A stretch of 64,000 bases of DNA, from contig CAZVYK010000001.1 of the NCBI GenBank assembly GCA_964630915.1, positions 915,050-979,049 of the forward strand, written 5' to 3'. The DNA comes from an uncultured Caldisericales bacterium. Lineage in GTDB: Bacteria > Caldisericota > Caldisericia > Caldisericales > Caldisericaceae. Shown piece after piece: positions 1 through 64,000 of this stretch. Within the stretch, counting starts at the first letter, position 1; the number at the start of each line of letters is the position of its first letter. The notes below the pieces were generated by a model. The model ran no database searches. It was not told the origin of the DNA and saw only the letters and a list, made by a program, of their open reading frames with translations. Position numbers and translations under genes: made by a program.

Positions 1-1734
1 ACGGTGAACTCTCCTCTTCCCAATGGGACAGTAATCAACAACACTGTCTCAATTGGCTCTTCAGAAACGGGTCCCGTAACTGATACAGAGGAAACGATAG
101 TAACGAGTACCACTCCTTCAATAGTAACTTCAAAGACTCCCGATACACAGACACTTGTCTTGGGAAGCGTCATAACATGGACAATAAGAGCAACAAACAA
201 CGGCACAGCGGTTCTTACAAACGTAAGAATTGTTGACATCTTACCGATCTACTTAATGTACGTCGGCACAAACTCAATTACCCTTACAGGAACAGGCACA
301 AGAACTTCTGTGATAAATCCTGTATACGGCAGCATGGGAACGATCACATGGGGTGAATGGACACTGAGTCCTGGTGCAACAATCACCATAAGCTTCAATG
401 TGACAACAATACCGGGTGCCCCGATAGGGACTTACACAAACAGGGCTTATACAACGAGCAATGAATACACTTCAGGACAAGACACAGCTTCCGTTAACAT
501 TTACGAGATTTACATACCACCTACTCCACCAACGCCTCCCACGCCACCAACTCCACCTCCTGCTCCACCCGAAATCCCTGAGATTGAATTTGAAAAGAAC
601 GGACCTGCAGAAGCTTACTGGGGAGAAACGGTAAAATACACGATAACCCTTAACAACATTGGCCCTTATGTTACTAACGTCGTGATTTACGACTACTTGC
701 CTCCTCAGGCAACTTTTGTTGATGCCTCTCCTGTTTACAAGTACGATGAAGCCACGAATACGGTAACCTGGAAGTATGACGATATTTTAAGCCAGGACGT
801 AAAGGAACTCTGGGTCAAGGTAGTGCTTAAGGGCGAGTGCGGTGCAACTGCAAAGAACAAAGCGGTTGTGAACGCTGATTATCTCCCCGAAATCCTTGTT
901 TCTGAAGTTGAGACAAAGATTCTTTGTGAAGTAGTCTACCATCAAAACTTCTTCTCAGGTTACCCCGACAAGACTTATAAGCCAGAAAGACCCGTTTCAA
1001 GAGCAGAAGTAGCTTCATCGCTTGGAAGAGCACTTGGGCTTCCTTACCTTGAGTACGGCGTTGACGTCAATAGCCAGACGTTCCCTGATGTCTCGCCTAA
1101 GTTCTGGGCTTATGGAAACATAGAGGCAGCTTTCAGGGAGAAGCTTGTTTTGGGATATCCCAACGGAACTTACGGGCCTAACAGGTTTATTACAAGGGCA
1201 GAAGTTGCGATGATATTCTTTAGACTCCTGAATCTCAAGCCTGAGTACCCGTCAAAGCCAACGTTTAAAGATTTAAGTGCATCTCACTGGGCATATGGAG
1301 CGGTTGAAGCAATAGCAAAGAAGGGAATCATTCTTGGGTACCCGGATGGCACGTTCAAGCCTGATCAGTACATAACAAGAGCTGAATATGTCACTGTTGC
1401 ATGCAAGAGTCTGTTTAGAAGAGGACCATTTAAGAATGGTATTACAAGCAATCCTTATCCAGACATCACACAAAATCACTGGGCGTATGACTACATTATG
1501 GAAGCTTCTGTGCCTCACCTGGTGGTCAACCCTGAAAGACTTGAAAACCTCATAATTATCCCGAGCAAGAAAATTCCTCTGTACTCAGAAAAATCCTATT
1601 CAAAGATAATAATACCTCAATTAGGAGAAGTTGTTGTTGCTATTGTGCCTGTTGATGGGCTAAACCCTGATGGAACGGACCCTAAGGAAAGATCAGTTAC
1701 CGTGAGGATCATAGTGAAAGGCGGCTTGCCGTAG
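1..1734 (+). CDS. Cell-surface protein, 5'-truncated at the window edge: DUF11-like repeat region, PT-rich linker, three C-terminal SLH (S-layer homology) repeats
   Basis: ORF 4-1734 is open to the window start. Linker PTPPTPPTPPTPPPAPP. Three ~55-aa repeats (FPDVSPKFWAYGNIEAA.., FKDLSASHWAYGAVEAI.., YPDITQNHWAYDYIMEA..) with ITRAE motifs typical of SLH domains. Confidence 0.75.
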   Translation, partial: TVNSPLPNGTVINNTVSIGSSETGPVTDTEETIVTSTTPSIVTSKTPDTQTLVLGSVITWTIRATNNGTAVLTNVRIVDILPIYLMYVGTNSITLTGTGTRTSVINPVYGSMGTITWGEWTLSPGATITISFNVTTIPGAPIGTYTNRAYTTSNEYTSGQDTASVNIYEIYIPPTPPTPPTPPTPPPAPPEIPEIEFEKNGPAEAYWGETVKYTITLNNIGPYVTNVVIYDYLPPQATFVDASPVYKYDEATNTVTWKYDDILSQDVKELWVKVVLKGECGATAKNKAVVNADYLPEILVSEVETKILCEVVYHQNFFSGYPDKTYKPERPVSRAEVASSLGRALGLPYLEYGVDVNSQTFPDVSPKFWAYGNIEAAFREKLVLGYPNGTYGPNRFITRAEVAMIFFRLLNLKPEYPSKPTFKDLSASHWAYGAVEAIAKKGIILGYPDGTFKPDQYITRAEYVTVACKSLFRRGPFKNGITSNPYPDITQNHWAYDYIMEASVPHLVVNPERLENLIIIPSKKIPLYSEKSYSKIIIPQLGEVVVAIVPVDGLNPDGTDPKERSVTVRIIVKGGLP

Positions 1735-1749
1735 ATTAAAGCATTTGAA

Positions 1750-1772
1750 GGGGGCGAAAGCCCCCTTTTTTT
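1750..1772 (+). terminator. Rho-independent terminator
   Basis: GGGGGC-GAAA-GCCCCC hairpin followed by T7, immediately after the stop at 1734. Confidence 0.7.
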
Positions 1773-1792
1773 GTTTAACTTGTTAACACCTA

Positions 1793-1821
1793 TTGACAAG
1801 AATCAAAATTTTATGTAAAAT
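1793..1821 (+). promoter_or_regulatory. sigma70-like promoter (TTGACA-17 nt-TAAAAT)
   Basis: TTGACA at 1793-1798 and TAAAAT at 1816-1821 with a 17-nt spacer, ~30 nt upstream of the tandem structured elements. Confidence 0.5.
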
Positions 1822-1852
1822 TATAAGCAGTATAAAACTGAAGAGCATTTGA

Positions 1853-1936
1853 GTACCAAGAGGCGTTGACCTTCAGATCCCAATGTGGGCGTCAGGGGAC
1901 TGAAGCGAGCCAGTGACGCAACCGGCTTGGTTTTTT
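1853..1936 (+). promoter_or_regulatory. Candidate structured leader RNA element, copy 1 of 2
   Basis: Conserved 5' flank GTACCAAGAGGCGTTGA and 3' flank GAGCCAGTGACGCAACCGGCTTGG + T-tract. Central hairpin CTTCAG..CTGAAG. CCAAG/CTTGG can close an outer helix. Confidence 0.4.
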
Positions 1937-1965
1937 GCGTTTAAAGGCAAGACCAGGCAAGAAAG

Positions 1966-2049
1966 GTACCAAGAGGCGTTGAATCCTCGCACCCTAAATG
2001 GGCGCCATGGAGCGAGGATGAGCCAGTGGCGCAACCGGCTTGGTTTTAT
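1966..2049 (+). promoter_or_regulatory. Candidate structured leader RNA element, copy 2 of 2
   Basis: Same conserved flanks as copy 1 (GTACCAAGAGGCGTTGA ... GAGCCAGTGGCGCAACCGGCTTGGTTTT). Central hairpin replaced by ATCCTCGC..GCGAGGAT, a compensatory change. 113-nt period. Confidence 0.4.
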
Positions 2050-2117
2050 TATTCTGGGGATTTTCCCGGGCCGTCGCCCGCTGCACGCTGATGTAGCGCC
2101 CGAAAGGGAGAGGGAAA

Positions 2118-3521
2118 ATGACCAGAACAAAGACAGCGATTGTAAGTACGTTGATCAGAGTCGTACTTGTCTTTGTGCTCTTTGTTGCTCTTTTCTTGCC
2201 TGTAACTGTTATTCCTCAACAAAGATCATTAGAGCCATCTTACATCAAGATTGATTTTGATGATGACGTAAGTCAACTTGTGCCAGCGGGTGTTTTAGTA
2301 AGAAAGAGTAATAATAGTGTTGCTCGCGCTGCATCTGAGATTGTCAAACCGGTTGTTGGAACACTCAAGCCACTGGTCTTTCTTGTAGACTTTCCCGATT
2401 TGAGAGCAAACCATACAATTTCAGCTCCTGAATTCTATCAGGAACTGCTTTTCAAAGAGGGCAACAGAAGCCTGCATGATTTTTACCTTGAGAACTCTTA
2501 TGGAAAGCTTGAAGTCAAAGGTAGCGTATTTGGAAAGTGGGTTACGGCTCCTATGAATTACGTTTATTATGAAGGCAACTACAGGGGAATGGGCTTCTAT
2601 CCGAACAACACACAGAGGCTTGTAGAGGATATCATAAAGATAGTGGATCGAGAGATTGACTTCTCGCAGTATGATGGAAACAGTGACGGACTTGTAGATG
2701 GCTTATTCGTAATCTACGCAGGTCAGAGGGCTGATACAAAGAACCCTGGTAGGATTTACCCGCATCAGTGGAGTATAAGTCCCGTGAAGAAAGATGGAGT
2801 AGTCATTTCCTCGTATACTGTCATTCCTGAATACAGAAGCGTGCCTGGAGATACTACAATCGGAGTCTTCTGCCACGAATTTGGCCACATTATTGGGGCG
2901 GTTGATATGTACGACCTAGACGGGCTTGTTTACCAGAGTTATGACGGAAAAAGGTCTTACGGTCTTGGGAAGTGGAGCGTGATGGCATATGGTACATATG
3001 GTACAACTAAACTTTTCGGAGATACACCTTCTCATTTTGACGCGTGGCACAAGATTAAGCTTGGATGGCTAGAGCCCGTTGTGATCAAAGAATCAGTGAG
3101 CAACATCGAATTAAAAGCAGTTGGGAGAAAAGACGGAACAGTCTTGAAAATTGTCAATCCCGAAAATCCTTGCGAATACTTCCTCATTGAATACAGGAAG
3201 AAGAGCGGTTTTAACAGCTCGATTCCTGGCGAGGGAATTCTCATCTATCACATTGATGAGAGAATGGACTCAAATAATTATGCATGGACGCCTGGCACTA
3301 ATTCCGACAAGCACTATCTGGTTTCAGTTGTCCAGGCGGATGGCAAGTGGGACCTCGAGAATTGCATGAATCTTGGGGACAAAGGAGATGTTTACTACTC
3401 GAGCGCATCTTTTGAGATTTCGAATATCCAATACTACGGCGCCAAACAATCGGCTTTCACTATTAAGAATGTTGAAGTTGAGGAAGGCTTTGTAAAGCTT
3501 GATTTAGTAATGCAAAATTAA
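2118..3521 (+). CDS. Secreted M6-family (immune inhibitor A-like) zinc metalloprotease
   Basis: N-terminal TM/signal segment. HEFGHIIGAVDMYD zinc-binding motif (HEXXH..D) characteristic of peptidase M6. Strong RBS GGGAGAGGG before the ATG. Confidence 0.7.
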   Translation: MTRTKTAIVSTLIRVVLVFVLFVALFLPVTVIPQQRSLEPSYIKIDFDDDVSQLVPAGVLVRKSNNSVARAASEIVKPVVGTLKPLVFLVDFPDLRANHTISAPEFYQELLFKEGNRSLHDFYLENSYGKLEVKGSVFGKWVTAPMNYVYYEGNYRGMGFYPNNTQRLVEDIIKIVDREIDFSQYDGNSDGLVDGLFVIYAGQRADTKNPGRIYPHQWSISPVKKDGVVISSYTVIPEYRSVPGDTTIGVFCHEFGHIIGAVDMYDLDGLVYQSYDGKRSYGLGKWSVMAYGTYGTTKLFGDTPSHFDAWHKIKLGWLEPVVIKESVSNIELKAVGRKDGTVLKIVNPENPCEYFLIEYRKKSGFNSSIPGEGILIYHIDERMDSNNYAWTPGTNSDKHYLVSVVQADGKWDLENCMNLGDKGDVYYSSASFEISNIQYYGAKQSAFTIKNVEVEEGFVKLDLVMQN

Positions 3522-3553
3522 ATAGCATAACTGTTTTCCCCTCCTAAACATAG

Positions 3554-3583
3554 GGCAGGCTTCCCCAGCCTGCCTTCTTTCTT
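3554..3583. terminator. Bidirectional terminator hairpin between convergent genes
   Basis: GGCAGGC-TTCCCCA-GCCTGCC followed by TTCTTTCTT, between the stop at 3521 (+) and the stop at 3590 (-). Confidence 0.55.
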
Positions 3584-3589
3584 GATGGC

Positions 3590-4606
3590 TTAGTGTTGCA
3601 AGGGGAGCTCAACTCGATTTTCTATTCTGTGCCTTTCAATCGCTATTTCCAGTATGTCGTTTACCAGGTCATCGTATGTTTTGCCGTAAAGCTTGTATAT
3701 TCTTGGGAAATCAGAGTGCTCCGGATCAAGTCCAGGCAGTGGGTTGACTTCAAGAACGAAGGGATTTCCATTTTCGTCTACTCTTAGGTCAAATCTTGCA
3801 ACATCTCTGTTTCTCAAGGCAATGAATGCTCTCACACACATTTCCTGTATTTCAGCCAGTTTTTCATCAGGCAGCCTTGCGGGTAGGTAGTAGTTGGCTT
3901 TTGAAGAATAGTCTGTCTTAAATTTATAGGTCTGTATGCCAAATGCTGATGCCCTAAGCTCTCTCTTTGAGAGTGGAGAGAAGTCTATTTCCATAGGAGG
4001 CAAAGCCCTTGGCGGGAAGTTGCCCATTACTCCGACAGTGATCTCTATTCCTTCGATGAATTCTTCCACAAGAACAGGCGTGCGGAATTTCTGGAAGAGC
4101 TCCAAAATGTTTTTTCTAGCCTCTTCCTCGCTGCGACAGACTGATTTTGCGGTGATTCCCATACTTGAACCTTCAAATGGAGGTTTTACAATGACGGGGA
4201 ATTTCACTCCCTCAATGTGAATTCCACCGTTCGGCCGCACAACAGTGTAGTTAGGAGTAGGAACATTTGCAAATTTCAGCACATCCTTAGTCATTATCTT
4301 GTCCATTGATATTGCAAGAGAAAGAACATTCGATCCAGTGTATGGTATTTTCAGCTCGTCAAGTATCGCAGGAACAAAAGCCTCTCTGTGAGGGCCATTT
4401 TTCCCCTCCGCAATGTTGAAAACAAACTGAGGCCTGTCAAGAACAAGCGAGTAGAATAGAAGAGGAGAGGTTGCCTCATAGAGTTTTACCCTGTGACCTC
4501 TTGATTCAAGAGCCTTTACGACTGCTTCGATAGTCTCTGGCCTGTCAAATTCAGTCTCTCTGAGACTGTCGCTTCTCTTAAGATTGTGAGTCAAACCAAT
4601 TCTCAT
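3590..4606 (-). CDS. ddl: D-alanine--D-alanine ligase family ATP-grasp enzyme
   Basis: MRIGLTHN start. Motifs EGSSMGITAKSV and EEFIEGIEITVGVMGN match the Ddl ATP-grasp signature (GSSVGI / EEFIxGxEIxVxVLGN). Start chosen at the internal Met 11 of the track ORF. Confidence 0.6.
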   Translation of the reverse strand: MRIGLTHNLKRSDSLRETEFDRPETIEAVVKALESRGHRVKLYEATSPLLFYSLVLDRPQFVFNIAEGKNGPHREAFVPAILDELKIPYTGSNVLSLAISMDKIMTKDVLKFANVPTPNYTVVRPNGGIHIEGVKFPVIVKPPFEGSSMGITAKSVCRSEEEARKNILELFQKFRTPVLVEEFIEGIEITVGVMGNFPPRALPPMEIDFSPLSKRELRASAFGIQTYKFKTDYSSKANYYLPARLPDEKLAEIQEMCVRAFIALRNRDVARFDLRVDENGNPFVLEVNPLPGLDPEHSDFPRIYKLYGKTYDDLVNDILEIAIERHRIENRVELPLQH

Positions 4607-4662
4607 CGTTTTTACAATTGAAAATAATAGCAACAATTAGTTTTTAGTCAAGTTTTTGAATT

Positions 4663-5145
4663 CTAAGGATTAAAGAATACAAAAGGGTTTGACTTTAGAA
4701 TTTCATCAACTTCTCGCCAGCCCTCATAGAAAGCATAGTTGTACCTTGGAGGTAATGCAAACACATAGAGATTATTTCTTCCAAGCTCTGTTGGAGGAAA
4801 AGGTGCTGCGCTTACAGATAGAGTTTCGCCTTCGATCATTTTCCACTGTTCTATCGTGAAAACCATTATTGGTATGTCCTGATAGGGTTTCTCTCCCGTC
4901 CAGTTGGGATTTCTGATGATGATCACAGGTCCTTTGTCCGTTGGCATGTCTGTTGCTTCGTCAATCCTGTATCCTAGCCAGTAGTTCTCAAGTACCGAAA
5001 ATCCTTTCCAGTTCCGCGGAAGTGAAATTGAAAAGCCGTAGAATTCGTTCTTGTACCTGACAGCTGAGTTTGCTAAGTACGCCACGACTGCCAATATGCA
5101 CAAGACAAGCAGTACGGATAATGAAAGCAATACTTTCTTTCTCAT
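4663..5145 (-). CDS. Hypothetical membrane-anchored or secreted protein
   Basis: N-terminal hydrophobic helix MRKKVLLSLSVLLVLCILAVVAYLA. No recognisable motifs. Confidence 0.4.
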   Translation of the reverse strand: MRKKVLLSLSVLLVLCILAVVAYLANSAVRYKNEFYGFSISLPRNWKGFSVLENYWLGYRIDEATDMPTDKGPVIIIRNPNWTGEKPYQDIPIMVFTIEQWKMIEGETLSVSAAPFPPTELGRNNLYVFALPPRYNYAFYEGWREVDEILKSNPFVFFNP

Positions 5146-5207
5146 ACAATCAATCATACACAAACTGCAGAAATTGCAAAGGAAAAGGTTTAAAGGCGTA
5201 ATGCAAC

Positions 5208-5627
5208 CTATTTGTGGTATTTCTCTCCCCTCATAATTGTAAATGCTCTGTATAGCTGCTCGAGAATGATTAGCCTTGCAAGTTCATGCGGGAAAGTCAT
5301 CTCCGAAAGGCTCAAAACAGCGTCACCGCTCGCAACAAAGTCTGCAGGGAAGCCCTCTGCTCCGCCAACAAAAAAAGCAAGGTCCTTCTGTGAGCGTGCA
5401 ATGTGATTTTCAAGAAAACCCGCAAATTCAAGAGAGTGCATTTGCCTACCCGTTCTATCAAGAATGACATTGAAATTTTCCTTTTTATGACTGAGTAGTA
5501 TGGACTCTTCGGTAAGCTCGAAAACATCTATGTTTATGTAGTGCCGAAGCCTTGAAATATAGTCATCTGCTGCCTGCTTAAAGTATCCCTTTTTGAGTTT
5601 GCCAACAGCATAAATCTTTATCTTCAC
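5208..5627 (-). CDS. rlmH: 23S rRNA (pseudouridine1915-N3)-methyltransferase RlmH (SPOUT family)
   Basis: 139 aa, MKIKIYAVGKLKKGYFKQAADDYISRL..., C-terminal FPHELARLIILEQLYRAFTIMRGEKYHK typical of RlmH/YbeA. Confidence 0.8.
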   Translation of the reverse strand: MKIKIYAVGKLKKGYFKQAADDYISRLRHYINIDVFELTEESILLSHKKENFNVILDRTGRQMHSLEFAGFLENHIARSQKDLAFFVGGAEGFPADFVASGDAVLSLSEMTFPHELARLIILEQLYRAFTIMRGEKYHK

Positions 5628-5684
5628 AGCACATTCTCCATTTTCATTCTATATCAAAAAGCTCTTTTCCATTAAAATAGAAGG

Positions 5685-6668
5685 GTGAAGATAGAGGGCT
5701 GTAGTGTTGTCTTTGAATGGAAGGGAAATGCGCGCAGAGTCTTCGTCGGAGGGGATTTCAACAACTTTCGAAGAGAGCCATTAAGGAAAGTAAGCGACAA
5801 TTACTGGATCCTGGAAAAGACTCTTCCAGAAGACGGCAGGTTTGACTATCTTTTCTTTGTTGACGGAAAACAAAAGCTCGACCCTGAAAACCCTTTGACG
5901 CAGGCAGGAGGATTTGGGGTAAAGTCGGAACTCAGAATGCCAGGATTCTCGTATCCGGAATACGTGCTTGAGAAATGCCCTGAAGAAGAGGAAGGCAAAG
6001 TATCGGAGTTTTCTTTATTTGACCCTGTATTCAATTACAATAGGAAAGTGATTATCTATGAGCCGAAGAGCAATGCAAGTAGAGCCTGTGAGCTTCTGAT
6101 CTTTCAAGACGGGACTGACTACGTGAATTACGCTTCAGCTGTGAAATGCCTCGACAACATGATCCGGGCGAAAAAGATACCTCCTGTCTATGCAGTTTTC
6201 GCAGAGGTAAGAGGAAGGACAAGGGGCAGGGAGTACACTAACTACAGAAAATACTCATTGTTTCTTAAGCAGGTCTTGGTAGATGAATTCAGGAAAAGGA
6301 CGGGAGGAGAACCAGAAAGGATCACTTTGATCGGAGCTTCTCTTGGAGGACATGTTTCTCTAAGCTGTGCCCTTGCATTTCCGGATCTTTTCATGAACGT
6401 TATCTCGCAGTCAGGGGCATTCTTTACCAAGCTACCAGAACCAAATGTAGCTTACAGGGGCAAGTTTTACATGAGCTGCGGAGTTTACGAGACGGCTCTT
6501 GGGGGAAGATTTGACCTTCTGAAAATGAACAGAGAAGTTAGTGCTAAGCTTAAAGAAAAAGGCCTAAAAGTGAAGTACAGAGAGTTTAATGACGGGCACT
6601 CCTACGGAAACTGGAAGGCGTGCCTTCCAGAGGCTCTGGAGTTTGTTTTGGCGGAGGCGCAATGGTAA
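5685..6668 (+). CDS. Esterase (putative-esterase/enterochelin-esterase fold) with N-terminal CBM48/E-set-like domain
   Basis: N-terminal VVFEWKGNARRVFVGGDFNNF (AMPK-beta/glycogen-binding-like). C-terminal alpha/beta hydrolase with GASLGGHVSL nucleophile elbow. Confidence 0.6.
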   Translation: MKIEGCSVVFEWKGNARRVFVGGDFNNFRREPLRKVSDNYWILEKTLPEDGRFDYLFFVDGKQKLDPENPLTQAGGFGVKSELRMPGFSYPEYVLEKCPEEEEGKVSEFSLFDPVFNYNRKVIIYEPKSNASRACELLIFQDGTDYVNYASAVKCLDNMIRAKKIPPVYAVFAEVRGRTRGREYTNYRKYSLFLKQVLVDEFRKRTGGEPERITLIGASLGGHVSLSCALAFPDLFMNVISQSGAFFTKLPEPNVAYRGKFYMSCGVYETALGGRFDLLKMNREVSAKLKEKGLKVKYREFNDGHSYGNWKACLPEALEFVLAEAQW

Positions 6669-7843
6669 CAAGAAGGCTGAAGAAGGAGGACCTTGAGCGC
6701 GAGCTCATCGCGATTGGGGCTGACCCGAGGTCGCACTTTTATTTCTTGAGGAAGTCTGAAGTGGTAATCATAAAGCTGCACGATGTGGATGCAAGAGGTG
6801 CGAACATACTTAAGCAGGAGTTCCTTAGTGCTGGTGGGGATGTTGCAGTGCACATGGATGTTGCAGGATTCAGGAAAGACAAAACTGACTGCATCGTCAT
6901 AGGAATGCCCAAGACTTATGCTACTGTCCTTGAAAAGCTGGAAAGGGAACCTTATTTTGGCTTGAAAAAGGTTTGCCAGGCTCTCAAAAACGCACTCGAG
7001 GAAAAGACCTCAGGGACAATGAAGATCGGAGGGAAAGTATTCGACTTTCAGAAGGATGTTTACATAATGGGCATCCTCAATGTTACGCCTGATTCGTTCT
7101 CTGACGGCGGAAAATTCCTTTCTGTTGAAGATGCTTTTGAGCACGCAAGACAACTTATCGAGGAAGGTGCGGACATCATAGACATCGGAGGCGAGTCAAC
7201 AAGGCCTGGTGCAGAAGCCGTGGACGAGCAGGTTGAAATCGAGAGGATCATACCCGTAATCTCGAAGATCAGGGAGATTTCTGATATTACTATCTCCGTT
7301 GACACTTACAAGAGCAGTGTCGCCAGGGCCGCCTTGAAGAACGGAGCCGACCTTGTAAATGATATAAGTGGTTTGAGGTTTGACCATAAAATGGTGGAGG
7401 TTGTAAGAGAGTTCAGCGTGCCTGTTGTGGTAATGCACATAAAAGGCACTCCCCGCGACATGCAGAAGAACCCGCAGTATTCAGATCTTATGAAGGAGCT
7501 TCTTGAGTACTTCGATGAAAGGATCTCGTCGCTTGAAAAAGCCGGTATAGAGCAGTTGATTATAGACCCCGGAATCGGATTCGGGAAAAGGTATGAGGAC
7601 AACCTGCGCATAATCAACAACCTCCATGAGTTTGCCGCTTTTGGAAAGCCAATCCTTATTGGTGCTTCAAGAAAGTCTTTTATTGGAACAGCCCTCGATG
7701 GACGAGAAGTGACTGAAAGGCTTTATGGGACTCTGGCTGCAAATGCCATTGCCGTATTGAACGGGGCTTCCATAATAAGGGTTCACGATATAAAACCGCA
7801 CAGGGACCTTTTGAAGATCATAAAGGCGGTGAAAAGTGGGTAG
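6662..7843 (+). CDS. folP: Dihydropteroate synthase with ~130-aa N-terminal extension
   Basis: IMGILNVTPDSFSDGG, ADIIDIGGESTRPG and GASRKSFIG pterin-binding motifs. ATG at 6662 overlaps the upstream stop (ATGGTAA). Confidence 0.85.
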   Translation: MVTRRLKKEDLERELIAIGADPRSHFYFLRKSEVVIIKLHDVDARGANILKQEFLSAGGDVAVHMDVAGFRKDKTDCIVIGMPKTYATVLEKLEREPYFGLKKVCQALKNALEEKTSGTMKIGGKVFDFQKDVYIMGILNVTPDSFSDGGKFLSVEDAFEHARQLIEEGADIIDIGGESTRPGAEAVDEQVEIERIIPVISKIREISDITISVDTYKSSVARAALKNGADLVNDISGLRFDHKMVEVVREFSVPVVVMHIKGTPRDMQKNPQYSDLMKELLEYFDERISSLEKAGIEQLIIDPGIGFGKRYEDNLRIINNLHEFAAFGKPILIGASRKSFIGTALDGREVTERLYGTLAANAIAVLNGASIIRVHDIKPHRDLLKIIKAVKSG

Positions 7844-8312
7844 CCAGGTAGTGACAGCCTACATTGGCATAGGAACAAATCTTGGAAACAGGATGAAGAA
7901 CATCGAAAAAGCACTTCTTCTCATGGTATCAAAAGGAATTGCCATAAAAAGGGTTTCAACAATTATAGAAACAGAGCCTTATGGCTTTTCACTACAACCA
8001 GAATTCCTGAACTGCGTTGTAGAGGCTGAAACAAACCTTACTCCACGCAAGCTTCTCGAAGCACTTCTATCGATTGAAATTGAAATGGGAAGAACAAGGT
8101 CTGTTAGGTGGGGGCCGAGAGTCATCGACCTTGACATAATTTTCTACGGGAGAAGCGTTGTCCTTGAAAAGGACCTCGCTATCCCTCACAGGGACATGCA
8201 CAACAGGGCTTTTGTCCTACAGCCTATGTGCGAGCTTGCCCCTGATTTCGTGCACCCTGTTCTAGAAAGGACTATGTGCGAGCTTCTCGAAAAGCTGGAG
8301 AGAGCAGAATGA
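7836..8312 (+). CDS. folK: 2-amino-4-hydroxy-6-hydroxymethyldihydropteridine pyrophosphokinase (HPPK)
   Basis: VTAYIGIGTNLGNR ... RWGPRVIDLDIIFYG ... HPRMHNRAFVL motifs. Overlaps the folP stop. Confidence 0.85.
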   Translation: MGSQVVTAYIGIGTNLGNRMKNIEKALLLMVSKGIAIKRVSTIIETEPYGFSLQPEFLNCVVEAETNLTPRKLLEALLSIEIEMGRTRSVRWGPRVIDLDIIFYGRSVVLEKDLAIPHRDMHNRAFVLQPMCELAPDFVHPVLERTMCELLEKLERAE

Positions 8313-9070
8313 AAGTGGCAACATGGAACGTCAATTCAATCAGGGCAAGGCTTGATATAGTTGTCAAATACCTCAGAGAGAATCCCATCGATGTCGTCGC
8401 CTTGCAGGAACTAAAGGCAGAAGATGGTAAATTTCCAAAGGAGCCATTTGAAGAAATGGGCTATTCGGTAGCAACAAATGGGCAAAAGGCATACAACGGA
8501 GTTGCCTTTCTTTCAAAGCCCCCGCTTGAAGATGTAAGGAAGGACGTTGTAGAATCAGGCGACCAAAAGAGGACAATCCAGGCAAGAATCAACGGAATAT
8601 TGTTCCTGAATGTCTATTTTCCACACGGTGGCTTAAGAGGGGAGGAGAAATTCTTCTTCAAGCTGGAGTTTTATAAGAGATTGAAAAACTACATCTTGCT
8701 TGAAGGATTTTTGTCTGAGAAGTTTGTATTACTTGGGGACTTCAACGTTGCACTCGAAGAAAGCGATGTATGGGATGCAAATCTTCTAAGTGGGGCGATT
8801 GGTTTCCTCGACGAGGAGAGGGAGGCACTCAGGGACCTTGTCTCTATCGGCCTTATCGACCCTTTGAGAATGAAGTACCCCTTGCAAAAAATCTTTACTT
8901 GGTGGGATTACAGGGCGGGAAGTTTCAGGAAGAATGAGGGCATGCGCATTGATTATATTCTACTGAACGTCCCGCTCAAGGAGTCCTTCAGGGATATTTA
9001 CGTTGATTTAGCACCAAGAAAGCTTGCGAACACGTCTGATCATGCGCCTGTAATCTTGGAAATTATATGA
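8309..9070 (+). CDS. xth: Exodeoxyribonuclease III (AP endonuclease, EEP family)
   Basis: MKVATWNVNSIRARL ... LQELK ... DFNV ... SDHAPV motifs. ATGA overlap with folK. Confidence 0.85.
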   Translation: MKVATWNVNSIRARLDIVVKYLRENPIDVVALQELKAEDGKFPKEPFEEMGYSVATNGQKAYNGVAFLSKPPLEDVRKDVVESGDQKRTIQARINGILFLNVYFPHGGLRGEEKFFFKLEFYKRLKNYILLEGFLSEKFVLLGDFNVALEESDVWDANLLSGAIGFLDEEREALRDLVSIGLIDPLRMKYPLQKIFTWWDYRAGSFRKNEGMRIDYILLNVPLKESFRDIYVDLAPRKLANTSDHAPVILEII

Positions 9071-9083
9071 AGAGGAGGTAAGA

Positions 9084-10241
9084 ATGCTTCTTATAGAGCA
9101 TGGAGACATTTTCACTGTCACGAAAGGCGTCATAAGAGATGGATTCATCCTTATTGACGGGGGAAAGATTGTCGATGTTTTGGACAGGAAACCAGCAGGC
9201 AGGCACGATGAGATTAATGCGAAGGGGAAGCTCATTTTCCCAGGTTTCATTGACGCGCATTGTCATCTGGGGCTCTTTGCCCTTGAATCAGGGTTCGAGG
9301 GCTTTGACGGGAATGAGATGACAAACCCTTCTACGCCTGCCATGAGGGCGATCGATGCAATAAATCCGGACGACCCTGCCTACAAGGATGCGATTTATGC
9401 AGGAGTCACAACAATCTTCACGGGTCCTGGATCGGGAAACGTTGTCGGAGGCCAGAGTGTCATAATGAAGACTTGGGGCGGTACAGCAGACGAGATGATG
9501 GTGAGAAACCCAGCAGGGCTCAAGTGTGCTTTTGGCGAAAATCCAAAAAGGGTCTATACGGAGAAAAATGCCCTCCCAACAACGAGGATGGGCACAGCGA
9601 AGGTATTCAGGGAGACGCTTGTAAGTGCAAAGGAGTATCACGAGGCAAGGAAGAAGAAAAAGAAAGTGAAATTCGATCTCAACATGGAGGCAATCGTTAA
9701 GGTCTTCGAAGGAGAGATTCCACTGAGGATCCACTGCCACAGGGCAGATGACATCGTAACGGCAGTGAGGATCGCAAAGAAGGAGTTCGGATTGAGGGTT
9801 GTCATAGAGCATGGGACTGACTCTGCGAGGGTAAGGGACTTTCTTGCAAAAGAGGAAGTTCCGGTGGTCACCGGTCCGCTCCTCGACGTCTCACCAAAAG
9901 TTGAGACAAACAGTGCTTCTTTTGAGACGCCAAAGAAGCTTCTTGAAGCAGGAGTCTTGGTTGCCCTCATGACAGACCATCCTGTCATTCCTATACAATA
10001 TGCTCCTCTTCAGGCTGGAGTAGTCGCATACGATGGAGACCTCGGCGAAGAAAAGGCGCTGGAGCTTATAACAATAAACGCTGCCAAGATCCTGGAAATC
10101 GAGAAAGAGTACGGAAGCTTAGAAAAAGGAAAGTCTGCGGATCTTGCAATTTATGAGGGACATCCTTTCTCCACAACTGCAAGGTGCGACACGGTTATCG
10201 TTCAGGGAAAAGTTGTATTCAAAGGAGGAAAGCATGTATAG
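9084..10241 (+). CDS. Metal-dependent amidohydrolase family protein
   Basis: PGFIDAHCHLG HxH metal-binding motif, internal HCH, C-terminal D in HPFSTTARCD. Confidence 0.75.
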   Translation: MLLIEHGDIFTVTKGVIRDGFILIDGGKIVDVLDRKPAGRHDEINAKGKLIFPGFIDAHCHLGLFALESGFEGFDGNEMTNPSTPAMRAIDAINPDDPAYKDAIYAGVTTIFTGPGSGNVVGGQSVIMKTWGGTADEMMVRNPAGLKCAFGENPKRVYTEKNALPTTRMGTAKVFRETLVSAKEYHEARKKKKKVKFDLNMEAIVKVFEGEIPLRIHCHRADDIVTAVRIAKKEFGLRVVIEHGTDSARVRDFLAKEEVPVVTGPLLDVSPKVETNSASFETPKKLLEAGVLVALMTDHPVIPIQYAPLQAGVVAYDGDLGEEKALELITINAAKILEIEKEYGSLEKGKSADLAIYEGHPFSTTARCDTVIVQGKVVFKGGKHV

Positions 10242-11352
10242 AATTGATGCTGACAGGCTCTTTGACGGCAGGAAGATATATGAGGACTTTTCCATAGTCT
10301 TTGACAGTAATGGCATACACTATCTTGGAGAAAAGCTGAAGCAGAAGGAAGATAAGTTTACCCTGAAAGCAGAGTTCGTGACGCCCGGTTTCGTGGACCT
10401 TGCCTCTTCGATAGGGCTCAAGGAAGAGTCCCTCGGGAAGATCGAGGGAAACGATATGGATGAAGCGACAAACCCTCAGACTCCTGAGCTTCTTGCAATA
10501 GATGGAGTGAATCCTTACGATCCTTACTTCTTGAAAGCCATAAGGGGCGGAGTCACAAGAAGCCTCGTGCTGCCTGGTTTCTCGAACAGCATTGGAGGAA
10601 GAGGTGCTTACATATTCAACAGTGGCGAAGATGTATTGGAAATGACGATAAAGTCACCCCTGGGAATAAGGTTTTCAGTAAACACTGTCCCGAAGCAGAC
10701 TTACACAAGTCAGAAGAAAATGCCCATGACGCGGATGGGAAACGCGTACCTTATAAGGGAAGCCCTTTTCAGGGCTAAGGAGTACAAGCCTGGCAAGGAG
10801 AAGAAGTCACTCTTCATGGAGGCGCTGCAGCCTGTTCTACAGGGAAAAGACGTAGCTTTCTTTTCATCTTTCAGAGCAGATGACATAATGACAAGTGTGC
10901 GCATAAGCCAGGAGTTCAAGCTGAAAACTATCATAACAAATGCTTTTGAGGCAGACATTGTTGCAGACGAGATAAGGAGAAGAGGTATACCTGTTGCGTT
11001 TGGTCCAACGATCCTCCCGAGAGACACTTCAGAGCTGAAGCATCTTTCCGAGGAAGTTCCGGTGAAGCTCATAAAGGCAGGAGTCGAAGTCTCCTTGATA
11101 TCAGGCTTCCCGCTCTACCCAGCTGAGTATCTGAGATTATTTGCAGGCCTGCTTGTTAAGCATGGTATAGACGAGGAAACTGCGCTTAAGACGGTCACGA
11201 GCAATCCCGCATCGTTTATCGGTTGCAGGAACGGCGGAGTGATAAAGGTAGGCAAGCTTTCAGACATTGTTATATTTGATGGCCCACCATGGGAAACGAA
11301 GAGCCGAGTGAAAAAAGTCTTTGTCAAAGGGAAGGAAGTCTATAGAAGTTAG
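10234..11352 (+). CDS. Amidohydrolase-family paralog with degenerate metal-binding site
   Basis: Collinear with the upstream amidohydrolase (PGFVDLASSIG replaces PGFIDAHCHLG, so the HxH is lost). AGGAGG RBS and ATG at 10234 overlapping the upstream stop. Confidence 0.6.
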   Translation: MYRIDADRLFDGRKIYEDFSIVFDSNGIHYLGEKLKQKEDKFTLKAEFVTPGFVDLASSIGLKEESLGKIEGNDMDEATNPQTPELLAIDGVNPYDPYFLKAIRGGVTRSLVLPGFSNSIGGRGAYIFNSGEDVLEMTIKSPLGIRFSVNTVPKQTYTSQKKMPMTRMGNAYLIREALFRAKEYKPGKEKKSLFMEALQPVLQGKDVAFFSSFRADDIMTSVRISQEFKLKTIITNAFEADIVADEIRRRGIPVAFGPTILPRDTSELKHLSEEVPVKLIKAGVEVSLISGFPLYPAEYLRLFAGLLVKHGIDEETALKTVTSNPASFIGCRNGGVIKVGKLSDIVIFDGPPWETKSRVKKVFVKGKEVYRS

Positions 11353-11367
11353 TGCTGCATTCAAAAA

Positions 11368-11391
11368 AAGCCCCTAAGAGGGGCTTTTTTT
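11368..11391. terminator. Bidirectional Rho-independent terminator
   Basis: AAGCCCCT-TAAG-AGGGGCT flanked by A7 and T7. Serves the convergent genes ending at 11352 (+) and 11390 (-). Confidence 0.7.
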
Positions 11392-12151
11392 ATTCTTTCT
11401 TTATCTTAAGGGAGCTAAAGAAGTCTGTCGGAACAAGAATTATGAGGCTGTTCTGTTCTGCTCCTATCTCCTGCCATGTCTGTAACTGCCTCAGCATGAG
11501 CGCTTCTGGTGCCTCCTGCATTCTCTTTGCTGCCTCAAGGAAGATTTTGCTCGCGTCCTCTTCTGCTGCAGCTTTTATCTGCCTAGACCTCTTTTCTCTT
11601 ATTGCTTCTGCTTCTTTTGCCATTGCCCTCTTCATGTTGTCAGGAATCTCTATGTTCTTTATCTCAACGCTTGCTATGTTGATGCCCCATTCGTCTGTTG
11701 GGCCCTGAAGTACCTGCAGTATCTCCTTGCCAATTGCATCCTTGCTTGAAAGCAGCGTGTCTAGATCATACTTTCCAACGATGTCCCTCAGCCTTGACTG
11801 GGCAAGAAGAGTTGAAGCGGATACAAAGTTCTCAACTTTGATGATGGATTTCTTCGCATCAAAAACCCTGTAGTAAACGACGGCGTCAATTCTCACGGGG
11901 ACAGAGTCTTTCGTCATGACTTCCTGTGGCATGACGTCCATTGTCCTCGTACGCATGTCAACAAATCTCACTCTCTCTATGAGCGGTATGACGAATCTCA
12001 AGCCTGGAACAATTTCCCTCTTATACTTGCCGAGAAAGAATACAACTCCTCTTTGCCACTCAGGAACCACCTTTATTCCCGCCCTCAGAATCTGGATTAC
12101 AATGATTGCCAAAAATCCCCAAATGATGAATTTCCAGATTAGATAAAACAT
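11390..12151 (-). CDS. SPFH/band-7 (stomatin/HflC-like) membrane protein
   Basis: N-terminal TM helix. IKVVPEWQRGVVFFLGKY ... TKDSVPVRIDAVVYYRV ... coiled-coil C-terminus typical of the SPFH domain. Confidence 0.8.
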   Translation of the reverse strand: MFYLIWKFIIWGFLAIIVIQILRAGIKVVPEWQRGVVFFLGKYKREIVPGLRFVIPLIERVRFVDMRTRTMDVMPQEVMTKDSVPVRIDAVVYYRVFDAKKSIIKVENFVSASTLLAQSRLRDIVGKYDLDTLLSSKDAIGKEILQVLQGPTDEWGINIASVEIKNIEIPDNMKRAMAKEAEAIREKRSRQIKAAAEEDASKIFLEAAKRMQEAPEALMLRQLQTWQEIGAEQNSLIILVPTDFFSSLKIKKE

Positions 12152-12190
12152 AACACACCTCCCTCTTAAATTATAACTGTTTTGACTTGC

Positions 12191-13852
12191 TTACATCCTT
12201 CTGTATTTTTCCTTCAGTATCCTGAGTTCTTTAAGCCGTTTCTCGTTGTGGTTCTCCTTAAGGAGCTTTTCCAGGTAATCTATGCGCGCCTTTATTTTAT
12301 TCTTTTCCTTCTGCGTGTTTTCGCTGTCCTTCTTTTTGACGATCTCTTCTTTCTCGCTGAGCCTTCCTTCATCGAGGTAGTAGATCTTTTTTGCGAGGCC
12401 TTTCAATATTTCCCTGTCGTGTGTCACGAGAAGGATTGTGCCGTCAAAATTCCTCAGGGCTTCAAGAACGACCTCTTTTGATTGTATGTCGAGGTGGTTT
12501 GTGGGTTCGTCGAGGACGAGGAAATTTCCCTTTGTAAGAGAAATTTTCGCAACAAGCAGTCTTCTCTTCTCTCCTCCACTCAACTCGCCGATCTTCTTAA
12601 AGGCGTCTTCTTCTGAAAAGTTGAAGTTGCCAAGAAAGCTCCTTGCCTTTGTAACGGTGAGCCCTTCTCTGAGAAATTCTTCAAGCACCGTTGAGCTATC
12701 TTCAAGCACGAAAGAATCCTGCGGAAAGTACGCAATATCTATGCTCTCGAAAGTTCTTATGGTGCCTTCATAATTGTCTATCTTACCGGCGATGATTTTG
12801 AGAAGCGTTGACTTGCCGCTTCCGTTCCTTCCGAGTATGGCGACTCTTTCTCCCCTAAATATGGTAAGGTCTATCCCTTTTAGGACCTCTTTCTCTCCAA
12901 AATTCTTCTTAAGATCTCTAATCTCTACAACCTTCTCGCCACCGCGTCTCCCGCTCTCGATTCTTACTTCGATTTCCTTCTTTTCTCTTATTTCGGGAAT
13001 CTCAATTTTCTCTATCATCTTCTCCCTCGACTTTGCCTGGGAAGCCCGTGTCCCGTAGCGGAACTTCTCTACGAAGGCCCTGTTCTTTTCAACATATGCT
13101 AGAAGCCTCTCTCTTTCCTTTCTTATCCTCTCGTCTTCCTGTTCTCTGATTCTCTCGAATGTCTCGTAGTTCCCCGGGTACTCCCTTACGATCCCATCCT
13201 CGAGGAGGATTATGTTATCTGCAACGTTGTTAATTAGCGTCTTGTCGTGTGTTACAAGAAGGATTCCCCCCTTGAACGACTGGAGGTATTTCTCGAGATA
13301 CTCAATCGTCTCAATGTCAAGGTGATTTGTTGGTTCGTCGATTATCAGTAATTCAGGATTCATGAGGACTGCCTTAGCAATGAGGCACTTTGTCCTCTCT
13401 CCGCCGCTCATCTCTTCAAACTTCTTGTTAAGGATTTCCCTTTCAAGGCCCACTTCGTTAAGCTTTTCCAGTATGCGTGATGCGATTGCAAAGCCATCCA
13501 CTTCAGCGAACTTCTCTATGAGTCTTGCGTACTCCTCGCCGAAGTTCCTTTCCCTTTCCAGGACTGAAATCCTTTTTTCGATTCTCTTTGCTTCAAGAAA
13601 CGCCTCTTCTAGCTCTTCGAGCGCAGTCTTTCTTATTGCTTTAACTTCTTGAGGTATATAGGCGAATGTGCCCTTCACTTCTACTGACCCAGTCTCTGGC
13701 TGCATATTGCCTGCGATGATCTCAAGCAGAGTTGTCTTTCCACAACCGTTCTCGCCAATTATTGCCTTCTTTTCGCTGAAAACGGAAAAGGAAATATCTT
13801 TGAGGATTTGCCTTGCGCCAATTCTAAAAGAGATGCTGTTTACCTTAATCAT
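12191..13852 (-). CDS. ABC-F family ATPase (two ABC domains, no TMD)
   Basis: Two Walker A (GENGCGKTT, GRNGSGKST) and two LSGGE signature motifs with a charged linker. Confidence 0.85.
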   Translation of the reverse strand: MIKVNSISFRIGARQILKDISFSVFSEKKAIIGENGCGKTTLLEIIAGNMQPETGSVEVKGTFAYIPQEVKAIRKTALEELEEAFLEAKRIEKRISVLERERNFGEEYARLIEKFAEVDGFAIASRILEKLNEVGLEREILNKKFEEMSGGERTKCLIAKAVLMNPELLIIDEPTNHLDIETIEYLEKYLQSFKGGILLVTHDKTLINNVADNIILLEDGIVREYPGNYETFERIREQEDERIRKERERLLAYVEKNRAFVEKFRYGTRASQAKSREKMIEKIEIPEIREKKEIEVRIESGRRGGEKVVEIRDLKKNFGEKEVLKGIDLTIFRGERVAILGRNGSGKSTLLKIIAGKIDNYEGTIRTFESIDIAYFPQDSFVLEDSSTVLEEFLREGLTVTKARSFLGNFNFSEEDAFKKIGELSGGEKRRLLVAKISLTKGNFLVLDEPTNHLDIQSKEVVLEALRNFDGTILLVTHDREILKGLAKKIYYLDEGRLSEKEEIVKKKDSENTQKEKNKIKARIDYLEKLLKENHNEKRLKELRILKEKYRRM

Positions 13853-13910
13853 TTTCCCTGCAATTATACATTCTTTTCAAAAATTCATTTCTGTGTGGTA
13901 TTATTAAATT

Positions 13911-15041
13911 GTGAGCAAAGAAAGAATCCTGATAGTCTATGTCGATATTGGAAAGGGGCACTACAAGGCAGCAGCTGCCGTAAAGGAGGAATTTGAGCGC
14001 AGGGGAGTTCATGCTGAGATGAAAGACTTCCTCTCTCACCTTCCGAAGGCGTACCACATCTTCATGAAGGAAGCGTATCTGAGAATTGTGAAGTACTTTC
14101 CGCAGGCGTACAACCTGGCGTACAAGTTCACAACTGCTATGGACAGAAACGAAGCAAAGGTTTATGCGAACATAGTGAGCCTTTCAGTTTATCCTTTTGT
14201 CGAAAAGATGTACAGGGACTACTTGCCCGACATTGTTATTTCAACACATCCCATAACAACCCTGAGCTTTGCGCATCTGAAGGATAGAACCAAGAAAGAC
14301 TTGAAAATAGTGAGCATTCTTACTGACTTTCATCTCATAAACTTCTTCCTCGCTAGGCAGGTTGACCTTTTTGTCGTTCCGCACGAAGAAGTTGTTGAAA
14401 GTTATGTGAAGGAAAATGGCTTACCGCAGGTGAGAGTTGAGCCGTTTGGCATACCTGTGTCGAAGAAGTTCACAGAGTCCTTTTCGCCGCAGGAGGCAAA
14501 AAGAAGGCTTGGGCTAGAAAGGGAAAAGAATATTGCCCTTGTAATGGCTGGGGGACTGGGTTTTTCGCACGTGGTGGAGGTCGCGGAGGCAATAAGCGGC
14601 ACGGAGTTTGATGAGCCTGTTGCCATCGCCTGCCTTGCCGGGAAAAATAACAACGCTTTTGAAAAACTGAGAGAACTCGAAAAGACAAAGGCGAGGACAA
14701 ATAGAATCTACTATGTTGACTGGACTGATGATGTATGGCTTTACATGAAGGCTGCGTCAATGATTATCTCAAAAGCGGGAGGATCTACGATTGCAGAAGC
14801 TTCTGTAAGCTCGCTACCCTTTGTTGTTTACAAGCCAATTCCAGGCCAGGAGTACCTGAATACGAACTTCCTTCTCCAGCACAAGGCAGCACTCCATGCA
14901 AGCCACAAGGCACAACTCGGCGATTTTGTAAACGAAGTGCTGTTTAGCGGAAAAGGAGGAATGCTTAAGAGCAACATCTCAAAACTTGCAAAGCCAAAAG
15001 CAGCCGAGGATTTGGTTGATGCTGTAACCGAGCTTCTTTAA
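13911..15041 (+). CDS. GT28-family glycosyltransferase, MGDG-synthase/diacylglycerol glycosyltransferase-like
   Basis: ILIVYVDIGKGHYKAA N-terminal motif of the MGDG_synth domain, C-terminal GGSTIAEA (Glyco_tran_28_C). GTG start. Confidence 0.6.
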   Translation: MSKERILIVYVDIGKGHYKAAAAVKEEFERRGVHAEMKDFLSHLPKAYHIFMKEAYLRIVKYFPQAYNLAYKFTTAMDRNEAKVYANIVSLSVYPFVEKMYRDYLPDIVISTHPITTLSFAHLKDRTKKDLKIVSILTDFHLINFFLARQVDLFVVPHEEVVESYVKENGLPQVRVEPFGIPVSKKFTESFSPQEAKRRLGLEREKNIALVMAGGLGFSHVVEVAEAISGTEFDEPVAIACLAGKNNNAFEKLRELEKTKARTNRIYYVDWTDDVWLYMKAASMIISKAGGSTIAEASVSSLPFVVYKPIPGQEYLNTNFLLQHKAALHASHKAQLGDFVNEVLFSGKGGMLKSNISKLAKPKAAEDLVDAVTELL

Positions 15042-15508
15042 CTTAATCTGAGTGGTATTATTCCAAAGATGGCAAGCGTAACGACAGCTGCCGCGATTAA
15101 GACTCCCAGAGAAACAGCAACAAAAGCCTGTAGCTTTTTCATTCCAAATATCTCTGCTATCAGGGCACCTGAGTAAGCGCCTGTCCCGGGAAGAGGGATT
15201 GCGACAAACAGCATAAGCCCGAAGAAGCCGTACTTATCGACGACTTTCTCCGACCTTTTCTGAAGGTTCCTCAGGTAGAAGTTCACGAATCGGTCGAGTA
15301 TTTTTATTCTCTTTGCTACAAACAGGAATGCGTCCCAGAAAAGGAACACAAGGGGGGTGATAAGGATATTAATAACGGTTATCAAAAACACAATCGAAAA
15401 AGGATGCTTGTAAACGAGGAGTGCAAGTGGTATTGACCCCCTGAGCTCTATGCCAGGGACAAGAGTGAGAAGTATTACGTAAATCACTTCAACGAGGTTG
15501 TTTACCAT
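15038..15508 (-). CDS. Small integral membrane protein (DedA / small multidrug export-like)
   Basis: 4-5 predicted TM helices, PGIELRGSIP motif. No further assignment. Confidence 0.4.
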   Translation of the reverse strand: MVNNLVEVIYVILLTLVPGIELRGSIPLALLVYKHPFSIVFLITVINILITPLVFLFWDAFLFVAKRIKILDRFVNFYLRNLQKRSEKVVDKYGFFGLMLFVAIPLPGTGAYSGALIAEIFGMKKLQAFVAVSLGVLIAAAVVTLAIFGIIPLRLS

Positions 15509-15564
15509 TTCCCGTGCATTATAAGGAAAAAGCCATTAGAAGTAAAATATCTTAGGGGCAAGGC

Positions 15565-16536
15565 ATGAAAAAGAAAGTGTTTCTGTGGATTTTGGCTTTT
15601 CTCTTGTTCGTATACATTACAAGCACAATTGCTGTAAAAATATCCTATAGAAGCATAGAATCTTTGAAGGATGCTGACTCACGCTTTGTTTCAGTTTGTG
15701 GCATAAACGTACATTACAAAGTCTATGGAAACAAGCCCTTGACACTACTCATGATCCACGGCTTTGGTGCTTCTGTTTACTCGTTTGAAGACGTTGCAGG
15801 TGAGCTCTCAAGAGACTTTACGGTTGTTGCTCTTGACCTTCCGGGTTTTGGGCTTACCGAAAGAGTTTCAAAAAACTCTTGCAGTTTTGACCCCTATTCA
15901 AGAAAGGGGCAGGTCGAGATTGTTAAGAACTTTATCGAGAGCCTTGATTTGAAAGAAGTGTATGTTCTCGGTCATTCTATGGGAGGCACGGTAGCGGCAC
16001 TTCTCGCCATAAACTATCCTCAGATGGTAAAGGGCTTAATACTCGAGGACGCGGCAATTTTCGAGCAGTCTGGAAGCCCCAGTGCATTGAGATACATTCT
16101 TGGTAATCCTGTAGGAAGATATATCTTTACAGCTCTTGCATACCCTATTACGCTGAGCCTTCAAGGGCTAGTCGACAGGGCTTTTCACGACAAGAGCCTC
16201 ATTACGCCTGAAAGAATAGCAGGATACAAAAAGAGTTTGCGGGTTGAGAACTGGGACTATGGGCTTTACAGAATTCTTATTGCGGACAACTCGGCAAGCA
16301 TCATCGATAACCTCGAGAAGATAAAGATTCCGACACTTGTCATTACAGGAGAAAACGACACAATAGTCAAGGAGGAAAACTCGCAGAAGCTTTCTTCAAT
16401 GATTTCAGATGCCCGGTACGTTGTCATAAGCGAGTGCGGGCACATCCCGCACGAGGAGAAGCCCGAAGCATTTATACACGCTGTGAGGATTTTTATAAAA
16501 GGAGGCAAAACGGAGACAGGAATCCCTGCTATATGA
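15565..16536 (+). CDS. Alpha/beta-fold hydrolase
   Basis: HGFGAS oxyanion region, GHSMGG nucleophile elbow, C-terminal ECGHIPHEE (catalytic His). Confidence 0.75.
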   Translation: MKKKVFLWILAFLLFVYITSTIAVKISYRSIESLKDADSRFVSVCGINVHYKVYGNKPLTLLMIHGFGASVYSFEDVAGELSRDFTVVALDLPGFGLTERVSKNSCSFDPYSRKGQVEIVKNFIESLDLKEVYVLGHSMGGTVAALLAINYPQMVKGLILEDAAIFEQSGSPSALRYILGNPVGRYIFTALAYPITLSLQGLVDRAFHDKSLITPERIAGYKKSLRVENWDYGLYRILIADNSASIIDNLEKIKIPTLVITGENDTIVKEENSQKLSSMISDARYVVISECGHIPHEEKPEAFIHAVRIFIKGGKTETGIPAI

Positions 16537-16765
16537 CCGTTTCGCCAGGAAGCTTTCTGAGCAAAAGATAGAACAAACCCTTTTCTTGCTTTGCATTTTT
16601 GTAACTCAATTGCAAGGACAGACAGATTTGCCTAAAGGAATCTTAAAGCCAGGTTTATCTCATGAGTGCATGCACTGTTATCTAACGATTTTTCGCACTT
16701 AAACACGCCTCAAAGGCTTCTAAGCAGTTTACAGAAGTCTGCAATTGAATGGTATAATTATCCTT

Positions 16766-17443
16766 ATGAGAATCCGAGTCAACTACGAAAGGCCTTTCGA
16801 AATTGCTTACCTGGGGCATCTCGACCTCATGAGGGCGATTGAAAGAGGTCTGAGAAGAACAGGCCTTCCCCTGAGTTTCAGCGAGGGCTTCAACAAGAGG
16901 GTAAAAATAGAGATGGGATTTCCCCTGAGCGTTGGGATGGTAGGAGAAGACGAGTACTTTGACTTTTACCTTGAAGGTTTTCACGACATTGATGCAGTCA
17001 ACGAAGCGCTTTTGAGTGCATTTGAGAAGGTGATAAGAGTAAAGAGGCTCAGGGAGATGCAGGAAAAGGCAAAGTCGCTTACGGCTTACGATGCGGTTCT
17101 TGTTCACATGATTCAGGGGAAACCAGAATTAGAGGAGTCCAGGCTTTCCATCGCGGAAAAGGTTGAGAGAATTTTTGATGCAAAGAGCCTGGTGGTTTTA
17201 AGAGACGGGGAAGAAAAGGAAGTGAGGCGCTTCATCGAAAGAGTTTTCCTATTGGCAACCGGTGGCGAGCTTTGTGAGATTCTGCTTTCGATGTACTACA
17301 CGAGGATGGGGAGCATAAAGATATCAGAGTTTCTCGAAATTCTCAGGCAGTTTGACGTTCACATTGACGTCCAACTCATAAAGAGGATAAGCACTCTTGT
17401 TTTTGAGAGAGGAAGCCTTGTTTCGCCTTTTGACGCCGGTTGA
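16766..17443 (+). CDS. DUF2344 / radical-SAM-linked protein family (TIGR03936-like)
   Basis: MRIRVNYERPFEIAYLGHLDLMRAIERGLRRTGLP matches the conserved N-terminus of radical-SAM-linked DUF2344 proteins. Start moved to the ATG at 16766 because the track TTG start overlaps the TGGTATAAT -10. Confidence 0.5.
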   Translation: MRIRVNYERPFEIAYLGHLDLMRAIERGLRRTGLPLSFSEGFNKRVKIEMGFPLSVGMVGEDEYFDFYLEGFHDIDAVNEALLSAFEKVIRVKRLREMQEKAKSLTAYDAVLVHMIQGKPELEESRLSIAEKVERIFDAKSLVVLRDGEEKEVRRFIERVFLLATGGELCEILLSMYYTRMGSIKISEFLEILRQFDVHIDVQLIKRISTLVFERGSLVSPFDAG

Positions 17444-17516
17444 CTTTCCCTTCATAATTTATTCAAATTTGCTTCCTATAATTGTAATTGAAATAAAACC
17501 TTAAGGAGGTGAAGAA

Positions 17517-18605
17517 GTGAAGAAAATGAAGTGGTTATTGATCACTGTTTTAATTGCGGGGCTTGTTCTTGGAGGAATAAGTGTTGCTCTCGCAGGAAGC
17601 GGCGATGGATCCGGAACGGGCATATTTGGAAAGATGTTTGGAAGAGGTTTCAAGGCTGGTTTCAGGCTTGGAGTTGCCGATGAAAAAATTGCAGACTTCC
17701 TCGGGATTACAACTGCCGAGTTTGCAAGCGAGAGGAAGAGTGGCTCAAGCCTTGCCGAGATTGCTGCAAAGCACGGCAAGACAGAGGAAGAGCTTGTCAA
17801 TTTCATCATAACTGAGGAAAAGGCAAGACTTTCAGAGTTGCTTGCAAGCGGTAAGATCACACAGGACCAGTACAATGATGCCATTTCGAACCTTGAGAAC
17901 AGGGTAAGAGAAATGGTCGAAAGAAAAGATAATGGCAAACCCTTCCCTGGCAAGGGAATCGAGCTGTTTGAGATCAGGGACAAGATTGCAGAGTTTCTCG
18001 GAGTAAGTGAGGAGACTCTCATTCAGGCAAGACGAGACGGAAAGAGCCTCGCTGCCATTGCAGTGGAAAATGGAAAGACAGAACAGCAGCTCATAGACTT
18101 TATTTATGGAGAGGTAAAAGCGAAGCTCGACGCATTGCTTTCCGAGGGAAAGATAACACAGGTGCAGTACGAAAACATGGTTGCAGCTCTTAAGGACAGG
18201 ATCGTGCAGCTTGTTGAAAGAACAGAAGATAGACCTTTCTTAAAGAGGATTGGCGAAGCTTTCATGAAGGGTTTTGGCAGGGGCATGAAAGCGGGAATCA
18301 TCGAAGAGGATGCTTCAAAATTCCTTGGAATGACGGTTCAAGACCTCTTATCTGAGCAGAGGAGCGGCAAGAGCCTTGCTACCATTGCAGAAGAGAAAGG
18401 GAAAACAAGAGAAGCTCTCATAGAGTATCTTTACAATGAGGAAAAAGCAGAGCTTGATGCACTTCTGTCGCAGGGCAAGATTACCCAGGATCAGTACAAC
18501 ACAAGAATTGAGAATCTCAAGGATAGAATCACTCAGATTGTTGAGAGAACCTGCATAGGAAACCCTGGAAAGGGAAGAGGACAGGGCAAGGGCGGAAGGC
18601 CTTAG
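17517..18605 (+). CDS. Secreted protein with three ~100-aa tandem repeats carrying SHOCT-like motifs
   Basis: Signal peptide MKKMKWLLITVLIAGLVLGGISVALA. Three repeats each containing ..FLG.T...L...R.G.SLA.IA...GKT...L..F.Y.E.KA.L..LL..GKITQ.QY......L..R. Gly/Lys-rich C-terminus. Confidence 0.6.
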   Translation: MKKMKWLLITVLIAGLVLGGISVALAGSGDGSGTGIFGKMFGRGFKAGFRLGVADEKIADFLGITTAEFASERKSGSSLAEIAAKHGKTEEELVNFIITEEKARLSELLASGKITQDQYNDAISNLENRVREMVERKDNGKPFPGKGIELFEIRDKIAEFLGVSEETLIQARRDGKSLAAIAVENGKTEQQLIDFIYGEVKAKLDALLSEGKITQVQYENMVAALKDRIVQLVERTEDRPFLKRIGEAFMKGFGRGMKAGIIEEDASKFLGMTVQDLLSEQRSGKSLATIAEEKGKTREALIEYLYNEEKAELDALLSQGKITQDQYNTRIENLKDRITQIVERTCIGNPGKGRGQGKGGRP

Positions 18606-18635
18606 AAGAAGTTTTTATTCTTTTCAAGTTTCGCA

Positions 18636-18659
18636 AAGGCACCTTAGGGTGCCTTTTTC
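18636..18659 (+). terminator. Rho-independent terminator
   Basis: AAGGCACC-TTAG-GGTGCCTT + TTTT. Confidence 0.65.
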
Positions 18660-18723
18660 ATTCGGTGTTTGAAATGAACTCCTTTGTTTGTAAAATAGAG
18701 TACATCTCAAAGGAGGAAAAAAG

Positions 18724-19491
18724 ATGAAAGCAAAAGTAGCATTAGTCTTATCGCTTGTTTTTGTCCTTCTATTTGTTGGATTTGCAGGATGCAAGAAAGA
18801 GGCGACTCCGAAAGTCCTGAAAGTCGGAACGTCTGCAGATTACCCTCCATTCGAATATGTTGATGAATCCACGAAAGAGTTTGTCGGATTTGATCTTGAC
18901 CTCATGAGGATTATCGGAAAGAAGATGGGCTACGACTCTGTCGAAATAGTTAACATGGATTTTGACTCCATTATTCCAGCTCTTGGAACAGACAAGATAG
19001 ATGTTGCTGCAGCCTGCATAACGATCACAAGCGACAGGCTTCAGCAAGCAGATGCAGTGGAGTATCTCTCAACGGGGCAGTCAATCCTTGTAAAAAAGGA
19101 TAACACCTTTGACCCGAAATCATTCAGCGATCTTTCCGGCAAGAAAGTTGGCGTGCAGAAGGGGACTACAGGCGAGAACGCGCTTGATGATGCGATTGCA
19201 AACGGAGAGGCAAACTCAGTCGATGTAAGAAGGTACACTTCAGTCGTACTTGCAATGCTTGACCTGGAGAACGGGGCAATTGATGCTGTCATCATTGACA
19301 CTCCAGTTGCGAACTTCTACGCAGGAAAGGGCACTTACAGGATGACTGCTGAGGTTGTCTCTGAAACAGCAGGTCTTTTCGTAAAGAAAGGAAATACTGA
19401 ACTTCTCAACAAGCTTAGCACGGCTTTGAGCCAGGTCAAGAATTCTGACGACTGGAAAGCTCTGCTTGAGAAGTACTTCGGCGGAAGCTAG
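18724..19491 (+). CDS. Polar amino-acid ABC transporter substrate-binding lipoprotein
   Basis: Lipobox LLFVGFAGC. SBP_bac_3-like fold motifs (DLDLM, DVAAACITIT, TTGEN). Confidence 0.8.
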   Translation: MKAKVALVLSLVFVLLFVGFAGCKKEATPKVLKVGTSADYPPFEYVDESTKEFVGFDLDLMRIIGKKMGYDSVEIVNMDFDSIIPALGTDKIDVAAACITITSDRLQQADAVEYLSTGQSILVKKDNTFDPKSFSDLSGKKVGVQKGTTGENALDDAIANGEANSVDVRRYTSVVLAMLDLENGAIDAVIIDTPVANFYAGKGTYRMTAEVVSETAGLFVKKGNTELLNKLSTALSQVKNSDDWKALLEKYFGGS

Positions 19492-19496
19492 AATTC

Positions 19497-20162
19497 GTGA
19501 AAGGTTTTGACCTTACAATCCTTCTAAACCCGGGGAACCTTGCATTTATCCTCGGGGGAGTGGGTAATACTATTTTTCTTACTCTTGCTTCTGTCAGTCT
19601 TGGCTTTGCAGCTGGAAGCGTATTTGCATTCGGGGAGGTATATTTGCCTCCCCCGTTTTCGTATTTCTTCAGGGCAGTTGGTGAAGTATTCAGGGGGATA
19701 CCTCTCATGCTCCTGTTCCTTGTCCTCTATTTCGGGTTGAAGCTTCCCATGTTTGCTTCTGCTCTTCTCGGGCTGGGCATAAGAAGTGCAGCTTACCAGG
19801 GACAGATATTCAGAAGCGCACTTGAGGCTGTAAGCCTCGGACAGCTGCATGCGGGATTGAGTCTCGGCATGACAAAGCCGCAGGTTTTTAAAGAGATACT
19901 TCTGCCGCAGGCTATCAGGATCATGGTGCCAGGCTGGTCAAATGAGTTCATAACAGTCCTGAAGGATACTTCGATTGCTTTTGTCATCGGCGTTGCCGAG
20001 GTGATGACGAAGGCAGACCTCATCGCGAGGACCCTGGGAAGATACCTTGAAATCTACATATTCATTGCCCTTCTGTACTTTGCGCTGGTGAGGTTCTCGA
20101 CCTTTGTTCTCAACAGGATTTACGAGAAGCACAGGATTCCAGGATTAGGAGAGAAAAGATGA
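19497..20162 (+). CDS. Amino-acid ABC transporter permease (HisM/GlnP type)
   Basis: EAA-loop region ..LGMTKPQVFKEILLPQAIRIMVPGW. Confidence 0.8.
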   Translation: MKGFDLTILLNPGNLAFILGGVGNTIFLTLASVSLGFAAGSVFAFGEVYLPPPFSYFFRAVGEVFRGIPLMLLFLVLYFGLKLPMFASALLGLGIRSAAYQGQIFRSALEAVSLGQLHAGLSLGMTKPQVFKEILLPQAIRIMVPGWSNEFITVLKDTSIAFVIGVAEVMTKADLIARTLGRYLEIYIFIALLYFALVRFSTFVLNRIYEKHRIPGLGEKR

Positions 20163-20899
20163 AAGAGGTTTTGAGAGTAGAGGAACTCAAGAAGGCTTTC
20201 CACAAGACAGAGGTGCTCAAGGGAGTGAACTTCTCCATAAACGAGGGAGAGACAAAGGTTATCATAGGCCCGAGTGGTGGAGGCAAAAGCACTCTCCTTT
20301 ACTGCATCAACCACCTGGTAAAGCCAGATTCTGGGAGAATATTCCTCGATGGTATTGACGTAACACAGGGACACATACACGAAGTACGCCAGAAAATAGG
20401 GTTTGTGTTCCAGTATTTTAACCTTTTCATGCACCTTACTGCAATCGACAACGTAAGGATAGGACCTGTAAAGGTAAAGAGGATGCCTAAAGAAGAGGCG
20501 ACAAGGATTGCCCAGAATAGCCTCAAACTTGTAGGAATAAGCGAGAACCTGTGGGACCACTACCCTGCGCAGCTGAGCGGGGGGCAGCAGCAGAGGGTTG
20601 CCATTGCAAGGGCGATAGCAATGAATCCGAGAGTCATACTCTTTGACGAGCCAACGAGCGCTCTTGACGTTGAGCTTATCGGAGAAGTACTAAAGGCTAT
20701 GAAAGACCTCGCGCTGAAGGGAATGACGATGGTTGTGGTGACGCACGAGCTCGAGTTTGCTATGGATGTCGCAAATGAAATCATATTCCTGGAGAACGGA
20801 GTTGTAAGGGAGCAGGGGCCTCCGAAGGAGATCATCCTTCACCCGAAAACAGAGAGACTCCAGAAGTTTTTAAGCAGGCTTAACAAAGAGGAATCATAG
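20159..20899 (+). CDS. Amino-acid ABC transporter ATP-binding protein
   Basis: Walker A GPSGGGKST, LSGGQQQRVAIARA signature, Walker B ILFDEPTSALD, H-loop VTHE. Confidence 0.9.
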   Translation: MKEVLRVEELKKAFHKTEVLKGVNFSINEGETKVIIGPSGGGKSTLLYCINHLVKPDSGRIFLDGIDVTQGHIHEVRQKIGFVFQYFNLFMHLTAIDNVRIGPVKVKRMPKEEATRIAQNSLKLVGISENLWDHYPAQLSGGQQQRVAIARAIAMNPRVILFDEPTSALDVELIGEVLKAMKDLALKGMTMVVVTHELEFAMDVANEIIFLENGVVREQGPPKEIILHPKTERLQKFLSRLNKEES

Positions 20900-20902
20900 A
20901 AA

Positions 20903-21586
20903 ATGCAGAGTTTTGGAATGATTTTCGAGCGCTTTGGCGGGATGCTATTCAAGGGATTCATGCTTACGATGGAAATAACGCTGTTCGCGATCCTGATCGG
21001 AATTTTGCTCGGCTTTACGCTTGCAGTGATGAAAATATACGGTGCAAAGCCACTTAAGTGGCTCGCAACGGGATACATAGAGCTCATAAGGGGAACTCCC
21101 ATGATTGTACAGCTCTTCATCATATATTTCGGTCTTCCCTCAAGCGGCTTGGTGAGGTTCACGCCAATGCAGGCAGCAATCATAGGAATGGGGCTCAACA
21201 GTGCAGCATACCAAGCGGAGTATTTCAGGACAGCTTTTCTTGCAATTCCTACAGGGCAAACTGATGCCGCCCTGAGCCTTGGCATGACAAGAACCGGGCT
21301 GATTTTCAACATACTCATTCCGCAAATTTTGAGGATAGTTATTCCTTCATGGACAAACGAGCTCATTGCGCTCACGCAGTATTCAAGTCTTGCAATGGTT
21401 CTCACGGTGATGGAGCTTACAAGCGTTGCAAAATACATCGGAAGCAAGACTTTTCTGTACATACAGGCTTTCTCACTAGCAAGCGTCATTTATCTTGCGA
21501 TCTCTCTTGTTTTAACAAGGCTCATGCTTTTCTTTGAGAGGAAGCTTTCCATTCCAGGCGTATCAGTAGCTCACACGAGAATCTGA
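20903..21586 (+). CDS. Amino-acid ABC transporter permease (second TMD)
   Basis: LSLGMTRTGLIFNILIPQILRIVIPSW EAA region. Paralogous to 19497-20162. Confidence 0.8.
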   Translation: MQSFGMIFERFGGMLFKGFMLTMEITLFAILIGILLGFTLAVMKIYGAKPLKWLATGYIELIRGTPMIVQLFIIYFGLPSSGLVRFTPMQAAIIGMGLNSAAYQAEYFRTAFLAIPTGQTDAALSLGMTRTGLIFNILIPQILRIVIPSWTNELIALTQYSSLAMVLTVMELTSVAKYIGSKTFLYIQAFSLASVIYLAISLVLTRLMLFFERKLSIPGVSVAHTRI

Positions 21587-21588
21587 AA

Positions 21589-22188
21589 CTATTTCTTGAG
21601 TCTCTTGAAGAATCTCACAACGAGTGACGGGAATCCCTTTTTAACTAATCCCGTCACCGAGGTTACTTGTTTCTTATCGAGGAGATCCTCGTCAAACTTC
21701 GCAATAGCTTCAAGAGGAAGCCTATCTGGAGCTATCGGAAACTCTGCAGGATACCCGAACGCAATTAAACCTATAATCCTCTGTTTTTCATCAAGGTTCA
21801 AGAGTTTCTTTATCCTTTTCTCTCTGAATGCGCCTATGTAGCAGCTCCCGATGCCAATTGAAGATGCTTCAAGCATCATGTTTTGAGCACAGAGAGCGCA
21901 GTCAGTCTCGACAAAACGGTGCTTCCTGTCAGTGTAGATGACGATTATGAGGGCTGCCTCTGGAGCGAAAGTGTTGAGAAAGGCGAGCCTGCAATTGGAG
22001 CCTACCTCTTTGATTTTCTCCTCGCTTGTCAGGACAAAGAACCTCCAGGGCTGGTTGTTTTCAGCAGAAGGGGCAAATCGACCAGCTTCAAGTATCTTTA
22101 GGATATTTTCTCTTTCAATCTTTTGTTTCTTGTATTTTCTTACACTTCTTCTTTCCTTGATTAGCTTAAGGATATCTTCATTAGCCAC
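21589..22188 (-). CDS. Nitroreductase-family flavoprotein
   Basis: IKERRSVRKY N-terminal FMN-binding motif, ~200 aa. Confidence 0.8.
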   Translation of the reverse strand: MANEDILKLIKERRSVRKYKKQKIERENILKILEAGRFAPSAENNQPWRFFVLTSEEKIKEVGSNCRLAFLNTFAPEAALIIVIYTDRKHRFVETDCALCAQNMMLEASSIGIGSCYIGAFREKRIKKLLNLDEKQRIIGLIAFGYPAEFPIAPDRLPLEAIAKFDEDLLDKKQVTSVTGLVKKGFPSLVVRFFKRLKK

Positions 22189-22302
22189 GCTTACCCCCCA
22201 GAAAAGAGTCAGTCTGAGATTATGATACAGGATTCCTTTGATATGCCAAACTTTAAAGCTTGCTGCAGAGGTCTGGAAGGATTTTTGAAAAAACCTCTAC
22301 TG

Positions 22303-22332
22303 CAAAAAGAGAAGCTCTATTTGAGCTTCTCT
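22303..22332 (-). terminator. Rho-independent terminator for the fab operon
   Basis: On the minus strand AGAGAAGCTC-AAATA-GAGCTTCTCT followed by TTTTT, 30 nt past the fabF stop. Confidence 0.6.
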
Positions 22333-22363
22333 TTGCAAAATTTATTGAAAATGGTAAGTCTGG

Positions 22364-23602
22364 CTACCCTTCGAACTTCTTGAAGACAAGGCAGTTGTTA
22401 TGCCCTCCAAAACCGAAGGAGTTCTTTAGTGCTACTTTCACTTCCTTCTCCCTTGCCTCATTCGGAACGTAGTCAAGGTCGCAGTCTGGGTCTTTCTCTG
22501 AGTAGTTGATTGTTGGGAAGACGACTCCTTTGTGGATTGTTAGCACCGTAGCAACGCTCTCAATAGCAGCTGCAGCTCCCAGCGAATGCCCTACCTGCGA
22601 TTTTGTTGAAGTAACAGGGATAGTGTACGCTCTCTCTCCCAATAGCTGCTTTATTGCGAAAGTCTCGTTCTTGTCGTTTAGTGGCGTTGAAGTGCCATGA
22701 GTGTTCACGTAGTCAACATCGCTTGTATCGACTCCTGCATTCACGAGCGCCATTTTCATGCATCTTATGATTTGCTTTGCCTCGGGATCGGGTGCCGTGA
22801 TGTGGTAGGCGTCATTTGTTGTTCCGTATCCTGCGAGCTCTGCATAAATGCGTGCTCCCCTTTCACTTGCGTGCGTCAGAGATTCAAGAATGAGGATTCC
22901 TGCACCTTCCGCCATGATAAAGCCGTCCCTTCCCTTGTCGAAAGGTCTTGAAGCATGTTCGGGATCATCGTTTCTTCTTGAAAGTGCTCTCATCGAGGCG
23001 AAAGAGGCAATTCCAATTGAGGTTATTGGTGCTTCCGCACCGCCGGCAATTACGACGTCGAGGTCACCCCTTCTTATAGCAAGCAGCGCTTCGCCTATTG
23101 TTTTAGCTGAGGATGCGCAGGCTGCTACCGTTGCAAGTGTTTCTCCTTTGAGGCCGTACCTTAAGGCAATGTAGGCAGGGATTGCGTCTATTATCATCTG
23201 TGTTACAAGAAAGGGGCTTACCCTTGAAGGACCCTTTTCTTTCAGCGCGTAGATTTCCTTCTCAAGGGACATGATTCCTCCGATTCCGGAAGTAACGTAT
23301 ACGCCTATCCTTTCTCTGTCCTCGCTTTCTAGGTTAATCCCGGAATCTGCAATTGCTTCGCTGGCTGCTGCAAATGCGAACTGCTGTACCCTGTCTATGC
23401 GGTTTATATCCTTCTTCTCGAAGTAGTTTTCGGGATTGAAGTCCTTTACCTCCCCTGCAATTTGAACAGGGAATGTAGAAGCGTCAAAAAGCGTAATCTT
23501 GCCAATTCCGGATTTACCTTTTGAAAGCCCTTCAAAAAAAGAGGCAATGCCAGTCCCTATCGGGGACACAATGCCCAGTCCTGTTACGACAACTCTTTCC
23601 AT
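22364..23602 (-). CDS. fabF: 3-oxoacyl-ACP synthase II
   Basis: Active-site ACASS and HGTSTPLND, C-terminal NSFGFGGHN. Confidence 0.9.
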   Translation of the reverse strand: MERVVVTGLGIVSPIGTGIASFFEGLSKGKSGIGKITLFDASTFPVQIAGEVKDFNPENYFEKKDINRIDRVQQFAFAAASEAIADSGINLESEDRERIGVYVTSGIGGIMSLEKEIYALKEKGPSRVSPFLVTQMIIDAIPAYIALRYGLKGETLATVAACASSAKTIGEALLAIRRGDLDVVIAGGAEAPITSIGIASFASMRALSRRNDDPEHASRPFDKGRDGFIMAEGAGILILESLTHASERGARIYAELAGYGTTNDAYHITAPDPEAKQIIRCMKMALVNAGVDTSDVDYVNTHGTSTPLNDKNETFAIKQLLGERAYTIPVTSTKSQVGHSLGAAAAIESVATVLTIHKGVVFPTINYSEKDPDCDLDYVPNEAREKEVKVALKNSFGFGGHNNCLVFKKFEG

Positions 23603-23613
23603 ACAAACCTCCT

Positions 23614-24369
23614 TTATCTAAGTGACAGGCCACCGTCTACAACGATTACCTGTCCTGTTATGTACGATGCAAGTGGTGAAGCAAGAAACACGACAATTCC
23701 TGCAATATCTTCCGGCTTTCCTGCCCTTTTGCAGAGAGTCCTTTCAGTGTAAGTTTTTATTATTTCCTCTGGAAGCGTTGCTGTCATGTCTGTCTCAATA
23801 AAACCAGGAGCAACAAGGTTTACTGTTACGTTCCTTGAACCGTACTCAATCGCAACGGCTTTCGTAAAGCCGATTAGTCCGGACTTAGCGGCAACGTAGT
23901 TTGCCTGCCCTGCGTTTCCAGTGATACCAACAACTGATCCTATGTTTATTATTTTTCCTTCTCTGTTTCTTATCATGTATTTCAATGAGTGTTTTGTCAT
24001 GTGGAAAGCGCCCTTCAGATTCGTATCCATGACCCTGTCCCAGTCTTCAGATGTCATTCTCATGAGAATTCCGTCTCTTGCTATTCCAGCGTTGTTGACG
24101 AGAATGTCAATCCTTCCGAACTCTTTGAATACTCTGTCAATCGTCTCCTTTACATCATCTTCGTTACTAACATCGCACTTCAGTGCAAGTGCATTTCTTC
24201 CCATTTCCTTTATTGCACTTTCGACCTTACCAGCTTCTTCCGAGGACCTTGAGTATATCAATGCGATATCTGCTCCTGCCCGGGCAAGGGCTACTGCAAT
24301 TGCTCTTCCTATTCCCCTCGAGCCGCCAGTCACGATAGCTTTCTTTCCCGAAAGGTCAATTTCAAGCAT
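23614..24369 (-). CDS. fabG: 3-oxoacyl-ACP reductase (SDR)
   Basis: KKAIVTGGSRGIGRAIA, NNAGI, YVAAKSG. Start set at MLEIDLSG overlapping the fabD stop. Confidence 0.85.
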   Translation of the reverse strand: MLEIDLSGKKAIVTGGSRGIGRAIAVALARAGADIALIYSRSSEEAGKVESAIKEMGRNALALKCDVSNEDDVKETIDRVFKEFGRIDILVNNAGIARDGILMRMTSEDWDRVMDTNLKGAFHMTKHSLKYMIRNREGKIINIGSVVGITGNAGQANYVAAKSGLIGFTKAVAIEYGSRNVTVNLVAPGFIETDMTATLPEEIIKTYTERTLCKRAGKPEDIAGIVVFLASPLASYITGQVIVVDGGLSLR

Positions 24370-25261
24370 TGAAGACCTCCTCAGAGGTTGTGACCTTGAC
24401 ACCCTGTATGATCCTGGAAATAAGGCCCTTGAGCACATTCTTGGGCCCCACTTCGTAGAATTCAATAACTCCCATGTCTCTCATCGAGATTACGGAGTCG
24501 AACCACCTAACTCCGCTTGTTAGCTGGGCTTTCAGGTTCTGTTTTATCACTTCCGTTTCTGTTTCAGGTCTTGCTGAAACGTTCTGCACAACAGGTATTT
24601 TAGGTTTGCTGAAGCTGGAGCTGTCTATTGCCTCTGACATCTCCTTCACGACGGGTTCCATGAGAGGTGAGTGGAATGCGGCTGATACTTCCAGGGGCCT
24701 TACAAGCCTTGCTCCGAGTGTTTTTGCAAGAGACTCTGCCTCCGCTATTGCTGATATCTCTCCCGAAAGGACAAACTGGTCCTGCGCATTGTGGTTTGCA
24801 AGCACAATAGTGCCCTTGATTCTTGACTTTTCTAGAAGCTCCTCGACTTTTTCTCTTTCCATGCCAACGACTGCAAGCATCTTCCCTGGCTTGAGAGTGT
24901 TTGCCTGCTTCATAAGTCTTCCTCTTAGTGATGTGAGCTTCAGTCCGTCTTCAAATGAAATAACGCCTGCTGAGTAAAGCGCGGAATACTCTCCTAGGCT
25001 GTGTCCCGCAACAATTGAAGGAGTGATCCCTTTCTCCTTGAGCAAGCTGTCGAAAACTGCAGAAACTGTAAAAAGAGCTGGTTGGGTTATGTCGGTTGAG
25101 GTGAGTTTTTCCTGGGGCCCGTTTTCACATATTTCCATCAGTTCGTATTCCAGTATTTCGCCTGCTTTTCTGAAGAAAGCAGTTTTGATTTCGCATTCAG
25201 GGATCTTTCTTGTCATTCCCACGTATTGCGATCCCTGCCCAGGGAAAACAAATGCATTCAT
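24362..25261 (-). CDS. fabD: Malonyl-CoA-ACP transacylase
   Basis: MNAFVFPGQGSQYVGM, GHSLGEYSAL. Confidence 0.85.
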   Translation of the reverse strand: MNAFVFPGQGSQYVGMTRKIPECEIKTAFFRKAGEILEYELMEICENGPQEKLTSTDITQPALFTVSAVFDSLLKEKGITPSIVAGHSLGEYSALYSAGVISFEDGLKLTSLRGRLMKQANTLKPGKMLAVVGMEREKVEELLEKSRIKGTIVLANHNAQDQFVLSGEISAIAEAESLAKTLGARLVRPLEVSAAFHSPLMEPVVKEMSEAIDSSSFSKPKIPVVQNVSARPETETEVIKQNLKAQLTSGVRWFDSVISMRDMGVIEFYEVGPKNVLKGLISRIIQGVKVTTSEEVFNA

Positions 25262-25443
25262 GCTTGCCTCCTTTTGTGCTGAAACTTTAAGCTGTCTTAC
25301 GTATATATAATACTAAAATATTCAGTTTCCAAAAAAATCAAAAAACCTCCGTTTTTTGAGATTTCTCAATACGTGTTGAATGTTGTAAACGTCTTCTGGA
25401 ACTTTTAAAAATCCAGGGCAGTCTAAAATCAAAGAGGTGCAAA

Positions 25444-25830
25444 GTGAAACAAAAAAGACAGCTTCTGGTTGTTGGGTTTATTCTTATCGCTGCCATACTG
25501 TGGCCAATTATTGCAAATCTGAGCGGAAGGCTTAAGGGTGAGTCCCGTACGATTGAAGTTAGAGCAGGAGATCTTTTTGAAATCGCCCTTGAGGAAAACC
25601 CATCCACAGGCTACAGCTGGGTCTATGAAATTGAGGATGCGTCAGTTGCAAAAATTGAGAGTGACGACTACATAGCGTCGGAGAGCGGTGCTCTTGGAGC
25701 TAAGGGCAAGAGGAAATTTATCCTTAGGGCTGTTTCAGAAGGCACCTGCGAGATTGTCTTCAAGTACGTGAGAAGCTGGGAAGACAAAGAACCCGAATCA
25801 ACCGTTAGGTACGTCATAAAGGTAAGATAG
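25444..25830 (+). CDS. Chagasin-family (I42) cysteine-protease inhibitor, membrane-anchored or secreted
   Basis: N-terminal hydrophobic segment. ENPSTGYSWVYE matches the chagasin NPTTGY(R/S)W loop. Confidence 0.7.
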   Translation: MKQKRQLLVVGFILIAAILWPIIANLSGRLKGESRTIEVRAGDLFEIALEENPSTGYSWVYEIEDASVAKIESDDYIASESGALGAKGKRKFILRAVSEGTCEIVFKYVRSWEDKEPESTVRYVIKVR

Positions 25831-25874
25831 ATTTCTGTCCTCCTTCTTTGGGCTCCTCCTTGTGAGGAGCTTTT

Positions 25875-27185
25875 TTACTTGAGCCTTTGCCTGAGGTAGT
25901 ACGACGCAATCTGTATGTAGGTGTTCCTCGAGCTCTTCAGTTCAACTGCTTTTTCAAAATATGCACCTTTTCTAAAATCAGCGTTCAGGATATTTTTGCA
26001 GGGCTCTTTCTCAAGCTCTGGTAAAAACCTCCGTATGTATTCGCACTCAGGGTCGTATTTTGCAGCCTGGAGAACCGGGTTGAAGACCCTGAAGTAAGGT
26101 GCTGCATCCATCCCGCAGCCTGCAACCCACTGCCAGTTTCCTGCATTTTCTGCGTAATCGTAATCGAGCAGAAATCTCCTGAAAAGCCTCTCGCCCCTTC
26201 TCCAGTCAATAAGAAGGTTCTTTGTGAGAAAGCTTGCCACAACAAGGCGCACTCTGTTGTGCATGAATCCAGTATGTTTCAGCTCTCTCATGCCTGCGTC
26301 TACAAGCGGGTAGCCTGTCTTGCCTTCCGACCACAGCTCGAAGAGCTTCTCGTTTTGCTGCCAGGGAAAGTCTCTCCAGGATTCCTTTATTTCCCAATTG
26401 TCAATTTCGCGGAATTTAAATGCAAGGTGCCTGTTAAATTCGCTCCAGGCAATTTCTGAAACAAACTTTGGAGACTTCTTGCCTTCAAGGAAAACGTGTC
26501 TGTAAGAAACAAGACCGACCCTCAAAAGTACAGAAGCCCTGGAAGTTGCATCCCTTGAAGGGAAGTCTCTCAGTTTTTCGTAATTGTTGAGCTTGTTTTT
26601 AACGAAGTTTTCAAAGGCTTCAACGGCACTTTCCTCAGAAGATGGAAAAGAAAAATCCTCCTCCTCTTCCTTGAGTACAATTTCCCTTACTGCATAGGTC
26701 CCTGTATTGATCCTTTCAGGCCTTTTATATACCTTAATTGGAAAGGACGTATCAACGAGAAATTTCTTTGCGAAGAACTGCCTGAAGTTCGCAAAACCAC
26801 AAGGCTTTGAGTAATTCGTGAGGAAGTCGTTTATGAGAGTGAACTTCACGGCTTTTTTGAGGCATGTCTGCTTGATTTCGGAAAACAGTGCCTGGCTCAC
26901 CCTGTCAACGTCAAACTGCATTCTCACCTCATCAGCTTTTGTCTTCTCGAGAAGTTCAGCAAAGTCTTCCTTTGATATCACGTAAAGGTGAGATCCAGCT
27001 TCGAAAAGACTCCTCGAGAAGTTCTTCAAAACCTTAAGGAAGTACTTTCTCAGGTTTGAGTCTCTTTCAAAGCCCTGCAGGTAATCAACGAGAAACACGG
27101 GAATGATTTCGTATTCCGAAAAGCCGTCGAGAATCGGGTTGTCATTAAGTCGTAGGTTTCTTGTGAAAATGCAAATTGCCTTCAT
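25875..27185 (-). CDS. Deoxyribodipyrimidine photolyase / cryptochrome family protein
   Basis: N-terminal MKAICIFTRNLRLNDNPIL (photolyase alpha/beta domain). C-terminal FAD-binding-7-like region with the W-rich motif WQWVAGCGMDAAPYFRVFNPVLQ. Confidence 0.75.
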   Translation of the reverse strand: MKAICIFTRNLRLNDNPILDGFSEYEIIPVFLVDYLQGFERDSNLRKYFLKVLKNFSRSLFEAGSHLYVISKEDFAELLEKTKADEVRMQFDVDRVSQALFSEIKQTCLKKAVKFTLINDFLTNYSKPCGFANFRQFFAKKFLVDTSFPIKVYKRPERINTGTYAVREIVLKEEEEDFSFPSSEESAVEAFENFVKNKLNNYEKLRDFPSRDATSRASVLLRVGLVSYRHVFLEGKKSPKFVSEIAWSEFNRHLAFKFREIDNWEIKESWRDFPWQQNEKLFELWSEGKTGYPLVDAGMRELKHTGFMHNRVRLVVASFLTKNLLIDWRRGERLFRRFLLDYDYAENAGNWQWVAGCGMDAAPYFRVFNPVLQAAKYDPECEYIRRFLPELEKEPCKNILNADFRKGAYFEKAVELKSSRNTYIQIASYYLRQRLK

Positions 27186-27220
27186 GGTAAATTTTACGCA
27201 TGCGGCGAATATAATGAAGT

Positions 27221-28165
27221 GTGATCTACGACTACGAAAAAAGACCCGTCGGTTTCAAAAGGGAAGTTCTTGATAAAAACGAAAGGTTCGTCAGAGCAAG
27301 AATCACTTACAGGAGCTTCCTTGAAAGCAGGCATCCAGAGGCGAACACTGTCGTTGCCTACACATTTGAGCCAGAAGACAGGAGTGTTAGCACTGCTGTT
27401 ATATTTCTTCATGGAATGGGAGAAAGAAATCTCGTGCCCCTGAGCTGGTTTCCAGAAAAGCTCGCTGAAAACGGAATCCTTTCTTACCTTCTTGTTCTTC
27501 CGTACCACTTCGAGCGCACTCCTTTAGGAATGAGATCCGGGAGGAAGTTTGTGACGGATGATATGGACGAAACGATTTTCGACTTCAGGCATGCTGTGAT
27601 TGACGTGAGAACTTCCATTGACCTCCTTGAGAGCTCTTACGGCGTTCATGACTTTGCAATCATGGGATTCAGCTTCGGCGGAATGGTTGCAGTTATTGCA
27701 ATGGGTGTTGAAAGGAGAGTCTCAAAGGGCATTTTTGTTGTGACGGGAGGCAATTTCTACTACACGACCTGGTTCAGCCCGGCAATGAAGGAGATGAGGT
27801 TGAAGTACAGGGATCGCCCCGAATACTCAGTATATGGTTGTAGCAAAGAGAAATGCGGAAAGATACACATGAACTACGAGAGGATGCTTGAGGGTATTGA
27901 AAGCCCGGAGCAAGTGGAAAGTGCAAGTTTCCCTAAAGACTGCTTCCTTTTTGACCCTCTCACTTTTGCACCTCTTTTAAAGGGGAGAAAACTTCTTTTC
28001 TTCCAGGCACTATTCGACGAGGTCATTCCGAAAAAAGCTTCTGATATGCTCTGGAAGTGGATGGGCAAGCCTGAAAGACATTTTCTCTTTTCAGGCCACT
28101 TTCTTTCAATCCTTTATAGAAGAAAGATTCTCAAAGAAACACTAAAGCTTTTACTTTCGAGATAA
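27221..28165 (+). CDS. Alpha/beta hydrolase (dienelactone-hydrolase-like)
   Basis: VIFLHGMGE ... MGFSFGG nucleophile elbow. GTG start. Confidence 0.5.
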   Translation: MIYDYEKRPVGFKREVLDKNERFVRARITYRSFLESRHPEANTVVAYTFEPEDRSVSTAVIFLHGMGERNLVPLSWFPEKLAENGILSYLLVLPYHFERTPLGMRSGRKFVTDDMDETIFDFRHAVIDVRTSIDLLESSYGVHDFAIMGFSFGGMVAVIAMGVERRVSKGIFVVTGGNFYYTTWFSPAMKEMRLKYRDRPEYSVYGCSKEKCGKIHMNYERMLEGIESPEQVESASFPKDCFLFDPLTFAPLLKGRKLLFFQALFDEVIPKKASDMLWKWMGKPERHFLFSGHFLSILYRRKILKETLKLLLSR

Positions 28166-28234
28166 AAATCTCGCCTTCTAACGATAATGCGAGCACTTGT
28201 GGTATAATATCTGCAATTTTTTAGGAGGTATCCC

Positions 28235-29296
28235 ATGCGAGTTGAGATTTTGAACTCATTTTCTAAGCTGAAGATAAACGAAGCTTACACTCCTTATATT
28301 GGCCAGATGGAGACGGAAGCTGCGATAAAATTCATAAAGGACAGGTTCCAGAGCAACCTTGCAAGGGCATTGAACCTGAGGAGAGTATCAGCTCCTCTTG
28401 TTGTCTTCTCGAAAACCGGGTTGAATGACAACCTCAATGGCATTGAAAGGCCCATTGTTTTTAGAATAAGAGCTGGAATGGAGAGCACCGAGATAGTGCA
28501 GTCACTTGCAAAATGGAAGAGAGATGCCCTGAGGCGCTACGGCTTCAGCCACGGCGAGGGACTCTACACGGACATGAACGCTATAAGGCCTGACGAAATC
28601 ATTGATAACACGCATTCGATATACGTCGACCAGTGGGATTGGGAAAAGGTCATTTCGACGGGAGAAAGAAACCTCTCATACCTCAAAAGGACTGTGCGCA
28701 AAATTTACTCAGTTATCAGGGAAATGGAGAAAGCAATCTGCGAAAGACATCCCGAGCTTCCAGCACCTTACCTTCCTGACAAAATCACATTTGTCCACAG
28801 CGAAGACCTTGAAGCGATGTTTCCAGAACTACCTCCTCGAGAAAGGGAGAACGAAATCTGCAGAAAGCATAAGGCAGTCTTCATTATCGGAATAGGTTAC
28901 CCGCTTAGCAATGGAATTCCGCACGACGGAAGGGCTGCAGACTACGACGACTGGTCAACTGAAACAAAGAAGGGATATCATGGGCTCAACGGAGACATAC
29001 TTGTCCATTATCCTGTTCTTGACCAGGCGCTGGAGCTCTCCTCAATGGGAATAAGAGTTGACGAGAATTCTCTTCTCAGGCAGCTTGAAATGAAAGGCGA
29101 AATGCACAAGACCGAGTTCCCTTTCCACAAAAGCCTTCTGAGCGGAGAGCTTCCGCTAACGATTGGAGGGGGTATCGGGCAGTCGCGTCTCTGCATGTTC
29201 TTCCTGAGGAAAGCGCACATTGGCGAAGTGCAGGCAAGTGTCTGGCCAGATGATGTCATTGAAACCTGCAGGGAGAATAACATAATTTTGCTTTGA
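28235..29296 (+). CDS. asnA: Aspartate--ammonia ligase (asparagine synthetase A)
   Basis: Near-collinear with E. coli AsnA: SLAKWKR, SVYVDQWDWE, DYDDWST, GLNGDILV, SSMGIRVD, TIGGGIGQSRL. Confidence 0.9.
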   Translation: MRVEILNSFSKLKINEAYTPYIGQMETEAAIKFIKDRFQSNLARALNLRRVSAPLVVFSKTGLNDNLNGIERPIVFRIRAGMESTEIVQSLAKWKRDALRRYGFSHGEGLYTDMNAIRPDEIIDNTHSIYVDQWDWEKVISTGERNLSYLKRTVRKIYSVIREMEKAICERHPELPAPYLPDKITFVHSEDLEAMFPELPPRERENEICRKHKAVFIIGIGYPLSNGIPHDGRAADYDDWSTETKKGYHGLNGDILVHYPVLDQALELSSMGIRVDENSLLRQLEMKGEMHKTEFPFHKSLLSGELPLTIGGGIGQSRLCMFFLRKAHIGEVQASVWPDDVIETCRENNIILL

Positions 29297-29526
29297 GCAA
29301 TTAACACGAGGATTTTGAACGAAAAGGGTGTCTTGTTTTAACATTAGTCCAGTGTATGCCATAGGTTTAAGAATCTGCAAAGGCACTCTAAAGTAAGAAG
29401 CCCTGAAAATTCGTTGCTTCTATTACGCTTTCTACTTCCTTCTTCTTTGGAAAAGGCAAAGAAACTGCTCACACTTCTATAAGGAGATCATTTTTGATAA
29501 CATAATACGACGGGGAGGTTTGGAAA

Positions 29527-30660
29527 ATGAAATACAGGAAATTTGGTAAAACAGGAATCGAAGTCTCAGCGCTCGGATTTGGAATGATGAGGCTTCCTGT
29601 TATCGATAACGATTCGTCAAGAATTGATTACCAGCTTGCAAAGGAAATGCTCTACTATGCAATCGATAACGGCGTTAACTACGTTGATACTGCCTGGCCC
29701 TACCACAGGGAGCAGGGTGAAATATTTGTTGGAGAAGCGCTTAAAGGTGGATACAGGCAGAAAGTTCACCTTGCAACAAAAATGCCAACGTGGATTGTAA
29801 ACGAACACGTTGATTTTGAGAAGATATTCACTGAGCAGTTAAGGAAACTTCAGACTGATTATGTTGACCTTTACCTGCTTCACAGCATTGAAAGAAGCGC
29901 CTGGGAAAAAATGGTGAAGCTGGACTACTTCTCGTGGGCAGAGAAGAAGGTTCAGGAAGGAAAAATCAGGTTTGTCGGGTTCTCTTTCCACGACCATGTG
30001 TCTGTTTTCAAGGAGATAGTTGATTATTATCCGAAGTGGGACTTTGCCCAGATTCAGCTCAACTATATCGATGTTGATCACCAGGCAGGAGTCGAAGGCT
30101 TGGAGTATGCCAGCGGAAAAGGCCTTGCTGTTGTGATGATGGAGCCCTTGAGGGGAGGAGAGCTTGCAAACCTACCAGAGCAGGTGATGAAGGTCTTCGA
30201 AAAGAGCGGCATAAAGAGGACTCCTGTGGATTGGGCTTTGAGATGGCTGTGGAATCATGAGGAAGTTTCAATTGTCCTCAGCGGGATGAGCACACTCCAG
30301 CAGGTTAAGGAGAATGTTGAGATAGCGGCGAATTCGCAGACAAAAGTGCTTTCGGACGACGAGAAAAAGCTTTACGAAGAGGCGCGCAGAGTTCTCATTT
30401 CTGCTCGGCCTATCGCCTGCACAGGATGCAGCTACTGCATGCCTTGTACTGTTAATATTGCAATTCCTGATATCTTTGACATTTACAACAGGTCAGCACT
30501 TTCAGGAAATATGGAGAGAGCGAAAAAGGCATATGGCAGCTTCTTTGAAGTCAAGGCAGACGCTTGCATTGAGTGTGGCACGTGTGAGTCCAATTGCCCT
30601 CAGAGCCTTCCTATAAGAGAGCTTTTGAAGAAAATCCATTCGGAATTGAGCGGTGAATAG
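29527..30660 (+). CDS. Aldo/keto reductase with C-terminal 4Fe-4S ferredoxin domain
   Basis: AKR N-terminus (GFGMMRLP, DTAWPYH), C-terminal CTGCSYCMPC ... CIECGTCESNCP clusters. Confidence 0.85.
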   Translation: MKYRKFGKTGIEVSALGFGMMRLPVIDNDSSRIDYQLAKEMLYYAIDNGVNYVDTAWPYHREQGEIFVGEALKGGYRQKVHLATKMPTWIVNEHVDFEKIFTEQLRKLQTDYVDLYLLHSIERSAWEKMVKLDYFSWAEKKVQEGKIRFVGFSFHDHVSVFKEIVDYYPKWDFAQIQLNYIDVDHQAGVEGLEYASGKGLAVVMMEPLRGGELANLPEQVMKVFEKSGIKRTPVDWALRWLWNHEEVSIVLSGMSTLQQVKENVEIAANSQTKVLSDDEKKLYEEARRVLISARPIACTGCSYCMPCTVNIAIPDIFDIYNRSALSGNMERAKKAYGSFFEVKADACIECGTCESNCPQSLPIRELLKKIHSELSGE

Positions 30661-31108
30661 GGAAGAAATCCTTTCTCTCATACTCGAAGCGCTCGAAAGC
30701 GAAAGCATCTCTGCTATTGCTTTTGACCGGCAGGGAAAGGAAGTAGTCTCAGTTTCAGGCAGAGGATTGAAGCCGCTCTTCAATGTCATTAAGGAAGGTT
30801 TAAAGAAACCTTACCGGTATCTTAACCTTTATTGGGGAGATAAGGTTCTTGGCAAGGCTGCTGTCATGCTCCTTCTTTTCCTGAAACCTGCTTTTGTCTA
30901 CGGGAAGACCTTGAGTGAGACAGGGGAGGAAGTCTTAAAGGACGAGAAAATCCCTTACTCGTATGGCAAACTTGTGGCTTTTATTCAGAACAGAGACGCA
31001 ACAGGCATGTGCCCTTTTGAAGATGCTGTCAAAGAGGCTGGAACAAAAGAAGAAGCACTTACAAAAATTGAAGAGTTGATAAGGAAGTTTTCTGAAGGTA
31101 AAAGTTAA
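30653..31108 (+). CDS. Hypothetical protein (possibly DUF1893-like)
   Basis: 151-aa ORF overlapping the AKR stop. No diagnostic motif recognised. Confidence 0.35.
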   Translation: MNREEILSLILEALESESISAIAFDRQGKEVVSVSGRGLKPLFNVIKEGLKKPYRYLNLYWGDKVLGKAAVMLLLFLKPAFVYGKTLSETGEEVLKDEKIPYSYGKLVAFIQNRDATGMCPFEDAVKEAGTKEEALTKIEELIRKFSEGKS

Positions 31109-31544
31109 AGGGTCTTTCGTGGTTTCTTGAAGTCAAACCTTATTATCTTAGAAGGGCAGCTGTTCACGCAAATCCCGTAAAGGATGCACTCCATATTTTC
31201 AAGATTACCCTCAATGGCCATTTTTTGCACGTCAAGGCTCATTAAGCAGCTTGTTGAGCATATCCTGCAGCCTGTGCACCTTTTACTGTCTGCAGAGAGG
31301 GAAAGAAACCTCTTCTCCCCTCCTGCGCTGCGCCTGCAGGACAAACCCAGCCGCAGAATGCCCTTCCGAGAAAAATCGAAGCCACAAACATTAAGCCAAA
31401 AACGACAAAGCTTACTGCGGCAACTCCTTCTGATGCAGTCATAATAATGAGGTAGGGTGAGAAGTGGTAGAAGATGAAAGGAAAAAGAAACAGCATGACT
31501 GTGATAATTGTTCTTCTAAGATTCCACCTTGAATTTCTCTTCAC
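31105..31544 (-). pseudogene. Membrane-bound 4Fe-4S-binding protein (NapH/Fer4_5-like) split by a frameshift
   Basis: Upstream frame has TM helices + FCGWVCP (CxxxCP). Downstream overlapping frame has CTGCRICSTSC ... CILYGICVNSCP. The two frames overlap at a C4/G4 run near 31316-31340. Confidence 0.5.
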
Positions 31545-31604
31545 CTGCCCTTCTTTTCACGATTAGTGTTTCTCAGAGAAAGACTCTAATCGTATCATAG
31601 GAGT

Positions 31605-32435
31605 GTGGAAGCAGGAATAAAAGTCATAGAAGTAAAAAGCAAGTCGTCCCTTGTAAAGTCAAGGCTTTGCGACTTTACGGTGAATCCGTATCTCGGATGC
31701 GGGCACGGCTGCCGGTACTGCTACGCCTCGATGATCATGCAGAGGTGGCACCACCAGGGGGAAGAATGGGGGAGTTTTGTCGAAGTGAGGGTGAACACTC
31801 CCGAGAATGTCGAAAGAGAGATAAGAGGCAAGGAAGGTATAAGCATTTATATCTCTTCAATGACGGACGCCTACCAGCCGGTTGAAGAGAAGTACATGCT
31901 TACCAGGCGAACTCTCGAGGTTCTCCTGAACCATGAAAAGAGCCTTTTCGGAAAGCAGCTGTCAATGACAATACAAACAAAATCCGATCTTATTCTAAGA
32001 GACCTTGATATTTTGAGACAGTTCAAGGACATTGAAGTCGGGATCACTGTAACAACCCTTGAGGATGAAGTTTCTGCCACTTTTGAGCCGCTTGCGCCAC
32101 CTCCTATGAGAAGAATAGAAGCCCTCAAGCAGCTTAACGAAAACAGAGTTAAGACTTACGCTTTTTTTGGCCCTGTGATTCCAGGAGTGGCTGATTCCCT
32201 TGAAAAGATTGTCGAAATACTCAGGGCAGTCGAAAAAACCGGCACACGTAAGGTCTACTTGGATGTTCTAAACTACTTCCCGTATCTTCCAAGGCTAAAA
32301 AGCATCGCCAGGAAGATGGAAGCTTACGAGATGTTCTCGAAAACGGCAAGTCCTGATTACGTTGCCTCACTAAAGGAGAAAATCGAGCTTGCAGCAGGAA
32401 TTTTTAACAAGCTTGAATTCAAAATAGTCTTTTGA
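31605..32435 (+). CDS. Radical SAM protein, SPL / DNA-repair-photolyase-like family (COG1533)
   Basis: CGHGCRYC (Cx3Cx2C) 35 aa from the N-terminus, ~276 aa. Confidence 0.65.
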   Translation: MEAGIKVIEVKSKSSLVKSRLCDFTVNPYLGCGHGCRYCYASMIMQRWHHQGEEWGSFVEVRVNTPENVEREIRGKEGISIYISSMTDAYQPVEEKYMLTRRTLEVLLNHEKSLFGKQLSMTIQTKSDLILRDLDILRQFKDIEVGITVTTLEDEVSATFEPLAPPPMRRIEALKQLNENRVKTYAFFGPVIPGVADSLEKIVEILRAVEKTGTRKVYLDVLNYFPYLPRLKSIARKMEAYEMFSKTASPDYVASLKEKIELAAGIFNKLEFKIVF

Positions 32436-32551
32436 ATATAATATGTCGTGAGAACAAAGCTTGTTTCTAATGTTCTTTTGGGCAAGATATCTACATTCTT
32501 TTTTGCAGATTCTTTGCCTTCAATCAGACTTTTCTTTCTCGAGGAGGAGAC

Positions 32552-33910
32552 ATGTTGAAAAAACTTCTGAAGATTTCCATCGCTTTCGTGCTCTTTATCT
32601 CTACCGTTGGCGTCCCGTTTCAAGTTTCAACGCGTGGCGCAGGGACGAATGTAGAGGTCATTCTTTCGGTAGGAAAGAGCACTTTTCTTTTAAATGGCAA
32701 GACATATGCGCTTGATTCTCCGCCAATCATAAGAAACGGAAGAACACTTGTTCCAATAAGGGTAATTGTTGAAGCACTTGGTGGTGAAGTTGCCTGGGAG
32801 TCTGCCACAAAAAAGGTTACTATTGAGCTCGGGACTAATGTTATAGAGCTCTGGATAGGCAGGAGTACAGCACTTGTAGGCGGAACACAAAGTCAGATTG
32901 ACCCTGAGAATGTAAATGTTGTGCCCGAAATTGTAAATGGTAGAACGCTCGTCCCGCTTAGGTTCGTGGCAGAGAACATAGGATGTGGCGTTGAGTGGAA
33001 TGGAGCAACAAGAACCATAAAGCTTACTTTCGAAAACACTGTGAAGAAGGATGCCGTGAATGAGCTGGATGCCCTGAAGGATGCTTCAATCACGATTGAC
33101 GTGGGGAAGCTTGTTTTAAACAGTAGAGGAGACGGGAAGCCGGAGTTTTCAGCCTTACTGAAGTCTTTGAAGTGTTTTTCAAATGCTGAAGGGGAATTTA
33201 CCTTTACTCTCTCCGAGGCGCAGATGAGTGTGCTTCCTTTTGAATTCTGTCTGATGTTCACGGTCGTCCCGCCCAAGAACTTTCCATACAAGTACAGCTC
33301 TAATGTTATCTTCATTTCCCTTAAAAAGACTGAAGACACTCAGTTTTCTTTCAAAATATGCACGGTAAAGGATGGAGAGGATGTTTTAAAGGCTAGATTC
33401 ATAGTAAGGCCTGAGTCACACATAGTCCCCTTAAGAGTTAGGGCGTCGACATCGAAGAAGGCGCTTGATGCCTTTATCAATGCGACGACGAAGGCAAAAA
33501 CCTCCGGTGAGCTTATAGCTGGAGCTGATGTTACTGTTGAGAGAGGTAACTTGTCAATCATAACCGAGATGAGGAAAACGCACATCACTGGAAAGACGGA
33601 GCTGTGTGAAGCAACTTTCGAAGCCTTCTTGTTTGATGTTGAGGAGAGAAAAACCTTCACAACTGATACAGGCGGTAAATTTATCTTTATTTCCTCTGCG
33701 AACAACAGTGTTGAGGAAGTCTACTTTCTCATGTCGGTATTTCCGCAGAAAGGTTTCACAGGAATTTTTGATACAAATACTCTTCTTGTGAGTATAGAGC
33801 CTGAACAGAGCGGTGAGTATGAATTTACTCTGATGTGGCTGAGGAGCTTTGCAAAGACAAACAAGGGGACTTTTGCAGTCTGTCGCAAATGCCAGGTACT
33901 GGAATTATAA
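32552..33910 (+). CDS. Secreted protein with two N-terminal copper-amine-oxidase-N (CAO-N stalk) repeats and an unknown ~300-aa C-terminal domain
   Basis: Signal peptide. Repeats NGRTLVPIRVIVEALGGEVAWE / NGRTLVPLRFVAENIGCGVEWN. Confidence 0.65.
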   Translation: MLKKLLKISIAFVLFISTVGVPFQVSTRGAGTNVEVILSVGKSTFLLNGKTYALDSPPIIRNGRTLVPIRVIVEALGGEVAWESATKKVTIELGTNVIELWIGRSTALVGGTQSQIDPENVNVVPEIVNGRTLVPLRFVAENIGCGVEWNGATRTIKLTFENTVKKDAVNELDALKDASITIDVGKLVLNSRGDGKPEFSALLKSLKCFSNAEGEFTFTLSEAQMSVLPFEFCLMFTVVPPKNFPYKYSSNVIFISLKKTEDTQFSFKICTVKDGEDVLKARFIVRPESHIVPLRVRASTSKKALDAFINATTKAKTSGELIAGADVTVERGNLSIITEMRKTHITGKTELCEATFEAFLFDVEERKTFTTDTGGKFIFISSANNSVEEVYFLMSVFPQKGFTGIFDTNTLLVSIEPEQSGEYEFTLMWLRSFAKTNKGTFAVCRKCQVLEL

Positions 33911-33980
33911 ACAAAGAAAATAGCGCTGACTATTTAAGGTTTTGCTTTACCTTGTATAGAATCAGTAAGAAGGAGGAAAA

Positions 33981-34841
33981 ATGGACAAGGTAATAGTTGC
34001 ATCGGATCTAACTTACAGGTACGGTTCTTTAACTGCAGTTGACCATATAAGTTTTGAGGTTGAAAAGGGAGAAATAATAGGGTTTCTGGGACCAAATGGC
34101 GCTGGGAAGACTACCACTTTCAAGATGCTCATAGGCCTCCTCAAACCAATGGAGGGGAAGGCGTCTGTTTTGGGAATGGACGTGGCAACCGAGATAAAGA
34201 AGATACAGGCAAAGATAGGTGTATGCTTTGAGTACACGAACCTTTACGAGGAGATGTCAGCGCTTGATAATCTCAAGCTCTTTGCCGATCTTTTTGCAGT
34301 GAAGGAGTTTGACCCTTATGCCCTTCTTAAGAAGGTAGGACTTCCCGGAAAAGAGAAGGATAAGGTAGCATCTTTCTCAAAGGGAATGAAGCAGAGAGTT
34401 ATGGTTGCAAGGGCTCTCGTCAACAGCCCGGACGTCCTGTTTCTTGACGAGCCTACTGCAGGGCTTGATCCAGTGTCTTCCGAGGAGATAAGAACTGTTA
34501 TTCTCGATGAAAGGAAACGAGGGGCAACTGTTTTTCTGACAACACATGACATGTATGAAGCTGACAAGCTTTCTGACAGGGTTGCGTTTATTAACCAGGG
34601 AAAGATATTGGCTTTTGATACTCCGCACAACCTGAAGCAGCAGTTTGGAAAAAGGAAGGTGAAGGCGCTAGTTGAAAGAAACGGGAAGCTTGAGGAAAGG
34701 GAAGTTGAACTTGATAATCACGACACTCCTAACAGAGTCTTCGAGCTCTTCAAGAGTGAGAGGGTCGTCACAATTCATAGTGAAGAGGCAACTCTGGAAG
34801 ATATCTTCATAAAGATAACGGGAAGAGGGTTATTGGAATGA
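33981..34841 (+). CDS. ABC transporter ATP-binding protein (ABC-2/DrrA-like)
   Basis: GPNGAGKTT, FSKGMKQRV, LFLDEPTAGLD. Confidence 0.85.
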   Translation: MDKVIVASDLTYRYGSLTAVDHISFEVEKGEIIGFLGPNGAGKTTTFKMLIGLLKPMEGKASVLGMDVATEIKKIQAKIGVCFEYTNLYEEMSALDNLKLFADLFAVKEFDPYALLKKVGLPGKEKDKVASFSKGMKQRVMVARALVNSPDVLFLDEPTAGLDPVSSEEIRTVILDERKRGATVFLTTHDMYEADKLSDRVAFINQGKILAFDTPHNLKQQFGKRKVKALVERNGKLEEREVELDNHDTPNRVFELFKSERVVTIHSEEATLEDIFIKITGRGLLE

Positions 34842-35902
34842 AGTGGAACACGATTAAAACTCTCCTGAAGAAGGATCTTTCTCTGTTTTTCAAGAACAGG
34901 TTCTTTTCAGCAATAACGGTGCTTGGGCTTGTTGTCTACATTGCCCTCTACTTTGTTGTGCCTAAGTCAGTTGATGACACGATGAAGCTTGCAATATACA
35001 CTAACATTGATTTCTCAAGAGCAACCCAATACATGAGTAGAGAAAATGCTGTAATCATAAGGGCGAAATCAATCGACGAGCTTAAGAATCTCGTGCTGAA
35101 CAATGAGGTTATTGCCGGCTATGTTTTCCCGGACGACCTGGTCAGCAAGATGCTCAGCGCATACAAGCCCCCGACATTCAGCTTCCAGATTTACACTTCA
35201 GCGGAAATCGAGCCTGAGATGAGAGAGGCGCTCGAGTATATAGGAAAGGAAATGATATTTACGCAGTTCGGTTTTGGTCTGAATGTCGAAAGCAAGAATG
35301 AGGTGCTGGGTCCCGATCTTGCGACAAGACAGATCCCTCCCTCAAAGCGTATTATCCCCGTATTTGCGCTTTTTCTTATCATCACAGAGACGCTGGGTAT
35401 TGCAAATCTTATTGCAGACGAGTTCCAAAGGAAGACGATTCATGCTGTTCTCGCAACGCCATCGACTATCAGTGAAATTTTCGTTGCAAAGGGGCTCATG
35501 GGTCTTACCACAACACTTATACCTGCCATCATGTTTATTACGGTTACGGTGGGCTTCAGCGACTTTCCACTGCTCTTTGTCCTGCTCCTTTGTGGCAGCA
35601 TTCTCACAATAAGCATCGGTTTCATCGTCGGGAGCATAGGAAGAGATTTCCTTTCGGTAATCGCATGGGGAGCCCTTTTCTTCATTATTCTTATTATCCC
35701 TGCGTTCAATGTGATTGCACCGGGAACTCTTACAAGCTGGGTTAAGGCAATTCCATCTTTCTACCTGATAGACACTGTGCACAGGGTGATAAACTTCGGT
35801 GCTGGTTTCAAGGAATCGTGGAAGGCGATAGGTATACTTCTATCGTCTTCTGCCGTGTTTTTCGCAATAGGCTCGCTTGCTTTAAGGAGGCGCACAGGAT
35901 GA
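34838..35902 (+). CDS. ABC-2 family permease
   Basis: N-terminal TM, large periplasmic loop, then 5 C-terminal TM helices. Overlaps the ATPase stop. Confidence 0.7.
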   Translation: MKWNTIKTLLKKDLSLFFKNRFFSAITVLGLVVYIALYFVVPKSVDDTMKLAIYTNIDFSRATQYMSRENAVIIRAKSIDELKNLVLNNEVIAGYVFPDDLVSKMLSAYKPPTFSFQIYTSAEIEPEMREALEYIGKEMIFTQFGFGLNVESKNEVLGPDLATRQIPPSKRIIPVFALFLIITETLGIANLIADEFQRKTIHAVLATPSTISEIFVAKGLMGLTTTLIPAIMFITVTVGFSDFPLLFVLLLCGSILTISIGFIVGSIGRDFLSVIAWGALFFIILIIPAFNVIAPGTLTSWVKAIPSFYLIDTVHRVINFGAGFKESWKAIGILLSSSAVFFAIGSLALRRRTG

Positions 35903-36978
35903 ATGTAAAAAGGATCTTTGTGCTGACAAAGAAGGAGTTTGCACTTGGCTCCAGAAGTTTCATGTTTATATGGGCAATCGTTGCTCCGATTGTTCTGACG
36001 TTTGTCTTTTCGATGGTAACAGGTGCTTTCATAGCAAGAACTCCCAAGCTCGGAGTCTATTCAGCCGGACAGACAGAGCTTCTTGCAAAGGCTTTGGAAT
36101 TGAAGGCAATTGAAACAAAGGAGTACGCTTCAGTTGAGGGACTTAGAAATGCTGTGCTTGACGGTGTGGTTGATGTTGGAATTGTCATCCCAGAGGGTTT
36201 TGACGAGGCGCTGAAGTCAGGAACAAAAACAAGTATCCAGTCATACGTATTTGGAGAAAGCTATGCTTCATCAAGGGCAATCATAGTGACAACTCTCGGG
36301 AACATAATAAGAGAAATGTCCGGAAGCGAATTACCCTTCGAGGTAGAATCGATAACTCTGGGAAAGGAAGGAGCTATGCCTGTTAAGGAAAGGCTGTTCC
36401 CTTTGGTAGTTCTCATATCGATTTTTTTTGGCGGGCTTTTCATACCATCTACGTCGCTCATTCAGGAGAAGAGAGACAGGACAATAGATGCGATGAGTGT
36501 TTCAACTTCTTGCATGAATGAAATTGTCGCCGCGAAGCTCTTAACAGGAAGTGTTGTTGCTTTGTTCACGGGAATTGTCACCCTAATCCTGAACAGGGCT
36601 TACGGTGGTTACCCGCTACTCCTACTTATCGTTCTCTTGGTTGGAGTTGTAATGGCTTCTTTTATAGGGCTGCTACTGGGAATATACGTAAACGACTTTG
36701 CGACACTACTATCTTTCTGGAAAATGGGTGGGATTGTCCTTTTCTTCCCGTCAATAGTCTACCTGTTTCCTAAGATACCAGAGATTGTGGCAAAGTTCTT
36801 CCCCACTTACTATGTCCTTCAGCCGATAATAAACCTTACCAGAGGAGGCCTTGACTACAGGACGTACTGGACAAACGTTGCCATATGCCTTGCAATTGAC
36901 ATTGTACTCGGCATAATAGCCTTTGCCCAGGTTCGGAAAGTTGAGCAAAGAGGTTTCAGCAGCGTAACTTCAGTCTGA
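35899..36978 (+). CDS. ABC-2 family permease (second)
   Basis: Same architecture as 34838-35902. ATG at 35899 (MNVKRIF) overlaps the previous stop. Confidence 0.7.
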   Translation: MNVKRIFVLTKKEFALGSRSFMFIWAIVAPIVLTFVFSMVTGAFIARTPKLGVYSAGQTELLAKALELKAIETKEYASVEGLRNAVLDGVVDVGIVIPEGFDEALKSGTKTSIQSYVFGESYASSRAIIVTTLGNIIREMSGSELPFEVESITLGKEGAMPVKERLFPLVVLISIFFGGLFIPSTSLIQEKRDRTIDAMSVSTSCMNEIVAAKLLTGSVVALFTGIVTLILNRAYGGYPLLLLIVLLVGVVMASFIGLLLGIYVNDFATLLSFWKMGGIVLFFPSIVYLFPKIPEIVAKFFPTYYVLQPIINLTRGGLDYRTYWTNVAICLAIDIVLGIIAFAQVRKVEQRGFSSVTSV

Positions 36979-36981
36979 TTC

Positions 36982-37287
36982 CTATTTTTCCTTTTTTGCT
37001 GGCTTTACGAGCCTGTTCGCCCACTTTATTAGAAGGAACACGATGAAGGCAACGATCAGGAAATCAATCAGTGCTGATGCAACCTTGCCATAGAAGACTC
37101 CTCTCCAAGACAGCTCGGAAATGCTTTTCAAGCCAAGAGCAGCAAGCGCTGGATTGAAGATTAAAGGCGTGAGGAAGTCGTTCACAAGGCTTGTAACAAG
37201 CTGGTTCAGCTTTCCACCAATAATCACTGCAACCGCCAGCCCAAAAACATTGTACTGCTTGAGAAACTCCATAAACTCCTTAATCAC
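36982..37287 (-). CDS. mscL: Large-conductance mechanosensitive channel
   Basis: MIKEFMEFLKQYNVFGLAVAVIIGG ... DFLIVAFIVFLLIK, ~100 aa. Confidence 0.85.
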   Translation of the reverse strand: MIKEFMEFLKQYNVFGLAVAVIIGGKLNQLVTSLVNDFLTPLIFNPALAALGLKSISELSWRGVFYGKVASALIDFLIVAFIVFLLIKWANRLVKPAKKEK

Positions 37288-37442
37288 ATTTCACCTCCGC
37301 TGTTTCTACCTAATTATATATTGAAGGCAATCTCAAGGCACTTTCTTTGGGGCGTAAGGTACCTGAAGAATGAGAAGGAAGGAAACGTCTCTGGAATTGG
37401 GACAGGTTTCTAAACTAGGCTTATTGCTTGGAGTGCAAGTGG

Positions 37443-37745
37443 TCAGACTCTCTTTATGAGGTTCACGAAGAAGAGAAATACGATTGCGCCTACAACTGCT
37501 GTCACAAGAGACCCTATGAATCCACCAGTTGTTTTGATGCCGAGCTGTGTAAAAAGCCAGCCACCTATATAAGAACCAATGACTCCTACGACAAGGTCGG
37601 CAATCAAGCCTAGCCCTCTTCCTTTGACAAGTTTGCTTGAAAGCCAGCCCGCAAGAAGGCCAATTATAAGGAACATTACTACACTACTTGTTTCCATGCG
37701 CCTCTCCTTTCGTTTGTGTCTACGATAGATTATATGCAAAATCAC
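37443..37745 (-). CDS. GlsB/YeaQ/YmgE-family (transglycosylase-associated) small membrane protein
   Basis: Three Gly-rich TM helices, GLIADLVVGVIGSYIGGWLF. Confidence 0.7.
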   Translation of the reverse strand: MILHIIYRRHKRKERRMETSSVVMFLIIGLLAGWLSSKLVKGRGLGLIADLVVGVIGSYIGGWLFTQLGIKTTGGFIGSLVTAVVGAIVFLFFVNLIKRV

Positions 37746-37802
37746 AGCCTTAAAAGAAATAAAAATTATAAACGGACCATAGCTTAGAGGAGGGCGGTCT
37801 GC

Positions 37803-38046
37803 ATGGATAATTTAAATGAACTTTGCAGGAATGTGTCGAAGCTGTCTAGCTTGGTTGACTACCAAGCTGGGGCAGTTATGAGTAGAACGGTTCTAAATCA
37901 GAAAACAGGTAGCATTACGCTCTTCTCACTTGACAGGGGACAGGCTCTCAGCGAGCATACCGCCCTTTTGTGCCTTTGTTTACATTGTCGAGGGAAGAGC
38001 TGAAATTGTAATCTCATGGAAAGAACAAACCTCATGCAGTGAATGA
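37803..38046 (+). pseudogene. Cupin-domain protein, apparently frame-disrupted
   Basis: Frame 1 gives LVDYQAGAVMSRTVLNQKTGSITLFSLDRGQALSEHTA then a stop. An overlapping frame continues PFCAFVYIVEGRAEIVISWKEQ (expected cupin continuation) to the stop at ~38046. Confidence 0.4.
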
Positions 38047-38252
38047 AATAGAGAAGTTTAAGATGCTGCTTGTCATGATAAAGTCCTGAATAGTGCATGG
38101 ACGATTTCCACATTTAGTTTGTGCCTAAATGAGTGTTTCATAAAAGAGAAAGTTCATTGTCCACTTAAATTAACTGGGTGAGAAATTTTTCAAAACGATT
38201 TTTGTAATTTTTAGAAAAATATGTTAGACTTTAACAAAGAGGGAGGTTTCAA

Positions 38253-38975
38253 ATGGAACAAACAAATCAAACAAACGTTGTTGCAATGCCGAGAATTGGT
38301 GACAAGGCACCAAGCTTTAAAGCTGTAACAACACAAGGTGAAATTAATTTCCCTGAGCAGTATGCCGGAAGCTGGGTCATTCTTTTCAGCCACCCTGCTG
38401 ACTTTACGCCTGTTTGCACTTCAGAGTTTATTACATTTGCAGCACTAGAGGAGAAATTTGCAGAAGCTAACTGCAAACTGGTTGGCCTTTCCGTTGACGG
38501 TCTTTACAGTCATATAGCTTGGCTGCGTACAATTAAGGAGAAAATAGAGTATCGCGGCATGAAGGATATCGAGGTCAAATTTCCTCTTATCGAAGACATC
38601 ACGATGGAAGTTGCGAGGAAATATGGGATGATCATGCCAGGCGAAAGTAATACCAAAGCCGTGAGAGCTGTTTTCTTTATTGATCCGAAGGGTATTATCA
38701 GGGCGATAGTATACTATCCGTTAAGCCTGGGTAGGAATTTTGATGAACTTTATCGAGCGTTGATTGCCCTAAAAACTGCTGATGAATTTGGTGTTGCAAC
38801 TCCCGCAGATTGGAGACCCGGAGACGATGTTATTGTCTCACCAGCCGGTTCATGTAATGCAGCTAAAGACAGAATGGAAGGCAAAGAGGAAGGACTGGAA
38901 TGCAAAGACTGGTTCTTCTGCACAAAGAAAATCGATAAAGAGACCGTCCTTTCAAGAGTTCTAAAGAAGAAATAG
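38253..38975 (+). CDS. Peroxiredoxin (1-Cys/Prx6-like, AhpC-TSA family)
   Basis: FSHPADFTPVCTSEF peroxidatic Cys motif, 240 aa. Promoter-like TTGTAA-17-TAGACT and a good RBS upstream. Confidence 0.9.
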   Translation: MEQTNQTNVVAMPRIGDKAPSFKAVTTQGEINFPEQYAGSWVILFSHPADFTPVCTSEFITFAALEEKFAEANCKLVGLSVDGLYSHIAWLRTIKEKIEYRGMKDIEVKFPLIEDITMEVARKYGMIMPGESNTKAVRAVFFIDPKGIIRAIVYYPLSLGRNFDELYRALIALKTADEFGVATPADWRPGDDVIVSPAGSCNAAKDRMEGKEEGLECKDWFFCTKKIDKETVLSRVLKKK

Positions 38976-38995
38976 TTTCAGAATCAAGAAATACA

Positions 38996-39036
38996 AGAGT
39001 GGCTGCGCGATTTCAAAAAGCGTAGCCACTCTTTTA
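38996..39036 (+). terminator. Probable terminator after the peroxiredoxin gene
   Basis: AGAGTGGCTGCGC..GCGTAGCCACTCT hairpin + TTTT. Confidence 0.45.
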
Positions 39037-39197
39037 GCGGGAAGCTTAAAAGGGGAGATCTATTGAAGATTCCTTAAGGTAAAAGTATTATCTTCGAATG
39101 TATCCAACTCTTAATGGTTTTTTCTTTCTTTCGGTAATAACAAGACTTTTCTCGAAAAAGCAAGTTGCCTGGAATAAAATCCCCGGGAAAAGGTCGA

Positions 39198-40126
39198 CTA
39201 ACTTGTAGAGCGTTGCTCTTCCACTTTTCCCAGAAAGAGCTCAACCAGATAACCGCATATTATTGCGAATAAGAATATTAAGAGATTTAGAGCGATGGCA
39301 AATTCTGCTCCCATAAGGGCTATCACAAATGGTATCCATGGCAGCTTGACTGCCCATGCGGTGACTGATGCTGCGACTACTCTTGGCTTGGCTCCTTTGC
39401 TGACCATCTCCTTAAAAAAGCTGAAGAACATGTATGCAGGTCCAACCATAAGAGAGCCGAACAGCGCACCCGCTATTACTCCCTTGAAGCCGCTTTCTTT
39501 GCCTACATATCTCCAATTGTTTCTTTTAACACTACAACAGATACATAACCCGAAAGTAGTGAAACGCCAATCATAAAAGGAGCAAAGGTCTAAAATTCTG
39601 CAGAGCCTGCTTAAAACCTGTATATGCTTTGCCAGGATTCAAAATCACCGACACAATCGCTATTAAGGAAATCGCGATCTCTAAAGCATAGTCTTTGAGG
39701 ATTGATTTAACTTTATTCATATTAAGCTCCCATTATCAAAGACAGAACAATACCAAGGGCATCGAAACAATGCCAGCCATGCTCCATGACAGCAAAAATG
39801 CAGATACAAGCGGAATTTTTGCTCCGCTATTCAAAGAGGTATTTTGCAGTCGGATATCCCGAAGCGGCAGGACCCATCATTATTGAGATAGCCAGTTCAC
39901 CAGCAAGAATTTCCAGCAAAGCACCTAAATCTCAATAGGGAATTTCTAATTGCTTCCTTTGACAGGAGTTCTGAAGCATCCTGATTATTAGAAAGACAGC
40001 AAACAGTATTATTGAGTTTTGAGCGAGAATTTTTAAGCTTTTGTGTGCCGATTGCTTTAACTTAGAGTGCTCCACTCTTCTTAAAGAAAACAAATACAAG
40101 GCTGCAACAACTAGCAAAAGAACCAA
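39198..40126 (-). pseudogene. Decayed paralog of the permease at 41012-42058 (pfam03773-like)
   Basis: Minus-strand fragments GALLEILAGELAISIMMGPA, ASGYPTAKYLFE*, and the C-terminal 83-aa ORF (..GPAYMFF.. LPWIPFVIALMG..) align in order with the intact permease but in different frames with stops. Confidence 0.5.
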
Positions 40127-40364
40127 AACTATTTTAGATTCTCCATTTTCTATCCTCTTCTAAAAAAGGTTTATTTAAGGTGCAGCAAAGCATGGAAATG
40201 TGCTGCTGATCTATTAAAGTACCCTGTGCCTGTATCGTCTTCGCATTCAAAACCATATCAGGATTCAGATCTAGTTACTCTGAAGCAGCAAATCCTCATG
40301 CTATCCTTTAGCTTCTTTTCTCTTTCCATTTCGGTTCACTGCCGCTGATGAAATCTCAAGACCC

Positions 40365-40739
40365 TTAATCAAGTAATTCTTCCACATTTGCTAGCTTCCC
40401 CTCTATGAAGAGTTTCAGCGCTTTATCAACATCCGTTTCCTCTGTAACATAAACATCAATTCCTGCATTTTTCAAGTCATCGTATAACCTTCTTCCCATT
40501 CCATGGGAAATGACAACTTTTACGTCTTTAAGTGCAGCTATTATTGCTGAGTGGCTATCATAGTGGTGAGTGCCTTCTTCGTGCATCCCTCTTGCGTGCC
40601 CCGTAAAGGTATTCGGCAAGTACTCTCTGTTTTTTATTTCGTTTCCATCAACATCATAGATTACAAAACTTCTTGTTCTTCCAAAATGCGAAGAAACAAT
40701 TTTGCCATCATCAGATGCAATTGCAATTTTCATTTTCAA
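40365..40739 (-). CDS. Dinitrogenase FeMo-cofactor-binding-domain protein (NifX/NifB-C-like, pfam02579)
   Basis: MKIAIASDDGKIVSSHFGRTRSFVIYDVDG start typical of NifX/NafY-like proteins. Confidence 0.75.
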   Translation of the reverse strand: MKMKIAIASDDGKIVSSHFGRTRSFVIYDVDGNEIKNREYLPNTFTGHARGMHEEGTHHYDSHSAIIAALKDVKVVISHGMGRRLYDDLKNAGIDVYVTEETDVDKALKLFIEGKLANVEELLD

Positions 40740-40990
40740 TCCTCCTTTTTACTTTTAATCTCAACAAGGATGTTTCTAATTTCCTCTTCTGAGGGCACTC
40801 TTCCAGAGAATACAATCTTGCCGTCAATAGCCACGGCGGGCGTGAGCTTTACTCCATACTTTGCAAACTCTCTTACATCATAAACGTGTGAAATATCGGC
40901 ATCCAGATTTAATTCGCTGCAGACACTTCTAACAACTTTTTCGGTTGCCTGGCATTTGGGGCAACCTGACCCTAAAATTTGAATTGTCAT
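40736..40990 (-). CDS. Thioredoxin-fold redox-active disulfide protein 2 (TIGR00412-like)
   Basis: MTIQILGSGCPKCQ CxxC active site, 84 aa. Overlaps the NifX-like start. Confidence 0.8.
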   Translation of the reverse strand: MTIQILGSGCPKCQATEKVVRSVCSELNLDADISHVYDVREFAKYGVKLTPAVAIDGKIVFSGRVPSEEEIRNILVEIKSKKED

Positions 40991-41011
40991 AACTGCACCT
41001 CCATTTAGGTT

Positions 41012-42058
41012 TTATCTAAAAATGAAATTCCCAAAGAACCACCCGGTAGCTGTCCCGAGAATAATGATTGAAACCACATATACAATTGCTTTTTTGACTC
41101 CAAATACTTTTGCTATTGCCAGCCAGTTAGGTAAACTCAAACCAGGGCCAGTAAGCAGAAGAGCAAGCGCTGGACCCTTACCCATTCCCAGTTTCATGAG
41201 AGTGTCCACAAATGGAGCCTCTGTCATTGTGGCGAAGTAGCTTATTGCTCCTATCATGGTTGCGAGAAATGATGCTCTGATTCCGTTTCCACCAAGCCAG
41301 CTTTTGATCCACTCCTCAGGTAATACTTTCCCTATTACGCCAACAGTAAAAACTCCAAAAAGAAGAAGCGGGAAAATGGTTTTAACAAACCACCACGTTT
41401 CCCTTAACCACTCCTTTATCTTTGGCTTTGGCAACACTTTTATCGCATAGAAGCTCACAACAATCGCGCAGAAAGCCCAAATCAACACTTTGTAAAGGTA
41501 TTTGCCGTTTCTCATAACATAGTTGGGCAGCAAAAGAGACGCAAGTATTAGTACCACAAGGACAATACCTTTGCTTTCAAAAATGTTCTGCTGATTAGTT
41601 TTTTCCTGTCTAGTGAATTCCTCTCTATTCTCTCTAAACACAAAACTCATTATTCCACCGACAAGAAAAGCAATAAAAAGAGCAGCAATTACTCTCCAAA
41701 GAACCATTTCCCCGCCAAGAATGCTTCCAGTGTAAGTCAACGCAAGCACGTTGGCGGCAGGTGCAACCCATAGTATAATGAAAGCCACTCCAATTGAGGC
41801 TCCGGTGTAATAGAGCCCACTGGCAACTGGAATGACCGTACATGAGCATGCTGCCAGCAGAAAACTCGACACAGAAGCAAGAGAAAATGACTTCATCCTG
41901 TTTGATTTCTCTCCGAGGAACTCCAAAATTACCTCGCGGTTAACAAAGGTGACCATTGCCCCGGCAAGTAGAAAAGCTGGGACAAGGCATGTCAGAACGT
42001 GTGTAGCAAGATAACCCTTTAGCGCAAGCAAGCCAGCCACTAATAAGTCCAATAACAT
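41012..42058 (-). CDS. Predicted permease (pfam03773 / DUF318, YraQ/ArsP-related)
   Basis: ~10 TM helices. Conserved CSCTVIPVASGL and LLTGPGLSLPNW regions. Confidence 0.75.
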   Translation of the reverse strand: MLLDLLVAGLLALKGYLATHVLTCLVPAFLLAGAMVTFVNREVILEFLGEKSNRMKSFSLASVSSFLLAACSCTVIPVASGLYYTGASIGVAFIILWVAPAANVLALTYTGSILGGEMVLWRVIAALFIAFLVGGIMSFVFRENREEFTRQEKTNQQNIFESKGIVLVVLILASLLLPNYVMRNGKYLYKVLIWAFCAIVVSFYAIKVLPKPKIKEWLRETWWFVKTIFPLLLFGVFTVGVIGKVLPEEWIKSWLGGNGIRASFLATMIGAISYFATMTEAPFVDTLMKLGMGKGPALALLLTGPGLSLPNWLAIAKVFGVKKAIVYVVSIIILGTATGWFFGNFIFR

Positions 42059-42106
42059 AGTCTTTCCTCCCTGAACTTGTTAGCATTTCTAAATGCCACA
42101 AACTGC

Positions 42107-42493
42107 TTATACTTTTACATCTCTATTCCCTTTTCCCCTGGCAAATTCAATGAATTTTTTAACTGATTTAAAGTTATTTTCAATGGACTTAATAACCTCT
42201 TCTCTTATCTTTCTGCCCTCAGGAGTTAGACTGTAAACTCTTTTTGGTGGTCCACTTTCCGTTTCCCACCTGGACTGAATGTAACCTTCGGTTTCAAGAA
42301 TTCTCAGTATTTTGTAGCCTCTCCCCATCTGCGATGGGTCACCACACGGGCACATGTCAGGGAAAAGCTGTTCAAAGGTATTCATTATTTCGTATCCGTG
42401 GAGTTCTCCTCTTTCAAGAAGAACAAGTACCCAGGCTTTAAGCCAGAACCCGGGAGAGAATGGGTTTTTGAATTTAGGACATTCGTTTTTCAT
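42107..42493 (-). CDS. PadR-family transcriptional regulator with Cys-containing insertion
   Basis: LHGYEIMNTF ... YKILRILETEGYIQSRW ... VYSLTPEG wHTH. CPCGDPS insertion between helices. Confidence 0.75.
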   Translation of the reverse strand: MKNECPKFKNPFSPGFWLKAWVLVLLERGELHGYEIMNTFEQLFPDMCPCGDPSQMGRGYKILRILETEGYIQSRWETESGPPKRVYSLTPEGRKIREEVIKSIENNFKSVKKFIEFARGKGNRDVKV

Positions 42494-42921
42494 GTTTCTC
42501 CGTTCATTTAGTATATATATAACTCTTGCATATATTATAATGACATTTTTCTCTATGTCAATACGTATAATCTCTTTGTTAGATACACATCTCTGAATAG
42601 TAACCCTTGATTACCAGTAGACAAACTAGAATAGCTTGTCCAATAGTTTATAATTCTGTATCCTTGGACGGTCAACCTCTTGAAGCCTGAGTCCCGAAAG
42701 AAACATGTTAAAGTACTCTTCTTTTCAAAGACTGTGCCTTATCCTTCCATTCTCTTTCAGGGAGACCTTTTTCAGGAATCCTTAGAAACATCTTTCGGGA
42801 AGTTCTTCTGTCAGTCAGAAGTTAGACCTCAGATTCTGACATCTCCGTACGGACTTCTGAGATATTTTAACCTGCAATCATTGCAAGGACTTTTTCGTGA
42901 ATATTAAGCGCCTGCTCTCTT

Positions 42922-43731
42922 CTATCCCAACGCTACGTCAAGAAACATCATTATGGCAAAGCCAATCAGTGCACCTATTGTGGAAAGGTCCGTTTCTTTG
43001 CCCTGCTGGGATTCGGGAATAAGCTCTTCGACAACGACATATATCATGGCACCAGCCGCGAATGCTAACGCGTATGGAAGAATGTTTTTAACGTGTGCAA
43101 CAAGATAAGCACCAAGAATGCCTCCTATGACTTCAACCAGACCTGAAAGCTGCCCCAATGTGAAACTTTTTCCTATTGAAATGCCTTCTCTTCGAAGCGG
43201 GATTGATATCGCTGCACCCTCGGGGAAGTTCTGGAGTCCTATACCAACTGTAAGAGCGATGGCTGAGCCGAGAGTTGAAATCGATGGAGAATTTGCAAGA
43301 GTCCCGAAGCTTACTCCAACAGCAAAGCCCTCGGGTATGTTGTGAAGCGTCACGGCAAGCACGAGCAGAATACTTCTCTGGAGGGATGTTTTCACTCCCT
43401 CTGCCTTTTCAATCTCGAGTCCGAGGTGGAGGTGCGGGAGAACCTTGTCAACAAGGTACAGGAAACCGCCGCCAAGCGAAAAGCCAAATACCGCGGGAAG
43501 CCAGGGAGCCATTCCTATCTGTGAAGCCATTTTGATTGATGGCTCAAGGAGCGACCAGAAGCTTGCAGCTATCATCACTCCTGAAGCAAATCCGAGCATT
43601 GCGTTCAAGATTCTTATGTTTATCTGTTTAAAGAAGAAGACCATCGCTGACCCTAGAGCTGTCACGCCCCAGGTGAAGAGGGTTCCAAAAGATGCCAGTA
43701 GTACAGGGTTTAGCTTTAGTAGAGAGTTCAT
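42922..43731 (-). CDS. ZIP-family metal (Zn/Fe) transporter, ZupT-like
   Basis: 8 TM helices, HNIPEG and LHN..EGFAVG motifs. ATGA overlap with the upstream ABC ATPase. Confidence 0.8.
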   Translation of the reverse strand: MNSLLKLNPVLLASFGTLFTWGVTALGSAMVFFFKQINIRILNAMLGFASGVMIAASFWSLLEPSIKMASQIGMAPWLPAVFGFSLGGGFLYLVDKVLPHLHLGLEIEKAEGVKTSLQRSILLVLAVTLHNIPEGFAVGVSFGTLANSPSISTLGSAIALTVGIGLQNFPEGAAISIPLRREGISIGKSFTLGQLSGLVEVIGGILGAYLVAHVKNILPYALAFAAGAMIYVVVEELIPESQQGKETDLSTIGALIGFAIMMFLDVALG

Positions 43732-44477
43732 CTTACTTCATTATACGGGTTTCCGCTTATGATATATTCAAGTGCTTGCTCAGAGAGCGTTGCGAACTTC
43801 TTGCTTGAAAGAGTTGAGAGGCTTCTCGGGTGAGGAAAGTTAATTTCAATGGTCTTGCATATTGTGCCCGGATATCCCTGGATGATAACGACGATATCAG
43901 AAAGAAAGAGCGCCTCCTCAATATCGTGCGTCACCATAATTGTTGAAAGGTTCCACTTTTCTCGCGTTGCCTCAAGGTAGAGCCAGAGCTTTCTTCTATT
44001 GAGAGCATCAACTGCACCAAACGGTTCATCAAGAAGCAGGAGTTGAGTGTCTGTAAGGAGTGTCCTGAGAAGCGCGGCTCTCTGGTACATTCCTCCCGAA
44101 AGGACGGAAGGAAACCTGTCTTCAAATCCTTTAAGGCCAAACTCCTGTAGAAGTCTCGAAACTCTTTTTTTTGCTTCATTTTCGGGCACTCCTCTTATGA
44201 GAAGAGGGATTTCAAGGTTTTTAAGGACGGTAAACCACGGAAGGAGCACTCCCTTCTGCGGCATATATCCTGTTGCTCCCTGTGGGCGAGTTATAGTTCC
44301 CTCGTAAGGGATAAGCCCTGCAATTGCCTTGAGCAAGGTTGTTTTCCCGGAGCCGGAAGGTCCTGCAATGGCAAGATGTTTGCCGTAAGGGAGGGTAAAA
44401 GAGATGTCCCTTACGGCAAGGAAACCCTCATAATAAACATTTACGTTTTTTATCTCTATCTCTTTTATTTCCTGCAT
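43728..44477 (-). CDS. ABC transporter ATP-binding protein (NitT/TauT family; ThiZ-like)
   Basis: GPSGSGKTT, LSGGMYQRAAL, LLLDEPFGAVD. Confidence 0.85.
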   Translation of the reverse strand: MQEIKEIEIKNVNVYYEGFLAVRDISFTLPYGKHLAIAGPSGSGKTTLLKAIAGLIPYEGTITRPQGATGYMPQKGVLLPWFTVLKNLEIPLLIRGVPENEAKKRVSRLLQEFGLKGFEDRFPSVLSGGMYQRAALLRTLLTDTQLLLLDEPFGAVDALNRRKLWLYLEATREKWNLSTIMVTHDIEEALFLSDIVVIIQGYPGTICKTIEINFPHPRSLSTLSSKKFATLSEQALEYIISGNPYNEVR

Positions 44478-45457
44478 GGTATAAACTCGTTCGTGTAGAG
44501 GGTTTTTATGTTCTCGGGTTTTGATTTAAGAAGTCCTGCCTGGAACATGAAATCGGTGAAAGTATTCCACACTTCGTCCTTCATAATGCCAAAGCAATTT
44601 GCGTCACTTATATACTCTTTACTTATCCACGCCTGTGACTTTTCGACAAGTTCTCTGTTAAGCTCCGGAGCATACTTCAAGAGTATATTAGCTGCCTCTT
44701 CCGGATGTGCCGCTGCATAAGTGTATCCTTCCGAGATTGCCTCAGTGAAAGCCATAACAACCTCCGGTTTATCTTTCACCATCGTTGTGTTCGTTATGAA
44801 AAGGGGAGTGTAGTGATCAAACTGAGGGTAGTAATCTGCAATTCTATAGAAAGCGGAATCTAATCCTCTTATTTCTGAATCAATTCCTTCCCACGCGTAA
44901 TAGATCCAGGTGAAATCGTAAAGCTTATTTACAAGTCCCGTTATCTGGTCAAAAACGCCCAGCTGCACCATTTTGAGGTTATCTGGATTCTTCCCGTGGT
45001 CTTTCATAATGAACCTGACGATTGCGTTTTCCCACTCCGTGCCCCATCCTCCGTACGTCTTTCCCTCGAAGTCATCGGGTGATTTTATGCTGCTTTCCTT
45101 AAGCCATATAAAGCCCGAAGTGTCATGCTGGAGAATCGCGGAAATTGCAATTAAAGGTGCTGCTTCGTTAATGACATACTGGGTGAGTGCTTCCTGGAAG
45201 GAAATTCCAAAATCTGCCTTTCCAGCGCTTACTGCCTGTTCTGGCCAGACTTCTGCCGGTTGTACGATCTCCACCTCGAGATTCCTTTCCTCGAAATAGC
45301 CCTTCTCAAGCGCAACGTAAATTCCTGTGTGGTTTGTATTTGGCGTCCAGTCGAGCATGAGAGTTACCTTTGTAGGTTTCTCTAGGTGGGCTTGCTTTCT
45401 ACACCCCGCTGTCAGGACAATAGCCAGAACGAGGAAAATCAAAAGAACTTTTTTCAT
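44465..45457 (-). CDS. ABC substrate-binding lipoprotein, NMT1/THI5-like (ThiY-like)
   Basis: Lipobox LTAGC. NMT1/THI5 fold region, ~330 aa. Confidence 0.75.
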   Translation of the reverse strand: MKKVLLIFLVLAIVLTAGCRKQAHLEKPTKVTLMLDWTPNTNHTGIYVALEKGYFEERNLEVEIVQPAEVWPEQAVSAGKADFGISFQEALTQYVINEAAPLIAISAILQHDTSGFIWLKESSIKSPDDFEGKTYGGWGTEWENAIVRFIMKDHGKNPDNLKMVQLGVFDQITGLVNKLYDFTWIYYAWEGIDSEIRGLDSAFYRIADYYPQFDHYTPLFITNTTMVKDKPEVVMAFTEAISEGYTYAAAHPEEAANILLKYAPELNRELVEKSQAWISKEYISDANCFGIMKDEVWNTFTDFMFQAGLLKSKPENIKTLYTNEFIPCRK

Positions 45458-46281
45458 TACTTACCACCTCCCTGCCATTTTGTCATTTTACTTTTCACAA
45501 GGAGAGTCATTCCCCAGGTTGCAAGGCTGAAAATTATGACTATAAGGGTTCCCGCAAATACCTGAGGTAGCTGAAATGAAGAGAAAGACCTCTTGATATA
45601 AAGGCCCATTCCCTCACTTGTGCCCATCCACTCCGCGGTTAGTGCTCCAAGTACGGCGTATGGAGAGGTAATTTCTATGCCCGTGAGCGTATAGGAAAGA
45701 GTATGCGGCAAGATAACATATCGCATGATCTGCAACCTCTTTGCACCCATTGCCTTCATTACGTCTACCATATCCCTGTCGACGGTTCTCAAGCCAAGAA
45801 GAGTGTTCACGGTTATAGGAAAAAATGTTGCCCACACGACGACTCCAATTTTGGGACCCGCCCCGAATCCGAACCATAGGATGATGAGAGGGGCTATTGC
45901 TATGGCAGGAGTTGACTGCGAGACTACAAGGATAGGATAGATGAGGTCCTCAACTGGTTTTATTAGGTGCATGATAGCCGCAAAGAGCACTCCCACAACG
46001 ATTGAAAGAGTGAAACCAAGATAGGTTACGCTCAGCGTTGAAGACAAATGCCTGAGAATAACCGACCTCTGCTCTACTAGTATCCAGAATACATTGTCAG
46101 GTGACGGAAGGATGTAGCTCTGAACTAGTCTCAGGTGGCTTGTCGCAAGATACCATGCGAGGATGAAAATGACAAAGGAAAGAATCTTCAGGATGAAGGG
46201 CCTGTTTCTCAGAAGGTATGCAGTAGATATTACGAAAAGAGCAAATCCTGTAATGGATGGCAAATGCGTTCTGAGGAGCAT
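45457..46281 (-). CDS. ABC permease (NitT/TauT family; ThiX-like)
   Basis: Track ORF runs to 46437 but would overlap the riboswitch aptamer. GGGAG-7 nt-ATG (MLLRTHLPS) at 46281 sits just after the riboswitch terminator. Start could also be a TTG further upstream. Confidence 0.7.
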   Translation of the reverse strand: MLLRTHLPSITGFALFVISTAYLLRNRPFILKILSFVIFILAWYLATSHLRLVQSYILPSPDNVFWILVEQRSVILRHLSSTLSVTYLGFTLSIVVGVLFAAIMHLIKPVEDLIYPILVVSQSTPAIAIAPLIILWFGFGAGPKIGVVVWATFFPITVNTLLGLRTVDRDMVDVMKAMGAKRLQIMRYVILPHTLSYTLTGIEITSPYAVLGALTAEWMGTSEGMGLYIKRSFSSFQLPQVFAGTLIVIIFSLATWGMTLLVKSKMTKWQGGGK

Positions 46282-46334
46282 CAGGTACACTCCCAGAAAG
46301 AGCACGAAAAGCACAAAAAGCACAGAGTTCTTTC

Positions 46335-46475
46335 TCAAAACAAAAACCTCCCTAAATCGGGGAGGGTACAGGGTTCTATCCGAGTACCATCTCCCTACGC
46401 CGGTATTACCCGGGTCAGGTTCCAGGGGTCGGACCATGAGGTCCCTCTCAGCCGCACGACTCCCCCGTGGTTACT
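46335..46475 (-). promoter_or_regulatory. TPP (THI-box) riboswitch with intrinsic-terminator expression platform
   Basis: Minus-strand RNA CCACGGGGGAGUCGUGCGGCUGAGAGGGACC..GACCCCUGGAACCUGACCCGGGUAAUACCGGCGUAGGGAG matches the THI-element consensus (GGGG.GC..GCUGAGA..ACCC..GAACCUGAUCUGGAUAAUGCCAGCGUAGGGA). Followed by CCUCCC-CGAUUUA-GGGAGG + U-run. Confidence 0.85.
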
Positions 46476-46490
46476 TATATTATAAGAAAT

Positions 46491-47015
46491 TCAGCGTAAT
46501 AATGAACTTGCTCTATGCAAAGCAGCAGTCTCCCTTGCATGCGAGTAGTTAAGTGTCCTGTAAACAAGCATTGAAAGGAAGAAGTTTGCAATTATCTGGT
46601 TTCTCAGGAACGGGATCCCTGCAATGATACACTGAATGTATCCTGCAAGAGTCCTCGGGTAAAAGGCGAATGTAAAGAAAACAAGCGAATTTGTGACAGC
46701 AAAAAATGCCAAAGTCCCAACAAACTCCATGAAAAGTATGTTCTTAAGACTCTTTCCCCTTAGTACGAACTGCACAAGAGATACTGCTGCCCAGCCTGCA
46801 AGAACTATGAAGTCCCAAGCTGTAAGGGAACCAGTGAGGATAAGGTTTGATGAGATTACGACAATCAGGGCAGCGGGAAGTGCAAAGCGGAAACCGTAGG
46901 CAAGCGTTAGAAATGCAATCATGCTCGAGATGAACTCGATGTTTGGAATCTTCAGAGGCACAAACCTCACCGCAAAAGCGACCGCGATAAAGAAAAACGC
47001 AAGAGCTTTCTTCAT
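46491..47015 (-). CDS. Small polytopic membrane protein, possibly an ECF-type S component
   Basis: 5-6 TM helices, 174 aa. No diagnostic motif. Confidence 0.35.
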   Translation of the reverse strand: MKKALAFFFIAVAFAVRFVPLKIPNIEFISSMIAFLTLAYGFRFALPAALIVVISSNLILTGSLTAWDFIVLAGWAAVSLVQFVLRGKSLKNILFMEFVGTLAFFAVTNSLVFFTFAFYPRTLAGYIQCIIAGIPFLRNQIIANFFLSMLVYRTLNYSHARETAALHRASSLLR

Positions 47016-47055
47016 AAACCCTCCACAGGAACAGTATAGCAGGGATTTTTGGTTT

Positions 47056-47826
47056 CTAATCCTTTAGCATTAACCTCAGCTCAAGTGCATTCCTGAGGGC
47101 TTTGCCCACGTAACAGTTGTTGAAAAAGACACATGCTTCCTCTGCGTTTATCTCCTTTATGTCTTGAAGGAACAAACTCAACTCGTCCTCCGAGTAGTAG
47201 TAGTCGTAGCGTGTCTTCTCGTCGGCTTCGTACCAGTTCCTGTTTCTTCCGTGAAGCCTGAAGTAGAGAAGCTTGTGTGTTTTCTCTCTGAATATGCGGA
47301 TCCAGTCAGAATACTGCGGAAGCCTCGGAAGGGGTGGAAGGTCAACGAGCACAAATCTAAAGTCGCTTGTGCTTCTTGCAAACTGTCTCCAGGAGTCGTG
47401 CCTTATCTCGATATAGAGCCTGTCAAAGTAAGGAAACTTCTCCTTCAGGGCCAGAAGATACGCCACGCTCTCTGGAGTATACTTGAACGAATAGGGAAAC
47501 TGTGCAAGGAAACATAGTAGCTTTCCACGTTCCATGAATAGCCTTGAAACTTCCAAGAATTTTTCAAGCTCGTCCAGCCGCCTCTCGTGAGTGATAGAGC
47601 CATGCACTTTGACTGCAAACTTGAATCCCTCAGGAGACTTTTCGATGAGTCTTCCTATCGACTTGAAGCCAGGGATTGTGTAGAAAGTCGCGTTCAGTTC
47701 CAAGCAGTCCAAGCCAAAGTTTCTGCAGTAGTAGTCAAAGAGATCTCCCTTTCCCAGCTCGGACGGGTAGACCGTTCCGATCCAGTCGTCAAACTGAAAC
47801 CCGCTTGTTCCTATGTGCCACTTCAT
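47056..47826 (-). CDS. DUF72 (YecE-like) family protein
   Basis: MKWHIGTSGFQFDDW matches the DUF72 GTSGW N-terminal signature. Confidence 0.75.
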   Translation of the reverse strand: MKWHIGTSGFQFDDWIGTVYPSELGKGDLFDYYCRNFGLDCLELNATFYTIPGFKSIGRLIEKSPEGFKFAVKVHGSITHERRLDELEKFLEVSRLFMERGKLLCFLAQFPYSFKYTPESVAYLLALKEKFPYFDRLYIEIRHDSWRQFARSTSDFRFVLVDLPPLPRLPQYSDWIRIFREKTHKLLYFRLHGRNRNWYEADEKTRYDYYYSEDELSLFLQDIKEINAEEACVFFNNCYVGKALRNALELRLMLKD

Positions 47827-48070
47827 TTTCCTCTCCAAAGACTTGTGCAAAATCCTTTCCAAACAATCTTACTCCTTTTTCCTGCAAAACATAATAGGCA
47901 GGCAGAAGACGCTATCTTTGAAAATTGCAGCTCACTCTGATATAATTAGAAGGAACCCAGGTGGGAAATCCTGATGATGGATTTTGTTTTTTGCTTTGTC
48001 CACAGAAGCAGAACAGTCTTCTTTACTGATTTTGCTTTTATATTTCATCCTTATTTTGCAAGGAGGAAGA

Positions 48071-49144
48071 ATGGAGAAAATTCTTGTAATTAATCCAGGA
48101 TCCACGTCTACAAAGATTGCCATCTATGATGGAGAGAATCCCGTCTTCGAGACGACGATAAGACACACAACGGAAGAGTTGAAGGTTTTCTCCAACATCG
48201 TGGAGCAGTTTGAGTTTAGAAAGGGCGTTATCCTTAAGGAAATCTTTGAAAAAGGCTTTTCAATCAACGAAATCAACGCAATTGCAGCAAGAGGTGGGCT
48301 TCTACATCCAATCGAATCGGGCACTTACAGGGTGAACGACGACATGGTTCACGACCTGATGGAGGCTCGTTACGGAGAGCATGCTTCTAATCTCGGTGCG
48401 CCCATCGCAAAGAGAATTTCTGACGAGTTCGGCATGCCAGCTTACATTGTCGACCCTGTAGTCATTGACGAGATGATCCCTCTTGCGAGATACTCAGGGC
48501 TTAAGGGAATCGAGAGAAAGTCAATCTGGCACGCACTCAACCAGAAAGCGGTTGCAAGAAGAGCAGCAAAGGATTTAGGAAAGAGCTACGAAGAGGTGAA
48601 CCTTATAGTGGTGCACCTTGGTGGCGGCATTTCAATCGCTGCGCACAGACAGGGAAAGACGATTGACGTGAACAACGCCCTCAACGGGGACGGTCCCTTC
48701 GCTCCAGAGAGAGCCGGCGGGCTTCCGACAATAAGCCTTGTGAACCTGTGCTTGAGCGGTAAGTACACTTATGAGGAAATGAAGAAACTTCTCGCAGGAA
48801 AGGGCGGTCTTGTGTCACATCTTGGAACGAACGACGCAAAAGTTGTTGAGAACATGGTTCTTCAGGGAGACGAGTATGCCAGGCTTGTTTACGAGGCTAT
48901 GGCTTATCAGATTGCAAAGACGATTGGTGAAATGGCAACTGTGCTTGAGGGTAAAGTTGACGCAATTGTACTAACGGGAGGAATAGCAAGGTCTGAACTG
49001 CTCGTGAACTGGATAAAGGATCGTGTTTCTTGGATCGCCGAGGTGAAGGTTTATCCTGGCGAGGATGAAATGAGGGCTCTTGCGGAGGGCGTGTTAAGGG
49101 TGCTCAGAGGAGAAGAACAGGAAAAGCACTATGCAAGAATTTGA
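48071..49144 (+). CDS. buk: Butyrate (short/branched-chain acyl) kinase
   Basis: MEKILVINPGSTSTKIAIYDG ... VVHLGGGISIAAH ... ILTGGIARS. GGAGGAAGA RBS. Confidence 0.85.
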   Translation: MEKILVINPGSTSTKIAIYDGENPVFETTIRHTTEELKVFSNIVEQFEFRKGVILKEIFEKGFSINEINAIAARGGLLHPIESGTYRVNDDMVHDLMEARYGEHASNLGAPIAKRISDEFGMPAYIVDPVVIDEMIPLARYSGLKGIERKSIWHALNQKAVARRAAKDLGKSYEEVNLIVVHLGGGISIAAHRQGKTIDVNNALNGDGPFAPERAGGLPTISLVNLCLSGKYTYEEMKKLLAGKGGLVSHLGTNDAKVVENMVLQGDEYARLVYEAMAYQIAKTIGEMATVLEGKVDAIVLTGGIARSELLVNWIKDRVSWIAEVKVYPGEDEMRALAEGVLRVLRGEEQEKHYARI

Positions 49145-49844
49145 CGTAAGGACACTTCTTGGAAAAGAATTCCAGATTCTTGTTGGGAGGATTGGCTCTG
49201 GCAAAACGGAGATTGCGGTAAACCTTGCCATAAAGCTCAAGGAGCAGGGAATCCAGTCGGTTCTGTTCGACATGGACATTGTGAAACCGTATGTGAGAAT
49301 AAGGGATATACTTGGAGAGCTATCAAAGTACGATATTGAAGTTGTTTCCCCACCCGAATTGACGAAGTCTCTCGACCTGCCCGTTTTCCCGAAGGATCTC
49401 ATAGGAAATTTCCTAGACGGGGGAACTGTAAAGGTTCTTGATGTGGGGGGTGACCCTTACGGTGCAGGAACTGTGGCACAGTTCAGGGAGTATTTCAAGG
49501 ACAATTACAACCTGCTTTTCGTTGTCAATACGCGCAGGCCTTTTACCTCGACTGAAGATGAGATCATAAGGGCAATAGCAGAGATTCAGCTTGCATCAAA
49601 AATGAATGTGACTCACCTTGTTTTCAACACAAACCTCAGGTGGGAGACAAGCGAGAAGGTCATCGAAGAAGGTTTTTCTATTGTTGACTCCGTTTCGAAG
49701 AAAACGGGCATACCGATAGCGTTTGCCGTTGCAGACGCCACAAGGAGCGATTTGCTTGGCATTTACAAGCTGCCAGTCTTAAAGATAAAGCTGTTCGTGA
49801 ATCCACTACCTCGCGTGGATCCATGGGCAATGAGAAGGAGGTAG
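49131..49844 (+). CDS. SIMIBI-class (MinD/CooC/ParA-like) P-loop NTPase with deviant Walker A, function unknown
   Basis: GRIGSGKTEIAVNLA (GxxGSGKT) Walker A, VLFDMDIVKP switch-I-like, KVLDVGGDPYG Walker-B-like. Overlaps the buk stop. Confidence 0.45.
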   Translation: MQEFDVRTLLGKEFQILVGRIGSGKTEIAVNLAIKLKEQGIQSVLFDMDIVKPYVRIRDILGELSKYDIEVVSPPELTKSLDLPVFPKDLIGNFLDGGTVKVLDVGGDPYGAGTVAQFREYFKDNYNLLFVVNTRRPFTSTEDEIIRAIAEIQLASKMNVTHLVFNTNLRWETSEKVIEEGFSIVDSVSKKTGIPIAFAVADATRSDLLGIYKLPVLKIKLFVNPLPRVDPWAMRRR

Positions 49845-49845
49845 G

Positions 49846-50079
49846 ATGGAACCAAAAGTCCTAATCAACGAGGCGCGATGCAAGAGTTGCGGTCTCTGCG
49901 TCAGCGTTTGTCCAAAAAAAGTTTTACGGATCTCTAACCGCATAAACATGAAGGGATATCATCCTGTTGAGCTTTTTGACAATGAAGGGTGCATATCCTG
50001 TGGATTCTGCTACCTCATCTGCCCTGACAAGGCAATTGAGGAAGTAAGAAGACCTGAGAAAGTCGAGCAGGGAGGCTAA
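49846..50079 (+). CDS. 2-oxoacid:ferredoxin oxidoreductase delta subunit (2x[4Fe-4S] ferredoxin)
   Basis: CKSCGLCVSVCP and CISCGFCYLICP. Confidence 0.8.
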   Translation: MEPKVLINEARCKSCGLCVSVCPKKVLRISNRINMKGYHPVELFDNEGCISCGFCYLICPDKAIEEVRRPEKVEQGG

Positions 50080-50080
50080 G

Positions 50081-51133
50081 ATGGGTGAAAAGATTCTTAT
50101 GAAGGGTGCTGAAGCCGTTGCAGAGGCAGCCGTAAGGGCTGGGGCAATGGCGTTTTTTGGCTATCCCATTACTCCTCAGAACGAGACGCCTGAGTATTTT
50201 TCGAAGAGAATGCCAGAACTTGGAAGAGTCTATCTTCAAGCAGAGAGCGAGGTTGCTTCAATCAATATGGTTTACGGGGCTGCTTCAACTGGCACAAGAG
50301 TCATCACGACCTCTTCAAGCCCTGGAATTTCGCTGATGCAGGAAGGATTCAGCTACATTGCAAACTCCGACGTCCCTTGTGTAGTTGTGAACGTAGTAAG
50401 AGGCGGTCCTGGCCTTGGAAACATTGCTCCCGCACAGAGTGACTACTTCCAGGGAGTAAAAGGTGGTGGCCACGGAGATTACAAGAACATTGTTCTTGCG
50501 CCTCACACGGTGCAGGAGCAGTGCGACCTTATGTATGACGCTTTTGAACTTGCGGATAAATACAGAATCCTTGTGCTTGTCCTTGTTGACGGACTGCTCG
50601 GACAGATGATGGAACCAGTTGAGTTTAAAGAGTGGGTTGACGTGACGAAGTTCAAGACCCCTGACTGGGCAATAGTAGGAAAGGGCGACAGGAACAGAAA
50701 CCTTATCACCTCATTTAACCTTCTTCCAGAAGGCCTAGAGAAGATGAACCTGAACCTCAAGAAGAAGTACGAAGAGATCGAGGAAAAAGAAGTAAGAGTC
50801 GAAGAGTACATGATGGACGACGCCGAATATGCGATAACCGCGTTCGGGACTGTTGCAAGGATTGCAAAGACTTCCGTGAAGCTCTTAAGGGCGCAGGGCA
50901 TCAAGGCAGGACTTATAAGGCCCATAACGCTTTTCCCGTTCCCAAAAAAGACTATTGAAGAGAGAATTCCGCAGGTAAAATTCTTCTTCGACACTGAAAT
51001 GAACTTTGGCCAGATGCTCGAGGATATATCTCTCACGGTCAACGGCAGGAAGCCTGTACACTTCTACGGGAGAACAGGCGGAATCGTGCTTACAGCAGAA
51101 GAGATAGCTGAGGCACTTAGGAAGCACATTTAG
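50081..51133 (+). CDS. 2-oxoacid:ferredoxin oxidoreductase alpha subunit (KOR/VOR type)
   Basis: MKGAEAVAEAAVRAGAMAFFGYPITPQNE N-terminus typical of KorA/VorA/PorA. Confidence 0.85.
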   Translation: MGEKILMKGAEAVAEAAVRAGAMAFFGYPITPQNETPEYFSKRMPELGRVYLQAESEVASINMVYGAASTGTRVITTSSSPGISLMQEGFSYIANSDVPCVVVNVVRGGPGLGNIAPAQSDYFQGVKGGGHGDYKNIVLAPHTVQEQCDLMYDAFELADKYRILVLVLVDGLLGQMMEPVEFKEWVDVTKFKTPDWAIVGKGDRNRNLITSFNLLPEGLEKMNLNLKKKYEEIEEKEVRVEEYMMDDAEYAITAFGTVARIAKTSVKLLRAQGIKAGLIRPITLFPFPKKTIEERIPQVKFFFDTEMNFGQMLEDISLTVNGRKPVHFYGRTGGIVLTAEEIAEALRKHI

Positions 51134-51142
51134 GAGGGAGCG

Positions 51143-51889
51143 ATGAAGACTATCTATAAAGCACCTGAAACAATGACAAAGAATGACACTACCTACTGCC
51201 CTGGATGTCTACATGGGGTTGCCCACAGGCTTTTAAGCGAACTCCTGGAAGAGCTTGACCTGGTGAAGAAAACCGTGATCGTTTGGCCGGTGGGATGTTC
51301 TGTGTTCGGATACGCTTTTGTAGATACAGATGCGGCTGTTGCTTCCCACGGAAGAGCACCTGCAATGGCAACGGGTATAAAGAGAGTAAGACCTGACTCA
51401 TTCGTGCTTACATATCAGGGAGACGGAGATGCTGCTTCAATTGGAACTGCCGAAACGGTCCATGCTGCAGCAAGAGGAGAACTTATCACAACCGTGTTTA
51501 TCAACAACGGTAACTACGGAATGACGGGTGGTCAGATGGCGCCAACAACGCTTGTAGGACAGGTCACAACAACAACTCCCTTTGGAAGGAAACCCGAAGC
51601 AAACGGCTTTCCGATTCACCTTGCGGAGATGCTTGCAACCCTTGACGGCCCCGCGTATGTTGCAAGGGCAGCACTTGACAGCCCGCAGCACATAAACCAG
51701 GCAAAGACATTTCTTAGAAAGGCTTTTAAGGCTCAAATAAACAAACTTGGTTATTCAATGGTGGAACTTGTCTCTACGTGTCCAACGAACTGGAAAATGA
51801 GCCCTGTTGAGGCGATACAGAGATTGAGAAACGAAGTTCTTCCTGTGTTCCCGATCGGGGAATTCAGGGTCGTGAAGGGGGTGGAGTAA
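51143..51889 (+). CDS. 2-oxoacid:ferredoxin oxidoreductase beta subunit (TPP-binding)
   Basis: TYCPGC ... GDGDAASIG ... NNGNYGMTGGQ TPP-binding motifs. Confidence 0.85.
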   Translation: MKTIYKAPETMTKNDTTYCPGCLHGVAHRLLSELLEELDLVKKTVIVWPVGCSVFGYAFVDTDAAVASHGRAPAMATGIKRVRPDSFVLTYQGDGDAASIGTAETVHAAARGELITTVFINNGNYGMTGGQMAPTTLVGQVTTTTPFGRKPEANGFPIHLAEMLATLDGPAYVARAALDSPQHINQAKTFLRKAFKAQINKLGYSMVELVSTCPTNWKMSPVEAIQRLRNEVLPVFPIGEFRVVKGVE

Positions 51890-51890
51890 T

Positions 51891-52445
51891 ATGGAAAAGG
51901 GAGTAGTAATTGCAGGTTTTGGCGGGCAGGGTGTAATGCTTGCAGGCGAGCTTCTTGCCGAGGCAGGAAAGGATGAGAATAAGTACGTTACTTTCCTTCC
52001 TTCTTACGGCCCTGAAATGAGAGGCGGAACGGCAAACTGCCACGTAATCGTGTCCGACGATCCTATTGCCTCACCTGTCATATCTGTCCCTGAGGCGGTA
52101 ATCGCGCTTAACCTTCCTTCTCTTGACAAGTATGAGCCAGTCATGAAGAAGGACGGAATAATGATCCTTAACAAGACATTGATACCCAAGGAAGTCTCGA
52201 GGGCTGACATAAGGGTTCTCCAGATTGATGCGCAGAATGTTGCAAAAGACCTTGGCAACGAGAAAGTCGTGAACATGGTGGTGCTTGGAGCATATGTTGA
52301 GGTTGAGAAGCCAGTAAAAGTGGAGTCTCTCATAAAGGCACTCGAGGCGCTTCTCAAAGGAAGGAAGGCAGAGCTCATCGAGATAAACAAGAGAGCAATA
52401 CTTAAAGGTGCAGAAGTAGCAAGGGATTTCCTCGGAGGCAAGTGA
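51891..52445 (+). CDS. 2-oxoacid:ferredoxin oxidoreductase gamma subunit
   Basis: VIAGFGGQGVMLAGELLAEA typical gamma-subunit start. Confidence 0.8.
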   Translation: MEKGVVIAGFGGQGVMLAGELLAEAGKDENKYVTFLPSYGPEMRGGTANCHVIVSDDPIASPVISVPEAVIALNLPSLDKYEPVMKKDGIMILNKTLIPKEVSRADIRVLQIDAQNVAKDLGNEKVVNMVVLGAYVEVEKPVKVESLIKALEALLKGRKAELIEINKRAILKGAEVARDFLGGK

Positions 52446-52795
52446 TGAAGGCAATAAAGCCACACGAAATACCTCCCGAACCAGTTGAATTCAACGGGGC
52501 GAAAATTCCTGGCGTCACGATTAGATGGCTGATAAAGAAGGAAGACGGAGCCAGCAACTTCGCAATGAGGTACTTTGAGATTGAGAAGCAAGCTGCGATT
52601 CCAGAGCACAAGCATCCATGGGAACATGAGATCTTTATTCTCAACGGAAAGCTGAAGGTTTCTGTTGGCGGCGAGGAAAGAATAGTGGAAAAGGGCATGG
52701 CGATTTACATTGAGCCCGACGCGCCTCACGCCTACCTCAATATCGGAGACGAAACCGTAGTGATGCTGTGCCTTATTCCTTACAAAAGCCAGTGA
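52442..52795 (+). CDS. Cupin-domain protein
   Basis: HKHPWEHEIFILNGK cupin motif 1. ATGA overlap with the KOR gamma subunit. Confidence 0.6.
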   Translation: MMKAIKPHEIPPEPVEFNGAKIPGVTIRWLIKKEDGASNFAMRYFEIEKQAAIPEHKHPWEHEIFILNGKLKVSVGGEERIVEKGMAIYIEPDAPHAYLNIGDETVVMLCLIPYKSQ

Positions 52796-53538
52796 AAAGG
52801 GAATTCGAAGGCAAGACATTTCTTATCACGGGGGGCTCCTCTGGAATAGGGGGAGCCCTCTGTCTGCATTTAAAAAGACTTGGTGCAAGAGTACTTGCAG
52901 TTTACAGGACTTCACACCACATGAAAAAGATCCACGCTCAAGACCCTTCAATAGAGTTTCTGAGGGGAGACCTCTCCGACCCTCACGACATTAAAAGGAT
53001 TATCGAAAAAGCATTTGAAAAAACCAAAGTGCTGGACGGATTTGTTCACTGTGCTGGCGAGATTTTTGCGGAGCCGTTTAAATCGTTCAGGAAATACGAG
53101 TTTCAAAGAATGTTTGCCGTAAACGTTGAGTCTGCTTTTGTCATTCTTAAGGAGACGCTCCCTCTCTTTAAGAACGGCGGAAGCGTTGTCTTTGTTTCTT
53201 CAATTGATGCATTCTTCGGGGAGGAACAGCCATCTTCGGGATACGCGGCAACAAAAGGCGCAATCAACTCCCTTACGATTTCACTCAGCTGTGAGCTCGG
53301 AAAGATGAACATAAGAGTGAATGCAGTTGCCCCTGGGCTTGTAAGGACTCCGATGACAGAGGACTTCTTCAAGGAGAATTTCAAAGAATCCCGAGAGACG
53401 TTCATGAAAAGGGTTCCGCTGGGAAGAGCTGGCTCTCCGGAAGATGTCGTTAATCTCATTGAGTTCCTGCTTTCAGAAAGATCGTCATACATCACTGGAG
53501 ACATTATCTTCATAGACGGGGGATACCACACTTCATGA
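52792..53538 (+). CDS. SDR-family oxidoreductase
   Basis: TGGSSGIGGAL, YAATKGA (YxxxK). GTG at 52792 overlaps the cupin stop (GTGA). Confidence 0.8.
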   Translation: MKREFEGKTFLITGGSSGIGGALCLHLKRLGARVLAVYRTSHHMKKIHAQDPSIEFLRGDLSDPHDIKRIIEKAFEKTKVLDGFVHCAGEIFAEPFKSFRKYEFQRMFAVNVESAFVILKETLPLFKNGGSVVFVSSIDAFFGEEQPSSGYAATKGAINSLTISLSCELGKMNIRVNAVAPGLVRTPMTEDFFKENFKESRETFMKRVPLGRAGSPEDVVNLIEFLLSERSSYITGDIIFIDGGYHTS

Positions 53539-54719
53539 AATTCGTGCACGTAAGTGACCTTCACCTTGGCTTCCAGACGTACCCGAGGGAAGAACAGGAC
53601 CTTTTCAAGGGCATCACGCATGTTTTTGACACAGCTTTCAAGGAAGGGATAAAGCTCGTTATCATTGCCGGAGATATCTTTGACAGGCGCGACCCTCTTC
53701 CTCAGATACAGAAAGGTTTTGCAGGTGTAGTCTCGAAGGCAGTAAGAGAAGGCGTTAATGTCTTCATGATTACAGGCAACCACGAAGGCGCCCCGTTTTC
53801 TGAAAGGAATATCCACCTGGATGTCTACAGCGAGCTTGACATACCGGGAGTGACAGTTTCCAAAATCCCTAATATTTACAGGATGTGCGGTCTGAACATT
53901 ATTTCACTGCCTTATCCTTTCAAGAGAAACCTGCTTTCAAGAGAAGAGTACAGGGAGAAATCCGAAACCGAAGTCCTGCAGACACTCAACGACAAGCTCC
54001 TGCTCATAGAAGGCGAACTTCTGAAAGACATCGATGGCAGCCTCCCAACATTACTCGTAGCGCACATTCCCATCCTTGAAGGAAAGATGAACGACTACTC
54101 ATATTCGCGTTTTGACGCGGAGATTCCCATTTCGGTCGAAGCTATTGACAGGGAGCCTTTTTCTTACATAGCGCTTGGGCACTACCACAAAATGCAGTTC
54201 ATAACGAGCAGGAGATTCGGACACCCGTTTGTTTATGCCGGCTCTCTTGATAGAATTACATTTTCTGAGGAAAACGACCCGAAGGGTTTCTATGTAGTGG
54301 ATATTGACGAGAAGAGCAAGAAGGCTTCGTTTGACTTTAGAGAGAATTGTTTTGCAAGGAAGTTCTACACAATCGAAGTAAGAAGTATGGAAGACATACG
54401 CAACGCCGATATGGAGAGAGCAAAAACAAGCATAACGAGGATAGCTGTCTTTGAGGATATCGAGGATGAGAGCAAGCTTGAAGCACTTGCAAGGGATCTT
54501 TCGGAAGTGTCTCTTGCGTTCACGGGAATCCTTGACAGAAGGGAGAGAAAGCGAACTTTCATATCATCTGGGTACGACCTTTCCATTTCACCTGACGAGG
54601 CAATACAGAAGTACCTCGATAACAATGATGAGCCTTTCGTGAAAGAGAACTACGAGGAGATTCTAAAGGAGGCGAAGGACATCCTTTCGGAGATTCGCGA
54701 TGAAGAGAAAGCTGAATAG
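53535..54719 (+). CDS. SbcD/Mre11-like calcineurin-fold nuclease (orphan, no adjacent SbcC/Rad50)
   Basis: DLHLG, GDIFD, GNHE, LVAHIP, GHYH metallophosphoesterase motifs in SbcD order, 394 aa. ATGA overlap with the SDR. Confidence 0.65.
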   Translation: MKFVHVSDLHLGFQTYPREEQDLFKGITHVFDTAFKEGIKLVIIAGDIFDRRDPLPQIQKGFAGVVSKAVREGVNVFMITGNHEGAPFSERNIHLDVYSELDIPGVTVSKIPNIYRMCGLNIISLPYPFKRNLLSREEYREKSETEVLQTLNDKLLLIEGELLKDIDGSLPTLLVAHIPILEGKMNDYSYSRFDAEIPISVEAIDREPFSYIALGHYHKMQFITSRRFGHPFVYAGSLDRITFSEENDPKGFYVVDIDEKSKKASFDFRENCFARKFYTIEVRSMEDIRNADMERAKTSITRIAVFEDIEDESKLEALARDLSEVSLAFTGILDRRERKRTFISSGYDLSISPDEAIQKYLDNNDEPFVKENYEEILKEAKDILSEIRDEEKAE

Positions 54720-57627
54720 GGGTCTTGTTATTACCTTCATTCTCTTGTCTTTCGCTGCAACTCCTTTTTCCGGGAGAATACTTGCTGGGAGCAACCCTTC
54801 GCATACCATAATCCGCGCGAAGCTCAAAGAGATGGCGCTCAAATACAACATACCATCCGCAATCCTCATGACAATTGCATACACGGAATCGGGCTGGAGG
54901 CAGTTCGATTCGCTCGGGAATCCCGTCATAAATGTCAACACAAACGGCTCAATGGATATAGGCATAATGCAGATAAACTCAACAGGTCGAGATGACTTGG
55001 ACAGGCTCAAGACTGACATCTTCTACAACATCGAGATAGGGGCAAGAATCCTTGACGGTAAGTGGAAAATCACTCCGGGAATAGGCGACAGGGACAGAAA
55101 CATCCTTGAGAACTGGTACTATGCAATCTGGGCTTACAACGGCTTTTCCTATATAAACCACCCTGCGAATCCTGACAGCAGGAGGTACCAGGAGAAAGTC
55201 CTTGATAACCTCGCAAGGGTAATCATTGGTGACGATGGTCAGCCTCTCTGGACGCCTGTAAAAGTCTCAAGGCCGAACCCTCTTTCCATATCAAACCCTC
55301 CGCAGTGGATACCAACGCCTGTCCCGTATCACTTTGGCGATCTTTACACAGGGCTTTACGAAGGTGACAACTTCCGTTTGCTCAAGGCGTCGGACCTTCA
55401 AGTTGTCAAATCAGGAGAGCCTTTTTACCTCACTTTCAAGATTGAAAACATTGGAACGACGACTTGGAAGAATACCTCTGACACAAGCTACACTGCCCAG
55501 CTTGTAATAGAAAAAGATAACGAAAGCCAGGTCGTGAGGAGTCCTCTTGCGTCTGTAACTGAGCCGGGTGGAGCATTCGACTTCACTTTCAGCGTCCCAC
55601 CGCTTTCAAGAGGATTCTACAGGACAACACTGAAAATGTTCAGAGGGGATGTGCAGTTCGGGCAGAGCTACCTTGGAAACATCATTTCCGAGGAAAACGC
55701 AGTAAGCATTAAAGCTCCGGAGAAAGCCACCTTCCAGCTTGGCGAGGAGATGAGGTTTTCACTTAAACAGAACGTGGATTACAGAATAACTGCTACATCA
55801 CTCATAGAAGTTCTTGATTCCACGGGAAGCCTTGTATACTCAACTATTGTGCCTTTAAGCGAGATAAACTCTTTCTCATACATTGCGGGAAGTGGAAGTG
55901 CTGCACAGGGAGATTTCAGGCTGATTGCGCAGGTTTTTCTCAATGCTGGTGCTAGCATTCTCTTTGCGAAGGGGACTTTTCCGCCGTACGTTTCAATCGA
56001 GAAGAGCTTCTCGATTGCTGATATGAGAACGGGTCTTGTCATTGACTCAAACGTAAGGGGAGCTTCAATAAACATAGACGGGCAGCCTTCTGGTTTTCAG
56101 ACTCCCGCTTTTATCGAACTTCCGCCGGGCGAGCACTTAATCTCAGTCATTGGTGAAGGGTTCAACCCGTATTCTTCTTTAGAGAAGGTGGAGCAAGGTG
56201 CAAGATACATATATGCATCTCTTCAGAGTGTGACTAACCAGCCGCAGCTTTCTCAAACCTCTCTGGATTTCGGCTCCGTATACAAGGGAAATTCACTTTA
56301 CAAAAATATCACGTTAAGCCTTCCTGGGCAAATGTCGGGCATTGGAACGGTCAGGACGAGCGCGAGGTGGTTTTTTGTGTATCCTCTTTCTTTTACATCC
56401 TCCACCACTTTCACCGTATCCTTTGACAGCAGGTTTATCGAGGAAGGGAAGAGCCTTTCGGGGATGATATATTTTAACTTGGGCGGCAACGATTACAGCG
56501 TAAAAGTCGTGCTTACAACACTCCTTACAACATCCGTTGTTTACATACTGCCTGAATCTTCGACAATAAGGGAAGGCGACAGCATTTTCCTTGAGATTCA
56601 CCTTACGAAAAACAACCTGAGTCCTGTTTCTGCCTCTTTTGAGATTTCCTTTGACGAAAGCTACCTGAAGTTTGAAGAATTCTCTGCTTCAAACTCCTCA
56701 GGTTCTTACGACATGCAGAAAGGGAAAATTGCATTTGAGTTTACAGACCTCCCACAGGATGCTGACATAAACCTCGGGACGTTGAGACTAGCTGGACTTT
56801 TAAGAACAGGCTCTATGAGCTCGAGCGTGAACTTCACGCGCGCTGCTGTAACAGACAACGGGACTACGAGGGACATAATAGCAAAGGGCTGCTCTGTGAA
56901 GATTCTTGAAAAGCTTGTTCTTCCCCAAATGCCCTTGAACCTGAAAGGTGAAGGTATTCTCAACGGAGTAAGCCTCAAATGGGATACTCCGCAGAAAGGG
57001 AGCTATTCAGTCAAGATGTTCGAGGTATACAGGTCAGAAAGCGCAGACCCTTCGGGGGTGATGTTCATTGGAAGCGCTGATGCCGGAGCGGCTAGTTTCA
57101 CAGACAAGGGGCCTCTTCAGAACAGGATTTACTACTACTGGGTCATAACCGTTGACACTGCGGGAAACTCTTCACAGGCTGCAGGACCTGTTGAGGTGCG
57201 CCCAATATACCAATCAACGACTCTGCCTTCAAAGGTAAAGCTCGAGTTCATAGTAGGAAGCACCACTTACTATGTGAACGGGCTACCGCTCAAAATGGAG
57301 GTTGCGCCTTTCATAAAGGACGGGAGGACTTTCGTGCCCGTTAGGTTTGTAGCCCAGCCATTTGGAGCGCAGGTCGTATGGAATGATAGGGAGAAGAAGG
57401 TGACACTCATCCATACAAACCTCATAGAACTCTGGATCGGGAACCCTGTTGCCAAGGTGAACGGAGTTGACACAATGGTCGATCCTAATAATCCTTCCAT
57501 TGCTCCTTTTATCGTTTCGGGTAGAACAATGCTTCCCCTGAGGTTTGTAAGCGAGTCTTTTGGTGCTCAGGTCTCCTGGGATGAGAAATTAAAGAAAGTG
57601 ACGATTGAGTATTCGACAAAAAAATAG
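54700..57627 (+). CDS. Large secreted protein: signal peptide, lytic-transglycosylase (SLT)-like domain, Ig/CARDB-like middle, two C-terminal CAO-N stalk repeats
   Basis: MDIGIMQINS (SLT catalytic region). C-terminal DGRTFVPVRFVAQPFGAQVVWN / SGRTMLPLRFVSESFGAQVSWD repeats. Overlaps the SbcD-like stop by 20 nt. Confidence 0.6.
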   Translation: MKRKLNRGLVITFILLSFAATPFSGRILAGSNPSHTIIRAKLKEMALKYNIPSAILMTIAYTESGWRQFDSLGNPVINVNTNGSMDIGIMQINSTGRDDLDRLKTDIFYNIEIGARILDGKWKITPGIGDRDRNILENWYYAIWAYNGFSYINHPANPDSRRYQEKVLDNLARVIIGDDGQPLWTPVKVSRPNPLSISNPPQWIPTPVPYHFGDLYTGLYEGDNFRLLKASDLQVVKSGEPFYLTFKIENIGTTTWKNTSDTSYTAQLVIEKDNESQVVRSPLASVTEPGGAFDFTFSVPPLSRGFYRTTLKMFRGDVQFGQSYLGNIISEENAVSIKAPEKATFQLGEEMRFSLKQNVDYRITATSLIEVLDSTGSLVYSTIVPLSEINSFSYIAGSGSAAQGDFRLIAQVFLNAGASILFAKGTFPPYVSIEKSFSIADMRTGLVIDSNVRGASINIDGQPSGFQTPAFIELPPGEHLISVIGEGFNPYSSLEKVEQGARYIYASLQSVTNQPQLSQTSLDFGSVYKGNSLYKNITLSLPGQMSGIGTVRTSARWFFVYPLSFTSSTTFTVSFDSRFIEEGKSLSGMIYFNLGGNDYSVKVVLTTLLTTSVVYILPESSTIREGDSIFLEIHLTKNNLSPVSASFEISFDESYLKFEEFSASNSSGSYDMQKGKIAFEFTDLPQDADINLGTLRLAGLLRTGSMSSSVNFTRAAVTDNGTTRDIIAKGCSVKILEKLVLPQMPLNLKGEGILNGVSLKWDTPQKGSYSVKMFEVYRSESADPSGVMFIGSADAGAASFTDKGPLQNRIYYYWVITVDTAGNSSQAAGPVEVRPIYQSTTLPSKVKLEFIVGSTTYYVNGLPLKMEVAPFIKDGRTFVPVRFVAQPFGAQVVWNDREKKVTLIHTNLIELWIGNPVAKVNGVDTMVDPNNPSIAPFIVSGRTMLPLRFVSESFGAQVSWDEKLKKVTIEYSTKK

Positions 57628-57658
57628 GTTTGTGTAAAATGAGGAGACTGGAGGAGCA

Positions 57659-59587
57659 ATGAAGAAACTGTTGCTAGTTTTGGCTGTCCTTATGGTCCTT
57701 TTTGTTCTGCTTCCCGCAAGAACATGTGCAAAGGATTACAGCTTTCCATCTGTAAAAATAACCGTTTACATAAGAAATGATGGCTCTTTTGACTTCATAG
57801 AGGAGAGGACATATTTCTTTTCGGGAGAGTTCCACTGGGCAACATACACTCTTCAGAAGGAACACTTCGAGTCAATAGAGAACTTCACGGTAGCTGATGA
57901 AGTTGGAAACTATGAGCTTGTTGAATTCGACAATGAGCGTGAACGCACCTATACTGTTCAGGAAACAGCCAGTTCTTACAACTGCAAGTTTTACTACTAT
58001 GCAAACAACGAGAACAAAACTTTCAAGTTTTCTTACAGGATAAAGGGAGGCATCATTGCATACAACGATGTTGCTGACTTCTACTGGAAACTCATAGGCA
58101 CAGGCTGGGAAAAGAAAACTGACGTCCTGGAGGCTTTTATCTATCTTCCTGAAGTGGTTGCGGAGAATGACATAAAGGTATTCGGACACGGACCTCTTAA
58201 CGGAATTGTTGAAAGGCTCGACGGAAATGGCGCTCGTTACTATGTAACAAATGTCCCCGCGAATACATATGTAGAGGCAAGAGTCATTTTCCCGTCTTCA
58301 ATCCTTAACGTGCAAAAGGTATCACAAAACAAGCTTGACGAAATAATGAAAGAGGAGCTTGCAGAAGCAAGAAAGTCAGATTTAAAAAGATACATTGCCA
58401 GATTTGCTATTTTCCTTGTCTTGCTGATTCCTCTCCTTATCTTCCTGTGGTGGCTTTCCCTTTTCAGGAAGTACGGGAAGGAGTACAAGCCCTCAAGGGA
58501 AATTATCTACTTCAGGGATATTCCGTCAGAACTCCCGCCAGCTCTTGTCGGGTATCTTATTAGGTTTAGGTCTGTGCAACCGCAGGACTTCACGGCAACC
58601 ATTATGAACCTTATACGGAATGGATACATTTCAATCGAGGAAAGGAAGGAAGACAAGGGCATTCTTTTCAAAAGAGAAGTTCCTGTTATTTACCTTTACA
58701 AGACAAAGAAGGAGCCTTCTGACTTAAGAGACCACGAGAAGATAGTTTATAAGTTCCTTTTTGAGGAGATGAACTACAGTAGCATCTTCCCATTCTTTAA
58801 GAACATGAAATCAGTTTCACAGTTTAGCAAGCTTTTCACGAATGCTGAGGCTCCCTTGAGCGATTTTGCCGGCAAGTCGAACAGCTTCGTCAGCACTGAT
58901 GAAATCCAGAAGTATATCAAGGCAAGGCCCAACGAGTTCAGGGCGATCTACGAGGCTTTCGTCGGGAGCGTGAAGTTGGAGGCAGAGGAGGAAGAGTTCT
59001 TCGAGAAAACCCCCAGGGCAGTGACTGCTTTCACGGTGGTTGCCGTACTTTTCCCTTTCGTTGCATTTTTGATGGTCATGCTATTTGCTGCTGCCAATCC
59101 TGCCTTTTTGATTGTGCTGCCTTTCTACTTTATAATGACTGGAATTTTTATTGCTCTCATATTTCCGCTTGCAAGAAGAAGCAAGAAAGGAGCCGAGGCG
59201 TATGCAGAGTGGAACGGGCTAAAGAAATTCCTCAAGGATTTCTCAAATCTGAACATTGCAACTCCTCCCTCGATTGCCCTGTGGGAGGCGTATCTTGTGT
59301 ATTCTGTAACTTTTGGCATAAGTAAGAGAGTCATAGAGCAGATGAAGATCGCTCTTCCAAATATTCCCGAGGATCAGTTGAGAACAAGCCACTTCTTTGC
59401 GGCTTCCTCACTTGCATCTGCTGCCAGCATTACTTCAAGTTTTGAGCACATTGTCTCCTCGATGGTAAGCTCTTTCAACTCAATAGCTTCAACGGCAATG
59501 TCCTCTTCGTCCTCGCGCGGTGGAGGCGGAGGCTTCTCCGGTGGCGGTGGTGGCGGTGGAGGCGGCTCAGGCGGCGGAGCCGGTTAG
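57659..59587 (+). CDS. DUF2207-family membrane protein with Gly-rich C-terminal tail
   Basis: N-terminal signal/TM, extracellular domain, 3 TM helices, C-terminal SSSSRGGGGGFSGGGGGGGGGSGGGAG. Confidence 0.65.
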   Translation: MKKLLLVLAVLMVLFVLLPARTCAKDYSFPSVKITVYIRNDGSFDFIEERTYFFSGEFHWATYTLQKEHFESIENFTVADEVGNYELVEFDNERERTYTVQETASSYNCKFYYYANNENKTFKFSYRIKGGIIAYNDVADFYWKLIGTGWEKKTDVLEAFIYLPEVVAENDIKVFGHGPLNGIVERLDGNGARYYVTNVPANTYVEARVIFPSSILNVQKVSQNKLDEIMKEELAEARKSDLKRYIARFAIFLVLLIPLLIFLWWLSLFRKYGKEYKPSREIIYFRDIPSELPPALVGYLIRFRSVQPQDFTATIMNLIRNGYISIEERKEDKGILFKREVPVIYLYKTKKEPSDLRDHEKIVYKFLFEEMNYSSIFPFFKNMKSVSQFSKLFTNAEAPLSDFAGKSNSFVSTDEIQKYIKARPNEFRAIYEAFVGSVKLEAEEEEFFEKTPRAVTAFTVVAVLFPFVAFLMVMLFAAANPAFLIVLPFYFIMTGIFIALIFPLARRSKKGAEAYAEWNGLKKFLKDFSNLNIATPPSIALWEAYLVYSVTFGISKRVIEQMKIALPNIPEDQLRTSHFFAASSLASAASITSSFEHIVSSMVSSFNSIASTAMSSSSSRGGGGGFSGGGGGGGGGSGGGAG

Positions 59588-59610
59588 TAATTGGTTTATT
59601 CTGTTTTGAT

Positions 59611-59636
59611 AGCCCGGGGATCTCCCGGGCTTTTGT
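59611..59636 (+). terminator. Strong Rho-independent terminator
   Basis: AGCCCGGGA-GA-TCTCCCGGGCT + TTTTGT. Ends a long run of coupled genes. Confidence 0.7.
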
Positions 59637-60007
59637 CATTTCACTACGCCTTCTACTAGTCCGAAAGTGGTGGGGAATCCACTTTATTTAGTGAACTTGA
59701 TTAGAAGGATTTCAAATCTTGGAAACATTGCCTTAAGTAACTTTCAAATCACTTTGTTCCCCAAATGCATGTATAGAAAACTACCTTTCCTATACTGAAT
59801 TCAAGGCTATCAAGCAACATGGAGTATACCTTTAGTCGCGTTTCATCGCTTTCTTTCGCTCTCCTTGAAAGATTCGCCCAAGTTGTGAAGCTTCCTCATC
59901 AGTCCAGTTCATTGAGTCTTCTCCCAAAAAACTGTGCTTTTTGAGTAGTTCTTGTGAAGCGCTTCCTCATTAAAAAGAGACAAGGTCTACCCACTTCTCA
60001 GATTGTC

Positions 60008-60085
60008 TGTCATTCCAAGGGATTTGTATTTGTCATTCCGAACCTCTTCTCGTCATTCCGAGGAACGAAGTGATGAAGAATCGCA
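60008..60085. repeat. Array of three direct GTCATTCC(R)A repeats at 21-22-bp spacing plus CGAAG..GAAGAATCG element
   Basis: tGTCATTCCaa (60008), tGTCATTCCga (60031), cGTCATTCCga (60051), then GGAACGAAGTGATGAAGAATCGC. 150 nt upstream of the adh start. Confidence 0.35.
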
Positions 60086-60232
60086 TCTTTCTCTTTTTCG
60101 GGTGGAGGACCGAAAAGGGTCTTTCACCTTCTCAAATTGGAGTCGCAGACTATTCGGTACCATATTCCTCATGGCGGCACGGAAGCAGTGTCATTTTGTA
60201 AGACATGCATTTTGCCTCTATAATTAATTCCG

Positions 60233-61264
60233 ATGAGAGCGTGGGTTATAGAGAAAGTGAGTGAATTAACTGTCGAAGAGCAACCCTTGCGGTTTGTCGG
60301 AATGGAAGTGCCACGACCTAGCGAGTATGAAATACTCATAAAAGTAAAAGCTTGTGGCGTGTGCCACACAGAGATAGACGAAATAGAGGGCAGGGCAATG
60401 CCCTCCTTTTTCCCCATCATTCCTGGGCATCAAATAGTTGGCGAAGTTGTTGAGAAAGGAAGCAAGGTTACAAAATTTGAAATAGGTGATAGGGCAGGAG
60501 CCGGGTGGATATACTATGCATGTGGCAGATGCGAGTTCTGTAGCAAAGGTCTTGAGAACCTCTGCCAGGACTTCAGAGCAACGGGCAAGGACACAGACGG
60601 AGGATATGCAGAATACTTCAAAATTAACCAGGATTTTGCATTTCTCCTGCCCGAGACTCTCAGTTGCGAGGAGGCAGCTCCCCTTTTCTGTGCAGGTGCA
60701 ATTGGCTACAGGTCTTTAATGCTTGCAAAGCCTGAAAATTGCGACAACATAGGGCTTGTCGGCTTTGGCGCTTCTGGGCACATTGTTTTAAAGCTAATAA
60801 AGCATCTTTATCCCGAATCAAAGGTTTTCGTTTTTGCAAGGGATGAAAGCCAGAGGGAATTTGCTCGTAAGCTAGGTGTGTACTGGGCAGGGGACATTGA
60901 CGAAACTCCTCCCGAAAAGCTTAATTCTGCAATTGATACAACTCCTGTCTGGAAGCCTCCTTTAAGTGCACTAAAGCACCTTAAAGGGAGCGGGAGGCTC
61001 GTGGTAAACGCCATAAGAAAAGAGGAAGCTGATAAGCATTCACTCCTGGATATCTCTTACCAGAGGGATCTCTGGCTTGAAAAGGAAGTAAAGACGGTAA
61101 CAAACGTTACAAGAAGAGACATTGCTGACTTCGTAAGAATAGCAGAAGAAATCGGACTTAAGCCCGACATTGAAGTGTATCCATTTGAAGAAGCAAATAG
61201 AGCCCTGCTGGACGTAAAAAGACGAAAGATAAAAGGAGCAAAGGTTCTCAAGATAGGTGGCTGA
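60233..61264 (+). CDS. Zinc-dependent alcohol dehydrogenase (MDR family)
   Basis: GVCHTEID catalytic zinc motif, CGRCEFCSKGLENLC structural zinc, LVGFGASGH Rossmann. Confidence 0.85.
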   Translation: MRAWVIEKVSELTVEEQPLRFVGMEVPRPSEYEILIKVKACGVCHTEIDEIEGRAMPSFFPIIPGHQIVGEVVEKGSKVTKFEIGDRAGAGWIYYACGRCEFCSKGLENLCQDFRATGKDTDGGYAEYFKINQDFAFLLPETLSCEEAAPLFCAGAIGYRSLMLAKPENCDNIGLVGFGASGHIVLKLIKHLYPESKVFVFARDESQREFARKLGVYWAGDIDETPPEKLNSAIDTTPVWKPPLSALKHLKGSGRLVVNAIRKEEADKHSLLDISYQRDLWLEKEVKTVTNVTRRDIADFVRIAEEIGLKPDIEVYPFEEANRALLDVKRRKIKGAKVLKIGG

Positions 61265-61266
61265 TA

Positions 61267-61896
61267 ATGGACAGGAAAACCAGAGTTCTTGAAGTAATAA
61301 AGAGGCTTGAAAAGAGGTATCCCAATGTCAAGACTGCTCTTAACTTCAAAACTCCCCTTGAGTTGCTTGTGGCAACAATTCTTGCAGCACAGGCAACAGA
61401 TGCAGGTGTTAACAAGGTGACGGAAAAGCTCTTCAAGAAATACCGCACTGCCTTTGATTACGCTTCTGTTCCTCTTGAGGAGCTGCAAAACGACATAAAG
61501 AGCATAAACTTCTACAGAAACAAGGCGAAAAGCATCAAAGGCATGGCATCTGCACTTGTTGAGAAGTTTAATGGCGAAGTCCCGTGCACCATGGAAGAGC
61601 TTGTTTGTCTTCCTGGCGTCGGCAGAAAAACTGCAAACATCATCCTGTGGAACGCATTCGGGATAAACGAAGGTGTTGCTGTGGACACTCACGTGAAAAG
61701 GTTATCAAAGCTACTCGGTTTTACCGAAAACACGAATCCTGACAAGATAGAGCAGGACCTTATGAAGATAGTGCCCCGTGAAAAGTGGGGGCAGATTACC
61801 AATCTTCTTGCAGAGTTGGGAAGGGATGTCTGCAAGGCAAAGTCGCCAAATCACAGTGAGTGCCCCCTAAACGATATCTGCCCTAGCGCAAAGTGA
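61267..61896 (+). CDS. nth: Endonuclease III (DNA glycosylase/AP lyase)
   Basis: HhH-GPD LPGVGRKTANIIL, catalytic K and D, C-terminal CKAKSPNHSECPLNDIC [4Fe-4S] cluster loop. Confidence 0.9.
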   Translation: MDRKTRVLEVIKRLEKRYPNVKTALNFKTPLELLVATILAAQATDAGVNKVTEKLFKKYRTAFDYASVPLEELQNDIKSINFYRNKAKSIKGMASALVEKFNGEVPCTMEELVCLPGVGRKTANIILWNAFGINEGVAVDTHVKRLSKLLGFTENTNPDKIEQDLMKIVPREKWGQITNLLAELGRDVCKAKSPNHSECPLNDICPSAK

Positions 61897-61992
61897 AGCA
61901 ATATTGCTGCTAAACTTCCCTCTTTCATTTTGGTGAATAAAGCTTCTTGTCCACAAAAAAGCACCCTTTCGATTTCCTAAGGGGTCTCTTGC

Positions 61993-62088
61993 CGTCATTT
62001 TGAGTGACTCTTTTCATAGCTTATTAGTTTTCCCTTTGCCATTCTGAACATCCTATTTTGTTATTCTGAGCTAAGCGAAGAATCTTCG
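61993..62088. repeat. Second cluster of GTCATTYTGAR-like motifs ending in the 13-bp palindrome CGAAGAATCTTCG
   Basis: cGTCATTTTGAg (61993), GCCATTCTGAa (62038), GTTATTCTGAg (62060), CGAAGAATCTTCG (62076-62088). Related to the array at 60008-60085. Confidence 0.3.
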
Positions 62089-62152
62089 TTAACTAATAGG
62101 GTGAAAAAGTCATATGAAACGTACTTGGTTCACGCAGTCAAAAAGCCAGTTT

Positions 62153-62617
62153 TCACCAAACCTGAAATTTCGGTGTATTATCGTCCTCGTATACTTTGCT
62201 TTCAACTGATTCTATGAATTCAAGAACTTTTTCCTTTATTGCATCACGCACTTTCCTTGCAAGGTTTAGTTTTTCTTCTTCACTTCCTGTAAAGGATGAA
62301 GGGTCTTTGAACTCCCAGTGAAGTTTCTTTGCTTTTCCTGGAAACATCGGGCATCTCTCTGCTGCTTCCGGATCGCAAACAGTTATAACGTAGTCAAAGG
62401 ACTTTCCGCTTTTTGCGATGTCAAATACTGATTTCGTCTTGTTTTTAGATATGTCGTAGCCGATTTCTGCCATCACTTGCACGGCAAGCGGGTTTAATGT
62501 ACCGGGCTCAAGACCTGCGCTTTCGGCAGAGAATTTTCCTTCTCCAAGTGCGTTGAGAAACTTCTCTGCCATCTGGCTTCGCGCAGAATTATGCACACAA
62601 ACAAAAAGAACCCTCAT
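62153..62617 (-). CDS. arsC: Arsenate reductase, LMW-PTP family (thioredoxin-coupled type)
   Basis: [17 protein letters not shown]-loop (CX5R) plus CDPEAAERC Cys pair as in B. subtilis-type ArsC. Confidence 0.7.
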
Positions 62618-62805
62618 TTCATCCATTTCAATCTCCTATTAAGAGGCATTACTTTTACTATTATACAAAGGGCGCGCATTTAAACCTCAAGAGCTTATCT
62701 AAGAAAAAATTGCTAATCCTTATATCTTTGATGTAAGCTTAAGCTTGCTTTCAAAAGCCAAAACAGTTTTCAAAATTACTGTCTTGCAGGATAGTTTGAA
62801 CTCTT

Positions 62806-63693
62806 TTGCAATATAATACCATTGTGGAAGAGAGAGGAAGAGTAGGATTAAGAGCAGTGAGATTTTCCCTCCTTGGGAACGTGCTTCTTGCTATAGTAAA
62901 GGTTGGGCTTGGATTCATTGCTAGGTCGGTTGCTTTGATAAGCGACGGAATTGATACTGCTGTAGATGTTGCAAAGACTTTCATTGTCTATAGAGGAACG
63001 AAAATCGCTGCAACTCCCGCAGACAGGGAACATCCTTACGGGCACGGAAGGGCTGAAACAATTTCATCTGCCGTAATAGGAGGCTCGGTCGTGTTTGCAG
63101 GAGCAACTGTTATCGTCCACTCGATAGAGAACTTCGGGAAGGCAAACGCCCAAAGCACGCTCATGCTTGCAGGAGCTTCAATCAGCATACTGGGAAAGAT
63201 TGCTCTTTCTACGTACATGTTCAGCGTCGGGAAGCGCATAAACAACTCTGCCATTATGGCAAACGCAAGGGATTACCTTGGAGACGTCTTTTCTTCTGTT
63301 GCTGTATTGCTGGGCGCTCTCCTCATAAAGCTCACTGGCAAGGTGCTTTTCGACAGCATAGCCTCAATTGGAGTGGCTCTTATCATTGTCTACATGGGAT
63401 TGCGAATTTTGAGAGAAGCGGCAAGGGAAGTGATGGAGGAACAGGACAACCCTGAGATCATCTCAAAGGTCGAAGAAGTTGTTGCAAGGTGCGCGAAAGC
63501 GGACAACCCGCACAGGATAAGAGCAAGCAGGCTCGGGCCATATTACATCGTTGACATGCACATAGAGTTCCCGCCCGAGATGAGCGTGAAGGAAGCACAC
63601 GAGTTTGTGAACCTGCTTGAAAGAAACATAAAGGAAAAAGTAAAGGAAGTAAGCGAAGTGATAATTCACATAGAGCCGTTTGGAAACGGATAG
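62806..63693 (+). CDS. Cation diffusion facilitator family transporter
   Basis: 6 TM helices with SDGIDTAVD (TM2) and HxxxD-like motif, cytoplasmic C-terminal domain. True start probably downstream of 62806 because the ORF start overlaps the promoter-like AATATAAT. Confidence 0.75.
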   Translation: MQYNTIVEERGRVGLRAVRFSLLGNVLLAIVKVGLGFIARSVALISDGIDTAVDVAKTFIVYRGTKIAATPADREHPYGHGRAETISSAVIGGSVVFAGATVIVHSIENFGKANAQSTLMLAGASISILGKIALSTYMFSVGKRINNSAIMANARDYLGDVFSSVAVLLGALLIKLTGKVLFDSIASIGVALIIVYMGLRILREAAREVMEEQDNPEIISKVEEVVARCAKADNPHRIRASRLGPYYIVDMHIEFPPEMSVKEAHEFVNLLERNIKEKVKEVSEVIIHIEPFGNG

Positions 63694-63709
63694 TAAATGG
63701 AGGTGAAGA

Positions 63710-64000
63710 ATGCTTCTGGAACAAATAAATAAAGATTATGTGCAGGCGATAAAGGAGAAAGACAGTGTGAAGGCAGGCGTCCTCAAGATGCTCAAGTCAA
63801 GCATCGGGTACCTGCAGATTGACAACAGGGAAAAGGCTTTGACGGACGAAGACGTGATTGCCCTCATAAAGAAAGAGATAAAGAAACACGAGGAGTCCAT
63901 CGAGATGTATAGGCAAGGCGGAAGGGAAGACCTTGCACAAAAGGAGGAAGCTGAGCTTTTGATACTCAAAAGCTACCTTCCCGCGCAGATGGGCGAGGAA
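63710..64000 (+). CDS. GatB/YqeY-domain protein, 3'-truncated at the window end
   Basis: MLLEQINKDYVQAIKEKDSVKAGVLKMLKSS... after GGAGGTGAAGA RBS. Runs off the window end. Confidence 0.6.
   Translation, partial: MLLEQINKDYVQAIKEKDSVKAGVLKMLKSSIGYLQIDNREKALTDEDVIALIKKEIKKHEESIEMYRQGGREDLAQKEEAELLILKSYLPAQMGEE

Follow-up and report, generated by a model that had tools for sequence, protein, structure and literature searches.

Organisation of the locus

The window analysed here is a 64-kb stretch of DNA, and all the features of the leader described below are on its + strand (Table 1). The leader is flanked by two genes. Upstream is the C-terminal part of a gene for an SLH-anchored, adhesin-like surface protein with DUF11 repeats; downstream is the gene for an M6 (immune inhibitor A-like) zinc metalloprotease, which carries the zinc motif HEFGH within the peptide FCHEFGHI and has a hydrophobic N-terminus consistent with export. 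An earlier sequence-only reading of this DNA had placed an InhA-like protease beside an SLH protein, and the domain searches bear this out.

A predicted intrinsic terminator follows the SLH gene and marks the putative start of an independent transcription unit downstream. Directly 3' of this terminator is a sigma-70-type promoter-like site, present as earlier proposed, and a TTGACA/TATAAT-like pair is found at the equivalent position when the homologous leaders are set side by side. With the promoter-like site at 1793-1821, the two aptamers within 1850-2049 and the protease ORF from 2118, all on the + strand, the aptamers are in a cis-regulatory position. The only ORFs that overlap the leader, 1873-2130 on the - strand and 1913-2254 on the + strand, both lie across the aptamers and look spurious. 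The order of the elements is conserved across relatives: the promoter is followed by the first aptamer copy, a U-run, a linker (26 nt in the window) containing a short box, the second copy and a second U-run, and then by a pyrimidine stretch matching the Shine-Dalgarno (SD) sequence, a conserved block, the SD and the start codon. No ORF with a GGDEF motif, indicative of c-di-GMP turnover, was found in the 64-kb window, an absence that is uninformative at that span.

Table 1. Features of the metalloprotease leader and its flanking genes, with positions in the window.
Feature	Position	Strand	Details
SLH surface (adhesin-like) protein gene, C-terminal part; start beyond window edge	4..1734	+	Pfam: three SLH domains and DUF11
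Predicted intrinsic terminator of the upstream SLH surface-protein gene	1747..1768	+	9-bp stem, 6 G-C pairs, GAAA loop, then T8
Sigma-70-type promoter-like site	1793..1821	+	TTGACA-17-TAAAAT; 11/12 positions match
Distal c-di-GMP-II aptamer (copy 1)	1850..1936	+	RF01786 54.6 bits, E 2.6e-9; own model R1 97.2 bits
Copy 1 helices	P1 1855-1860/1926-1931; P2 1862-1864/1909-1911; P3 1871-1876/1900-1905	+	P3 = CUUCAG/CUGAAG
Copy 1 pseudoknot	1889-1893 : 1915-1919	+	GCGUC : GACGC
Copy 1 U-tract	1931-1936	+	begins inside last P1 pair
Linker box	1949..1958	+	AAGACCAGGC, complementary to GCUUGGUUUU
Proximal c-di-GMP-II aptamer (copy 2)	1963..2049	+	RF01786 63.1 bits, E 1e-11; R1 100 bits
Copy 2 helices	P1 1968-1973/2039-2044; P2 1975-1977/2022-2024; P3 1983-1990/2012-2019	+	P3 = AUCCUCGC/GCGAGGAU
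Copy 2 pseudoknot	2002-2006 : 2028-2032	+	GCGCC : GGCGC
Copy 2 U-rich tract	2044-2053	+	U-run 2044-2047, then AUUAUU
Structured block over ribosome-binding site and start codon	2052..2127	+	fold z-score -4.4
M6 (immune inhibitor A-like) zinc metalloprotease gene, 467 aa	2118..3521	+	Pfam PF05547, E 3.5e-16

Identity of the tandem elements

The whole window was scanned with Rfam 15 at gathering thresholds. Three matches were returned: the two elements of the leader, both assigned to the c-di-GMP-II family (RF01786, gathering score 53.5), and a TPP riboswitch far away, at 46374-46476. Both leader elements cover model positions 1-84 of 84, that is, the full length, and both exceed the gathering score, copy 1 by only 1.1 bits. 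The cmscan alignments show that the GAGGCG, UGA, UGGGC, GAGCCAGUG and GCAACCGGC segments are retained in both. The canonical family is the top member of its clan for both window copies, ahead of the c-di-GMP-II-GAG variant (RF03169), and a permissive Rfam rescan of the leader brought up no other family. The 5' leader of the M6 metalloprotease mRNA therefore almost certainly holds two complete c-di-GMP-II aptamers in tandem. The fold predicted for each consists of P1, P2 and P3, the P3 loop being joined to the 3' junction by a pseudoknot, and c-di-GMP is presumably the ligand of both.

Much of the sequence-only reading survives this assignment. It had described two elements repeated at a 113-nt period, and these are about 87 nt long; their 5' and 3' flanks are identical in both copies, their central stems differ yet stay complementary, and each ends in a U-run, as it had said. 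That the repeat is not due to chance is clear from the E-values with which both copies match the Rfam covariance model. What does not hold is the statement that the elements fail to match the c-di-GMP consensus, since both match class II above the gathering score; the comparison had probably been made only with class I. Of the proposal of a new tandem riboswitch or a protein-binding leader, the tandem riboswitch stands, while the new class and the protein-binding role fall with the RF01786 matches. The reading had itself named a confident match to a known Rfam family as telling against novelty, and this is what the search returned (54.6 and 63.1 bits against 53.5). The pair is a new example of a known riboswitch class in a known type of arrangement, and not a new class of RNA.

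The elements share several traits with RF01786: the match spans the whole model, P1, P2 and P3 are arranged in the same way, the conserved segments are present, and the P3 loop forms a covarying pseudoknot with the 3' junction. They differ from it in their Caldisericota-like host and in the short P1 core of 6 bp, which is identical in both copies. A further difference is that P1 here runs straight into the U-tract, and no separate terminator stem follows.

Structure and covariation

The structure was tested on 27 distinct related aptamers, with shuffled partners (500 shuffles) and partners slid by 1-3 columns as controls. The class II structure with its pseudoknot has 85.9% of its cells paired, a share that drops to 77.0% with shuffled and to 36-49% with slid partners; its 21 pairs changed on both sides are reached by none of the 500 shuffles. 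Compensatory changes occur at all eight P3 pairs, and the P2 pair 13:67 is found as GC, AU and UA. The five pairs of the pseudoknot are paired in 100% of the aptamers, with changes on both sides at four of them, and the pseudoknot is compensated between the two window copies as well (GCGUC:GACGC in copy 1, GCGCC:GGCGC in copy 2). The earlier view of the elements as a structured, selected cis-regulatory RNA with covariation is thus upheld by P2, P3 and the pseudoknot.

P1 presents a different case. Its core of six pairs, ACCAAG/CUUGGU, is the same in both copies and has no compensatory change in the tandem aptamers; deviations are confined to three proximal copies and consist of unpaired cells. 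This invariant core is uninformative for the covariation test of the structure. The lack of covariation in P1, while P3 covaries, is expected if the P1 strands serve several alternative pairings.

Relatives and age of the duplication

No entry in the protein database is identical to the protease. The closest one shares 96% identity with it, followed by a group at 50-64%. A near-identical contig is present in the samples SRR21707645 and its relatives. Its relatives come from Caldisericota-type MAGs and metagenome contigs, and the loci that carry an organism name are from Caldiserica/Caldisericota MAGs plus one MAG labelled Bacteroidia. The protease loci were searched with Rfam and with R1, a covariance model built in this analysis. 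The aptamer pair is directly upstream of the protease gene at all loci examined that have an M6 protease at least ~50% identical (L001-L004, L081-L091 and L212-L219). R1 detected the aptamer at none of 76 loci with more distant M6 proteases from other phyla. A metagenome scan with the 14-mer CGCAACCGGCTTGG gave, among the matches listed, only single ones, and none of the 100 screened loci (L192-L211 were outside the screen) had an aptamer; this pattern is too unspecific.

The two positions in the leader are distinguishable throughout. In Rfam scores, the proximal copy (61-73 bits) is always higher than the distal copy (46-55 bits), and the GAG variant RF03169 scores best only for the distal copies of L003 and L004 and for an additional aptamer upstream in L088, described below. 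In the alignment, all distal copies have GGGCGUC/GUGACGC and UGAC, and nearly all proximal copies have GGGCGCC/GUGGCGC and UGAA; among the proximal copies, L003 deviates by GGGCGCU/GUAGCGC, in which pairing is still compensated, and L088 by UGAG. The distal and proximal copies thus form two orthologous lineages. The duplication therefore predates the divergence of the host lineages, with both copies kept thereafter.

U-tracts and the linker box

In all 26 tandem aptamers examined, the U-tract abuts P1 and starts at the last P1 pair. Each aptamer is thus followed by a U-tract without a separate terminator stem, and the two units could cross-pair through their identical P1 strands and the linker box. 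The sequence to which the box is complementary, GCUUGGUUUU, consists of the copy 1 P1 3' strand and U-tract (1925-1934), and it recurs at the end of copy 2 (2038-2047). The box is AAAACCAAGC-like elsewhere. The energy of the box duplex is -13.9 kcal/mol in the window and ranges from -13.2 to -16.1 kcal/mol across ten leaders. In ten of the ten leaders with a separate box, the pairing is better than in dinucleotide shuffles, of which 0-23 of 300 reach the observed value. Substitutions in the box are A-to-G changes opposite U, so that pairing is kept through G.U in all of them. An exceptional arrangement is found in the divergent relatives L217 and L219, where the linker is just 8-9 nt long and the copy 2 5' P1 strand, AAACCAAG, replaces the box; a shared expression platform for both aptamers is conceivable in these two leaders.

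Canonical hairpin-plus-U terminators are in use in the clade, both in the window and in the upstream flanks of relatives. A classical ON design, in which the 3' arm of the terminator lies past the aptamer, was looked for, but no hairpin with a U-tract after it was found downstream of either aptamer. The hairpin formed with the box has no U-tract after it. Just two hairpins end at the U-runs, namely P1 of the aptamer itself and a small hairpin embedded within it, (C/U)GAGCC...GGCUUG. When the ligand is left out of the model, the aptamer fold and its alternative are about 2-4 kcal/mol apart in most aptamers, and such closeness in energy is as expected for a switch. The terminator or antiterminator role that the sequence-only reading suggested for the U-tracts is plausible.

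The structured block at the start codon

Between copy 2 and the protease ORF, the leader is predicted to fold into a further structure. Its anti-SD, AUUUUCCC (2060-2067), pairs with GGGAAAAU (2112-2119) inside an outer helix (2052-2057/2122-2127), and a small conserved hairpin (CGCU 2086-2089, AGCG 2095-2098) is within a conserved core at 2078-2100. A sequence-conserved block, C(C/U)RCUGCACGCUGAUGURGCGCC, is present in the leaders. The structured block at 2052-2127 has no match in Rfam, and the anti-SD:SD pairing beats shuffles only in some leaders (L085, L217, L003, L084 and the window).

In 12 of 12 leaders, the SD and the start codon are as likely to be unpaired with copy 2 forced into its bound fold as with copy 2 blocked or unconstrained. 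As SD accessibility is indifferent to the state of aptamer 2, the fold of 2052-2127 behaves in these models as an autonomous module, and the SD-hiding structure appears to be a separate, ligand-independent layer. Translational coupling from aptamer 2 to the SD was therefore rejected as a thermodynamic mechanism, equilibrium accessibility being unchanged in all 12 leaders. Two other candidates were set aside. A long helix that would join the 3' half of copy 2 to the stretch following the anti-SD (-19 to -28 kcal/mol) is no better than dinucleotide shuffles. RNAalifold, applied from aptamer 2 to the start codon, gives the aptamer fold with long-range pairs to the conserved CACGCU block; these reflect conservation and not covariation.

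Comparison with known riboswitch arrangements

Tandem c-di-GMP-II riboswitches are known. Sherlock et al. 2022 (PMC9481103) described 59 doublets and 9 triplets, most of them preceding COG4932 surface-anchor genes in Paraclostridium, and proposed that such pseudo-cooperative arrays make the dose response sharper. A survey from 2025 found c-di-GMP riboswitches to be enriched in tandem arrangements (PMC12452182). Like the published doublets, the leader studied here combines two aptamers of one class uninterrupted by any ORF, and a steeper, more switch-like response is expected of it. It differs in phylum and in the gene that follows, an M6 metalloprotease rather than a surface-anchor protein, and its direction may be opposite (OFF). 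The two units here are probably not independent, judging from the invariant P1 that they share and from the linker box, for which the 3' strand of each copy is a possible partner. Serial riboswitches for the same ligand in a single leader are also known from the triple-tandem c-di-GMP-I Bc3-5 of Bacillus thuringiensis (PMC4759541) and from tandem TPP riboswitches. These belong to other aptamer classes, and each of their units has a recognisable terminator hairpin of its own. In the literature searched, no paper linking Caldiserica to riboswitches was found.

A second comparison concerns the neighbouring gene. The SLH surface-protein gene is immediately upstream of the riboswitch pair in nine of the nine loci where this was scanned; across these loci the repeats are of the DUF11, SdrD-B and SpaA types. 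In L088, this adhesin-like gene has an aptamer of its own, whose P1 3' strand contains the anti-SD CCUCC with GGAGG following 10 nt later; as its layout reads, the L088 upstream aptamer is a putative ON design. It was seen in L088 only, as in the window and at the other loci the start of the gene is off the contig or masked (by N in L212).

In Clostridioides difficile, the adjacent genes for the adhesin CD2831 (class II riboswitch, ON) and the protease CD2830/ZmpI (class I, OFF) are inversely controlled (PMC3649979, PMC11477304). The two systems are alike in that genes for a cell-wall-anchored, adhesin-like protein and a secreted zinc metalloprotease are adjacent (CD2831 and CD2830 ZmpI/PPEP-1; PMC3649979, PMC11477304, PMC6200980). 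In C. difficile each gene has its own c-di-GMP riboswitch leader, and the same is the case here, with the adhesin aptamer seen in L088 only. They differ in the protease, which is M34 in C. difficile and M6 here, and in the anchoring of the surface protein, by sortase there and by SLH domains here. Furthermore, the C. difficile protease leader has one class I aptamer, whereas the leader studied here has two of class II. Going by gene arrangement, the locus resembles the C. difficile module, and by analogy the two genes may be under control of opposite sign and the protease may cleave its neighbour.

Direction of the switch

We infer that c-di-GMP promotes termination, which would make the leader an OFF switch; this reading is favoured over an ON switch, with our confidence evenly divided for and against it. 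Binding of c-di-GMP would lock P1, and the locked P1 with its abutting U-tract would terminate transcription. P1 and the U-tract are read as the terminator because the leader has no hairpin-plus-U-tract arrangement other than those that finish at the 3' ends of the aptamers themselves. In unbound copy 1, the P1 3' strand and U-tract would pair with the linker box, giving an antiterminator-like hairpin without a U-tract after it. In L217 and L219, the copy 2 5' P1 strand would act as the box, so that copy 2 would be the terminator hairpin for copy 1. The outcome would be an OFF switch with two checkpoints in series and hence a sharper response. High c-di-GMP, characteristic of the sessile state, would shut off the secreted protease encoded beside the SLH-anchored adhesin-like gene.

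Several considerations favour the OFF direction. Firstly, a P1 locked beside a U-tract cannot easily avoid terminating transcription in a clade with canonical terminators. Secondly, the box hairpin is laid out like an antiterminator, being an alternative partner of the P1 3' strand with no U-tract after it. Thirdly, the small embedded hairpin, which would be needed for the opposite sign, is not kept up where P2 covaries (-5.2 kcal/mol in L217 copy 1 and -2.8 kcal/mol in L003 copy 1). Fourthly, the adhesin-like gene of L088 has its own aptamer of ON design, and the separate promoters and differently built switches of the neighbouring genes suggest opposite signs. Lastly, the adjacent adhesin CD2831 and protease ZmpI of C. 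difficile are inversely controlled by c-di-GMP riboswitches.

An ON switch is a possible but somewhat unlikely alternative. It assumes that, in the apo state, the small hairpin (C/U)GAGCC-12 nt-GGCUUG and the U-tract terminate transcription. One arm of this hairpin is the 3' strand of P2 and the other the first part of the 3' strand of P1; the ligand would lock these strands into P2 and P1 and so permit read-through, and two weak terminators in series would reduce leakage. The precedent is on its side, as all four of the class II riboswitches characterised experimentally are ON (PMC6200980). The hairpin is present just before each U-tract, its stem ending 1 nt before the U-run, and at -10.6 kcal/mol in copy 1 and -8.2 kcal/mol in copy 2 it could, in these models, serve as the apo-state terminator. 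Its closing C is kept in 9 of 13 distal copies. Mutations in the copy 2 P1 3' strand of L002, L214 and L091 also point towards ON and against OFF, since they weaken the outer P1 pairs but fall outside the small hairpin or, in one case, strengthen it. An OFF switch has the further difficulty that there is no spacer between the aptamer end and the U-tract, which leaves very little time for a ligand-dependent decision.

Against the ON switch, the ligand-locked P1 abuts the same U-tract and should terminate at least equally well, so that read-through in the bound state is not obvious. The hairpin has a loop of 12 nt. Several lineages have it at just -2.8, -5.2 and -6.3 kcal/mol, and it is disrupted in L217 copy 1, which has a covarying P2. 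The ON reading also leaves the linker box without a clear role, and it would have the adhesin and the protease co-induced despite their separate promoters and differently built switches.

Post-transcriptional control is improbable. Here the U-runs would not be terminators. Kinetic competition between aptamer 2 and the downstream box CCRCUG / CC..RRGCCG would determine if the anti-SD:SD helix closes, or else the leader would govern the decay of the mRNA. The P1 sequence common to both copies, together with the linker box, would let copy 1 influence copy 2, so that the pair would be interlocked and the two switches not independent. The anti-SD:SD helix does covary between lineages (AUUUUCCC/GGGAAAAU, CUUCUCCU/AGGAGAAG, UCUCUCUC/GAGAGAGA), and it is better than shuffles in the five leaders named above. 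In copy 2, CAGUGG is the complement of the downstream box CCRCUG; the change in L003/L216 is compensatory, L217 and L219 have a perfect 7-mer, and the identity of P1 in the two copies, its core free of compensatory changes, would suit an interlocked pair. However, duplexes between aptamer 2 and the downstream region are no better than dinucleotide shuffles, the equilibrium accessibility of the SD is the same for every state of aptamer 2, and the U-run after both aptamers in every lineage is left unexplained.

A new riboswitch class, a protein-binding leader or a mobile repeat (a MITE or an IS end), for which only the repeat itself and the narrow margin of copy 1 over the gathering score speak, is effectively refuted: both copies match the full c-di-GMP-II model with all the highly conserved core nucleotides and the pseudoknot, and the repeat consists of just two direct copies on the sense strand of one leader, which all relatives share in the orthologous place and which the rest of the 64 kb lacks.

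It is tempting to extend the OFF reading into a complete circuit, although this extension is rather doubtful. The leader would then be an interlocked, aptamer-embedded class II OFF device and not two independent switches. The P1 of each aptamer would be the terminator stem, and through the box (in L217 and L219, the copy 2 5' P1 strand) the state of copy 1 would be passed on to the terminator of copy 2. The device would repress a protease that releases the neighbouring SLH adhesin, itself switched ON through a variant class II aptamer. Such a circuit would be the convergent counterpart, in Caldisericota, of the adhesin/ZmpI circuit of C. difficile, and its leader the first OFF-acting class II c-di-GMP riboswitch.

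Implications

The analysis removes a false lead to a new riboswitch. What the locus offers instead is a compact, deeply conserved leader with a P1-fused U-tract, a shared invariant P1 and a relay box, which makes it a test case in two respects: whether class II riboswitches can act as OFF switches, and whether tandem units are wired together or independent. Its interest is modest as a further tandem pair, and would be higher if the pair is truly an interlocked, OFF-acting class II device. The locus, which may be among the 59 doublets already published, extends c-di-GMP-II, and c-di-GMP signalling read by RNA, to the mostly uncultured and poorly studied Caldisericota. With it, an M6 metalloprotease beside an SLH adhesin-like gene joins the modules of surface remodelling that are controlled by c-di-GMP.

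The Leader of the Protease Gene

Between the tandem c-di-GMP-II aptamers and the start codon of the M6 protease gene, the structured block (2052-2127) that hides the Shine-Dalgarno sequence (SD) contains a segment, C(C/U)RCUGCACGCUGAUGURGCGCC, whose sequence is conserved across lineages and for which there is no Rfam match. Within it lies a small hairpin, CGCY-5 nt-RGYG, and the pair closing its loop is U-A, U.G or C-G, depending on the lineage. The CCRCUG of the segment is complementary to CAGUGG in the proximal aptamer, a pairing without statistical support.

The distal aptamer has the canonical core in the window, and departs from it at five related loci. In L003, L004 and L216, GCU replaces GCG after P2 and UAAUG replaces CAGUG, with the GAG variant giving the best Rfam score for the L003 and L004 copies. 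In L002 and L214, GCACCC replaces GCAACC. The distal copy in these lineages may have changed its specificity, or may be decaying. Several open reading frames (ORFs) span the riboswitch pair, one of them called in the public record as a 69-aa gene; these are probably gene-calling artefacts from the structured leader.

Features in the window and at related loci
Feature	Locus	Position	Strand	Score (bits)
Conserved segment before the start codon	window	2078-2100
Divergent distal aptamer	L003	232-318
Divergent distal aptamer	L004	1925-2011
Divergent distal aptamer	L216	862-948
Divergent distal aptamer	L002	3260-3346
Divergent distal aptamer	L214	1811-1897
ORF across the riboswitch pair	L084	3634-3843
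ORF across the riboswitch pair	window	1913-2254	+
ORF across the riboswitch pair	window	1873-2130	-
c-di-GMP-II-GAG variant aptamer, single copy	L088	16-103		47.1
Surface-protein gene	L088	120-3593
TPP riboswitch	window	46374-46476	-	74.9
TPP riboswitch operon	window	42922-46437	-
Conserved gene order	window	3590-7843

Neighbouring Genes and a Second Riboswitch Class

At the related locus L088, the upstream surface-protein gene (1157 aa, with SLH, DUF11, SdrD-B and SpaA) has an aptamer of its own, ending 16 nt before it. The 3' strand of P1 carries CCUCC 10 nt ahead of the SD GGAGG, the layout of a translational ON design. The window counterpart of this leader lies beyond position 1, outside the window.

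The TPP riboswitch precedes genes for an ABC permease, an NMT1/THI5-like binding protein, an ABC ATPase and a ZIP-family transporter, which looks like an ordinary uptake operon for a thiamine precursor. Since the listed start of the first ORF, at 46437, falls inside the aptamer, translation probably begins further downstream than that.

Downstream of the protease gene, the order protease, D-Ala-D-Ala ligase (on the opposite strand) and small hypothetical gene is common to the window and the related loci L084, L085 and L091. The proteases of these relatives are only about 56-64% identical. L084 and/or L085 also retain the next genes (SPOUT methyltransferase, esterase/CBM and pterin-binding enzyme), which L091 does not. 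Such conservation of gene order supports the view that the window has a common origin of Caldisericota type.

Follow-up and report, generated by a model that had tools for sequence, protein, structure and literature searches.

A putative TPP riboswitch with a proposed dual-use hairpin at the head of a ThiXYZ-like transporter operon in an uncultured Caldisericales bacterium

The DNA analysed here, which we call the window, is a 64,000-nucleotide stretch from an uncultured Caldisericales bacterium. On its minus strand it carries a TPP aptamer, a short leader that appears able to form two mutually exclusive helices, and four downstream genes that abut or overlap one another. These features are, in the order in which they would be transcribed:

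46479..46484, minus strand: probable -10 box TATAAT, read from the sequence, at a conserved position
46374..46476, minus strand: TPP riboswitch aptamer (THI element, RF00059), from a full-model Rfam match
46384..46395, minus strand: predicted 5' strand of an antiterminator/anti-sequestor, GGGAG 46395-46391 plus GGUAC 46388-46384, from conserved pairing and folding
46360..46369, minus strand: switching strand GUACC-CUCCC, which can pair with the aptamer 3' end (antiterminator) or with GGGAGG (terminator/sequestor)
46347..46365, minus strand: predicted terminator/sequestor hairpin, from a pattern scan, conservation and folding energy
46336..46346, minus strand: U-run UUUUUGUUUUG ending in the start codon UUG (46338-46336), from the sequence and a comparison of nine leaders
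45457..46338, minus strand: ABC permease (ThiX-like, BPD_transp_1), 293 aa, PF00528
44465..45457, minus strand: NMT1/THI5-like substrate-binding lipoprotein (ThiY-like) with a signal peptide ending LTAGC, PF09084, E 4e-63
43728..44477, minus strand: ABC ATPase (ThiZ-like, NitT/TauT type), PF00005, TauB-like but below the equivalog cut-off
42922..43731, minus strand: ZIP-family (ZupT-like) metal transporter, PF02535 and NF003243

The original prediction placed a TPP riboswitch on the minus strand at this site and named a cmscan search with RF00059 as one of its checks. Run against Rfam 15, that search matched RF00059 at 46374-46476 on the minus strand with 74.9 bits (E 6.2e-13), above the gathering score of 54.3 bits, and the match covers model positions 1-105 of 105 without truncation. 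A home-made covariance model (R1) scores the same RNA at 87 bits. The THI-box hallmarks that had been described in the reverse complement of 46388-46473 are indeed present, and CUGAGA, ACCUGA, GGGUAAUACC and GCGUAGGGAG can be read directly in the sequence. The ligand-contact motifs are complete, with CUGAGA in the pyrimidine-sensor arm and ACCUGA...UAAUACC...GCGUAGGGA in the pyrophosphate-sensor arm, and they are invariant in an alignment of the window aptamer with 10 other Rfam-confirmed aptamers. The aptamer ends 35 nt ahead of the permease start codon, on the same strand as the operon for the permease and the NMT1-type binding protein. On every sequence-level criterion, then, the RNA at 46374-46476 can be classed as a plain member of RF00059.

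A TATAAT or TACAAT box stands 7-8 nt ahead of P1 in all nine related leaders compared, a set made up of the window and eight others. In the window, the box at 46484-46479 lies 8 nt ahead of P1, and a transcript would begin some 7 nt beyond it, at the base of P1; a search for a good -35 box upstream of the aptamer came up empty, and a sigma-70 scan made no promoter call there. Compared with strain L081, in which the flanking genes are 6-9% diverged, the aptamer differs at 1 of 103 nt, and a 115-nt stretch that takes in the aptamer and the -10 box (46377-46491) has zero mismatches against a strain about 7% diverged, which we would count as a sign of selection on the aptamer and promoter. Across 46339-46437 there are two strain differences, at 46376 and 46359, both in RNA loops. 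The gene on the upstream side, which encodes a DUF6580 membrane protein (46491-47015, minus strand), ends 15 nt short of the aptamer match. The gene order DUF72-DUF6580-riboswitch is shared by L081 and L084 and not by more distant relatives, and the Rfam scan found no riboswitch in the window upstream of the DUF6580 gene.

The three transporter genes named in the original prediction, for a permease, an NMT1/THI5-like binding lipoprotein and a NitT/TauT ATPase, were all found by profile search, and a binding protein of NMT1/THI5 fold together with a NitT/TauT-type permease and ATPase in one operon is the make-up of a ThiXYZ-type transporter. The best NCBIfam matches of the permease (SaoP, TauC and SsuC) all fall below their equivalog cut-offs. 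Residues 1-45 of the permease form an N-terminal extension with two hydrophobic segments that is common to the Caldisericum and 3DAC-like homologues and missing from Clostridium homologues of about 258 aa.

The fourth gene, for the ZIP transporter, was missing from the operon as first described. Its ATG overlaps the stop codon of the ATPase gene by 4 nt (ATGA), and it probably closes the transcript under riboswitch control. The window protein keeps HNxPEG and QNxPEG, which we take to be the ZIP metal-binding site. The next gene, for a PadR regulator, begins a separate transcription unit, as it has its own perfect sigma-70 consensus promoter (TTGACA-16-TATAAT, 42561-42534, minus strand); a terminator scan reported no terminator-like site between the ZIP gene and this promoter. 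The neighbours further downstream are the PadR-family regulator itself (42107-42493), an ArsP_1/SO_0444-like permease (41012-42058) and a NifX-like gene (40365-40739), and together these genes may form a metal-homeostasis unit beside the ZIP gene.

The ZIP gene follows the ATPase gene in the window, in the 94.6% identical strains and in L084 (permease 75% identical; 12-nt gap), and it was not found at this position in the 3DAC-like loci, Caldisericum exile, the other two relatives or 80 genome loci that encode related binding proteins. We considered the gene as a recurrent member of the TPP regulon and rejected this, as 80 metagenomic loci encoding ZIP homologues (61-75% identity) carry no TPP aptamer; nor was a neighbouring binding protein or permease found at those loci. 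The joining of the ZIP gene to the operon is probably lineage-specific and incidental. It seems improbable to us that the gene is truly co-transcribed and TPP-repressed with a functional rather than incidental linkage, but if this were true, divalent-metal uptake would be tied to thiamine status in a Caldisericota-like lineage. In the 3DAC clade (L085, L088 and L089), NifX-like and BioY (biotin transporter) genes follow the ATPase gene instead of ZIP, a clustering of vitamin-uptake genes after the TPP-controlled ABC operon.

The exact binding protein of the window was found on three Logan metagenome contigs, one of which is identical to the window and two of which are about 94.6% identical to it in DNA. 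A block of 1076 nt (44396-45471, minus strand) that coincides with the binding-protein gene has zero mismatches against L081 and L082 where about 75 would be expected, a count affected by ascertainment in that the contigs were found by exact protein identity, although the flanking genes are 6-9% diverged. This suggests either a recent recombination that replaced only the binding-protein gene or a chimeric metagenome assembly. Among the permease homologues, the closest named ones are those of "bacterium 3DAC" and Caldisericum, and homologues of 286-306 aa at 55-75% identity include those of Caldisericum exile and "bacterium 3DAC". The original prediction had suggested that orthologous operons be examined for the same leader: the operons of eight further lineages carry a TPP leader, and in the close-relative leaders scanned the aptamer was confirmed by Rfam in four of four.

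Downstream of the aptamer, the platform appears to be built from two helices that share a strand. The terminator scan reported the hairpin that the original prediction had read as terminator-like, with CCTCCC (46365-46360), a 7-nt loop (46359-46353), GGGAGG (46352-46347) and then TTTTTGTTTT. The hairpin has the make-up of an intrinsic terminator, namely a 6-bp stem with five G-C pairs and a 7-nt loop followed by UUUUUGUUUU. However, this pattern is no rarer in shuffled sequence (1 found versus a mean of 1.4 expected), and the case for the hairpin therefore rests on where it lies and on how well relatives conserve it. In the competing helix, GGGAG and GGUAC at the 3' end of the aptamer pair with GUACC-CUCCC; this includes the GGGAG-CUCCC antiterminator pairing proposed in the original prediction. 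The 5' strand of the antiterminator reaches into P1, on its 3' side, and into the GGGA junction, which is conserved, and a TPP-bound aptamer should therefore exclude it. The P1-coupled antiterminator in turn shares bases with the terminator, and both helices are kept in nine lineages.

The conservation of both helices was assessed in an alignment of the segment from CGUAGGGAG to the start codon in the nine lineages, which include Caldisericum exile and bacterium 3DAC. For the antiterminator, 98.9% of the alignment cells are paired, versus 43-67% when the partner columns are slid, and the pairs vary in a compensatory manner: one occurs as UA, CG or UG and another as AU, GU or GC, with two pairs changed on both sides. 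For the terminator, 100% of cells are paired, versus 37-72% with slid partner columns, and the variation consists of a single CG-to-UA double change. In L091, a base that is altered in the terminator keeps its pairing in the antiterminator, as G-U. The only difference between the window and L081 within the hairpin lies in the loop, at position 46359. The observed covariation score was reached by 16 of 500 shuffle controls for the antiterminator and by 57 of 500 for the terminator; with nine sequences and few independent events, the covariation would be modest support.

Constrained folding of the platform, another check named with the original prediction, is consistent with a switch. In isolation, the antiterminator is the more stable of the two helices (-15.7 kcal/mol, versus -9.4 kcal/mol for the terminator), and the full leader with one or the other helix forced reaches -50.7 versus -49.7 kcal/mol, so that the two states lie 1 kcal/mol apart. 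Such near-equality is the balance that would be expected if ligand binding decides the outcome. The unconstrained minimum free energy fold is a mixture of elements from both states.

How this platform might act depends on where translation of the permease begins, and here the evidence departs from the original prediction in one respect. The six-frame ORF 45457-46437 reads through the aptamer and had been judged over-extended, and this holds. We give practically no credence to the idea that the 326-aa ORF from ATG 46437, which would encode MVRPLEPDPGNTGVGR..., is a real gene with a THI-box likeness inside its coding sequence. It is uninterrupted and begins with ATG, but the Rfam match extends over the full model (E 6e-13), the extra 33 residues occur in no homologue, distant lineages carry the aptamer before orthologous genes but out of frame with the gene, and both of the loop differences between strains in 46339-46437 would be non-synonymous in the ORF frame. 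The 326-aa ORF was rejected as a gene on these four grounds. The original prediction went on to place the real start at ATG 46281, and a reading in which control is exerted on transcription only would build on this start, with the permease translated from ATG 46281 by means of its own GGGAG and the 57 nt after the U-run left untranslated. A GGGAG does stand 8 nt upstream of ATG 46281, ATG is the commoner start codon, and the hairpin and U-run exist. The homologues, however, point to TTG 46338. Fifteen of them (286-306 aa, most of 289-295 aa; 55-95% identity) align over their full length, all reach an N-terminus of the form M-[KR]-[KN] at TTG 46338, and the residue aligned with 46281 is S, T or L and in none of the 15 M. 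In the 3DAC clade, the gene unambiguously starts with an ATG at the aligned position upstream, 4 nt past a GGGGAGG arm; the following Met comes only far inside the protein, and no later candidate precedes the conserved core. An independent Logan gene call of 293 aa likewise corresponds to TTG 46338. No 19-residue stretch of the permease is more hydrophobic than residues 4-22 (NSVLFVLFVLFLGVYLMLL; Kyte-Doolittle score 2.51), and a start at 46281, which is residue 20, would cut this segment. Finally, the window and the 94.6% strain differ at four sites in 46282-46338, and three of these are third codon positions in the frame of TTG 46338; the changes include two synonymous ones and one conservative V-to-A change, a pattern that weakly favours the upstream start. 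TTG 46338 is most likely the start of the permease rather than ATG 46281, to judge from these comparisons, and control of transcription alone is accordingly a reading to which we assign very little probability. ATG 46281 may serve as a second, internal start.

If translation begins at TTG 46338, its Shine-Dalgarno sequence is GGGAGG (46352-46347), 8 nt ahead, which also forms the 3' arm of the hairpin. The hairpin therefore probably blocks translation as well as transcription. In all nine leaders the start codon lies 4-9 nt past a Shine-Dalgarno hairpin arm. The U-run is less uniform: five U directly after the stem, then more U, are present in five of the nine (window, L081, L084, L087 and L090), L091 has only TTT after the hairpin, and in the 3DAC-clade leaders L085, L088 and L089 the U-run is missing and the gene begins with ATG. 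A U-tract that ends in a TTG start is found in six of the nine lineages (window, L081, L084, L087, L090 and L091). Because the Shine-Dalgarno arm is present in all nine leaders and the U-run is absent from the 3DAC clade, sequestration appears to be the shared feature and termination one that was added in the lineage of the window. The same distribution could suggest that control is essentially translational, with the hairpin as a Shine-Dalgarno sequestor and the U-run incidental or weakly terminating, and the short stem of -9.4 kcal/mol fits that view. However, the five leaders that keep five U after the stem, the window among them, have the canonical geometry of an intrinsic terminator, and we consider an essentially translational switch unlikely, albeit deserving of some weight.

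We favour, with high confidence, a TPP-sensing OFF riboswitch of the classical kind that heads a four-gene mRNA and acts on transcription and translation through one hairpin. The sequence analysis itself supports the aptamer, the two exclusive helices and their conservation, the place of the start codon and the set of genes; from these we infer that TPP binds, that it turns expression off and how its effect is divided between transcription and translation at this leader. When TPP is low, the 3' end of the aptamer (GGGAG and the P1 3' strand GGUAC) would pair with GUACC-CUCCC, and this antiterminator would free GGGAGG, allowing RNA polymerase to read through and ribosomes to start at UUG 46338. 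When TPP is high, the bound aptamer would hold GGGA and P1, leaving CCUCCC free to pair with GGGAGG, and the resulting hairpin with its U-run would halt transcription at the start codon or just short of it; on transcripts that are read through, the same hairpin would also bury the Shine-Dalgarno sequence.

The arrangement combines elements of well-studied TPP riboswitches. The Bacillus subtilis tenA and thiC leaders are TPP riboswitches with intrinsic-terminator platforms. As in these terminator-type leaders of Bacillota, the window has the same aptamer class with all conserved elements, and the 3' end of the aptamer would compete for a switching strand, with expression off at high TPP. In contrast to them, the 3' arm of the window hairpin is the Shine-Dalgarno sequence and UUG ends the U-run, and one hairpin can therefore act at both levels. 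In TPP riboswitches of the kind found at Escherichia coli thiM, the form with bound ligand has a helix that masks the Shine-Dalgarno sequence. Leaders of the 3DAC clade (L085, L088 and L089) have exactly such a form, without a U-run, whereas the window version also keeps the terminator-like U-run. Among the nine leaders, the hairpin would serve some lineages both to end transcription and to sequester the Shine-Dalgarno sequence, and a sister clade for sequestration only. Such dual use of a hairpin is already well known, and the window riboswitch adds another example of a very familiar arrangement, one that any Rfam scan would find. Its value lies mainly in annotation: it places the permease start at TTG 46338, corrects the 5' UTR and marks four genes of an uncultured organism as regulated.

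TPP control is not peculiar to this lineage. We collected 80 genome loci, mostly in Bacillota, that encode binding proteins 39-49% identical to that of the window and searched them with a covariance model built on 11 Rfam-confirmed aptamers (the window and 10 distant loci). An upstream TPP aptamer on the same strand was found in 74 of the 80, at 56-102 bits, where the E-values of the home-made model are rough and the bit scores are far above noise; two of the six loci with no match are cut off just upstream of the gene. A strict hand-written regular expression for the THI box, which found the motif in 9 of the 80, was discarded as too strict. With an aptamer at 74 of 80 loci, TPP control would therefore be the rule in this transporter family, as has long been known. 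The published THI-element regulon names ThiXYZ as a candidate thiamine-related transporter (PMC3020362, PMC3766115, PMC5627462).

The nature of the cargo is a separate question. The original prediction equated the operon with ThiXYZ, the thiamine-pyrimidine salvage transporter; the ThiXYZ-type architecture stands, but a pyrimidine is only one candidate for the substrate. In Bacillus halodurans ThiXYZ, the binding protein ThiY (3IX1) binds N-formyl-4-amino-5-aminomethyl-2-methylpyrimidine, and its role has been published (PMC3020362, PMC5627462). That system likewise has an NMT1/THI5-fold binding protein, a NitT/TauT-type permease and ATPase, and a place in the THI-element regulon, whereas the window operon has the permease first, an N-terminal extension on the permease and an appended ZIP gene. 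The binding protein of the window is 30% identical to ThiY 3IX1 (E 1e-25) and 46% identical over 296 residues to Clostridioides difficile 4NMY (E 7.9e-85), its nearest solved relative, and would belong to a sister subfamily of ThiY. PDB entry 4NMY, an ABC substrate-binding protein, was deposited "with thiamin-bound" (PMC10586155); a literature search found no transport data for this protein. Profile searches of 19 window ORFs found no thiamine-salvage enzyme among them. The cargo would be thiamine or its pyrimidine moiety, and it could be thiamine itself. "ThiXYZ-like" is a fair label for the operon, and the closeness of its binding protein to thiamin-bound 4NMY is a caution against copying the label "pyrimidine salvage". 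More broadly, the 4NMY-like "ThiY" clade may import intact thiamine, and if this is true, the equation of ThiXYZ with pyrimidine salvage would be wrong for hundreds of Bacillota operons.

Elsewhere in the window, two c-di-GMP-II aptamers (RF01786; gathering score 53.5 bits) lie in tandem on the plus strand at 1850-1936 and 1963-2049, 27 nt apart, with scores of 54.6 and 63.1 bits. The pair stands directly upstream of ORF 2118-3521, which has a Peptidase_M6 (immune inhibitor A-like) domain.
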